NCBI GenBank assembly: GCA_951406725.2
Contig: OX597819.1
Location: 100,936,001 to 101,000,000, forward strand
DNA length: 64,000 nt
DNA from: Octopus vulgaris
Lineage: Eukaryota
Direction of reading: 5' to 3'
The notes below the pieces were generated by a model, which was not told the DNA's origin, ran no database searches, and worked only from the letters and a program-made list of their open reading frames with translations. The translations under genes were made by a program, and so were the position numbers. Every line of letters begins with the position of its first letter. The first letter of the stretch is position 1. This document shows positions 1 to 64,000 of the stretch, piece by piece.

Positions 1-311
1 CTAGGCTGTAGTTTATGGCTCGGGATTTCTGGAACCACCATTGACACTGCCTTACGCTTATTGTCCAATCCCCATATACTGCATTAATATTTCTTGTACT
101 TTGCACACATTTATATTGTTATTCTTTTATATGTTTCAGCCTTGAGGTTGTGGCCATGCTGGATCATGTGTGTGTGTGTGTGTGTGTGTGTATATCTGTC
201 TGTCTGTCTGTATGTATATATGTATATGTATGTGTGTGAACAATAATATTTTCAACAGATGTGTTGCAAATGTATCTGATTGTTCTCAAGCTTCAATACT
301 GTGTGTGTGTA

Positions 312-342
<31 letters not shown>

Positions 343-504
343 ATGTATTTATGTATGTATATGTATGTATGTATGTATGTGAATATGTATGTATGTGTGT
401 GTATGTATGTGTGTGTGTATGTGTGTGTGTGTATGTATGTATGTATGTATGTATGAGTGTATGTTTACTTTATTACTAACACAAGCCACTACGGTTATTT
501 AATG

Positions 505-943
505 TAAAGTCTTCCTCAAATCACTCTCTCTCTCTCTCGCTATTTACTCTCTTCCAAGAACATTTTCACTCACTCTTAGCTCTTAGCTTCCCATACATTT
601 TACTCATGTATCTATCAGCGTCATAGACAGAATACTTTCAGTTTAGTCTTCCTCAAATCACTCTGTCGCTATTTACTTTCATTTTATTCGTTGCCCACTG
701 TGTGTGTGCGTTTGCGTGTGGTGTAAACCAGACTAAGAAAAGCATTTGACACACACACCAGAATGTGAGTTTTCTGTAAATTTTGCTTAATTGGAGTTTA
801 AATTTTAAAAACTGGACCTGGCATGACGCGATGCATTCTACTCTCAAAAATGCCAGGTAAATTGTAATTGAAGAAATCCTATATTGTAGATTTGTATAAC
901 TCCCAAAGGGAGGCAGATAAAATCTGCCTTTTATAATAAGAGA
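505..943 (-). mobile_element. Helitron-like non-autonomous element (5' end on minus strand)
   Basis: The minus strand begins ATCTCTTATTATAAAAGGCAGATTTTATCTGCC, a TC...TATTATAAAA start resembling Helitron 5' termini, with a subterminal palindrome GGCAGATAAAATCTGCC. There is an internal direct repeat (GTCTTCCTCAAATCACTCT...CGCTATTTACT at ~508 and ~646). No clear 3' CTAG/hairpin is seen. Confidence 0.4.
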
Positions 944-965
944 TATATCTGTATATCTCTCTCTC

Positions 966-1027
<62 letters not shown>

Positions 1028-1085
1028 TTTTGTTTTTGGATTTGGTTTGCAAGATTCTTTATGCGAGTTCGTATGTTGAAGCATA

Positions 1086-1369
1086 TTCTATTGTTTCTGG
1101 GGAAAGTCATTTTCTTTTTGTGCCTTATAATTTAAACCACTCAGCGGTAAAATTTCCTCTTGTTCTTATTTTTATTTTCCTAAAATTTTCGTTGCGTCTT
1201 GCAACTATTTCAAAAGTCAAGACTATTGAAAATATTGTCAGTAGTAAAAGGTTGCATGATGCAACGAAAATTTTAGAAAATACAAATGAGAAATAAGTGG
1301 AAATTTTACCGGTGAGTGTCTTAAATTATAAGGCACAAAAAGAAAATGACTATCCCCAGACATAAAAGA
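1086..1369. repeat. Imperfect inverted repeat with ~130-bp arms
   Basis: 1086-1218 (CTGGGGAAAGTCATTTTCTTTTTGTGCCTTATAATTT...AAAATTTTCGTTGCGTCTTGCAAC) is the reverse complement of 1221-1369 (GTTGCATGATGCAACGAAAATTTT...AAATTATAAGGCACAAAAAGAAAATGACTATCCCCAG). The centre reads TTTCAAAAGTC-AA-GACTATTGAAA. Confidence 0.85.
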
Positions 1370-1371
1370 AC

Positions 1372-1562
1372 AAGCCACTACACACATTTTTCCCTTCTTT
1401 TTTCTCTCCTTGTCTCTCTCCTTGTTTTCTGTGTCCCTTTCTGTAGAAGAGCGTAGGCTCGAAACGTAAAAGACTTTTTCTACTCCTAAGCGTTATACTA
1501 ATACATCTGTTGTTTTGTACACCACCCGTCTTCGACTTTTTTTGTTTTTTTGCGTAAACACT

Positions 1563-1566
<4 letters not shown>
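1372..1566 (+). mobile_element. Penelope-like terminal-repeat remnant with hammerhead-like motif
   Basis: Similar to 17413-17545. Contains CTTT-CTGTAGA-A-GAGC-GTAG-GCTC-GAAAC-GTA-AAAG at 1437-1472. Confidence 0.55.
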
Positions 1567-1634
<68 letters not shown>

Positions 1635-2495
1635 TCTAAGACCCTGAACGAGAAAAATTCAATGACAGTACTCTAGAGTAAAGATTAGTTGCCAACATAA
1701 TGTGGCAGTTCTGATTAGGACGAATGCAACTGTTATTTAGCCCGAAGAAACATCGTTTCCAGCTGGCTATCGACGCACTATTTGCGTCCTTATATTTTCG
1801 AACAGAGATTTAGAAATAATTATTTTTATATTTAGGAAATCAGCGACTGTGTGTCAATTTGAAAAATATATATTTCGAAGAAGAATCTAATGTCACAATC
1901 TCTAACCTAGCATTTATTCTGTGTTGATGAAGTGAAATAACTCACAAACCACTGGCATACAGATATTTCTTTGAACTGAGTGGGGACACTAATCTTTCAG
2001 ACAAACAAGAAAATCACACACGTGTACAAATATGTTGAAGCATTCAAAATATATAAATGCAACACATAAAAATAAATATTTATCACTTGAATCGGTCCTT
2101 ATTTAGCAGAAGGAAATCGTGACTTACTTGGGCAACCAGATTAAGCACACAATAAAATATCCAGTCTACGATACTGCCTCGCATGCATGAAATCGTCTTT
2201 CCAAATGAAAAAATAAATATAACAAAATCAAACAATCTATCGAAATAACAGAAAACTGTTTTTGAATTTTTAATACTTTATTTTAATAAATGACACCAGA
2301 TAGTTGCGTATTAATATATCGATGAGGTAAGTTTTAATATAGGATTTAAAGTTTCCATGTTCTCAGCACAATACATCGTAACGGATATGATCTGAAGCTC
2401 AATCCAAATAACACTTGCATATACACACACATACCTACACACGCGAGAACAGGTGTGTGTGTGTTGCATTACTTTCTTAATTTATTGGTTGTTTA

Positions 2496-2815
2496 AGGCG
2501 GCGAGCTGGTAGACACGTTAGCACGCTGGGTGAAATGCTCAGTAGTATTTCGTCTGCCGTTACGTTCTGAATTCAAACCCGCCGAGGTCGACTTACATCC
2601 TTTCGGGGTCGATGAATTAAGTACCAGTTACGCACTGGGGTCGATGTAATCGACTTAATCCGTTTGTCTGTCCTTGTTTGTCCTCTCTGTGTTTATCCCC
2701 TTGTGGATAGTAAAGAAATAGGTATTTCGTCTGTCTTTACGTTCTGAGTTCAAATTCCGCCAAGGTCGACTTTTCCTTTCATCTTTTCGATTAAATAAAT
2801 ACCAGTTACGCACTG
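2496..2815 (+). mobile_element. tRNA-derived SINE family B (Meta-domain-like), dimeric
   Basis: Head AGGCGGCGAGCTGG...GAATTCAAACCC and core CATCCTTTCGGGGTCGAT...AAGTACCAG. The internal unit GGTATTTCGTCTG...ACCAGTTACGCACTG occurs twice. More than 10 homologous copies lie in the window. Confidence 0.85.
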
Positions 2816-2936
2816 CCGTAGATATATCTATACATATATATATATATATATATCTCCTTTTTTTGCTTGTCTTGTTCCTTGGTTTGTGTCTATATGTGTT
2901 CGACGTCCTTTGGTGTCCTGTACACATATATGCGTG

Positions 2937-2974
<38 letters not shown>

Positions 2975-2977
2975 ATT

Positions 2978-3210
<233 letters not shown>

Positions 3211-3411
3211 ATATATATATATATATAAGAGTTTTCCTCATGATAGATCGCTAGACACTACAACATTTAAAAATTTTCTCTCTTTGTTTATTTCAGCATT
3301 CCTTTTTGTCGAAGTAAAGAAATAGGTATTTCGTCTGTCTTTGCGTTTTGAGTTCAAATTCTAATAATAATATCTAAATTAATAAAGTTTGAATATTCAT
3401 TCATTTATGAA

Positions 3412-3459
<48 letters not shown>

Positions 3460-3488
3460 ATACACACACACACACACATACACACACA

Positions 3489-3528
<40 letters not shown>

Positions 3529-3529
3529 T

Positions 3530-5634
3530 ATTCTGGATCTCTGCTTCACGAACAATATGGACATCATTCGTGATGTGAAAGTTACACCGACATCAGTTTC
3601 GGATCACAACATAATAGAGCTGTCTATGTTTGGGCCGAAAGTAACCAGAGACATACAGCCTAAAGGAAGCACTCTAAATCTCTCCAATCTGAACTTCCAC
3701 AAAGCAGATTGGAAATCGATCCAAAAAGAGATCCTCAGAGAGGACTGGCCGGAATGTCTCTCCACACCAGACATTGACATGAAACTAGAATGTTTCATGT
3801 CTTCTGTGCAAGCCGTATGCCAGAAATATGTCCCAGAGCACAAGGCCAAAACAAATAGGAGCAAGATTCCAAGAGACAGGAAGATCCTCATGAGACGACG
3901 GACGAAGGTTGCAAATCGTCTCAACCAACATCCCAAAAGTAGCGAAACGTCCCGCCTAAAATCAACACTGATGGAGATCGAAAAAAGGCTGCAACAATCC
4001 TATGTGAAGGAGAAAGCAGACAAAGAAGCCTGGGTTATAAAAAACATTAAATCAAACCCAAAGGCCTTCTTTCATTACGCAAAAGAAACAGTCTCATTGC
4101 ACTACAAGATAGGACCCCTCCTCCAAAAAAATGGCTCCCTCACAGACAGTCCAACTATGATCAGTAAGATGCTGAATGACCAGTTCAAAAGTGTCTTTCC
4201 CACCCCGTTGGAACACAGACAAGTGAACGAACCAGTGGACTTCTTTGCCGCCTCACCTATAACCAGCGAGGCGGTTACAATAGAATGTATTGAGATTAGC
4301 GAAAAAGATGTCCTACTAGCCATAGATGAAGTGGACACAAACTCAGCTGCTGGTCCAGACGGTTTCCCAGCCATCCTCCTCAAAGCGTGTAAGCATGCCC
4401 TGGCAAAACCCCTCAAGATTCTCTTCCAGATCTTTCTTGCGAATGGCAAACTGCCAAGCAAGATGAAGGTGGGAATAATATGCCCAATACATAAAGGGGG
4501 AAGTAGAGCAGATGCCAAAAACTATAGGCCTATCTTTCTGACTTCACACATCAGCAAAGTAATGGAAAGGATTGTCAGAAAGAAACTAATCGCATTCCTT
4601 GAGGAAAATAACTTGCTGAGTAATACCCAGCATGGTTTTCGACCAGGTAGGAGCTGCCTGACCCAGCTCTTACAGCATTATGACTGGGTGTTGAGGCAAC
4701 ATATCAAATGTGGACGTAATCTACCTTGATTTTGCAAAAGCTTTTGACAAGGTGGATCATGGTATGATATGCCACAAACTACGTGACCTCGGCATAGCTG
4801 GAAAACTTGGAGTGTGGTTGCATGACTTCCTGAAAGATAGGAGTCGGGCAGTAGTGTTTAATGGAGCCACCTCTATGAACACACAAATAGTGAGCGGTGT
4901 TTCACAGAGCACTGTCTTGGGACCACTGCTTTTTATAGTGGCCCTCTCAGATATGCCCTCAAATGCCCGGCAAGCTATGCAGACGATACGAAAGTCTCGC
5001 AGAAAATACAGAAACCCAGCGAAGTTGCACACCTGCAGCAGGAGTTGGATTCAATCTACAGATGGGCTGAGGATAATAATATGCAGTTTAATGCTGAAAA
5101 ATTCCCCGCCCTGCGCTACCAGCATCCAAAACTGAATATTAAACTTACAGGATACACCGGTCCACAGGGAATTTCAATCCCGGAGAGAAGACGGGAGAGG
5201 TATGCAGTAATATATGTCTGGAAGATCCCGGAAGGAATTGTGCCAACTTTTGGAATTGTAAGCTACACCAATGCTAGAACGGGACGACACTGCATAGTGC
5301 CAAAGATCCCAGCAATGCCATCACGCTACAGGACCAGTTTCTGCAATAGCCTGGGTTTCAAGGGCCCACAGCTTTTTAATATTCTCCCAAAGAGTCTGAG
5401 GAACTTGCACAAAGTAGATGTAGCGGTTTTTAAATCAAAACTGGACATCTTCCTGTCAAGAGTCCCAGATGAACCTACCTCATGGCAAGAGGTGCAAATG
5501 AGAGTAGCTGTATCAAACTCCATTCTTCACCAAGTGCCACATATTAGACGAGGTTCGTCGCAATAACAGTGTAGCACAAAACGGCGGTGCATCAGCATGG
5601 CCGCAGCTCTGAGCTGAAACTAGAAAAAAAAAAA
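3530..5634 (+). mobile_element. CR1-clade LINE, 5'-truncated, frameshifted ORF2 (endonuclease C-terminus + reverse transcriptase)
   Basis: Motifs: LDLCFTNN and SDHN (APE C-terminus), NFHKADW, GPDGFP, NYRPIFLTSHISKVMERIV, QHGFRPGRSCLTQLL, DVIYLDFAKAFDKVDH, SYADDTK (YADD at 4976-4987, shifted frame) and RRERY. There are frameshifts near 4700 and 4970 and an internal deletion near 5180. The element ends in an A-rich tail. Confidence 0.93.
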
Positions 5635-5664
5635 TATATATATATATATATACATACACGCACG

Positions 5665-5749
<85 letters not shown>

Positions 5750-6500
5750 TGATCAAAATATAAATACATATATCGATCGATAGCTCTTCTTATAAACAGA
5801 AATATTATACACCCGCATATATACATATATGTGTGTGTGTGTGCACCCATACGCACACACGCATAAGCAACTACACACACACTTGAAGAAAGACAATGAG
5901 AGAGTATGACAGGTAACGTGAGAGAGGACGACTGAAAAATGTAAAAGCGTAGCATACACATAATAACGTAGAACTAACACACACTAAGCACAATCGCAGG
6001 AAGAGCAAACGATTTTTCTCTCATGACCCTCTTATTAATTTATTTTTTCTCTCTGTGTTTGCCAACAATAACTACCCAGGTTATCTTGGAATAGAAAATA
6101 AAAGACATGGTCACGCATGAGTGAAATTAACTATAAGGGGATACTATCGGTACCCGTAATAAAAATCACCTACCCACGCCAACACCCGGCCACCTAAGTT
6201 ACTATATTGCTTTTATTTATTTGTTTATCAACCAGAACATACTTATTATAAAATCCCTTTTATCGGCCTTACTCCGGTTACAATTCTTCAAACAAACTCT
6301 CCATCCCTTCACTCTGCCGATGACTTACCTATGTGTGTATACGTATGTATGTATGTATGCATGTGTGTATGTTTGTATGTATGTATGTATTTATGTATGT
6401 ATGTATGTATGTATGTATGCATGTATGTATATATGTATGTATGTATGTGTACCCAGAAAGTGATAATATTTGAACGCGTGTTTATGTATGTGCGTTTGCT

Positions 6501-6616
<116 letters not shown>

Positions 6617-7293
6617 CATACATATATATATATATGTATGTATATAAATGTATGTACGTGTGTAAGTCTACATGTGAGTGTATGAGTGTTGCCTCTCTCT
6701 TTAGAACACACATATATATATGTATGTTTGTGTGTATGTATGTGTATGCATTTGTGTGTATGACATATATATGTGTGTCTCTATGTAAGCATATATTTTG
6801 CACACACACTCACACACACACATGTACACACGCGCACACACGTACACACACACGTACACACACACATAGTTGTTTATTTTTCTTCTTCCAACTTTTTCTT
6901 TATTGATATCTTTGTGTTCACTGTTTTTCTTTGTGCTTGGTTCATGTTAAATATAGACTTTTATTGCATGTAAACATGAATCTTGCTGGGTTTATTGCCA
7001 ATTCTTCTCCACGGGGTGCTAGAGTACCCGAGCCTTGTCAACGAGGTGTGTAACTCCAGGTTACTGAACAACATCTCGACGCACAGAAATAGTCTACACT
7101 TCCTCACCACTATTTCGTACTTCTGTCGTATTCTGTTTTTTTTTTTTTCTATCCATGTTGTATGACATAAAGTGACAAAAGAACGTAAGAATACCTCACA
7201 CGAATATATCCACACGCATTCTTGGATGACACTCGCAAATAAATATATGAGTGTGATTGCGTACGTATATGGGTGTATATGCATGTAACAGGA

Positions 7294-7365
<72 letters not shown>

Positions 7366-7718
7366 CTTGAACCGTCACCTGTTTGATGGAATCGTGAGGC
7401 TCCACTTTACAATCTGACGGCGCCCATCTATACCAAACATTAATCCAACTATAAATCTGGTTACTCCCGTCAAAACGCTACCACTACCACGTGCGAAAAG
7501 TGCAAAGCATCAACACACTAGTCTCACGTGTGCACACACACCAGACGTACGCGCACGCGCAAGCGTCAGACAAATACATGTGCGCACAAACCAGATATGT
7601 GTGTGTATGTGCGCGTGTGTGCGTATGTGTGGGTGCGCGCACGTGCGTGTGTGTGCGTGTGAGTCCATATGAGGGCGTGTGAGTGCAAGTGTGTGTGTGT
7701 ATGTGTATGTGTGTGCGT

Positions 7719-8035
7719 GTGAAGGCGCATAACTCAGTGGGTTTCACAAACATGAAGTAGTGAGTTCGATTCCCGGACCGGGCTATGTGCTGTGCTCTTG
7801 AGCAAGATACCTTATTTCATATTCCTCCAATTTACTCAGCTGTAGAAATGAGTTGCAACGTAACTGGTGCCAAGGTGGATCGGCCCTTGCCTTTGCTTTG
7901 GATACCATCAGTGGCGTGGTGAGGGGAGGCCGTTATGCATGAGGGACCTCTGGTCTTTTACAACATTGCCCAGAGCTGTGATTTTGACTTTCTAGGTGCA
8001 AGCCTTTGAGCATTCATATCGGTAGGGGGTCTTAA
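7719..8035 (+). mobile_element. Degenerate tRNA-derived SINE
   Basis: Head GTGAAGGCGCATAACTCAGTGG, B-box GAGTTCGATTCCC, then CTTGAGCAAGATACCTTATTTC...ACTCAGCTG. Related to 33261-33495. Confidence 0.65.
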
Positions 8036-8399
8036 CCCTTATTTATATATGCATTCCACTCCCACATACCCCACCCTACCTCCATATCCTCAAGCGAAGC
8101 TCAAACCCCACCCTCGCATCCCCACACCATAACAGCACAACACACACCACATCACCCCCGCACACACTAGCACTGACCACTTCCCAGCACTCATACCATC
8201 ATCCACACACTCATATATTACAGACATACACACACACGCACACGCCCACACGTCGAAGTCACCAGCCCCAATCCACACGCACACACACACTCTCACATAT
8301 ACACACGCATATTGGGATCACCAATACTTTATTACCTCCCCTTCTTCCTAGCTCTCCTTTCCAACTACCTTTGTCCAGCCAGTCACCATGAGTTACTGC

Positions 8400-8950
8400 A
8401 TTGTAGATTTCTACCTTTCAATACTGAAATTGATGATCGTTTAGATTTTGGTAGGCAATTCGCCAATATCAACACTCGATTACAGAACCATCATGAACGC
8501 TAAAATGTCAATCTTGATTCATGTTGATTCCTGCCGGTGAAGAAAGAGGGCGATCCATTGTTTGATATAACTATGGGGAGTTAAGACGAAGCCACGGACG
8601 CTGAATCGTTGGGTTATTTAACTTGGATGCACTGAAGAAGCGCACACCCCGCATAGTTTGGCCCATGTTAGGGTTGACGGTCTGATAACATCAAGCCATA
8701 TGAACGGCCATACCATCATTAAGTTTAGGAAAGACTTGACAAAGACCTTCAAACAATTCGGCTTATGTGTCACAGTTATCACTAACCTGACAATGGTCGA
8801 ATTTTTAGATGCAGCCCTAAACCGAAAAACAGACAAATACTACACATATAAGATACCAGATTAGGACATTGTGTACTGCCATAGATACTCAAACTACCTT
8901 CCCTTCTGAACGTGGAAACCTTGTTTGAGTCATCGAATTTTAAACTTTTA
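8400..8950 (+). mobile_element. Decayed Penelope-like reverse transcriptase fragment
   Basis: Translation gives FDITMGS*D, RVDGL (degenerate YRDDGL) and FKQFGLCVTVITNLTMVEFLDAALN, matching the FDVTMGSYDG...LKITI..NL..V.FLDV.LN pattern of a Penelope-like RT lineage. Contains stops. Confidence 0.7.
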
Positions 8951-10399
8951 GCGGATAGGCAAGTCTTCAGAAAGAGCGAGCACTGAAATCACTGAGAAAT
9001 TAACACATATGCTTCCAACATTAGCACTGCTTTTAATTCGTTATTGAATTTAATCTTACGTATACATCGCCGTAGCATGCCAACGGATAGTTTTTGCCCT
9101 ATTTACATGTAGTTATAGACTGGCGATCCGATTCCTTCCCGGCTCGATTCAAGTACGTGATGTTGACAAACTACAGAAATTGAAAAATAACGGTATGAAT
9201 AACTCGTGAATTCGGGCAGAGGTGAGCTATCTCGCCTGTCTATGACTTTCAGATGTTTTAGCACACGATGATATGAGAGTGTCGTTATCCAGGCGCTATT
9301 AGGAGGTGAACCGGTGAACAAGCAAAATATATAGATTGAGTGTGTGCTGTTGATAATATGTCTGTATGTATGTATGCATGACTGGATGCGCTCGAGCGGG
9401 ACAATTATACCATTTAGGCTTTTTTTATTGTTTATTGCTTCTAGTTTTCTTAGTCTTTCACTTTCTTTATTCTTATATACACATGATTCCTCTCTCTCTT
9501 TCACTCTCTCTCTCTCTCTCTTCCCCCTTTCTCTGTATCTGTCTGTCTCTGCCTATGTATCTGTCAGTCTGCCTCTCGCTCAACCGTTTTTCTTAAAAAT
9601 ATGTGATAACCAAGTTTTTTCTGAGGTACTATGAGAATATTAGTCAAAGTTTTTACACTGTGTCAACCTATCATATCAAAATTACATGGACATTTTATAT
9701 TCCAACTTCCATTCGGTTATACAAATATATACAATACGGTATGTACAATACAAATACAATATAATACAATACAAATATAAATACAAATACAATACAAATA
9801 CAAATACAATACAATACAAATATGTACAATACAATATACATACTACGCTATTTCTTTCCTCATTAGAATTTAACAATTCAAGATAAAAGCAAGACAGCCA
9901 CCTGGAGGGTTTATCATAAACGTACGATTCCATATATACATACATATAATAATATACATAATATGGTTAAAATACAGGAGTGTATGGCTGCAAAGATGAA
10001 TTCATACATTCATTTACGCATGAATTTAGATATGAGTACCGAGGTATACACCGACATGAATACATATATTCGGAAATACATACATACATTTGTTTGCTTG
10101 CGACTACATACGTAAACAGTCTTATAAAGGTGTTTATGTTGCGGATGTATGACCACACATGAAGTAAAATGTTTGAAATGATAAATGAGAAAAATGACTA
10201 CAAAGACGTTCTTTGTGCCGACTATCAAACACGTAAATACATACATACACATACATACATATATGTGTGTATGTGTATGTATATGTATATACATACATAT
10301 ATATATAAGCATAATAAGCTTTATATATATATATATATATATATATTAATAAATAAAATAAAACATATGCATATATGTAAACATATATGTATGTACCTA

Positions 10400-10580
10400 C
10401 CTCTACATGTACATATACACGCATATATGAGTACAGGACACCAAAAGGACGTCGAACACAATAAGAAACGAAAACATAGACACAAACCAAAGGTACTGGA
10501 CATTTTTTTAAAACAACAAAAAAATAGAGTACAGGACAATTAACATAAAGAAAAAAACCCTTCTTCAGTCGCTATGGTTT
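10400..10580. repeat. Short interspersed repeat (other copies at 2855-2930 inverted and 17200-17280)
   Basis: Shared GAGTACAGGACACCAAAAGGACGTCGAACACA...TAGACACAAACCAA. Confidence 0.6.
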
Positions 10581-10689
10581 CATATATATATACATATATA
10601 CATATATATAATATGGATACATATTTATTAATAAATATTAACATTTACTTTGTTTTTATCTTTTCATTATTATTATACGTTTGGTAAAA

Positions 10690-10910
10690 GTGATAAGCTG
10701 GCAGAAATGCTAGCACGCCGGACAAAATGCTTAATGTTATTTCGTCTGTGTTTTTATTCTCAGGTCCAATTAAACCATGGTAGACTTTACTTTTTCTCCT
10801 TTCGGTGTCGATAAAATAAGTACCAGTCAAGTACTGGGGTCGATGGAATCGAATCTTTCCTTCCACAAAGATTTCAGGCCTTGTGCCTTTATATATTGGA
10901 AAGGATTATT
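10690..10910 (+). mobile_element. SINE family B copy
   Basis: AGCTGGCAGAAATGCTAGCACGCCGG...TTTCGGTGTCGATAAAATAAGTACCAGT. Confidence 0.75.
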
Positions 10911-10935
10911 TACAGGCGTTGTTTTGATAGAATCG

Positions 10936-11340
10936 TGCTGTGTGGTAAGTAGCTTGCTTACCAGCCGCATGGTTCCGGGTTCATTCCCACTGCGTAACAC
11001 CTTGGGTAAGTGTCTTCTACTATAGCCTCGGACGGACCAAAGCTTTGTGAGTGGATTTGGTAGACGGAAATTGAAAGAAGCCCGTTCTATATATGTATAT
11101 ATACATGTGCGTGCATATGTTTGTATGTCTGTGCTTGTCCCCCTCCCAACATCGCCTGACCACCGATGGTGGTGTATTTACGTCCATGTAACTTAGCGGT
11201 TCGGCAAAAGTGACCAATAGAATAAGTACTAGGCTTACAAAAAATAAGTCCTCGGATCGATTTGGTCGATTAAAGGCGGCACTCCAGCATGGCTGCAGTC
11301 AAATGACTGAAACAAGTAAGAGAGTAAAGAGTAAAGAGTA
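10936..11340 (+). mobile_element. tRNA-derived SINE family A copy
   Basis: GCTGTGTGGTAAGTAGCTTGCTTACC...GGTTCATTCCC...CCTTGGGTAAGTG, a central microsatellite, and a 3' tail GGCGGCACTCCAGCATGG...GACTGAAACAAGTAA. Confidence 0.85.
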
Positions 11341-11795
11341 TATCGAAAACACATTTTACATGATTGCACTTGAAGTTCAAATTGAGACCAGCTCAAACTT
11401 ATTTCGCATCCTTTCAGGCTCGAGGAAATAATGCACCTGTGAACTAAGAAATGACTGACCAATACTTTTAATGTAGATGACCTCGAGGCTAAAATTGAGT
11501 CAGTTGGTTTTTTTTTTGGTGGGGGGGTCCGTTATAGGATTGCGGTTTTACTACGGTGCGGTTTACAAGAGAGTCAATTAAATGGAGGCCAGTCCCTATT
11601 TATCGAGCATAGATATTCATCGATTTCTAAATATAGGATCGCTTGGTAACAGGATATAAATGGACTCAAATAAGACCAGAGATCATCGGTTTACCTTGAT
11701 AAATATAGACTTGGACGTCATGGTCTCAAATATATACTAACACACACGCACATATTTATATGAATTTATATATGGGGAGGTACACATCAATATAC

Positions 11796-11826
<31 letters not shown>

Positions 11827-11954
11827 AAGTATTGTAGTTCTCCTGAAGTATTGTGTATTGTTTGTAAAGAATAAAAAGTTTTAAATGGTACAGCAATGCA
11901 CTATGATATAAGAAAGATGGACTATATGCCTGTTGTAATTTCGTTACCCATAGT

Positions 11955-11992
11955 CCGATGATATTTCGGAATACAATTCCTTCTTCAGGTAT
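11955..11992 (-). ncRNA. Minimal hammerhead-ribozyme-like motif
   Basis: The minus strand reads CTGAAGA-A-GGAAT-TGT-ATTCC-GAAAT-ATC-ATC. The CUGANGA and GAAA boxes flank a 5-bp stem II, but stem I is weak. Confidence 0.45.
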
Positions 11993-12296
11993 TCTTAGAT
12001 GGAATCGCTGCTTTAATCGGTAGGACTTAAGAACGGTCAATCACATTGTAATTTCCCTTTGTTTAACGGTCATTTTCATAGCATTTTTTGATGGCCGGTT
12101 AACTGCACCGACATTCGAAACTCGGAGTTTTATCATGGCTACTGAATAATTGTCACATATTATATTTAAAGATAAATTTCTGTATTTACATAATATCGAG
12201 GTCTCTTTCATTCTTTTGTTATGTTACCATTACTACACACACACACACATACACATATATATATAAATGTATGTTTGTATGTATGTGTGTGTGTAT

Positions 12297-12335
<39 letters not shown>

Positions 12336-12385
12336 CATACATACATATATTCCATGTGCGTGTGTGTATGTGTGTGTGTGTGTAT

Positions 12386-13243
12386 AGACGAGATCGGATC
12401 AATAAGTATCCAACTGTTACCATCGCAACGAAGCTAAAGCACGCAGAGTGAAGCCGCTTAGCAAAGATTGACAATGAACTCTGCTCTGCTTGCGCACTAA
12501 GTTTTAACCTTCTAGCTCATTTCTTCTGTTTGCAGCAGTGCTTGTGTGTAGCGTGTGATCGTCTCATTGACCCTGACAGAGTAAGATGTCATGCCGGTAC
12601 CTGCTCAGACGTCTGCGCAAAGTTGCAGAAGGTGTATGGAGCGGAGTGTAAGAACCGTACACAAGTGTAAGAGTAGTTCAGACTTTTAAAAGATGGCGGA
12701 AAAAATGTCGATATCGACGGACATTCTGGGAGATCCACAACCAGCAGTGAGAAAAACATCGCAGATGTGGGTGCAGCTGTGAAGAGTAATCGTCGAATCA
12801 CCAGCCTTGAGATATGATGATATATGAGGATGTATAGATTAGATACAGTTCAGTTCAGTCCATTATTACTGACGATTTGGGTATGAGACGCGTGTCTGAC
12901 AAGTTTTTGCCAAAACTGCTTTCTGATGACGAGAAAAGACACAAAATCTCTTTGATTTTGTCTAGAAAGATGAAAACATTTTGAAAACTTTGCGTTGGCC
13001 TCTGAGCAAGTATCGCTTGGCAAAATTTGAAGCAGATTCTCTCTCATGGTCAATGCGACGATCACACTTTACACACCTTACTTCCAAGCACTGGTGTAAA
13101 CAGCAGAAGTAAGCTAGTACGTTAAAACTTAGTTCACATGCACACCAAAGTTCAAGGTCAATCGCTTCCCAGCAGCGTAACTCTGCATACTTTAACCTCG
13201 TTACTATGGCAACAATCCAGATACTTATTGATCAGATACGTGT
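12386..13243 (+). mobile_element. Internally deleted mariner/Tc1 transposon with both TIRs
   Basis: TIRs of ~65 bp: left GATCAATAAGTATCCAACTGTTACCATCGCAACGAAGCTAAAGCACGCAGAG, right CTCTGCATACTTTAACCTCGTTACTATGGCAACAATCCAGATACTTATTGATC. Decayed N-terminal transposase LQKVYGAEC..RTQV*E*FRLLKDG...DGHSGRSTTS (mariner HTH region). Confidence 0.85.
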
Positions 13244-13384
13244 GTATGCATTCATACATACATACATACATACATGCACACATACATACATACATACATA
13301 CATACATACATACATACATACATACATACATACATACATACATACATGCATGCATATATATTAATGGTGTGAAACTGAATAATA

Positions 13385-14228
13385 CCCTCTGGTTGATAAC
13401 TGATGAAGAATTAGGGATATTCTGGGTCTGTCTTTCGTCCATTTTTGCACTCAATATATCTTATACGTCTTTTACTTGTCCTTCGTGCATTTACTATATA
13501 TATATTTCATTTATTAAGCAAAGGCACACAACGTCCCCTGGTTTTTATTAACAATAAGTTAGTTATATATCCTTGCGACTCTATTTCTAACCATTCCTCT
13601 TTCACTTTTCTTGTCTCTTCCTTTCTGTTTATCTTTCTCTTTTGCACTCTTCTATTTCTAGCCTTTCTCCTTTCCTCTCTGTCGCTCTCTCTTTCTATCT
13701 CTCCCTCTCCTTTGTCTTTTTTCTCCTCTGCAGGCTGCTGACACTTGACTACTGGCCAGGCAATCTTTCTCTCTTTGTTTTTTACACCGGTAGCGCAGCT
13801 GACTGGTCCTAAATTCTCTGTGTCCCACTGGTACATGTCTTGCTATTTTCTAATCCTTTACGATGTGCCTATCAGCGTTACCCAACATTTATGTCTTTTT
13901 GGCCTTGAGGCTATATTTTGCTAGTTTCATATTCAGTTCGAACTAGTCATTCGTCCGTGGTCTCAAATTACATTTATTCACTTTCGTATGTCCAGTTCTG
14001 TATTCTTGTTATACTTGTAATGTTTGATCTCGGCCCCATATACTCCGCAACTTTCGCGGGTGCCGCCAGCATGGGAGGCCCATCAATCTTATCATTAATG
14101 GTGCGATATTGAGCAATATCATTTGGTTGATAACCGATGAAGAAATAGAGATCTTCTGTGTCTATCTTTCGTCCATTTCTGCACTCAAAATATGCTATAT
14201 GTGTTTTACTTGTAGTTTGTGTATTTGC
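13385..14228 (+). mobile_element. Element remnant bounded by ~105-bp diverged direct repeats (possibly Penelope-like terminal repeats)
   Basis: TGGTTGATAAC(T/C)GATGAAGAA...TCTTTCGTCCATTT(T/C)TGCACTCAA...TTTTACTTGT occurs at 13389-13492 and 14126-14228. Confidence 0.55.
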
Positions 14229-14269
14229 AATTCATCGGAGGTAACGTGAACCTGTATTTGTGTTATATT

Positions 14270-14560
14270 GTGATAGAGGTTTATTGCCTCTGGAAAAACT
14301 TTTGAAATTGTAAATTGTAAAATTGTTAACTGTAAAATTTGGAATTTTTGTGAAATTTTTCAATTTTTGTAAAATTTTGGAAACTTTGTAAAATTATTGG
14401 AAAAAAAAAAGAACATTGTTTTAGAGAAGCGAGAGTCGGCGGGCGCTTTTTGACTTCTCCCATCACCATCTTCATCCACCACCACCATCATCCATTAATG
14501 TCTTTGTCCAGCCCGTAGCTACTCTGTGTGCTGCACTTGTGGCAAATTAAATGAAATAAA
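14270..14560 (+). mobile_element. 3' UTR of an upstream, 5'-truncated relative of the Tx1-like element
   Basis: Homologous to 16560-16802: GAGGTTT..CCTC hairpin, GTTTTAGAGAAGCG.AGTCGGCGGGCGCTTTTTG.CTTCTCCCATC, CATTAATGTC...GTCCAGCC, and an end at GAAATAAA immediately before GTAGCTTGCTAAC. Confidence 0.8.
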
Positions 14561-14573
14561 GTAGCTTGCTAAC

Positions 14574-14620
14574 GCACATGCGCAGTTAGTCAGTTGCTTC
14601 CTGTTCAGCCAGAGTGGACG
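14574..14620 (+). promoter_or_regulatory. Putative internal Pol II promoter at element 5' end
   Basis: GCACATGCGCA (NRF1-like), Inr-like TTAGTC/TCAGTT at 14586-14595, CTTCCTG (ETS-like) and DPE-like GGACG at 14616-14620. Confidence 0.35.
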
Positions 14621-15273
14621 CGAGTCAACCAGCTCCGTCCAATTAAAGAAAAAAGACCAAAAACGGAAAGTTGTCGAGGTAAGTGATTTTGTTTATTGTG
14701 AGTTGGGCATAATTTATTGCGTGCCAATTATTATTTCAGTAAGTTGTGTCCAACTCTGAGACAATTTCGCCTGCTCTCGGCGGCTGCCGTTTTTGTGTTC
14801 ATTGAAAAAAAAAAGAAAAAACAGTGGAGGGGCGTATCCTCGGAATTCAATACAGTTACTGTTAAAATTACCGTTGGCGGTAGCCAGTGCTGTGTTTGGG
14901 TTTGTTGAATTTATTCCCTTGTCAATTTATTCCCTTCGCAAGAAAATTATAAAAATAAGCCACTATTGGATTACCTTTCGGACCCATTTTTGTGGAGGTT
15001 GTGTTGCAGTTGCGGCGTTCCAGGTTCAACCCAGGCCGGGAGTACCGCAAGGTCAGCATATTTTTGCTGTGTTTTTTCTGTTTATTAACTTTCTTTTGAA
15101 CTTCATTTACCCCCCTTTTGTTTTTTTTCTTTATTGCGACTTTCCGTTGATTTCTTCCCTTCTGTTGTGCTTTCTCCTTTTTGTTTTTTCAAAAATCTAT
15201 CAAATTTTATTTGGACTTTTGAACTTTTTTCTTCTTGCTTTTTGAGTTTAATTTGAATATATTTAAAAAAAAC

Positions 15274-16454
15274 ATGGCAATGAAAAATAACAAAATTTTG
15301 GAGTGGGAAATCATACCACCTAAAAAGTGGTTAAAAGACCGTGAAGATAGGACGGTGGTGTTGAGAACCTACTCCAAGGCACTCGACACCATCGCCCTAT
15401 TCGAAAAGACGGCAATTGAAAAGGAGTTGGAAGAGTATTTGCCAACAATTAAATTCATTTCCAGGGGTGTCAAGTATGCAACGGTGTGGTTGCTATTTGA
15501 CACCCCTGAAGAGGCTTGCAAATTTGCTAGCAAACCCCTGGAGGGTAAGGAAATCTTATTCCTGCCCACGTACAAAAAAAGAAATTGATGAAAGCTTGGA
15601 TCTGCGGGCTGCCACCCGACATAGAACCCGAGTGGATAGAGGAGACTATCCGCCGGGGTCTGGGTGGCAGCGAAACTAAGCTCCTTAATGTAAAAGTTCT
15701 TCCTGCGGCTGCTTGGGTTGGGTCAAAAGCAATTTTGACCCTGTGGACCCAATCAGCCAATCTGGTTCTTCCAGATTTTTTGAAAATGGCCGGGTGCAGG
15801 TACCCGGTGATGCTTGAGGGTCGCCCCACTAAGTGTCATCGGTGCTTGGAGTCCGGCCATATAAAGAAGAACTGTCCCCGGGAACAAAATAGGATCCCGG
15901 AACAGTTAAGTAAAACCCCCCTAGAAGAGGGAGTGATAACGGCCGAGAAAGCAGAGGACTCCTCAAACAGAGGCCGAAAGAGGAAGGTGAGCAACAATGG
16001 GTGCTCACCAAAGGATAATAGGGATGAGGAGAGGAAGGCGAATCTTCCGGCCACGGAGGAGACGCACCCTCCCTCAGTTGAAAAGGGAAAAAAAAAGAAA
16101 AAGAGGAAGAAAAACGGGACATTGCCGGCTGTCAGTGACATAGCACCGGAATGTCCCGGAACTACGTCGGATGGGGTTGTGCCACCGACAAGAGAAGGAA
16201 TACCGTTGGCGGGAACTGCGCCGCCAACGAAAGAACTGAACGTATTGGTCCTCTTCTATAGAGGAGGCGAAATTGAAAAGGTGATGGAAGAGCACCACAA
16301 GGGAGCACCTTTAGCCTTCACACAGGACCCCGAATGGCCTCCGCAGGTAGCTGTGGAGGCCGTGGCGTTCGACGTGACGCTTGGGCTAATGGAGCTCAAT
16401 GAAGATTATAACTTGGTCTCGGCGACGCAAACTCGGAACTTGATTACGTTCTGA
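15274..16454 (+). CDS. L1/Tx1-type ORF1 nucleic-acid-binding protein (~393 aa), split by a one-base frameshift in an A7 run at 15574-15580
   Basis: ATG in AAACATGG context. ORF 15274-15588 overlaps ORF 15585-16454 in the -1 frame. The joined protein has AWICGLPPDI..., LPDFLKMAGCRYPVMLEGRPTKCHRCLESGHIKKNCP (CX2CX4HX4C), basic NLS-like RGRKRK and KKKKKRKK, and a low-complexity C-terminal region. Confidence 0.8.
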
Positions 16455-16800
16455 GGGAGGCGTGGTTGATGGTGGAGGGCGCGGGCACAAGCTATTTCGA
16501 GGACGATATGTAATTATTGAACTGTTATTATTAGTAATGGACTGCTAAGTCCAAAAATTGAAAAATAAGAGGTTTAATACCTCGTTTTGTAATAATGGAC
16601 TAAGTCCAAAAATTGGAAAAATTGTAAGAGGTTTAATACCTCGTTTTGTGTTTTAGAGAAGCGAAAGTCGGCGGGCGCTTTTTGTCTTCTCCCATCCTTA
16701 TCATCTTTCTTTCATTATCATTCACTTCATTAATGTCCTCGTCCAGCCAGCAAAGCTAACTTAATCTGTGTACTGCCTTTATGGCAAATGTTTTGAAATA

Positions 16801-17195
16801 AAGTAGCTTGCTAACCAACCACATGGTTCCGGGTTCAGTCCCACTGCGTGGCATCTTGGGCAAGTGTCTTCTGCTATAGCCCCGAGCCGACCAATGCCTT
16901 GTGAGTGGATTTGGTAGACGGAAACTGAAAGAAGCCTGTCGTATATATGTATATATATATAAGTGTGTGTGAATATGTTTGTGTGTCTGTGTTTGTTCCC
17001 CTAGCATTGCTTGACAACCGATGCTGGTGTGTTTACGTCCCCGTCACTTAGCGGTTCGGCAAAAGAGACCGATAGAATAAGTACTGGGCTTACAAAGAAT
17101 AAGTCCCGGGGTCGATTTGCTCGACTAAAGGCGGTGCTCCAGCATGGCCGCAGTCAAATGACTGAAACAAGTAAAAAGAGTAAAAAAGAAAAAAG
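16801..17195 (+). mobile_element. SINE family A copy interrupted in its tRNA head by the Tx1-like insertion
   Basis: Nearly identical to 35172-35540, but it begins at AAGTAGCTTGCTAACCAACC. The first ~22 nt (GGCGCAGGAGTGGCTGTGTGGT) are absent. Confidence 0.92.
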
Positions 17196-17333
17196 AGTAT
17201 ACAAACATATATGTACGTACCTACATCTACATGTATATATACATGCATACATAAATATATATACGTGAGTACAGGACACTGCAACTATATAATATTAGTG
17301 AGTAGGTTTTTTTTACTTATTATATATATATAG

Positions 17334-17412
<79 letters not shown>

Positions 17413-17413
<1 letters not shown>

Positions 17414-17545
17414 GCCATGATAGATTGCTAGCCACTATTCATTCTTTATTTTCTCTCCTTGCTTCTTTCTGTTTTCCTCTCTGTGGAAGAGCGTAGGCTC
17501 GAAACGTTAAAGACTTTTTCACTTCCCGAGCGTTTAACTAATACA
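17413..17545 (+). mobile_element. Penelope-like terminal-repeat remnant with hammerhead-like motif
   Basis: CTGTGGA-A-GAGC-GTAG-GCTC-GAAAC-GTT-AAAG at 17481-17512. Homologous to 1372-1566. Confidence 0.55.
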
Positions 17546-17927
17546 CACACACATAAACTGTATGACAGCATGTATGTACATGCGTTAACATACATTTGTA
17601 TGTGTTGTGTGTATATTTACACGATTACAATCGGATACATGACCCAGGTACCCTATCCTATTAATCCCTCCACTTATTAGGTGCAAAGCCAAATAAAGGT
17701 AAAAATCTTATAACAATCAACAATGAAATCACTGTACCACTATCAGATTCCTTATGACCTTTCCCATAAAAAAATTATATCAAAGATCATCAGATCACAG
17801 GAAAATATAGCTAGGAGCGCCTTCCTCGTTTTATCATAAACATTTAATATGATTTGCAGTAATATATATGTTTAAAAAATGTATGTGTTTATATATATAT
17901 ATATATATTTATATATCACACACACAC

Positions 17928-17961
<34 letters not shown>

Positions 17962-17998
17962 TTGTGTGTGTATGTGCATGTATGTATGTATATATGTA

Positions 17999-18044
<46 letters not shown>

Positions 18045-18070
18045 AAGAGAGAGAGAGATATATATATATA

Positions 18071-18105
<35 letters not shown>

Positions 18106-18619
18106 GTATATATATATATACATACATACATGTGTGTGTGTGTTTGTGTGCGTGCGTGTATGCGTATGTGTATATGTATCTATATATGTATATATCTAAA
18201 CATAGAGGTAGTGACAGATTAGAAGTAAATGAAATAAAATATATGATAAAAATATAAATAAGTAAAGAAAAATGAACAAAACAGTGGCAGGATGGCAGGA
18301 TGTGAAAAGAATGTGAGGTATGAAATAATAGATAATGGCTTGAAATAAATAAGAGATTTGATTACTTAGGCTGGGTGTGATCTAGAATTTGATAGTTTAA
18401 TATTATGAAATTAAAGACGTTTCTGTTAAATTATAATGTTGATGAGCAGTGAAATAGTATAACATTTTAGGATTGAGAGTCAATAGTTGTGAGCTATATT
18501 TGCGTGATATAGGATATCACGGAATAGATATTCATATGTCCTTGCGCATGGAAATATTACTGAAATTAAGACGTGTGTTTATATAATGTGTGTATTTGTT
18601 TGTTGCTTGGTAATCTGTA

Positions 18620-19260
18620 GCTCAAAATTTTGGGGAAGGCCGGAAGTTTTTGGGGAGGGTGCTATTCGATTAGATCGACAGCAGTATGAAACTGGTACTT
18701 AATTTATTGACGCTGAAATGATGAAAGACAAAGTCGACCACGGCGGTATATGAACACAGAACGTAAAGACAGACGAAATACCTATTTATTTACTACCCCC
18801 ATGGGGCTTAACACAGAGAGGACAAACAAGAACGGAAAAACGGATTAAGTCGATTATATCGACCCCAGTGCTTAAATGGTACTTATTTAATCGACCCCGA
18901 AGGGATGAAAGGTTAAGTCGACCTTGGTGGAATTTGAACTCAGAACGTATCGACAGACGAAATACTGCTCAGCATTTCGCCCGGCGTGCTAAAGTTTCTG
19001 CCTGCTCGACGCCTTCTGTAGCTCGAATATTCTTTTCTACTCTAGGCACAAGGCCCGAAATTTTGGGGGAGGGGCCCAGTCGATTAGATCGACCCCAGTA
19101 CGCAACTTAATTTATCGACCCCGAAGGGATGAAAAGTAAAGTCGACCTTGGTGGAATTTGAACTCAAAATATAAAGACGATGGAATACTGCTAAGCATTT
19201 TGCCCTGCGTGCTAATGATTCTTATTTTTTTATTGCCCACAATCGGTTAAACATAGAGGG
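18620..19260 (-). mobile_element. Cluster of SINE family B units
   Basis: Three repeats of CGACCCCGAA.GGATGAAAG...AAGTCGACC...GAATTTGAACTC. Confidence 0.85.
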
Positions 19261-19320
19261 CCAGACTCAAACGAGTGAAACAGGTAAAAGATATAACATG
19301 CATACACACAGCCACAGATA

Positions 19321-19406
<86 letters not shown>

Positions 19407-19594
19407 CAGAGAGAGACAAATATATGTATATCAAATACCATACAACGTAAATATTTGCTAATAAAAATCATATCATACCTGAAGAGGATGTCGGAACGAA
19501 GTGGGCCCCATGAAGAAATTTAGTTTCTTCTTCTTGTCGTGGTTGTGGGTGATATCATCATCATCATCATCATCTGATGACACAGGGCCTAATA

Positions 19595-20013
19595 GTCAGA
19601 GTGGAGAACTCACGATCTGGCAGACTCGTCAGCACACCCGGCTGAATGCTTATTGGTATTATGGCCCGTCGCTAAGTTCTGACTTGGCCTTTCATCATTC
19701 TGGGATCGATAAATTAAGCACCAGTTAAACTCTGGCGTCGATGTAATCAACACATCATCTTCCCCAAAATTGCAACCCTTGTGGCAAAATTTAAAATCAT
19801 TATTATTATTATCTATTTCTTTACTACCCACATGGGGCTAAACACAGAGGAGACAAACAAGGACAGACAGACGGATTAAGTCGATTATATCGACCCCAGT
19901 GCGTAACTGGTACTTAATTTACCGACCCCGAAAGGATGAAAGGCAAAGTCGACCTCGGCGGAATTTGAACTCAGCATTTCGCCCAGCGTGCTAACGTTTC
20001 TGCCAGCTCGCCT
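19595..20013. mobile_element. Two convergent SINE family B copies (+ 19595-19800; - 19810-20013)
   Basis: The plus copy has GCCTTTCATCATTCTGGGATCGATAAATTAAGCACCAG. The minus copy ends GCTAACGTTTCTGCCAGCTCGCC and abuts (CTT)n. Confidence 0.8.
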
Positions 20014-20059
20014 TCTTCTTCTTCTTCTTCTTCTTCTTCTTCTTCTTCTTCTTCTTCTT

Positions 20060-20091
<32 letters not shown>

Positions 20092-20159
20092 ATTTATTAT
20101 TTTTCATACACACATAACAGATTAGTCTGTTGAAAAAGAAAATAACCTAAGTTAGGACT

Positions 20160-21900
20160 ACAGTAAATACCCTTAGATGCCAAGAACCCTCTTAAATATC
20201 TAGCTATCCCAAATCACACTGTTTTCTGCAGCTGTATTATACTGGGTTTTGTGGCTATTTCCTCTATCCATCTGTTTAGATCTTTAGGGATATTTCCCAA
20301 TGCACCTATAACTACTGGGAAACATTTTACCCTCACTTACCATAGTCTCCATAATCAAATGGCTAGGTCCTGGTACTTTGCTATTTTATTCTATATATCT
20401 TATACTAACCAGTATTGTGATGTACACTGAAGATATTGTGTGTACTGTGGGATTGTACTGTCTGAAAAAGTCACAACAATGACCTTAGGCAGCTAGCACT
20501 TTACGCAGTATACCCGCAGTTCCAAGAAAAGCCGACTTTTGCAATACACAATGAATGTACGGTATTTCTAAAGTGTCCTGTTGTTTCTTCATTGCTGGGT
20601 GATATTGAACCCAATGCTCCGATGACAGCAGGAGCAAACTGTGTCACTCTCGCAGCTGCCACTTCTTGGTGATCTCAATTATCATGTCTCTTGGTGATCT
20701 CAATTATCTCCATATTTATCAAACTTTTCTCTTTCTTTAATGATAGCATGCTGATCTCCTGGCACTACCACGTCGACTATTAGGCACACTTGTTTGTTCC
20801 ACCTAAAGTTTACTATATCCAGCCTTCCGTGCTCTATTATTATTATTTTTTTTATCATCAGCATCATCCTCATCATTATTTTTGTTATTAAGCTATTACA
20901 TTCTAATTTCAATAGCAATAATCATATCTTGAGGTTTTGCGAGAGCAAGTCAACTTCTTTAAGTTTCGTGCTGAATACAAGTTAATACTCTCGTACAATT
21001 GGACAATGCGATTTTCGATTCCACTATCTTGATTGTTGTGCCAAGTGCATCTTTTACCTGAGGGAAAATTATTTTTTAAATCTTTCATAATCTCTTAAGC
21101 TTTCTGGCGAGGTCTTGATATTGCTCAATTATTTTCAATCTCTTTTTTTTTTATCAATCTGGTATCATAGATAACTACAAAGTTTCTGATTTTACCTCAT
21201 TTATTTTGTTTGTCCTTTGTAACCATATTTGGTCTTGCTTCAATAATATGGTCATTGTTTACGAGGAAATCTTAAAAGATCCTTTACAACTTATCCTCTA
21301 GCACAGCCTCCGTTTCGTCTTCATAACACTTGCCTTTTATTTGGAAGCCACATGCTCATCTAACATCCCAATGCACTCTTTGACCTATACCGTCATTACT
21401 GAGCCTATACTTTTTTACTGTTGGTTTACTACATTCAATCAACAGGTGATTGATACTTCCGCCTCCTTACCTGCAAGTCGCTGTTTGTCTTTATCAGATT
21501 CGTCCTAATGGCTTGTTCCTGAATGATTATAATTAGCTCTTCAGACTACATTTGGTTTCCATCCGCCCGTCGAAGCCGGTCTTCTTTCCAGCATCTTCGG
21601 TTCGTAGTATGAATTGCCTATGCAATTCTCTTCATCTACTTGTTCTATTCTTCCTTTTATTCTTCGAGTCTCCTACTGTTTTAGTAAATTTTGGGATACA
21701 TCTATCCGCCAATAGTATTCATTCTTCACTTCGTACAACGTAATTTTTCAACCCCGATATCGCAGTGCTAAGGATATTCTATACCTTTAGTAATCCTCTG
21801 CCTCCTTCCTTTCTTGTTAATTAGGTTATCGTTATTGATTTTTAGTGTGGTGTACGTTGTGCATTGTGGGCAGCTTCTTGGTGCTTCTATCTAAGTTCTG
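20160..21900 (-). mobile_element. Three stacked 3' fragments of R4/Dong-like RLE-type LINEs
   Basis: Minus-strand translations. 20160-20395: KIAKYQDLA...PVVIGALG...LQKTV. 20480-20835: LDIV...CLIVDVVVPGD...KEREKFDKYGD...LQKSAFLGTAGILRKVL. 20990-21900: RKEGGRGL, INHLLIECSK...HWDV, ARPNMV. These are zinc-finger and PD-(D/E)XK restriction-like endonuclease motifs with many stops. Confidence 0.8.
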
Positions 21901-21914
21901 TTTTCAATTTTCAC

Positions 21915-22104
21915 TCTTTTTCTTTTACACTTTTACTTGTTTCAGTCAATGGAGCACCGCCTTTTGTAGGGCAAATCGATCACAGGACTTATTCTTTGGA
22001 CGCCTAGTACTTATTCTATCGGTCTCTTTTACCGAACCGCTAAGTTATGGGGACACCACCATCGGTTGTCAAGCGATGTTTGGGGACAAAAACACAAACA
22101 TATG

Positions 22105-22146
<42 letters not shown>

Positions 22147-22200
22147 CATATATACGACGGGCTTCTTTCAGTTTCCGTCTACCGAATCCATTCACAAGGA
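21915..22200 (-). mobile_element. SINE family A, partial
   Basis: TTTTACTTGTTTCAGTCA...GAGCACCGCC...GGCTTCTTTCAGTTTCCGTCTACC. Confidence 0.8.
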
Positions 22201-22421
22201 GCTGGCCAGAATAGAGCTGTCTCGAGTATAACCAGCCGAAACTGCAAAGAAAATCTGGAATTCGACTGACAAAAGGAAACTCCGAATGACCTGTCCTTGT
22301 TTTTTTTCTTGTTCCTTTTTTGTATCATCTAACTCACTGGATGTCTTGTCGCCGCCAGTTGCGTACTTGTCCCATTTTTTGTATTTTTTTAAATATACAA
22401 TTAGTGGCGTACGTATACTTT

Positions 22422-22511
<90 letters not shown>

Positions 22512-22940
22512 AACTAGATGGAAGGTAAAGAACAGAAAGATCAGGCAGGGAAGAGAGGAAGCTATTTAACACAAATTCAGTATAATATATTCTCATTGAC
22601 AGTGAAAGTAGGGGGCTGCTTGGAGTGGTTGTAAACACGGAAGTGAGGTGGGTAGATATTGGAAATTACGGAAAGTGGTACAGTTTGCACCACGGCCGAG
22701 AAAAGGTGCATGCTGCAGCGTTCATCACTGCCCACCTGTAAATTTAAGATTTAGTTAAAGAAGGAGGAAGAAGCATTAAATCGAATCTAACGAAAATCTG
22801 GCTTACTGTTTGAAGTGGTCTGTGAAAGTATGATTTCGGCTGAAGAATTTTACGATGTCAAAAAGTATTTCTTAAGAAGTAGTGAAGAAAGTGATAGAGA
22901 GAGACAGAAATACACAGTTGTGGTAAAAAGACAAAGGGAC

Positions 22941-23039
<99 letters not shown>

Positions 23040-25734
23040 GCACGTATTTCAAAAATAGGTTCAGTATTGTAGCAGTCATGGTGTTTCAAATAGCTTTCAT
23101 ATGCTTTTGAATGAAAAAAGTGTAAGTTTTAAGAATTTAAGCTTTAAACAAGGAATTTGAAGCGTTTTAAGTTAATCTGAATCTAAGAAGAAAAACTAGC
23201 TTACTGTTTGAATTTGCCTGTTAAAGTGTTGTGTTCTTGAACAAAACACTCCCTCTCACCTTGTTTTGCGATCACTTCTACATCTGATGTGTGATATAGC
23301 ATGAATCTGTTCCCGCAACATAGATTTGATGGAGGGACAGCGATAATGTACAGCGCATACGTTTGAACAGTATAAACCAATCAGTCGCTCAGGTCTTTCG
23401 GCAAGAGCTGATCACTCATACATCGTCTCTAACGGGAAAAATCTATCATCATCTTCATCATCATCATCGTCGTCGTCGTCATAATCATCATGATTACCAC
23501 CACTATCACCATCATCATAATCATATCATAATGTTATTTTCTTTGTTGATATTACTGCAGGGTTTACTTCTTTCTTCCTCTGTTTGCGCTGTTTATAACT
23601 TTCAATGAGCAGGTTTCGCAGAATTCCTCTTAGAAAATATTTATATTATTTTATAAAAAAAATCATTTTTGCTGTAAATACTACTTTGTTTGAATTATCT
23701 ATTTTTGTTTGTTTAACATGGCTACCGATGAAACTGGCAAGAAAGGCTAGCGTCTAGTAAACACGAACAGTTTTATGTACTAATGAAATAGCAATTAAAA
23801 ATAGAAACGACAACTGTATAAATACATTTATAAAGATCCATTTTTTTTTTTACCAAACGAAAATGAGAACTTACATGGCATTAACAGGAGCTTCAACAAT
23901 GGCTTGAACAAAATATTTCAACTTGTTCTTAGAGTTGCAAGACAAACAAAATTTCTGGAAACCATTCCACTCTAGACAAAGGAAAAAACGTGTAAGATGT
24001 ATGAGCAATGATATAGGAAGAATTGATCCTTGCCTTAAGAATTTATTGGCGGAAGGATAAAAAGCAAGGTAGTAATGTTTAAAGAAAAAACAGAGGAGCT
24101 TTCATATGATTTGGATGAAATCTTGTGTGGGGGCTCTTCTGCACAGTTGGCTAAGATAAGACATATGGAACGTATGAAATGATGTCCTTTGTCTTTACGA
24201 TGGTGTGGAGCTGCAGTGACTGGCCTAGTTTTAACCCGGAGAAAAACACGTTGTTCATGACCGGAGCTTTTCTTATTCGCGTTAACTAGCGAAGTCTCGT
24301 CACTCATGTGACATAGCAGGTGACGCAGAAGTAATGGGTAGGGATATATGTGGATATCCATTATTTAGTGGATCGCATGGGCCACTGATCGATAACAGAA
24401 ATTTAATCCACTGACAGAACGAAATTGGACGTTAGAGAGTTGGCACAGGATAGAAAGACATTTATGGTAGTAAAAATCACTTGAGATCCTTCAGAAGACG
24501 AAGTAAAAATGATAACAGTGTTCAGCAGACAGCATCAGTAACAATAGCAGTGACTAAGAACAAGATATCAGCAGTAGACCTCATGGGCGGAATCCATGGC
24601 TGCCGCTACAGTAGCAGTCGAGGTTCTGGGAATGGCCGCACCAGAAGCCAGATAAATTGACTCATTTAGCAACATTAATAACTGACAAATGAAGAGATAC
24701 CAATATTCTACCCGCAGGTACATAATCAGAGGCTAAGAGTACTACATCATACGGTGACGGAAAGCAAAAACAGAAGAGAAAAGTAGGAAATCAAGTAAAG
24801 AAGTGAAATAGGACAAAATGTCTGGGTATGATCCAAGAAGAATTACAAGCAAGATATTGGACGTCTTGCTCAAAGAGACACCCACTCCCCGAGAAAACAT
24901 AACTGTAATTGAACTTCGAAAGCACAAATCTAAATTAAATGGATTAATGCTGAATCTAAAAGGAGATTAATCAAATTGTTTCTTGTGATAAGATCGATGC
25001 CGGGAACAAGGCACCCTTGATGAGTGATGGCTGAGAAACACAACAAGCCATCTATCAACCACTGAAATAACACGACCTAATGGGTCTTGAGCTGTACAAG
25101 AATTGGTAAACTTGCTAAGATTCAATGGGAGAATAATCAAAGTGAAACTTAATGAGAGTGTATGGCTGCTCTTCAACAATTGAGGCGGTCAACTTCTCAT
25201 CTTCTATAAGTAAAGCAGTTATTGTATTTGATTTGTGTACCAGATTCTTAACTTGATTTAAAGCGAGTATTATACGTTCGCTTCACCTACGGTGTTTTGT
25301 GGCCAATGAAACAGTTTTTAAAAATATTGCGATACTTCACTGTATCACTAAACGCTCAGAGATCCATAACAGGCATGTGCTGCATTTAAAAAATTTATTT
25401 TAGGGATCTGAATCTGTGCCTATATACTACATTACATTAAGCGTGTTTCTGGGGCGGCTTCTGTTATATAGAAGATGTGTAATGTGAGTTGCATTATTTC
25501 GTTGCATTGTGATTATCTCTCTTATGTACGGCCACACTGTGCCAAAACATTACTTTAGCGAGTCGAAGTCTAAGATTGTGGTGTGTGCTTTGTGCTAAGT
25601 TAACGGGTTACAGCTGTGTACAATGTGTGTTATGCGATTTCCCAATGTCATAGTGCTGGGTTTTGTTATTATTATTATAACTAATACTATTTTTATTAAA
25701 AGTAAGAAAACTAATATTATTATCACTATTTTCG

Positions 25735-25737
25735 TCC

Positions 25738-25836
<99 letters not shown>

Positions 25837-25870
25837 CATTGTTGTTGTTGTTGTTGTTTTTGTTATTATT
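25735..25870. repeat. (TTA)n/(TTG)n microsatellite
   Basis: Direct reading. Confidence 0.95.
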
Positions 25871-26057
25871 ACTCACAAGGCTGTGGATATGCACAAACAT
25901 TAACTCGAAGCATAACGATTAAATCGACTGAGCACATCCCTTAAAATTTTGTGACGATGTGGTAAAAACAGAGATCACCATTATAGTTATCACATCGCTA
26001 TGTCACTTGTGGTATGATATATTGATCCTCATGTACTTATATCGGATAATTTACTCT

Positions 26058-26111
<54 letters not shown>

Positions 26112-27105
26112 CACATACACACAGGCACAAACACCAACACGCGCACATGTATACTCACGCATACATATATGGTTATTACGAGAGGAGAAAGAAGCACCCA
26201 CACAGGCACACACGCATTTATAAATATATATACATATCAAATGTATATGCGAATGACGTGTGTGTGTATATATGCATGCATGTGTATATATATATATGTA
26301 TATTTAATCTGTGAGTTGATATATACACACATATATGTATACACATATGCACACGCGCACACACACGAAGATATATATCTGTAAACACACACACACACAC
26401 ACACCACTCACCTATATATAGTTAGATAGATTGATAAGTACATATATATGTGAACATATATTTATTCACGCTTGCACACAATATATGTATATAGATGTGT
26501 ATACATGTATCTATATGTAAATATCTTAGTATAAGAGTTGATAATATAATTATCAAATGATATATATGGAAACGTCTGTGTGTGTATATACATATATGTA
26601 TGTATGATAATGTAAATATTATATACACATTCGCACACATACATACACACACACTTAAACACACATAAGCATATACACACACACATTACAGGAATAAGTG
26701 ATTGTTGCTCCGTCGATATCGACGATGTGTATTACATTTATCCAATCAGCTCAAATTCTTTTGATACTGAATAATACAGTTAATGGTTGAGTATTCCGTA
26801 GTCACTTCTATGCTGAAAATAAAAGGTAGGGCTTATCTGTGCATAGATGAAGTTTGAGAAACGCAATTATTGGTAAATTTAATGATTCTGTCTTTTACAC
26901 CATCCGATCATAATATTTGGGGTGACCTTAGTCGACGATCAGAGAAACTTGCCCAAGATACAACGAGTTTTAATCGAACAGGAATCACCAGGAATGAAAA
27001 AAGGATTTCTAAACAATATTTGATGCTTACACTCACATACATAAATGCATGTGCGTGTGTGAGCGTGCACGCTCAGAAACAATATGTATGCGATTATGTA
27101 CCGTG

Positions 27106-27196
<91 letters not shown>

Positions 27197-27338
27197 ACTA
27201 TCTATCTATCTATCTTTCTATCTATCAATCTATGTATGTATGTATGTATGCATGTATCTATCTATCTATCTACCTACATATCTATCTATCTACCTATGTA
27301 TGTATATATCTAACTATCTCTGAGTGTTTGTCTGCCTG

Positions 27339-27370
<32 letters not shown>

Positions 27371-27560
27371 CAACTGTGCATGTGCGTATATACATACGTG
27401 CATAAATATAATATATAATATTATGAATACGCGCGAGCAAACACACATACACGCACACATATATACATTAATAAAGAATGTGATGGAAAGAGACATACAC
27501 GTAATGTTATGTATAACTGCACATATAAATACGTAAATACATAAATGTATCCATAAGCGC

Positions 27561-27615
<55 letters not shown>

Positions 27616-28144
27616 CATATACATATGTGCATATATAAATATGAACACGCACATACGCACAAACTATAAAGTACGCCTACTATTAAAAAAGAGGCAAAAC
27701 AGCACTTCATGGTTGGTATATTTCCAATATGAAACTTCTAAGACATTACATCGCATATTGATCGTCATTTTGGAAATTCTATGCATGAATGAAACTAGAC
27801 GGTTGGTTGGTTGACACGAGAGTTTTTGATCACATCTTGTGAAGACATAATATAGATATAATATTCAGAATAGACAGGAGACTGTATCTATGGCAAAATG
27901 TTTACTGATGTGTAGAGAAAAATTTCGTTTTAACCAACAATATTTCCCGATAGATCGTGTGCGACGGTGTGGTATGGCATGGCATTGCATGGAAAGGAAT
28001 GGTATTGGATGAGGAGAAGAGGTGTGAAGGGAAAAACGGTAGGGTGGGAGGGTTGGGCAAAGGAGGTGGGGTGGTCTCTCTAACGAAATATATATGAAGA
28101 GCAAGAATATGAAACAACAAATATAGCAACGGCAATATTATTTG

Positions 28145-28339
28145 CAATAATAATAATAATGATAATAATAATAATAATAATAATCATCATGATAATAATA
28201 TTAATAATAATAATAATAATAATAACAACAATTACAATCATGGTAATAATAACAAAGATAATAATAATAACAATGTTAGTAATATTGGCAAATATAATGG
28301 TAAATAATAACAATAATATTTTATGGTAAAAGCAATTAC

Positions 28340-28411
<72 letters not shown>

Positions 28412-28850
28412 AATAATGCTTTCTGTATTTGCCGCAAGTTCGACATTAAGGGGTCTGAGAAGATTGAGAGGAAACGAAGAAGAAAAAGAAGGAGAGGAGG
28501 AAGAAACAGAAAAACTGAAAAGAAGAACGAAAAGAAGAAGAAGAAGAAGAAGAAGAAGAAGAAGAAGAAGAAGAGGAAGAGGAAGAGGAAGAAGAAGAAG
28601 AAGAAGAAGAAGAAGAAGAAGAAAAAGAAGGAAGAAGAAGAAGGGGATGAAGAAAAAGAAGAAGAAGGAGGAGAAGAATAGGAAGAAAAATAGGAAGAAG
28701 AGAATGAATAGAAGAAGACGAAGAAGAAAAAGAAGAAGAAAGAAAAGAAAAAGAAGAATCAGAAGAAGGAAGAGAAAAGAAAAAGAATAAAAAGTGCAAG
28801 TCAGCGTTGGCGTCGTAGTAGTTGTAGTAGTAGTAGTAGTAGTAGTAGTA
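28145..28850. repeat. Compound (TAA)n / (GAA)n / (GTA)n low-complexity tract
   Basis: Direct reading. It accounts for the poly-I, poly-R and poly-S ORFs. Confidence 0.95.
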
Positions 28851-29462
28851 GTTGAAGAGAACGAAGGAGAAGAAAAGTGTAAGGAGAAACATGGAAGAAC
28901 GAAAACAAGAATAAATATGAAGAAAAAGAAACGAAAATAAAAAAAATGAAGATCATAACCATATAAGAAGAAAATAACGACACATAAAAAGTACATAAAT
29001 ATTAAAAAAAGATAGGTATCACGAAAACATAACAAATATATAAAAAATATAGATAAAAAAAAGCGCTACATTGTCGAATGCTTTCAAATATGCATATTGG
29101 CTGTGAAATGAAAGATAGTTATATGTAGTTTTGAAGTATATATGTCAAGTGATAGCATCCATCCGTTTAGTTCCTTTCGAGTCTTTTTGCCAGCTTATAT
29201 GGGCAACAATATGAAGACAATTTTTCTCCCTATCTATTTCTTTGTCTTCATACATACACGCACGCACACACATAGACGCACACACACAAATACACACTAC
29301 ACACACACATATTTATATATACATACATGTATGTATATATATATATATGTATATATACATATATTATAAATATATATACATATATTATAAATATATATAC
29401 ATAGAAATTCATACACATGTGTATATACATACGTACATATATGTATGTATATATGTATATAC

Positions 29463-29541
<79 letters not shown>

Positions 29542-29768
29542 TATATACATGTGTATATACATATATATATATATATGTATATAAATATATATATATGTAT
29601 ATATACATACACACATATATATATATACATATATATATGAATATATATATTAACACTTAGCATATGCGTGGACAGACACACTCATATATATGCATAAATG
29701 TCTATACACGTGTATATCTGTCTACATTTACGTATGTATGTATGATATACATATATATATAAACACAC

Positions 29769-29809
<41 letters not shown>

Positions 29810-30113
29810 CTAATATCACTCTTGAGCTCCATAACAACACATATGTCTTTACCTATCACTAACTATTTATAAATCTGTTTTTATGTGTATTTCATCATCA
29901 AAACCCCTAAGTGTATGCGTGCGCTAGGAGATTGTATTTATGAAAAAGATATATTGCTTTTCGATCGACACAGCTTCTCATAAACGCGTGCACATATTCC
30001 AACACGTTCATATACAAATGTATTATCATACATTCACTTACACACAAATTCCTGCACTCATACATACATAAAAAAAAATGATAACATAAAAGAATCACTA
30101 TCACGCAGCATCA

Positions 30114-30183
<70 letters not shown>

Positions 30184-30349
30184 TATTTATGAACAGTTAT
30201 AGCTGAATGGCTGCTTATAGTATTATAATCACGTATATTCATGCGAGTGTGTGTGTGTGTGTAAATGTATGCATGTGTATATGTATATATATGTATATAC
30301 ATACATAAAAATATAGATATATATGTATATAAGCATATATCCATAGATA

Positions 30350-30427
<78 letters not shown>

Positions 30428-30677
30428 TGTATGTATGTATGTGTATATGTAAAGAGTGTGTGTGTGAGAGAGAGAGAGAGAGAGTGCAAGAGAGAGACAA
30501 GATATATATCTGAGTGTTAGTGCTATTATATGTGTCTCTATCTAGTCTCGCTCACTCTCTCTCTCTCTCTCTCGCTCTCTTCCTTTGTATATACATACTT
30601 AGACACACACACACATACACACTCACACATATATATGTATATAAAAATTTAGCTGTGCGCCAGTGTGTGTTTGTGCT

Positions 30678-30716
<39 letters not shown>

Positions 30717-30895
30717 CAAAAGACAGTAGGACAGACTGGCAGAGATATACGTACAGAGAGAGACAGCCAGACAGCCAGGCAGACAGACAGAATTACAGAC
30801 AGACAGTAGACAGACAGAGACATAGATAGATTGATAGATAGATAGATATCATTGTATATATACATATATGTTTGCGTTTCTTCGTTGGAGTCTGT

Positions 30896-30943
<48 letters not shown>

Positions 30944-31100
30944 CATAATCTGCCTGCTTATAGATTTGCATTTGTATGCGTGTGGTGTGCATATGTCTGT
31001 GTGTAATAATCGAAATATTCAGTCCCATATAATAGTATTTGCGTTATTGCATAAAAATTTGTTACACACCTATCTATAAATATACGAACATATAATCACG

Positions 31101-31155
<55 letters not shown>

Positions 31156-31282
31156 CTATATATACTCACACGCTCACACACATAATATAAACACACACAT
31201 ACATATATATATACAAACGTATATTCAACGATAGATATATTTTTATATTTACAAATGTCCATATATTCATGCATGCAGATAC

Positions 31283-31354
<72 letters not shown>

Positions 31355-31355
31355 G

Positions 31356-31440
<85 letters not shown>

Positions 31441-31598
31441 TCATTTATCTATCTATCTATTTATCTATCTAGTTATATATCCTTATATCTGTCTGTCTGT
31501 CTATCTCCTTATCTATATAAGCTTATTTAAAAATACCATTATTATTATTTACAGCATTGTAAAACACGGCAACGTATAAAGAACCATTCGCACCGAAA

Positions 31599-31634
<36 letters not shown>

Positions 31635-31737
31635 CTTACATACATATATATGCAAATGTATATGTATATATAGACGAAATTATAAATCATGATATATACA
31701 TATATATATATATGCATATATACATGAAATCATACAT

Positions 31738-31827
<90 letters not shown>

Positions 31828-32204
31828 CTACACGTGCATATAGCTATATATCTTCTTCTGTTTCCTGTCCTTCAAGGATCCAGTTACAGAAAATCTGTCA
31901 AATGTTTAATTGATCGTGCTACATCAAGGCGACTTGGCCTATCCGTGAGGATATAGCTAGAATGATATAGAATTATGGCAGCAGCTCTAAATGTCTGTGA
32001 TTATGATGAGATGATGCTGGTTTCGCTGGTGGAGAAATGTTCTTGCAATCGTGGTGCTGGTGGCTGTGATTCCGTCGCTGATGGCGATGTGAGTGTTGGC
32101 GGAGTTGTTTATGGAAGTGATGGTGGCTCACTCAGTTCTGGTTGTTTTGCCATTGGAGAAGACGTCGACAACTGCGCTGCTGCTCCTGCTGCTGCTTCTG
32201 CTGT

Positions 32205-32300
32205 TGATGATGGTGATGATGTCGATAATGATGATGATGGCGATGATGATGATGATGGTGATGATAATGATGTAGATAATCATGATGATGATGATGATGA

Positions 32301-32331
<31 letters not shown>

Positions 32332-32396
32332 AATCATGATGATGACAATCATGATGATGATTATGATGTAGATAATCATGATGATGATGATGATGA

Positions 32397-32427
<31 letters not shown>

Positions 32428-32550
32428 AATCATGATGATGATGATGATTAGGATGATGATGATGATGATGACGAAGATGATGATGATGATGGTGATGATG
32501 ATCCGGAGGATGCTGATGATGATGTTTTTAAAAAGATGTTGATGATGAAA
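32205..32550. repeat. (GAT)n tract containing a 96-bp tandem duplication
   Basis: GATGTAGATAATCATGATG... starts at both 32269 and 32365. Confidence 0.9.
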
Positions 32551-32870
32551 TCAACGACATCCCAGGACTGCATGTATGAGGGCATCGACGACAACGACTA
32601 TTATGATTATAGCAGTGGTGTGGTGATAGTGTTGTGTTGGTAGTGGTGTTTGCGGTGCTGATGGTGTTTTTTGTCCTGTTGGTGTTGGTGTTGTTGGTGG
32701 TACTGACAGTGTTGTTGATAACAGTGGTGATGGTTGTTGCTCTACAGTTTTGCTGTATGCAAGAGTACTGATTATACGTATCATCCCACCCCAACGCTGT
32801 TGCTGCTGGTGCAGTTTCTGGTGTTACTGGTGACGACGATGTACATTAATTATTATTATTATTATTATTA

Positions 32871-32960
<90 letters not shown>

Positions 32961-33260
32961 GCTGTTATCATTATCATATTGACGTCAGCGATGATGACGT
33001 TAATGATGAGAATTTGCAAATGTGAATGATATACAGTATTAACGTAGCCATGTTCTTTTCAGTGTCTTTTTGCTTTTTTTACTTTTTCACCTTTTCTCTA
33101 TTTTCTACTTGTATTCTGTATTATAATTTGTGTTGAGAATTGCCGTCTTGGTTTGTTTTGTTACCGTCGGTTTTTCCAATTGTGGTGATTTGGTGCATTG
33201 TTGCTTGTTGTTATTGTTGTTATTGCCCCTCTTAATATTGGTTGTGCTATTGTTTTACGG

Positions 33261-33495
33261 GTGGAGGCGCACGGCTTAGTGGTTAGGGTGTCAATATCAT
33301 GATCGTAAGATTGTGGTTTCAAATCATGGACCAGGCGACGCGTTGTTTTCTTGAGCAAAACATTTAATTTCACGTTGCTCCAGTCCACTCAGCTGGCAAA
33401 ACTGAGTAACGCTCTGATGGACTGGGGAACAGATACGCCATTGAAAACAGGAAACCGGACCCATGAACCTGGCTAGGCTTTAACAGGGCGCATTT
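33261..33495 (+). mobile_element. tRNA-derived SINE
   Basis: Head GTGGAGGCGCACGGCTTAGTGGTTAGGG, B-box-like GGTTTCAAATC, then CTTGAGCAAAAC...CCACTCAGCTG. Confidence 0.7.
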
Positions 33496-35150
33496 ATTTC
33501 TTATTTTATTGTTTTACAGTTATATTCTAGACTTCTGCATGTTTACAATCTATCTCAAAATACACAGTGTTCCACTAAGTCTTACAGCAGACGAGGAGTG
33601 GCTTGTTATCCGCATAGTAGATTTCATGTTGATAGTGTGGGATAGTGACCATTCAACGCAGGATAGAAAAATCAAGCAGCGTTTCGATGCTGTGTGAGTA
33701 TATGTGTGTATGTGTGTGCGAGTACAAGGGAAGTGTGTGAATGTTTGTATGATCGTTCTTTCAGTAACAAAAGATCATCGATGTCACATCTCAAAAGGCA
33801 ACCACTAGATAACATAGACAAGTGTATTAATTTGATTTACCATCCGGTAAATTTGTCACGGCTAGCTTTAGATGGCCTTAAGTCTTAGAAGGAAGGAAAT
33901 CTTCATATTTTTGTTCTAGGAAACAAGCAGTCTAGGGATGTTAGCTGGTAATAAAAGAACTATTTAAGTAAAAACTTGTTTTTGTACCTTATTTATATAT
34001 AAGATACTCCAATTAGCCGTCTGTTTTCACGGCACAAGGCAAGCTAGTCTTATAATAATTCTGCTTGTCTTTGAGTTACTTAGCCCATCGGTAACATTTT
34101 CACGTGATTACCGGAAAAGAGAGAAAGAAAAGAGGGAGAGAGACGCATCCATGGTACAAGGTAGAGGGAATGTAGTTGTAAAGTTTTCAAGGGATTAGTT
34201 GAAGGAAAAGAGACTAGAAAGAAAAAGGATGGAGAAAAAGAGGATGAGGCAAAAAGTGCGACTGAAAGTGAGAGTATGAAAAACAGAGAGAAAAGAGAGA
34301 GAGAGAGAGAGAAGCGTCCATAACGTAGGAGGGAAACGTAATAATTTTAGAAGAAGGGGTGATGTTCTGATGGTGAGGTTAAAGAAAGACAGAGAGAGAG
34401 GGGACGGAGAGAGAGCGAGGAGAGAGTGAAAGAGAGGAGGGAGAGAGAGAGATGATGATGACAGTGGTGGTGGTGGTAGTGGTGATGAGATAGTGTAAAA
34501 TATATTTCTTTTTATTGAACTCAATTTTTATATCACCTGTCACATAATGCATGCGCATAAATGCAATTCTGTGAAGCATTCACGCTTATTTACGTGTAAG
34601 ATATATGCATTTCAACTAAAGGTTGTATCATATGTACAGGATCTTTTTTGTTTGGTTATTGGGGGAAATGGAAAAATAAGAGTGAATATTTATTTTATGA
34701 GCGCTGTGTAATAAGTCTAAAAATTATGCATAAAGTATATAAATTGTATATATTAAGTGCATTAACTAAACATCGTACCCCAGTTTCTTTCACTGTTCAA
34801 TGAGAAGACGTTGAGAGCGACTTCCTTTACGTACAGACACAACACAGGCTACGCTTTCAGGTTTTTGGAATAAAGTTTCCAGAAATAACCCAATAGGTTT
34901 ACTAGTAATTCCGTGAGATATCACGGGGCCCACTGGTTTTAATTACATTGTGTGTTTAAGGTATGTAACGTCTCTGAAAAAGGAAATGGGTGAACAACGC
35001 GGTTCATTTTGTCAAGCAATAACCAAGGAAATATATTTTAGAATGTATTGCTTTTCTTGTTTTCCTGTATTCAAAATGTATTATATGAGTCGTTATCATA
35101 TATATATATATATATATATACATTTATGTATATATGTATATATATATATA

Positions 35151-35540
35151 GGCGCAGGAGTGGGTGTGTGGTAAGTAGCTTGCTAACCAACCACATAGTT
35201 CCGGGTTCAGTCCCACTGCGTGGCATCTTGGGCAAGTGTCTTCTGCTATAGCCCCGGGCCGACAATGCCTTGTGAGTGGATTTGGTAGACGGGAACTGAA
35301 AGAAGCCTGTCGTATATATGTATATATATGTGTTTGTGTGTCTGTGTTTGTCCCCTAGCATTGCTTGACAACCGATGCTGGTGTGTTTACGTCCCCGTCA
35401 CTTAGCGGTTCGGCAAAAGAGACCGATAGAATAAGTACTGGGCTTACAAAGAATAAGACCCGGGGTCGATTTGCTCAACTAAAGGCGGTGCTCCAGCATG
35501 GCCGCAGTCAAATGACTGAAACAAGTAAAAGAGTGAAAGA
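35151..35540 (+). mobile_element. Full-length SINE family A (reference for the empty target site)
   Basis: GGCGCAGGAGTGGGTGTGTGGTAAGTAGCTTGCTAACCAACC, B-box GGTTCAGTCCC, CTTGGGCAAGTG core, central (TA)/(TG) tract, and tail GGCGGTGCTCCAGCATGGCCGCAGTCAAATGACTGAAACAAGTAAAAGA. Confidence 0.92.
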
Positions 35541-35558
35541 GTATATGTATGTATATGC

Positions 35559-35612
<54 letters not shown>

Positions 35613-36131
35613 ATATCCCGAGTATGTGATTCACAGATCCTGTGCAAGTATTTTCATTTCCCGTTTCATAATGTGTACAACTAAATACATTAAAAACTGT
35701 GTTTGAGCTCTCTCTTCCAGCTGTCAGGTTCTCAATGTGATACCCAAATCTGTCATTCAACAAAATCATCCACGGAAACTGAAATAAATTACACTCACTC
35801 CAAGGTACTACTTAATTATGGCAAGAACCGATAGCTATAAGAGATGCTAGATTAACAGAATAAAATAGAAAAACTATACACATACAGTATACAAGCACAT
35901 ATGATTATATCCTGTTGTTTTGAGTTTTTCTGTCCAGTTATAAATTGATACTCCGTCGGGTGCGACGACGAGAATTCCGGTTGATCCGATCAACGAAACA
36001 GCCTCCTCGTGAAATTACTGTGCAAATCGCTGAGCGCTCCACCGACGTGTAACAATTACATGGTTTTCAGAGAGATTCAGCGTGTCAGAGAATGGGACAA
36101 AGCTGGCCCTTTTGAAATGCAAGTGTTTTAA

Positions 36132-36470
36132 TATTGGGTTGTCCGGAAAATTCGTACCGATTTTTAAAGGAAAGAAAAAGGTCAATAAATACTTGCCATT
36201 ACATTTTTAATCAACCAAATATGAGCCATTTTGTTGCACAACGTGTCTCCTTCTTTCCTTTAAATTGAAAATTCCCACTTCTCTGAATTGAGGTGGTTTC
36301 ATGGCAAAGAATTCATCAAGGTATCTTTTTACGTCATCCAAAGAATTGAAATTTTTATCATCAAGACTATTCTGCAGAGACCTGAATAAGTGGAAATCCG
36401 AAGGAACAATATCTGATGAATATGGAGGGTGGGGTAACACATCCCAGCCGAGCTGCAGCAAATCGAGAGC
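36132..36470 (-). mobile_element. Mariner transposase C-terminal fragment with terminal sequence
   Basis: LGWDVLPHPPYSSDIVPSDFHLFRSLQNSL matches the mariner HPPYSPDLAPSD motif. A TIR-like end TATTGGGTTGTCCGGAAA lies at 36132. Confidence 0.9.
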
Positions 36471-37398
36471 CAAATCAAGACCACCTGTTAGGCGATCACA
36501 CCTAATTGATCATAATTCAGTTAAAACATTGCCAAATCATCTGCAAAATGAATGGGTTAAATAATGCGATCTTGGAGAATAGATTAAAGAAAGACGAGAT
36601 GATCACTGTTGAAAAGGATTTTATCCTTAGACACTCTACTCAGAGCAGGCCTGATGGCCTGATGACAACTTAGACTTGAGGTAGAGTTAGTGATTCACAG
36701 TAACACTGATGAAACAGAGTCTTCATATAAGAGGTATCTCCCTCTAACAAGCATTCGCACAATTTCAGTATGCCCAGTTTCATTTGAAACATTGAGTAGA
36801 CAGTCTACACAATAATCGTAGATCACGATTGAAACCTGGCAACCCCTGACTGAGAAGCAAATTACTGGGCCAATAGGCCATTGGCAGTTTTTTTGAAATG
36901 CCTGTATAAACATTGAGTAATAAACTGTGTGTATCTCGCCCCTTAAAATCTGAAATAAAAGCGTTTACCATTTCGTCATTCTTACAGTTCAGCTTTATAG
37001 ATTTTCGCTACATATGAATTCGTAATGACACAATGAAAAGTAGGCAGATACACACATGCATAGACACACTCAGCTACACACACAAGCGCACACACACGCA
37101 CACATGTGCGCACACACATGTGCGCACACACATGCAAACACATGTACTCAGATGCGCACACATGCACAATGACTTACAGACAGAAAGACGCACAAAATAC
37201 ATCTACTTATTTATTTATCTACTCTGTCTTTCTATTTCTCTCTCTTTTTCACTATAGATGCATAGAAAAATTAAAACTTACACACACCGACAGAGGCAGA
37301 CACACATATACACATGCATATTTATCTTTATCTCTATATGCAAATATACATATATGCATATGTATGTAATTATATACATATGTGTATATATAAAGACG

Positions 37399-37473
<75 letters not shown>

Positions 37474-37501
37474 ATGTGTGTTTGTATATATATATACACT
37501 A

Positions 37502-37532
<31 letters not shown>

Positions 37533-38991
37533 TAAAGTGAGACAGAGGGAGAGATTGGAATGCGTCAGGCAACCAGACATGTCTTTTAGTGTCTTCCAGT
37601 TACTTCTCCATAAAGTGTGCATTTATGAGGTTTTATTTTATGTTTATTTTGTGTTCAAAGTGTATATTTTGTCTCATTGTTTAATTATGTATTTGATTTT
37701 TATTTCCTCTTTCAGTCGTATCATTGAGAACTGAGAAGTGAATGGTGGAGTAATTGATGTCGACAACTGAAAATTACAAAGAGAAGCGGTGGCGGATTTG
37801 AAACTGCTGTAAAAGTTTGATGAGGAAATCAGTGTTTAGGAACCAGCGTAATTGTATTTACACAACTCGAGGTTTGCGTATATGAGATCGAATTTTTGAA
37901 GTGTATCTGGGTTCACATATTAGATGTGTACAATATGTCAGAGAGAAATCTGTAGAAAGAAACAAGAGAGAGTTACTGTTGTGAGCGAAAGAGTTTTGTT
38001 AATGATAGACAATACTGAATGCATAGAAAAGTATTGTATTTTGAAAGACTGTTCCTAATAACAATGCATGTGACTTAGAAGAAGACTTAGCAATGAACTT
38101 TGCCATAAAATATTTGCATAGTGAGTTTTGATGACCGTCTAGATTTGATCCCATAAATGGGCAAGTCTAGAATATATAACTTGTAAGACTTCACTTAGTT
38201 AACGTAACTTAAATGCTATATCGCCATTGACGTTGTCCTTTTAAAGTCGGCGATGCTAGCAAATAAGAAATGCTTTCCTAGGGGTTAGCAGAAGAAGAAA
38301 ATTGTTTAAGATTGTTGGGGATTTTGTGTTAATGACTAAAAATGAATATTTCAACGGAAAAGTTGATTTTATGCTATAAAAAGAAAGCCTTAAAAATACA
38401 ATGTTGATGTTTATAGCTGTTGTCGTATTTGCTACGATTTATTAGAGATTGCATCTGGTCTCATAGATCGTTTACTGTAAATTCGCAAAGAGTTAGTTCA
38501 TAGTTTATATTGTCTTGCTGCTTCTTTGTTGCGTCAATGGTTAAACGATATGACATCAGTTGATCAAAGTGAGTTGCTTCAGCTGTGGCATTCATCCTGC
38601 TTTCAATTTCAATACACAATACAATTACTAAGTATGTACTACTACAACAATGTGCTGAACAATATATTCTGGATATAATTTAGAAGGTGGACACTGTACA
38701 GTTGCCCGTTGTATATACATATACAAAAAGGCACACACACGCACACACAGGTAGAGGTGTGTATTTGAATGTGTGCATGTGCATATGCATGTGTTGTGTG
38801 TGCGTATGTGCATGTGTGTATGTGTGTGAAGAGTGTATATTTTAATTGTGTATATATGACTGCGTTACTTCATGACGCTGTGTTTTAGGAACAATGGTAA
38901 GTTTCGATTTGAAAAGAGATTTGAAATATTTCTATCAGACTGAGAGACTGCGAGGATTTTCATCTCGTTGCTTCGCTACATTATATGTATG

Positions 38992-39049
<58 letters not shown>

Positions 39050-39134
39050 ATGTGTATATGTATTTTTGTATATATATATATATACATATGTATATATATA
39101 TGTATGTAAATATATATCTGCATATATCTCTATC

Positions 39135-39221
<87 letters not shown>

Positions 39222-39249
39222 GGATAGATGTATTTATATATATATAGTT

Positions 39250-39450
39250 AAGAGAGTGAGCTGGCAAAATCCTTAGCTTACCAGGCAAAATACGTAACGG
39301 CATTTTATCTGCTTAAGTCTCACCGCAGTCGGCTTTGCTTTTCACACACTGGGATCGATGAATGAAGTACCAGTCACACAACAGGATCAATGTATGACAT
39401 ACCCGCATCGCCCAAATTTCAGGCCTTATACATATAGTAGAATAGATTCT
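39250..39450 (+). mobile_element. Degenerate SINE family B
   Basis: GAGCTGGCAAAATCCTTAGC...GGGATCGATGAATGAAGTACCAGT. Confidence 0.65.
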
Positions 39451-39809
39451 GCACATAGTTAGTTCATAGCTGAATTATACCTTTCTATAAGAGGCAAAAG
39501 ATCTGCAATAGAGGTATTAATAATGGTACATACTATATACTTTAGACGTTGTCTACACGTAAGTTATGTTGCATTATGCGGTATTGTAGTGCGTTGCTCT
39601 GGTGTCGAAATGCAGCGTGTGTAATAGAGTATTATGTTTGATGGCTGCCATGTTTTCTGTGTACAGATATCACTTCAGTGTTTACATTGCACCCAATACG
39701 GTTGGGCACCGACCAATATCTGTACAATCTATTTATTTCCGTTATTGCTATGTAATTATCAGTTAAATCCAAAAGATGTTGACAGAATAATGATAAAAAA
39801 TGCAATTTG

Positions 39810-39859
<50 letters not shown>

Positions 39860-39868
39860 TATACATAC

Positions 39869-39900
<32 letters not shown>

Positions 39901-40818
39901 GTATGTATATATGTCTGTGCCCGTGTATGTGCGTGCGTGTGTGTGTTTGAGCTTGTGTGAATGTATGTTGATGTATGTGTATATGTGTGAGTTTACACTT
40001 GAACATTAAAGATAAGTATCTTTGGAACATAGCCGTCGGCTGTTTCTAATCACAACTAACTTACTGATCGAAGTCATGTGACATCTCACATGCTCAGACA
40101 CACAGAAACCAGTCTAGCATTATACAAATGTCTCTCGTTCTTGACTACTTTCCCTCTCTGTCTGGATGTATTCTTTCTTTATTTTTGTGTGTGTATGTGC
40201 GCACAGACACATAAGCACACTTACTCACACACGTGCACACATATACACACACATACACAAGCTCAAACTACATGCGTGCGTGGGTGAAGTATATGTCTGT
40301 CAAATAGCTGTCTGATTGTGGGCATATGCGTGTCTGTGTATGGCTGTGTGTATGTTGGCATGTGTGTGAGTATGTCTGTGTGTGCGTGTCTGTGTATGAT
40401 ATTACGAATGAATAGCTCATCTTAATTAATTTCATGTCCAAATATTTGAGTCATACACTAAACGTATGATATATGTACCTATGTAGGCATGTACACACAG
40501 ACACATACACACACACAAACACACACACACACATACGCATACACACACATACAGACATACAAACCTACGACCACACACACATATGTGTGTGTATGTCTTT
40601 CACTGTCTGTGACTTTGTACATATGCTAACATTGCAGAAATTGAAAACGAGGTAATCAAATACACAGAGACATACGAATATACTTAATTCATTTTGTACG
40701 GTTGGTCTGCATTGGGGTAAAGGTGCTTCCTACCTGTTGCGGATGTCTGTATATGTATGTGCATATGTGAGCATGACTATATGAGCGTGTACGTGTGTGT
40801 GTGTGAATGTGCGTGTAT

Positions 40819-40892
<74 letters not shown>

Positions 40893-40992
40893 ATAGACGA
40901 GCTCTATGAAATGAGTTGAAGGATAATATAGATTTATTAGTATTTGATAGATAGACATAGATATACATATAGTTATGTAGATAGGTGGATTG

Positions 40993-41046
<54 letters not shown>

Positions 41047-41537
41047 CTATATGTATATGTATGTATATGCATATATATGCATATGTATATATGCATGTAT
41101 GTATGTATGTATGTAAGTATGTATATTTATATATATATATATACATACATGCATAGACACACACATTCGTTCAAATATATGTATATGCATATATATGTCT
41201 GTACAAGCGGCTGAGGTCTATATTTGTAGAACTGTATGCTGAGAAATATATTTATATGTACATAAATACTGAGAAGCTATCTATCTAATTAGCAAACCAC
41301 AGAAAAAAAACATGCGTACACATATTCACACAACCATATACATACGTATATACATACATGCATGCATACACATACACACATATATATTTATATGTAGGCA
41401 TGTATATATGTGTGCATGTACAAACATAGATATATACACATATATACTTGTATTTATATGTATGTGTATATATATATATATATGTACATGTATATACATA
41501 TATATGTGTGTGTATGCGTGCGTGTAAATATGTATAC

Positions 41538-41590
<53 letters not shown>

Positions 41591-42252
41591 AATATATGAT
41601 AGAATTAAGAGTGAGAGAGAAAGAGAGATATAGACAGACAAACATACAGATTGATGGATAGATTGATAGACAGATAGGTAAATATATATATATACATATA
41701 TATATATACATGTATATAATTTCATAGACATATACACATACTCCTGTGTGATCGTATATATATATACCAAGAGAGAGAGAGGGGGTCGACAGAGAATTTG
41801 ATATGTGCAAATTTATTTATATATGTCTATATGTATATATATTCATTAATTGGGGATATTAGCCATTTCTGTATGTAGAAGAACACAAATCATCCCAGTA
41901 TATTAGGTGCCAGAATGATGGACATACAAAACGACATGGTTTGAATAAACAGAGATTCATTAAAAGATTAAAGGATTGCTCACAAAAGGAACATGTCTTG
42001 TATATACTGGATATAAACAAAAGATGTTTTGGGAAACAAAAACAGACTTGTCGAAAAGACGCGCTATATGGAATTAATTGGAAATTTCGTCTTCCTTTAT
42101 CGTCTTGGAAAAACATGCAGCAATAACCTATTGATTGTTGTAAAAATTGCCTTGTAGCAGGACGGTTCGATATCGGCAAGACTGTTTCGATTTCGCAATG
42201 AAATTTGCTCACTAAGTTTATGCAGTTAATCTATGTATCTGTTCATAGTTTA

Positions 42253-42318
<66 letters not shown>

Positions 42319-42519
42319 CTGTGTGTATGTATAAATGTTGAATCGTTTTTGAAATGGGAAATGTTCCAAAGTTCTGATTCTTCAACGTGTTGATAAACGG
42401 TAGCACTGGGTAATATATCTGCGAATAGTTGCGGAATCATAACGGTATATAATTGATGAAAGGAGAAACATGGGGCATATGATATACATGACGAACAGTT
42501 ATTTTATACCTTTTATTTA

Positions 42520-42710
42520 TTTAATTTTGAATAATTGGACAGCTGCCATGCTGGAGCACAGGTTTGAAGGTTTTGGTCGAACAAATCGACATTAGTGCCA
42601 ATTTTCTTAAGTCTGGTAGTGATCCCGAACCGGTGGGTTGTGAGAATACAAACAAAACCACACTGGTTGTCAAGCAGTTGTGGGCGACAAACAGGACGTC
42701 ACACACAAAC
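42520..42710 (-). mobile_element. Degenerate SINE family A fragment
   Basis: GCCATGCTGGAGCAC...ACACTGGTTGTCAAGC. Confidence 0.55.
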
Positions 42711-43212
42711 AGATATAAGGTGTGGCTGTTTCATTAAATGTACGCTTCTTCGCCGTCAAAATGAATGTGATTGAACTATAGAATTTAGTCTGTTTGAGTC
42801 GCTTGTAAGAATTCAGTCAAAATGAATGTGATTACACTATAGATTTTTGTCTTTTTGTGTCGATGAAAGAACTGATTTGTTTCTAGTCTTCTTTGTAATT
42901 CATCAGGGAATGAATACAAATTTTAACTGTCACCAATTTACATAATATTTCGCAGACACAATGGATGATTGTTTTTTTCCATGAAGGAACAAAAAGATTA
43001 CAAAGTAGTTAGATCAATCCCGCGGCACAGAAATGAGAAATCTACAATGTAACGACTGTATTTACGTAGCACGATGATGTTAAAACGTGTGTTTATTTAA
43101 AAAGGTATAATTTACATTTCAAATTGAACATATGTTTCTACACACGAACCTAGGCGCGCACATGCATACAAACAAACATACACACACACACACAGAGTTA
43201 CAGTCACACACA

Positions 43213-43278
<66 letters not shown>

Positions 43279-44032
43279 TATATGTCCTATGTATATCTGT
43301 AAATCTACATCTATGTCAGTGTTTATGCTTATATGTATACAAGGAAAAATATATTGCTTTGTTGGTGGGTTTTTAGCCATGTAAGAGGATAGTATGGTGA
43401 GTCAGGAAAAATATGAAGTCAAAAATAAGTTGGAAATGCAATATTTGATATATTCACTTTTATTTTCTCACCAGAAAAAAATGGTCTATTCAACTACTGT
43501 GTCAAGTTTGCCATATTTACATTAATTCTTCCCTAAAGGAAATATGAACGCGGCTGTTTATAAACAGTTTATATCATGATAATTTTTACATTCTAAAACT
43601 CAGTATATATATATATATGTATGTATATGCGTGTGTACACAAACATATCTGTGTATATATGAGCATACATATAAGTATATAAGTATGTATAAATGAATGT
43701 ATTTTATCTATGTCTGTATATATGTACATAAATATATATATATATATATGTGTTTGTGTGTGTGTGTGTGTCTGTGTGTATGTATACGCATATATATACA
43801 TATATATGTGTGTGTTAAATATACGTGAATACGTACGCACATATGAGGATACACGTACGTATATATAGACAGAAAGAGAGACATGTTGTTAGATGTACAG
43901 AGAGAAAACTTGAGATAGATGGAGAGAGAGAGAGGCGGCAAGCAGTCAGACAGATAGTTATGCCAGGTTTCATAAACATTCAAGTTTATCTGTATGTCAA
44001 TGAGCATTCGAAAAACTTTACATTATATATAT

Positions 44033-44097
<65 letters not shown>

Positions 44098-45009
44098 ATG
44101 TGTATGTATGTGTGCGCGTGTGTGTGTGTTAAATGCAAAACCGAAAGATCTACCAGTAGTTTCATGCTTTTATGCATATTTACAGAACACGCCATATATA
44201 TGCGTTATGCATATAGTTTTATGATAAGGATGCTGGACAATAAAAAAATCTGAAAAGACGTAACATGCTCAACTTGTGAAGGTCAAGCAATTGACAAGCA
44301 ACTCTGTGGCAGATCGCCATCAGCAATGTTGCCTAGTAATGTGTTTGTAACATCAACAAGGGTCGCGTGGATTCTTAATGGACATACAAGTCCTAGAGAC
44401 ACCTGAATACCACACAACTATATCAGGTCTGTCTACCGTCGAGGGTAAGCGAGTGAGTAAAACGATTAGAGTGGATATGCAAGGCAGAACACCAGGTTGT
44501 TTCATGCACTGCAGCAGGTGGTCAAAAGTAAAGAAGCAAGTTGCAGTTCCGAAAATCTTAGCCACCATTATCAAAGCAGTCAATGTTTACAGGCAGTGTC
44601 CAAATATATCTTTATCTGAAATTTTTTTGATTAACATTAACAACTTCCTTTATTTTGCTCTTTTTGAAAAGAGAATTTTTTTACTGACACTAATGACATC
44701 TCTCGAATTAGAGTTATAATTTCACTTTAAAAACCCATTCCACTCACCATGGCATGCAAATTAGTTGGGTTTTTTCTTATCTATGCTTTCTGTCTAGAAA
44801 GCTCTCTTGAGAAATTTTGTGTTGTTACAAAAGATACATACATATATACATACATACGTAAATACATACGTACATACATACACATATGCATATGAATATA
44901 TATCATATGTATATATACTTATATGCACACACAAATATATGTGATACATAATATAATATATAATATAATGTATTAGATATAAGTGTTCTACTCTTATGCA
45001 AATAAGTAT

Positions 45010-46590
45010 AAAACGCTGTCTCACCCATTGGACCATTGATCGATGATAACGGCATTCCTCAACACGATGCTAAAGAAATGGCAGAAATACTGGAGAAGCA
45101 ATACTGCTCTGTCTGTGATCCTACTGATATTGACATAAGAGAAGCGAACGAAGTTGATTCTCAGCATAAAATCTCGTACATAACCTTCACTGCCTCAGAC
45201 ATCATAGCAGCAATAAATAGGTTCAAATACTATTCTGCTGTAAGCCCTGGTAGATTCCCCGTTAAATTCCTGAAAGAATGTAGACACCAACTTGCAGTAC
45301 TTCTGACGAACCTCTGGAGAAATTCTTTAGACTCAGGTTATATACCGAAGCACTTCCTATTCCACTCTGTCATCCCGGTTTTCAATCAGGGAAACAGATC
45401 CCTCGCAGTCAATTATCACTCAATCTCAGTCCTTAAAATGCTTGAAAGAGTGGTAAGATCAAGGATAGCTGACTTCCTGGAGACCCACAGACTCCTAAAT
45501 GCAAATCAGCGTGTATTTCGCTGTGGCAGGGACTGTTTAACACAGCTCTTACACCACAATGAAGATATACTTAAAGCCTTGGGAACAGGTTCGAACTCTG
45601 ATGTCATATATCTTGACTTCAGTAAAGCGTTCGACAGGGTGGACCATAATATCTTACTCTCAAAATTGGCAAATGTAGGAATCCGTGGAACACTTTCTAC
45701 ACTGGATTAAGTATTTCCTGGCGGATAAAACTCAAGAAGTTGTGGTCGATAACGTCCACTGAAGCCCAGCAAAAGCTACCAGTGGTGTCCCTCTGTGGAC
45801 TTCTTAGGCTCGCTCCTCTTTATAATTTACCGTGTCTTAAATCACTGCAAAGTGAAAATATTTGCTGATGACACTAAACTCTAGCAAATCATCAATGAAG
45901 AAGAAGACCGAACTCAACTTCAGTCTGATCTCTATGCTGTGAGTCAATGGGCAGACAAAAATAAAATGCAACTGAACGAGGAAAAATTTGAACTGATGCA
46001 TTTTGGAAGAAAGTCTATACTAAAACAGCCATACCCTCTTCCTTCTGGGGAACAGCTCACGGCATCTAATAATATCAGAGACCCGGGTGTAATTGTTGAT
46101 AACACATCAACAATAAGGTTGATATAGCATGTAGGATGAGCTCCTGGATTTTAAGAACCTTCCAGCCAGAGAACAAAGTGTCATCATTCCACTTTTCTCA
46201 ACATTGCCTAAACGACCTGAACATTAGTTTCAAGGTTCATCCAAAGCTTGGACCACGGGCCATACGTCCCTTGGTCAACTCAGGATCACAACATATAGGT
46301 ACACTGCGATATAATTTATTTTCTTCAACAGGCCCTGCCCTGATTAACATTGTCCCAAAACTGATTAAAGAGGAAATGGATCCCATCACCTTTAAACGGA
46401 GTCAGGATAGATTTCTTCAAGGAATACCAGATAAGCTACCTATACCAGGATATAACTCACTCAACAAGAACACTCTACTGAATGGATCATAAGCAAAACT
46501 TGACTAAAAAGGATTTAGATAATCCTGTCAGTTGGTGCCATTAAGTTAGACATGACCTGGACCAATCTTTGGTCGAAACATATCTAAGTT
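45010..46590 (+). mobile_element. Decayed CR1-type LINE ORF2 (RT) with 3' end
   Basis: Motifs: FLKECRHQLA, KMLERVVR, GRDCLTQLLHH, DVIYLDFSKAFDRVDH, FADDTKL (~45860), WADKNKMQLNEEKF and FKRSQDRFLQGIPD. Several frameshifts and stops. Short repeated tail TATCTAAGTTTATCTAGGTT. Confidence 0.9.
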
Positions 46591-46606
46591 TATCTAGGTT
46601 TATATA

Positions 46607-46706
<100 letters not shown>

Positions 46707-47477
46707 TGTGTGTAAATATATATACATGTGTGTGTGTGGATCACGTATGCCACTTCAGAAAAAAAAATTAAATGTGATTGTGTATGTGAATGTGTGCCTG
46801 TTAGATAATGGTGTGGTCGCATAATTTACTATTTTTTCAGGATATTAATAATTTTCAGTTATTTACACTTCCTATTTCGGTTTGGTGAGCAATTATTGTT
46901 TATATTACTGAGAATCTGTTCCAATTTCAGACACAAATTCCTCTCTGTTTATAAAATGTACGTTTGTGTATATATAAGACATAACCATTATTTATGTATT
47001 TCTGTTTATGTGAATTCATATCAGCTTACGTTTCTATGTAAATAGATGTTTGTTTAGTTTAGACAATTTTTAATATATGTATGATTATATATGAGAAAAT
47101 ATTTTCTAATTTTCATTTTCCTCTTCCTCATATTTCTATGCATATCATTACAGCTTGTGTAATATATATATATATCTGAAATGATGCATGCTGCTTGTAT
47201 ATGGTGAATGTAGGGCACAGTGCCTATTAGCCATGGTGCTTTAAAATCTTACCTCCATTATGTTAAACCTCTACACCGCCAGCTCAACTTACTCTTATGT
47301 AACACAATTTTTACAGCATTACTAACACATTTTGGCCACTGTAGCATTATTTCTACAAAATAACTTAAGTATCCACAACTCTGCAACAAAATATCTGTTT
47401 TAAAACCTATACACTTTATCATCACAGCAACCTCAATAATGTTTCGATAAAACACCACTAATTATTATAATTTTTTT

Positions 47478-47960
47478 TTACTACCCACAAGGAGCTAAAC
47501 ACAGAGGAGACAAACAAGAACAGACAGACGGATTAAGTCGATAATATCGACCCCAGTGCGTAACTGGTACTTATTTAATCGACCCCGAAAGGATGAAAGG
47601 CAAAGTCGACCCCGGCGGAATTGAACTCAGAACGTAGCGGCAAATTGAATGTCTTTTCGCTGGCTTCAAGATGCAGCTAGTCTTTAACAGTCGCCTTCTC
47701 TAGATCTGGCGGCTACTTGTAGGTTCAGGTTTGTCGTCCGTTTCTCGCTCAGGAATACCTGACAGAATCGTTAAGCACGCCGCGCAAAATACTTAGCGGC
47801 ATATCTTCCGTCTTTACCTTCCGAGTTCAAATGCTGCCGGAGTCGACTTTGTCTTTCATTCTTTCGGGGTTGAGTAAATAAAGTACAAGTTGAAGACTAC
47901 TGAGGCTGACTTAACCCTTACTCCGAAATAATTGGTCCTGTACCCAAATTGAAAACAGTA
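47478..47960. mobile_element. Divergent pair of SINE family B copies (- 47478-47640; + 47760-47960)
   Basis: Match to the family B core on both strands. Confidence 0.8.
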
Positions 47961-48819
47961 TTTAGACTGTGATCTGAAGGAGTCGTTTAAATCTATAAAA
48001 ATATCATTTGCGTTATTTATTCCAGCTATTTATATTTTAACTTTAAACACACAAACACGCCGAAAAACTTTGCCATTTACCATTTCCATTTCAAGAAAAT
48101 AAAGTACAGGTCATATACTGAGGCCAACGTTATCATCTAATCCTCTTCCTAAAATTTGCCGGCCTCGTGCCTAAATAAGTAACTGGTGATGTGTTTAAAA
48201 TAACCAATGGTCTTCCTCCTAAATTAGACACCGTTATTGTTATTATTAGTAATGCTGCAGTTGCCTGTCAAATAGTTATGCAAAAATCATTCGTTTGATT
48301 AGTTAATTAATTAACTACTTGAATTACGGTGATGAGAAAAATAACAACGACAATGGTGACGAAGTTGTGGCTGCCACTGACGAGGGTAGCGATGATAATG
48401 ACGATGATAATAACGATGAATGACCATGCACAGCGTTTGCTGATTAAGGGCTACATATGCTAAATGGCAATTCATTAGTCTTTATATTCTGGGTTCAGAT
48501 TTCGTTCAATTTGACTTTGCCTTTCAGCCCTTCGAGGTCGATATAAGTATTGTTTGAACACTGGGATCGATGAAATCGACTATCCCCAACAATACGATTT
48601 TGCTGTGACTGTCCCAAAATTTGATGAAATTCTATTCGAATGTAACAGCTGTCATTTTTGGGGATGGTGAATAATGACTGGAAGATATAATCATTATACT
48701 TTTGCACGTATACATATACATATATTCTCTCTCTCTCATTTTCTGTATGTCTGTCTGCCTCTATCTCTCTTTCTCTCACACACGTGTTTGTATGTAATAG
48801 GCATAGGATTGGATATATA

Positions 48820-48950
48820 TAAGAAGTATACTTCCAAACCGCGTGGGCTTGGATTCAGCACCTTGGCCAAGTGCCTTCTGCTATAGTCTCGGGCCGACCA
48901 AAGTCTTTTGAATGAACTTGGTAGAGGGAAACTCAAAGAAGCGAGTCATT
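48820..48950 (+). mobile_element. SINE family A 5' fragment
   Basis: CACCTTGGCCAAGTGCCTTCTGCTATAGTCTCGGGCCGACCAAAG...GGAAACTCAAAGAAGC. Confidence 0.7.
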
Positions 48951-48954
48951 TATA

Positions 48955-50030
48955 TATGTGGTCATGGGAACAAGAATGGGCCCCAACTATGCGAACCTGT
49001 TCGTTGGCTGTGTTGAGGCCCAAATATTGTCAAAATTCCTTGGTCCCACTCCCGAGCTATACAGTCGTTATATCGATGACTGTATCGGTGCGACCTACCT
49101 CACTCTCCCGCAAACAACTAGACTCCTTCCTCTCTTTTGTCCAATCCTTTCATCCTGCCCTAGGTTTCTCCTGCACTATCTCTAACACTTCCGTCGAATT
49201 TCTCGACATTTCTGTCAGCATACACCACTCCTACCTCACTACTTCCATCCACTACAAACACACTGACTCACACTCCTACCTTAAATTCTCCTGTTCCCAC
49301 CCTACCCACGTCAAGCTCTCCATGCCCGACTCTCAATTCCTCCGTCTACGCAGGTTTTGCCATGATGACCATGACTTTGTGACTCAGTCTCAAGTCGTGG
49401 CTCGCCACTTCATCCTGCGTGAATATTCCCTCACCATTATCCACACTGCCCTTGCTCGGGCACGATTTGTGGACCATGCTTCTGCTCTTTCTCATTACAC
49501 CCGTCCAACACTACCCGTCTCCCGTTTCTCTTCACCTACCGCCGTTGTACGCTACGCTTCCAACGCACCATTCTCCGAGCTTTCTGGCAACTGCAGTCCG
49601 ACCACTCCACCTAGCATATCTTCCCTAACCTACCTCTTCCCTACTTCAAACGATCCTATAACCTGCATCACATCATGATCCACAGTCTCTTCGCTACCTC
49701 TGCCTCTCAGTTCGGCTCCTTCCTCTGCTCCCGCCCACACTGTCACACCTACACCTACCTCTCCAACACCACCATCTTCAATGGCACTACCGCCGACTCC
49801 ATTATGTGCACCTCTAGTAATGCCATTTACTGCATCACCTGCTCTCACTCTCCTCTGTACATTGGACAAACGGGACGCCGACTAGTTCAACGGTTCGAGG
49901 AGCACCTCCGAGACATCAGACTTGGCAATGACACCCCTGTCTCTCGTCACTTCCGCTCTAAAGGTCATTCGTGCAACATCTGTCTGTGTTCGGACCATCT
50001 TCGCCGAGAATAGGTATTAATCTTCTCACT
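48955..50030 (+). mobile_element. Penelope-like (Neptune-type) RT + GIY-YIG endonuclease, 5'-truncated and frameshifted
   Basis: RT motifs MGTRMGPNYANLFVG, RYIDDC, VEFLDISV and HYKHTDSHSYL...SHP...SQFLRLRRFC. GIY-YIG region CTSSNAIYCITC..LYIGQTGRRLVQRFEEHLRDI...PVSRHF. Confidence 0.92.
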
Positions 50031-50614
50031 TTGTTTCTTTGTGCCTTATGAGATCAATTCACTTTCTCTTTTCATCTTACACCAACCCACAAAGATTTTC
50101 ACACACCTCCCATGCCAAACTGTTCCTCTAAAACTCTCAAGGCGATACTCCTGCAAAACTATACTCCTTTTATTCAATGATTTAAAGAAATATCTGACAC
50201 ATGATTTAGACGTATATGACAAAGAAGTATATGACACATACAAACACACACACACGTGCACGCACGCGTGTATGTGCACAACCGTTGGTGACGTTATTAG
50301 GCATTGTTTCCCTAAATTTGCTTGTTTGCAGAGCAACAGACAACTCACAATCAGATTTATTAATTACCATAACGAATATGCAACAAACCGGAAGTTGTAA
50401 TCGCGTATGGGAGAATATAGTAGGGTACACCAGAGAGCTTCACTATAGTTTTTCGTACACTGTTATGTTTCCGTTCTGTAACAATGTAACATTGAATCAA
50501 ATGTTATTAGAAACGAGTTCTAACTGTTCTTGTCTGACCCTCTATCGTTTCATTCGTTAACGTTTTTCTTCCATTTCAAAAGTCATCAGCCTTATAGAAA
50601 TATCTCATTCATAT

Positions 50615-51245
50615 TCTTTTCTACTCTAGGTACAAAACCCGAAATTGTTGGGGAGGGGGCCAGTCGATTAAATCGACTCCAATATACAACTGGTACTTAA
50701 TTTGTCGACCCCGAAAGGATGAAGGCAAAGTCGACCTCGGCGGAATTTGAACTGAGAACGTAAAGACAGACGAAATACCTATTTCTTTACTACCCACAAG
50801 GGGCTAAACACAGAGAGAACAAGCAAGTACAGACAAACTGATTAAGTCGATCATATCGACCGAGTGCGTAACTGGTACTTATTTAATCGACCCCGAAAGG
50901 ATGAAAGGCAAAGTCGACCTCGGCGGAATTTGAACTCAGAACGCAGAGGCGGGCGAAAGACTGCAAAGCTTTTCGCCCGGCGTGCTAACGTTTCTGCCAG
51001 CTAGTCGCCTTCAGTTCTTATAATATCTCATTAATATTATTACAACTGAAGGCGCTGAGCTGGCAGAATCATTTGTACGCAGGTTAAGATGATTAGCGGC
51101 ATTTCGGCCATGTGTATGTTCTGAGAACAAATTCTGCCTTTCCTCAATTTGGGGTCGATAAAATAAGCTCCAGTTGAGCACTGCAGTCGTTGTAACCGAC
51201 TTTCTCTCTTTCCCGGAATTACTGGCCTTGTGCCAAAATTTGAAA
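50615..51245. mobile_element. Head-to-head SINE family B copies (dimeric - 50615-51010; + 51050-51245)
   Basis: Family B core on both strands, separated by a ~40-bp palindromic spacer. Confidence 0.85.
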
Positions 51246-51672
51246 TCGATATTATAGCAACTGCTTCTCTTTTCAATATCAAATACACGAAGGGACACTC
51301 TATCGAAGTCACTTCCGTTTAAGAACTCCATTCCATAAATGTAGAGTGAATACATCATTTCAGAATTCAATCTATATTTGAATGAGTTTTCAGTAAATAC
51401 ATTTACTGAAAGAAAGAGCTTACATTTACTGAAAGAATACATTTACGGATAGAAAGAACGAAACTGAAGCGATGTGGGATAGGTTTTCTAGCTAAGCGAA
51501 GTTTCCAATCGGCCGAAGTCGCCAATACGATTTTCACTCTGATTCGATACAACCTAAACACATTGTAGCAGTTTAACTTGTAATGACCAAATTTTTCACT
51601 TCTCTTGAGAACAAAGTTTAATGGATGATTTATTTTGGCATTTCGCTGTAGAACGCCATGTTTACATTCACA

Positions 51673-51828
51673 CACGGCCAGCTCAAGAGGCCGGTAACTC
51701 GGGCAGTCGCCCGGGGCGCCATGTGCTTCTTAGTCTACATTTTCAGTAGTGAAAGTTTAAAAATTTTACTTGTAAAGGCACCGAAGTTCAGCGTGCCCTG
51801 GACACCAATAACCCTAGGGCCGGCCCTG
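51673..51828. mobile_element. hAT-like MITE
   Basis: Imperfect TIRs CACGGCCAGCTCAAG and CTAGGGCCGGCCCTG. Flanking 8-mers CATTCACA (51665-51672) and CATACACA (51829-51836) are consistent with an 8-bp TSD. Confidence 0.7.
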
Positions 51829-51859
51829 CATACACAACATTTTGATACACAAAATGTTG

Positions 51860-52310
51860 GCTTCAAACTTTGGCACAGGGCCAGCAATTTTAGGGGAGGG
51901 TGTAAATCGTTTACGTCGACCCCAGTGCTCAACTAGCACTTATCTTATCGACCCTGAAATGATGAAAGGCAAAACCGACCTCAGTGGAATTTGAACGCAG
52001 AACGTAAAGCAGATGAAATGCTACTAAGTATTTTCCCCGGCGGTGCTAAGAATTCTGCCAGCCTGCAATCTTATTTAATACGCAAAACTTTGGTTAGAAT
52101 TTAGGCACGAGGCCATCAATTTCGTAGGAAGGGTTACATAAGGGCGCTCAACTGGTACTTATCTCATGGACTCCGAAGGGGCACCAAAAGCAAAGTCGAA
52201 CACGTCGGAATTTGAACTTAGAACGTTAAGACGTGAAATGTCTTAATGTGCCGACAGACGGAATTCAGCTAAGCCTTTCACCCAGCGTGCTGATGATTCA
52301 GCCAGCTCAA
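51860..52310 (-). mobile_element. Two degenerate SINE family B copies
   Basis: GATGAAAGGCAAAACCGACCTCAGTGGAATTTGAAC and GCAAAGTCGAA...GGAATTTGAACTTAGAACG. Confidence 0.75.
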
Positions 52311-53254
52311 AGCCTTTTTTAATACGCAAAATATTGCAACCTTAAAATTAACATGATTTAAACCTTAACCCATGTTTTACATTGAACATTAAATAATTAC
52401 ATATAACGAAGAGAAAAACTATGCCCCACTGCTCTCAGATTGAAAGCTAAAAGAAAGGAAAATGACGTGTTGACTGAATGATACATTATATAATTTGATT
52501 TATAGGAAACACCTTCTATTGTCACAAAGACATACACAAAAATTTTATTGTGAAAAATATTAACGCTGAATTGCCTGTCAAAACATTTTTGAACGTCAAG
52601 GTGAACGCGTGACAGGCGCATACACAATGGTAAATTTGTAATATAAATTGAATGAGCGCTATTATTGGATTAATATCAAGCAAGTTATAAGAAAATGTAT
52701 AGTTACATATAAATTAATAAAGAATAAATATTAAAGAGAAAGAAAAAGAATTGAATGAGGAATGAGAAAGAATGAAATACATAAAATAGTAATAAGAGTG
52801 AGGGAAGTATGAAAGGAAGAGATAGAAAGTAAGAAATCATTATTATTTTGTGCAAGTTTGAAATGAAGTCGAGAGTGTAGGCAAAATAATGACAAAAATG
52901 AATGAAGTTAGTTTATAAAAGATTCATTAATGATAGTCAGAGACAGAATTATGGAAAGGAAAGAAACAAGTGGCAGATAGACAAAGATATTATTTACGAA
53001 TTACAGAAATGGAGAAAAGCGTGAGCAATAAAAAAGAAGTTTAAAGGAGAGACGAGATTAAAATGAGGGGAAAGGGAAGCAAAGTAAAAGACAATGTAAG
53101 AACTGTATAGGAAAATTGAAAAGAAATACTCAACATGAGTATTTGTTCATTGAAATGTTTAAAAAGAAATTTTTAATAATGTACGTCTCCCTTCTTCTGG
53201 TGTCCTCTCCCTATAAAACTACTTACATACAAACATGCATACATGCATGCTTTT

Positions 53255-53750
53255 CTGCTCTATGCACAAAGGCCGAAATTACATCAACCCAAGTTCGCAA
53301 CTGGTTTTTAATTTATCAACCCCACGAGGATGAAAGGCAAGGTCGATCCCCGCGGAATTTGAACTGAGAACGTAAAGACAGACGAAATACCTATTTCTTT
53401 ACTGCCCACAAGGGGCTACACACAGAGTGGACAAACAAGAACAGACAAACGGATTAAGTCGATTATGTCGATCCCAGAGCGTAACTGGTACTTATTTAAT
53501 CGACCCCGAAAGGATGAAAGGCAAAGTCGACCTCGGCGGAATTTGAACTCAGAACGTAGCGGCAGACGAAATACCTATTTCTTTACTACCCACAAAGAAC
53601 TAAATACAGAGAGGACAAACAAGGACAGACAAACGGATTAAGACGATTATATCGACCCCAGTGCGTAACTGGTACTTATTTAATCGACCCCGAAAGGATG
53701 AAAGGCAAAGATGACCTCGGCGGAATTTGAACGTCTCTACCAGCTCGCCA
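53255..53750 (-). mobile_element. Trimeric SINE family B (184-bp period)
   Basis: GACGAAATACCTATTTCTTTACT at 53381 and 53565, with three GGATGAAAGGCAA cores. Confidence 0.88.
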
Positions 53751-54064
53751 TTTCTGTTCACGTTAGATGACTTGAAAACGCGGTTAACAAAACTCTGAGA
53801 AGCAACAAAAAAAGTACTAGTTTTTAACAGCTGTTGGCATTAGCTACATTTTGGGTAATTTTGTTTGCACGCATACATAAATATATGTATGTGCATATAT
53901 ATGTGTGTGTATGTGTGTGTGTGTACATATATCTGTGGGTGCGTTGTACATGGTGTGCGTATGTAAATGTGCATGTCGAATAACTTCGAACGTAATTTTC
54001 TCGTCTGTTATATACTTAATCTATTATAATACATTACTATAAACTATAATCTATTATGTACATT

Positions 54065-54360
54065 TCATCACGTGACTGACCATCAGATGTTGCTACACAT
54101 CGCTGGTCACAATGCGTTCGCATTGTTTTAGCCTTCGAACGACGCCACCCCGCTGGCTAAGCGAGCAGGCCAACAGACGAAAGAGTGAGAGAAAGAGTGG
54201 TGAAAGAGTACAGCAGGGATCACCACCCCCTGCTGGAGCCTCGTGGAGCTTTTAGGTGTTTTCGCTCAATAAACACACACAACGCCCGGTCTGGGAATCG
54301 AAACCGCGATCCTCCAACCGCGAGTCCGCTGCCCTAACCACTGGGCCATTGCGCCTCCAC
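54065..54360 (-). mobile_element. Full-length tRNA-derived (possibly tRNA-Arg) SINE family C with 12-bp TSD
   Basis: Minus-strand head GTGGAGGCGCAATGGCCCAGTGGTTAGGGCAGCGGACTCGCGG...GGTTTCGATTCCC. Perfect TSD ATTATGTACATT at 54053-54064 and 54361-54372. Confidence 0.92.
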
Positions 54361-54814
54361 ATTATGTACATTACTATTCTATATTATAACAAGATTCCTC
54401 ATTTATAAACCGCTGTAAAAATGTTATTGATATTATATATTTGAAATCTCAAAAACAAACAGGGTCCATCGTAATGGTTTTAATACAGATTCATTGCATC
54501 CTATTCATTCAGAATGCCTGGTTCAAAAAAGAGGATATGATCAAAATCCTGTTTCAAATATAGCACAATATAATTGATGCACTCATCTGATAAATCTCTC
54601 GTGATTTTAACTTCCATGTTGTGGATAACTTTTACAGTGAGTATATCTCAATGTAAATTGTCTGTCTCTCTGAAAAATACTGCAGGTCTCGTGACAATAT
54701 CTAATAACATCACCAACATTTCTGATTTCCAGTAGTTTCTACACACTGAAGGTGATGTGTGCAAAATTATATTTTTAACATTTTCTCGCCCTATACATAT
54801 TCAAAATAAATTTA

Positions 54815-55495
54815 TCAAGCGTGCGGTAAGAAGCTTGCTTCTCAACCACGTGATTCCAGGTTGAGTCTCACTGTGTGCCACCTTGAGCAAGTGCCTTTCA
54901 CTATAGCCTCGGGCCGACCAGTGCCTTGTGAGAGGATATGGTAGAGGGAAACTGAAAGAAGCACGTCGTATATATATAAACAAAACATACAAACACTAAG
55001 ATATGAAATAAGATGTCACTACTGTTAATATCGTCTCTGGATAAAATTTAAAATTGATGATATCAACCGTAGTAACACTTGTAGTTCGTAGGCAAATAGC
55101 ATTATTTAGCTATAAATTACAAATTTGCACGAAACGTAAAGATACACAAAAGCAGGCACCTGCTAGAAATAAGAGCTAAAACCACCGTACAACACAAAGA
55201 TAACAGAGAAATAACAGTAGGCGAGGATACTTAAAGAATTAATATATTCAAAAGCACAACTATAAAAGATATGTGTGTCTGTGTATTTGTGTCTGTCTTT
55301 GTCTGACCACCATCACTTGACAACCGATGTCGGTGTGTTTATGTCCCCGAAACTTAGAGGTTCAGCAAAAAACCCGATAGAGTAAGTACTAGACTTACAA
55401 ATAATAAGTCTTTGGATCAATTTATCCGACTAAAGGTGGTGCTCCAAGATGGCCGCTGTCAAATGACTGAAACAAGTACAAGAATACAAGAATAT
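54815..55495 (+). mobile_element. SINE family A split by ~300 bp of unrelated sequence in its central microsatellite
   Basis: 5' half at 54815-54975 and 3' half at 55270-55495. Confidence 0.75.
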
Positions 55496-55534
55496 ATATA
55501 TACATGACGAATACACACATATAAACACACATAC

Positions 55535-55641
<107 letters not shown>

Positions 55642-56010
55642 TAAAATAATCTTAAGATATATGGATTTTATAAATTACAATATTACAATTCTTAAAATAA
55701 CTTTCCCATATCTCTGTTCATATTTTATCTACTATGAATAATATATTGCATCTAAAAATAATTCATTTGTATGCATATACATGCACATATGCATGTACAT
55801 TTAAGTTTTGTTAAATGTATTTATGTATATTTATATATATATGAATGTATATGTAAAAGTATGTATATGTGTGTGTATATACATTTATAACTTAACGTTA
55901 TGTACTTTCTAAAATCTAGAAACACCCAAGTACCTCAGCCCACTGGAGGGCTAAAAGTAGAATGTGGTATTATTGCCTCTTGGCTGAAACAGCTGTAAGA
56001 TATTATCCAA

Positions 56011-56058
<48 letters not shown>

Positions 56059-56584
56059 TTTCGTACTAATATACTCATAGTTACATACGTATTAGATGTG
56101 TTTAGAAGCAGGATTAAAACAGTAGTTCGTATCGTTATAATTATATAATATTATTATAACAATAATACAGTATGTATGTATATCAAAAAAAGTATGAAAG
56201 AGCCATGTGTTCACACGATCGGTTTTTCGGAGTTTATCGCATATATCTACGCCCTCACACAGTCACCGTAGTGCGTACTTTAGAATATATGCATACTTTA
56301 ATAATCGTCTATACAGGACTATATCGTGTTTTTAACGCAGCACGTCCATAAGGGACATTATCACCTCATGAATAACACAATAAATTTGCCTTTTGCTATG
56401 TATTGAAATTTATCATCAAACATAGATATCTACATAACTATGTATGTATATATGTATGCATGTATGTTCGTCATTATTCAGTGTATTTCTTGCAAATGGA
56501 GAGAGAACCGGTTTCTAACCGAGATCCAAGCTCCTTCATTGTGTTTATGTATGTCAGTGTAAATGAATTTGTATAGGTAGAGAC

Positions 56585-57015
56585 ATGGCTGCATGCTTCC
56601 CAACCATATATTTCTGCGATCAGTTCGACTGCACGATACTTTGTGTGAGAGCCTTCAATACTGTTCTCGAGCCGACCAACGCCTTGCGAGTGGATTCGCT
56701 CGACGGAAACTGAAAGAAGTCCTTTGTATCTCTGTGTGTATGTCTCTATGTGTTTATGTGTGCGTGTGTTTGTATCTGCTTGTGTATGTGTGTATGTGTG
56801 TGTCTGTGTGTGCATGTGTTTGTGCCTGAGTCTGTGCTCTACCACTTCTTGGGAAAATGTGCTGGTTCATTTCGTTCCCGTAATTTTGAAGTACTCTAAA
56901 ACAGTTCCGGTTTTAAAAGAGAAGAACTGGAGTTGATCCAGTCGACTAAGTACTTTCTCAAGGTAGTGCCCCAAGGTGGCAGTAGTCTAATGACTGAAAC
57001 TAGTATAGAATAAAA
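56585..57015 (+). mobile_element. Degenerate SINE family A
   Basis: CGACGGAAACTGAAAGAAG...TAATGACTGAAACTAGTA. Confidence 0.7.
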
Positions 57016-58174
57016 GATAATACATATACCTGAGTCGGCGTGTCTGTGAGTGTATGTATGCATACATTCATACACATATGTAAGTATAGATATATGGATG
57101 TAATAAGAAATCATAGCCGTATCTTGAAAATGAATACGACTAGGTAGTAAGAACCATGCTACATGCACATAGCCACATCAATTCACCCGCGCAAACAATT
57201 ATGTTCGTGAGTATGTTGGTGAGCGTGACTTTACGGTTATCTACGAGTGTATTTTAATCAACACTTACAATAACAATATTCAATAGAATTAGAATAAAAT
57301 GTATGAAAATCTTCTGGAACGCGACTTCAATATATTACATGATTATCAATAACTTAATCTCCCGTCCTTCTATCTTCTGTTTCGTAAAAGTATTTAGATT
57401 ATTGCAATAAACTGCCAAATTCTGGAACGTTCACTTTCAATGTTCATTCTTCAATATTCACCATTCTTTATGTCTCGACTGGTTCTTACAAATGTGTCTA
57501 CGAAGCTATGTATATATATATTTCTATATGTATATCAGTCCAAGACGTATGCATTCATGTCAGAGTGCGTAAGTATGAATGACTGAAGTTAGAAACAGAG
57601 ATAGATAGATAGATAAAAGAGAGAGATGAGAGAGAGAGAGACACTAAGAGAAAGAAAAGCAATATGTACCAATGTATGTATGCATGTATGTAAATCTTAG
57701 ATCTATAAGTCGTAAATATTTAAGTCTGTTGGTCTATATATTCAAAACTGTCTAGGTTATTATTTTCTGGTTGTGTGATTGTACTTCTGCCTGTCGTATA
57801 CGAGAATGTATGCATGTATATATATATATATATATATATATATTAGCATGTGTATATGTACGTATGTATATATATATACACAAACATATATGTACATACA
57901 AACACTCACACATGCGTATGCATATATACGCATGTATATGTACATATGCATATTGTCTAAGATCCTGTATGCGGTTTTTTTGGGTCGGGGTGTGTTCGTG
58001 GGGAAATATGTATGTGCATACGCTAGCGTTTTTGTATTTTGTGACCATGTCTGTGTTTGCATGGGCAAATTCATTGTATTTGTAATTGTATATAAGTGTA
58101 GCTTCTATACCTATGTAATACATATACGTGTACATTTCTATGTACGCACTGTTGCATCACTCTATCTATCACTT

Positions 58175-58206
<32 letters not shown>

Positions 58207-58433
58207 CGCGTGTATGTGTGCGTGTGTGGTGTGTATATTTATATATACATATAATATATACGTATACATGCATATATGTGCATCTATATATAAATATAAA
58301 TCCATATATATGTATACATATATACATGCATATATATATGCATATATATATACATATATACATACATATATATGCATATATATACATATATCATACATAC
58401 ATATATACATACATATATATATATGTATATATA

Positions 58434-58514
<81 letters not shown>

Positions 58515-59901
58515 TATATATATATGGTCTAGGTCTCCAGTTATTTAATGCTATGTAATTTCGCTTGTTTATGCACATTCTGTGCAATGAACGGAGATCA
58601 TTTTTAATCTTATTTATATTCAAGACATGTTTTATAGAGATAGATCAGTATATATTTATATTAATTTAAACAAAAAAATACATTGCATATAAACACAGGG
58701 GCATATATATGTGCGTGTAGGTGCTCGCGTGCACACGCAGGCACACACATATATATACGTATATATATATATATATACCTCTCTCTCTATCTCTCTCTGT
58801 CTGTGTCTGTCTGTCTGCCTGTCTCTCTCTATATATATATATGTATACATATATAAATATATATATATACATTCCTTCACCCCAGATGACACATTATGAT
58901 CTATCTCTATATGCGTATATAGATATACCTATATATCTAGTTATCTTTCAGTCTATCTACACATATGTGTGCGTGTGTGTGTGTGCGTGTGTATGCGCGT
59001 GTGAGCGTGGGCTCGCGTGCGCACGCACGTGCGCATATTGAGAGCCCATGCGTGTGTTTGTTTATATAAAATATAATAATTCTCCCCTGGAAATAAAGTC
59101 ACGTTTCGGGGCTCCATGGTGTCTCATAGTCCCTGGAAGTGAATAACTTTCTACAATAAACTAAGGTACGCACCCTTCCAAAATAGCAAAATCACAAATC
59201 ACTAGTTATCTTTCACTTTCACTATTACAGATACCGACATTTTACATCTTTCATACCCGTCTCATTAATTCATTCACTATAGAAAATAAATCTTTTAGCA
59301 GAAGAATTATTCAGCTACTTCCATTTTATTAACGTTTCTTATCGTGCAACAATAATTCCGACGGTTCAGAAAATATAAATGTATTCCACAAGAATCACTT
59401 GTGTATTTCTTCTAAATATTCTCAGCATCCATCTTGCTAGTCATCTGCGCACATCGTAGTAAAACGTAACTGGAATGATGCGTCATTAGTCTTTATACTT
59501 GATAGATCACGCATACATTCTGAATCAGACAGCATTGCAATATCTCGTGGCTGTATGTATACCAGAGCTGCAATATATCTTGGATTAAAGAGCAGCGTGG
59601 TTAAACCATTGACTATATTGTTTAGCGTCTTCTATACAATGTCCACTTATTCTTCCTTTATATATTTATATATTTGTCATTACATATTTTCTTCTGTTAG
59701 TTTCAACTCATCATATTAGATATTACTATTTGTGTTTTAACAATACTGGCTAAGATTGATAAAACTACGTGATATATAACAGCGCCAGTTCCCAACGTTT
59801 TTGCCAGCGACACAGTAACGTGTCTTCTGCTATACTCTCGAAGTGACTAAAGCCTTGTGAATGGATCTGGTAGGGAGACAGAAGCTTAGAGAAGCCCGTC
59901 G

Positions 59902-59950
<49 letters not shown>

Positions 59951-59965
59951 ACATATATATATATA

Positions 59966-60186
59966 TACTCTTTTACTCTTTTACTTGTTTCAGTCATTTG
60001 ACTGCGGCCATGCTGGAGCACCGCCTTTAATCGAGCAACTCGTCCCCGGGACTTATTCTTTTTGTAAGCCCAGTACTTATTCTATCGGACTCTTTTGCCG
60101 AACAGCTAAGTGACGAGGACGTAAACACACCAGCATCGGTTATCAAGCAATGCTAGGGGGACAAACACAGACACACAAACACACAC

Positions 60187-60241
<55 letters not shown>

Positions 60242-60405
60242 TACAACAGGCTTCTTTCAGTTTCCGTCTACCAAATCCACTCACAAGGCATTGGTCGGCT
60301 CGGGGCTATAGCAGAAGACACTTGCCCAAGGTGCCACGCAGTGGGACTGAACCCGGAACCATGTGGTTGGTTAGCAAGCTACTTACCACACAGCCACTCC
60401 TGCGC
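59966..60405 (-). mobile_element. Full-length SINE family A
   Basis: Reverse complement of 35151-35540. Uninterrupted site GGTTGGTTAGCAAGCTACTTACCACACAGCCACTCCTGCGC. Confidence 0.92.
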
Positions 60406-60510
<105 letters not shown>

Positions 60511-60738
60511 TGTGTGTGTGTGTGTATAAATGAAACGACATGTGAATCGTTGACGATTTTTTTTTTGGCTTTTCCTCCATCTTGCTTTACTATTGGACCT
60601 TGCTCTATCTCTGAAAAAGACCATTGCTCTAAACGTTAAACCACCTTTCTTTCCTTCCCTGAGCGTCTGCTAATACTTTGCATGTACCACGTCCTCATGT
60701 TGTAATTTTTGTGTGTTTCTTCTGAAAGAAGCCCGATG

Positions 60739-60815
<77 letters not shown>

Positions 60816-61223
60816 TTCATTTACAAACCTGCAAAGACATCACAAAAACTGCTACTCAGAGTTTCACATTCCTGTTCATTGGGAACATATATATATAATG
60901 AAAAACCTCAATTAAACAATTCAATAATCGAAGATGTTATTCACACCATATAGAAAACATTTATTATAAAAACCTTATTCTAAAAATCAATAATGTACGA
61001 TAAATTACTACTACTACTAACTATTACTACTACTACTATTTAATATTTATTGTACTTTATTGATCTTTAGAATAACATTTTTATAGTATATGTTTACTAT
61101 ATTGAATTATTTAATAGACGTTCTTTTCTAAATTATATACATATATTATATATTGTGAAATTTGATTTAAAATTGTTCAATTGAATTTTTCCCTGTAAAG
61201 TTTGGAATTATATTCCCTACTAT

Positions 61224-61269
<46 letters not shown>

Positions 61270-61273
<4 letters not shown>

Positions 61274-61472
61274 ATCCAAACAAGAAAACACAAAAAAACA
61301 CAGCAACGCGAGGACGTGGAACAAATAAAGTATTATTGGACGCTCAGGAAAGAAGGGAAGGAGGGTTTAACGTTTCGAGCGGAGCTCTACGTCGGAAACA
61401 AAGGAGAAGGAAAGATCCCGAGAAGGGAAGACAGAGGGAAAAAAATTGCTGGCGGTGCTCACGAGGTCACAT
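61270..61472 (-). mobile_element. Penelope-like terminal-repeat remnant with hammerhead-like motif
   Basis: The minus strand reads GTTT-CCGACGT-A-GAGC-TCC-GCTC-GAAAC-GTT-AAAC (61364-61399). A related degenerate copy lies on + at 60560-60710. Confidence 0.55.
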
Positions 61473-61806
61473 TCACCCCATTACACACACACACAATTTT
61501 ATGGAAGAATGTATTCTAGGAGCCACTAAACGGAGAACAGGAGGAAATCGGAAATTGTCTTCAGACAACTTTTCCTTCGTCGAAAAAGATAACGAGGAAT
61601 TAAAAAAAAAACTTATATATTATACACATTAACTCATCATGTAAACATTATATGGTTACGTAAACATATCGTTTTCTCAGCCATTTTTGAGCAGTTGACA
61701 AAATGACGAAATAGTTTGTTTAAATAGTCATGCAATATGCTTTACTAGTGACACAAATAATTCTAGAAAAATATACTTAACATAACACGAACATCTCCAT
61801 TGTATT

Positions 61807-61872
<66 letters not shown>

Positions 61873-62012
61873 AAGACAAGAAATTACTATTTCCAATGCA
61901 GTATAGCCGTGAAAACAGCAGAAAGATTGAATATTTTACCCTTATAAACGGAAAAAATTTGAGTTCGAAACACTCGACTCTCCGAAATAAAAGTTTGCTT
62001 GCAAAATGTTGT

Positions 62013-62054
<42 letters not shown>

Positions 62055-62055
62055 T

Positions 62056-62134
<79 letters not shown>

Positions 62135-63641
62135 TGTATGCATGCGTACGTAAATACAAACATACACACATACTTATATGCATGCATTCAAACGTGCGTA
62201 CATACATAGATGCATACATCCATACATACATGTATGCATAGATATAAAGCGGTTTCTCTGTCATTGTATTGTATCCAGTTATAGAGTGACGGTTCGGCTC
62301 CGAAGTCTGATTTATATATCTCTAATTAATTCCTGTGACTACCGATAACAGTGAGGAATAATTAAAACAAATTAATCGAAATGGAACTATGAACATTTTG
62401 AGATATGTGTTAAGTAGGACGGAGAAACAAGAGTATACAGCCGTTATATGATATGGGTATAAGAAAGAACTGGAGAAAAGAAAAATTAAGCCCGTAACTG
62501 GGTAATTAACTATTTAGTAAAAAACTAATGATGATTATATTGCTAAAGGAACGAAAAGCGAAAGTTCATTTCATTTGTACAAGGTGAAAGAGACTGGGTA
62601 AATCTCTGATATTATAGAGATAATTCAAAATGTATTACAAGAGATGTAAACAATGTAAAGAATAAACAGAATTCAGAGAAACAAAAGAATTAATAAATAT
62701 ATGCACGAAATATAGAAAAAGTCGTATAAATGAGCGAACAATGATCATGTGTGTGTGCGTTTGTATGTATACATGTATGCTTGTATGTGTGTACGTTTAC
62801 ACACACACACACATACATATATATATGTATATATATATATGTGTGTGTAGATAGATATAGATAGATAGATAGATATATAAGTACATACATACATACATAC
62901 ATACATGTATGCACGTATTGGAAAGAGAAACAGACAATATTGACAATGAATCGAAATTTCACAGTATATTATTTCAATTAAGTTTCGCATTAATTGTAAA
63001 AACCGCTTATCACTTGACATCATAAGCGCCATGTCTTCTCTCCTTTTTTCCTAATTATGAACAAAATGTCTACTTCCTATATCGTACAATTCCACGGAAA
63101 TTTAGAAGTATTTAACTTTATATAATAACATTTATCAACAACGTTCGTTTTATCGTTGGTATTTCCTTTATGACTAGTTTTTATTAAGATCTATTTTATT
63201 GCAAAGCTAAACACTTTGATCATTGATAAACTGTGACGATGACGGTAATGATGATGATGATGATGATGATGAGGATGATGATGATGATGATTATGATAGC
63301 CGTAATGATGATGATGATTGTGATGATAATAAGGGTGATTCAGCCAATAATATTGACGTATGCTTTTGAGCAATATTTGTATCTGTTATCTAGATTAGTG
63401 TAATCTGTGTGTAAGAATGTGTGCGTGTGTGTTTGGGGATACGTGAGTGTGTGTATTGGGTGGGGATGTTATGTATGTGTTTATCAGAGTGAGTGTAGAT
63501 GTACAACTTTAAAGTGATAAATAAGAATGGTATGTAGGCTAAGAAATGCGAGTGCGTGTATGAGTGTGAGAGTGTAAGTGCGTATATATAGGTACACTCG
63601 CATATACACATACGTATCCGTATATATATATATATATGAAC

Positions 63642-63673
<32 letters not shown>

Positions 63674-63714
63674 ATTTATGTATCTCTATCTCTTTCTCTC
63701 TCTCCCTCTCTATA

Positions 63715-63790
<76 letters not shown>

Positions 63791-64000
63791 GTATGTATAT
63801 ATATACACACATATACATGGATACATATATGTATATGTGTGCGTGTGTGTGTGTATTGATTTCTGTGTGTTTGCGAGTGTGTATTTCACTAAATACACGA
63901 ATATGTTCAAGTTTGATTTCATCTTTTTTACGTTACTTTTTTGATGTTACTTTTTACTTTTGTTTAACTGCTTGTTTAGGACAATAAAATACCTAAGTTC

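Follow-up and report, generated by a model that had tools for sequence, protein, structure and literature searches.

Within the 64,000-nt stretch of Octopus vulgaris DNA analysed here (the window), positions 14231 to 17199 hold two repeat units, arranged head to tail, that end on the same base of a SINE. Alignment within the window matched positions 14417-14573 with 16649-16815 at 78% identity over 169 columns (E 1e-30), and both copies close with an identical 8-nt tail followed by an identical 13-nt target. This exact 13-mer occurs four times in the window: at 14561, at 16803 and in the intact SINEs at 35175 (+) and 60382 (-). In the 2.8-Gb genome, the junction pattern gave 836 exact matches versus none for its reversed control; the shared pattern is not due to chance. 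A first-pass annotation had described the upstream copy as a diverged 3′ UTR homologue ending at the same target, which the identity, tail and target bear out, while the start of the copy moves from 14270 to 14231. The features of the locus are as follows:

13360..14235, no strand assigned: older dispersed repeat, the upstream flank, outside the system; sharing 70-79% identity with its other copies and showing a period of ~734 nt
14231..14235, +: microhomology of 5 nt where the old repeat meets the B remnant; the match to B copies begins at 14231
14231..14560, +: remnant of family B, 330 nt, broken at its 5′ end, with the last ORF1 codons, a stop (14247-14249) and the 3′ UTR
14305-14339: 15-nt tandem duplication inside the B remnant
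14417..14560, +: 3′ core common to the ORF1-only families A and B, whose terminal AATAAA (14555-14560) directly abuts the target, no poly(A) tail intervening
14561..14573, +: SINE target copy between the two units, most likely brought in as the 5′ end of element A, judging from its relatives
14574..16802, +: full-length ORF1-only element A, 2,229 nt, with 5′ UTR, ORF1 and a 3′ UTR ending in AATAAA
15274-16454, +: ORF1 of element A, with one frameshift near 15575-15590
~15831-15878, +: CCHC zinc knuckle of the element A ORF1 (zf-CCHC, E 0.021, which falls short of the Pfam cut-off)
16803..16816, +: genomic target copy of the resident SINE
16817..17199, +: rest of the host SINE (body, then tail), 93% identical to the intact copy at 35175

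The older upstream repeat is cut ~10 nt short of the T-run and microsatellite in which other copies end (5 of 9 non-self loci). None of the public contigs aligned to the locus bridges the 14235/14236 junction, which thus rests on one assembly. One contig of run X6 (293 nt, depth 17, 7 differences) fits the old repeat over 13971-14235 and then departs with 28 unlike letters, a weak hint of another allele at the locus. Both target copies at the locus carry the common allele. The ORF1 of element A changes frame at 15573, and an extra A is commonly found behind this position in contigs of four public runs, which derive from many copies. The window locus is one ordinary, damaged member of a wider system.

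The upstream unit and the autonomous LINEs

Clear homology between the upstream copy and element A is limited to the last ~145 nt. A search with 14270-14573 yielded 1,512 candidates, of which 40 were scored, giving 39 non-self matches at 82-91%. The first-pass annotation had proposed to extend such relatives in the 5′ direction and see whether they lead to an ORF2 with APE and RT domains. Among 29 fetched non-self loci, the upstream sequence includes an ORF1 homologue, or the 3′ portion of one, in 28; the last locus holds a truncated copy preceded by the SINE head. Family B is an element of about 2 kb, and its full copies span 2.0-2.5 kb between SINE head and SINE body. The remnant in the window aligns from 14231 to copies of ~2.0 kb, its start falling within the last ORF1 codons, and in an open family B copy the ORF1 stop lies 296 nt before the element end.

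These data also bear on the suggestion that the upstream copy could be the autonomous partner of element A. The two share their end site, and autonomous units do occur in such arrays, but in the upstream copy the ORF1 stop is followed directly by the 3′ UTR. Among 129 units extracted from the fetched loci, 104 carry the A/B 3′ core, and none of these 104 is matched by ORF2 or encodes an RT. The 19 RT-bearing units have other 3′ UTRs, with a best local score to the A/B core of at most 37, versus 288 for the core against itself. Thus, the upstream copy is not the autonomous partner; the autonomous-partner reading retains only a very slight probability.

Both A and B encode ORF1 only, with no RT in the full unit (2.0-2.5 kb, head to body), and both have an ORF1 homologous to that of a LINE and share its 3′ end. 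In this they resemble HAL1 (half-L1) elements, described as non-autonomous L1-type elements that encode ORF1 only (PMC5753468). Unlike HAL1 as described there, the octopus ORF1-only elements form several families and are site-specific and array-building. The ORF1 proteins of A and B are 51% identical, and identities between ORF1-only families range from 43 to 51% at the amino acid level.

Autonomous elements of 5.4-5.7 kb are present at the same SINE base, elsewhere than the upstream copy. Their ORF2 (1,140 aa) contains Exo_endo_phos, RVT_1 and zf-RVT domains (PF03372, PF00078 and PF13966, all above cut-off), and its closest solved protein is human L1 ORF2p, aligned over the full length (E 7e-66 versus 1e-21 for R2). 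Uninterrupted ORF2 frames of 1,150 codons were found at two loci, L130 and L131. Ahead of ORF2 lies an ORF1 of 467 aa with a CCHC zinc knuckle (PF00098, E 4e-5). The N-terminal APE, the RT, the C-terminal zinc motif and the CCHC ORF1 are those of an L1/Tx1-type LINE. We presume that this helper LINE belongs to the Tx1 clade, a label that leans on its target specificity. The helper homologues include an Argonauta protein at 64%, and no named Tx1 reference was present among 97 helper homologues or cluster members.

The 3′ UTRs of the helper and of A/B agree only in their last ~30 nt, and the ORF1 proteins are 25-31% identical over ~195 aa (E 1e-17 to 1e-23). To judge from the shared site, the shared end and the similar ages, A and B are likely mobilised in trans by the helper ORF2. 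One array (C2b) has the order SINE head, B, helper, A, SINE body, and its A starts like the A of the window. The window has RT fragments of its own, at 3386-5566 and 45012-45710, which were rejected as candidates for the helper, being decayed debris of distant LINEs.

Occupation of one SINE base across the genome

The target corresponds to bases 25-37 of the SINE, of which intact copies lie at 35151 (+) and 60405 (-), and 61,686 exact empty targets were counted genome-wide. The SINE head comprises the 24 nt before the target, or 22 when the shared AA is assigned to the target. That this head is missing upstream of 14561, as noted earlier, was confirmed: it matches in the window only at 10939, 35150 and 60405. 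No tRNA was recognized by ARAGORN, nor in one copy by Rfam at E values up to 10; motifs resembling A and B boxes were seen by eye.

A, B and the autonomous LINEs all end flush on the same SINE base without a poly(A) tail. An element-end pattern that excluded the target found 1,379 matches (control, 1), of which 910 (66%) are followed by the exact first five target bases (control, 0). Among the first 30 ends in genome order, inspected by eye, 27 are at the site, one lies further inside the SINE, one is at the site in reversed orientation and one is unrelated. In these 30, the ends without an exact 5-mer (34% of all ends) mostly precede decayed targets, with three off site. These proportions compare with the more than 20% of flanks that PMC4494074 gives as its rule for a Tx1 target, and the sequence-specific targeting proposed from the window holds genome-wide.

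The head-to-tail build-up proposed for the window likewise recurs, in arrays of 2 to at least 15 mixed units. The arrays that were read contain 2, 3, 4, 5 or 8 units, and one has 15 junctions in 35 kb. The genome-wide count called for by the first-pass annotation was carried out as a sample: the first 100 ends on contig C1 represent 90 loci, of which 5 have at least two units, versus 1.1% expected from independent hits, an expectation for which both underlying counts are lower bounds. Mixed arrays are thereby shown to be commoner than independent hits on free SINEs predict, and part of the excess may be due to tandem duplication, as in the seven units at C1:223.7 Mb, which are 0.0-0.3% apart. 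These seven near-identical 2.0-kb units (G000:C1:223689317-223706788, L121-L123) stand ahead of a helper and reflect either repeated insertion or tandem duplication. The 35-kb array (G000:C7:13453000-13492999, L189-L192) consists of very diverse ORF1-only units and LINE remains around its 15 junctions; neighbouring junctions form runs with one common target variant, and the sequence read stops short of the array ends. This array is possibly a source locus or a trap for the family.

The closest relatives of A, 39 loci selected by ORF similarity alone, show how the units behave apart from one another. In 38 the SINE head stands directly in front and in one a B unit does; behind the element, 38 have the SINE body and one has other sequence, so that A is alone between head and body in 37. 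Among the relatives fetched for the two flanks (29 loci and 9 loci), the 14235/14236 junction is not seen again. Two explanations that the first-pass annotation had named as fatal to its proposal, a fixed pair of LTR-like ends and a local segmental duplication, would each account for one ORF flanked by two similar 150-nt stretches. Nevertheless, the stretches are just 78% identical, the flanks are unrelated, and no near-identical terminal repeats occur as a fixed pair with an outer duplication. Because the relatives of A stand alone between SINE head and body, with each unit alone at dozens of loci, both explanations are ruled out for practical purposes.

Occupied SINE heads show 5.4% mismatch, mostly as private changes, and the head in front of elements looks genomic, although one change, 3 nt ahead of the nick, is common to three copies from the same subfamily. 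Occupied and empty SINEs differ in body divergence (2.7% versus 5.5%) and in the frequency of A at target base 11 (67% versus 33%), which would reflect either younger SINEs or a preferred allele. A headless target was found behind none of 187 SINE tails in the fetched DNA, so self-targeting was not seen for this SINE. At L120 (G000:C1:68300491) and L089, an element end is joined to a reverse-complement SINE head at the same site, and the target core is palindromic. Folding z-scores of -0.55 for the 3′ core, 0.67 for the tail plus target and -0.69 for the SINE head support no special structure. Antisense matches to the target in the 3′ UTR reach 8-9 nt in two autonomous types (equalled in 1 and 2 of 200 shuffles) and 5-7 nt in 11 other units, where they are not significant (9-139 of 200 shuffles); in 114 of 129 units, a 5-6-nt core of the match is located 36-76 nt from the end. 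As a meaningful feature, this antisense match is only suggestive.

The 5′ target copy and a proposed mechanism of insertion

The target copy at 14561 had been taken as the left target site duplication (TSD) of the element. A target copy is indeed present there, but it is most likely the 5′ end of element A and not a duplication. The evidence comes from the alleles of the SINE: in full-length copies, the left copy is mostly not a duplication, and its sequence varies with the element subfamily instead of matching the allele of the resident SINE. In one subfamily with 55 head junctions genome-wide, 48 carry a 1-nt target deletion, 5 carry two other variants and 2 are canonical. The deletion variant occurs at no junction between an element end and a SINE body, and in 13 empty SINEs versus 61,686 canonical ones. 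It was also present in none of the 3′ copies at 20 single-insertion loci, which were chosen on the variant, so that this test covers the 3′ side only.

In the relatives of A, the allele test covered 36 of the 39 loci (L214, L217 and L231 were dropped). Twelve of these have a resident T at target base 11, and their 5′ copy has A in 11 and the deletion variant in one; the others comprise 22 with A on both sides, one shortened copy and one with the deletion variant. Likewise, the helper copies L133, L137 and L139 have insertion variants in common on their 5′ side. Full-length copies overall thus lack what a classical TSD would show, namely identical copies that follow the resident allele. Two full-length exceptions, L167 with a rare resident allele on both sides and L195 with it at all three junctions, retain the resident allele, so overwriting of the target is not obligatory. 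True duplications are found in truncated copies: L136 has one of 14 nt with a rare allele on both sides, C3b has another, and other truncated copies show duplications of 5-9 nt or the loss of a few head bases. The 13-14-nt target copy at the 5′ end of full-length elements is thereby shown to be subfamily-specific and to replace a true duplication.

Based on the anatomy of the elements and on the R1/R2 literature (PMC2718515, PMC6895275, PMC7265360), from which its steps are inferred, we propose the following mechanism. The APE endonuclease of the helper would nick the bottom strand after SINE base 24 and prime reverse transcription there. The element RNA would run on into the target and pair with it, as suggested by the AATAAA that is flush with the target and by the missing poly(A) tail. 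The top strand would be cut ~14 nt downstream. A full-length RNA would start inside the target copy, the cDNA end could then pair with the overhang of the cut target, and it would replace the target from about base 8 on. Each full-length insertion would in this way rebuild head and target ahead of itself for the next insertion. With this mechanism and the insertion of B in front of an existing A included, we consider it probable that the locus is a two-unit array, made of a 330-nt B remnant and a full-length A at one fixed SINE base, whose units an L1/Tx1-type LINE with the same target base likely mobilised in trans.

A more tentative extension, which we hold to be rather unlikely, is that element RNAs with target at both ends serve as a guide: the 5′ copy would rebuild the site, and 3′ read-through into the target and the start of the donor-array neighbour would steer some subfamilies to occupied sites with the matching variant. 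Related B copies (u8, u71 and u113) all end on a rare deletion variant that is nearly confined to occupied sites, and at each of the five loci examined one B subfamily is part of an array; these are hints in that direction. If this were true, arrays would be self-templating niches inside the SINE, and the polymorphic SINE would be a natural marker experiment for second-strand priming by APE LINEs. As a separate observation, u0, u23, u24, u5, u16 and u98 are 1-2% apart over their length, yet their first 20-30 bases differ, so that 5′ ends are exchanged between subfamilies.

Order of events and relation to known systems

The first-pass annotation had seen in the missing SINE head a later deletion or rearrangement. 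A later event is not required: that the head was lost as a truncated copy inserted is no less likely. Among 47 loci inspected by eye with 1.5 kb of upstream sequence, 19 have elements extending past the edge, 8 have the head at or near the break, 4 show clear breaks with unrelated DNA and no head, 2 are atypical and 14, from older families, could not be classed. Since headless truncation recurs, head loss at insertion explains the missing head without a later event. At this locus, B would have inserted at the rebuilt site in front of A, stopped at 330 nt and become linked to the upstream repeat via the 5-nt microhomology, losing the SINE head in the process. We give this order a roughly even chance and lean towards it since, as the R1 model would have it, B copies that are nearly identical stand before different partners: u5, u16 and u98 are 0.7-1.2% apart and precede three different units. 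Both units appear young by their private substitutions (1/301 in B versus 9/1,359 in A, not distinguishable). Nearest-neighbour dating had pointed to an older B, but it was sampling-dependent and was rejected after the private-substitution counts removed the difference.

The opposite order, in which B came first, with its head already or later lost, and A then inserted behind it at the junction of B end, target and SINE body, is possible but less probable. It needs no SINE head, and an A-type unit is the last one in all nine multi-unit arrays that contain one, as well as in L231, although this sample of arrays was partly picked through B ends and in L151, perhaps also in L217, a different and diverged element comes after A. 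In L188, L195 and C9a, closer relatives were found for the A unit than for the one preceding it, so that the downstream unit looks younger; at the window locus, by contrast, the unit ages do not differ. Moreover, a junction of this type keeps no more than 2 bases from the target's upstream half. A one-step template jump producing both units would agree with the equal ages, with the excess of arrays and with internal junctions that usually carry the variant of the downstream unit, and LINE RTs are reported to switch templates (PMC6895275). We nevertheless regard it as improbable: near-identical B copies with different partners are contrary to a fixed dimer RNA, 38 of the 39 closely related A copies are preceded by no unit, and the single rare allele at the three junctions of L195 fits stepwise insertion.

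Parts of this system have known counterparts: transposon-targeting Tx1 elements with tandem passengers, R1 arrays and HAL1 are already known. Tx1-clade LINEs that target transposons include Xenopus Tx1 in Tx1D, and crocodilian Tx1-Mar with SINEU-3 in Mariner-N4_AMi (PMC4494074). As in those systems, an APE- and RT-encoding LINE has a repeat as its target, non-autonomous passengers use the same target, and tandems are separated by target duplications. The octopus system differs in that the target is one SINE base with more than 61,000 exact free sites and that the passengers encode ORF1; an element-borne target copy, present in the octopus elements, is not reported in the available text of PMC4494074.

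Drosophila R1 is likewise an APE LINE with a 14-nt duplication, forming tandem arrays at its normal site that are split by the duplicated target and have been read as upstream addition (PMC2718515). According to the same source, downstream target present on the RNA is held responsible for its precise 3′ junctions, upstream 28S sequence is carried by melanogaster-type R1 RNAs, true duplications accompany truncated copies, and ancestral-type R1 is reported without upstream target. The octopus elements share with R1 the APE LINE, the 14-nt duplications, the tandem arrays and the true duplications in truncated copies; their target is a SINE, whereas that of R1 is 28S rDNA. In melanogaster-type R1, the carried sequence is described as ending 9 nt upstream of the nick, which leads to a deletion; unlike there, the part carried by the octopus elements is the duplicated stretch itself, so the site is rebuilt. 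For R2, target sequence at the RNA's 5′ end is reported to pair with the target and enable full-length insertion (PMC6895275). R2 as described has a restriction-like endonuclease, rRNA co-transcription and ribozyme cleavage, none of which was seen in the octopus system. An annotation of octopus repeats lists 13 recently active L1-Tx1 families, and the word "target" is absent from its main text (PMC13282606). The open literature searched, Repbase, subscription journals and supplements aside, yielded no LINE that targets a SINE and has either ORF1-only passengers or a duplication borne by the element; entries in Repbase or supplements may already name these families or their target.

What is new here is the allele test of the 5′ target copy and the status of the B remnant. 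How APE LINEs complete the 5′ junction is described as still open (PMC6895275). The site-specific LINEs studied to date lie in near-invariant targets such as rDNA, which hide whether a 5′ copy stems from the chromosome or the RNA; a SINE with common alleles reveals that the target copy travels with the element in most full-length insertions. Neither the age of an insertion nor the limits of an element can be read from such element-borne "TSDs". The SINE itself is a niche for a LINE and several ORF1-only hitch-hikers.

Repeat-finder output for the whole window is dominated by microsatellites. Elsewhere in the window, a second SINE-like family is present at 53278-53732 and 18675-19220, with a 184-nt tandem array at 53278, and positions 12500-13230 read by eye like what we take to be a Mariner-type transposase region.
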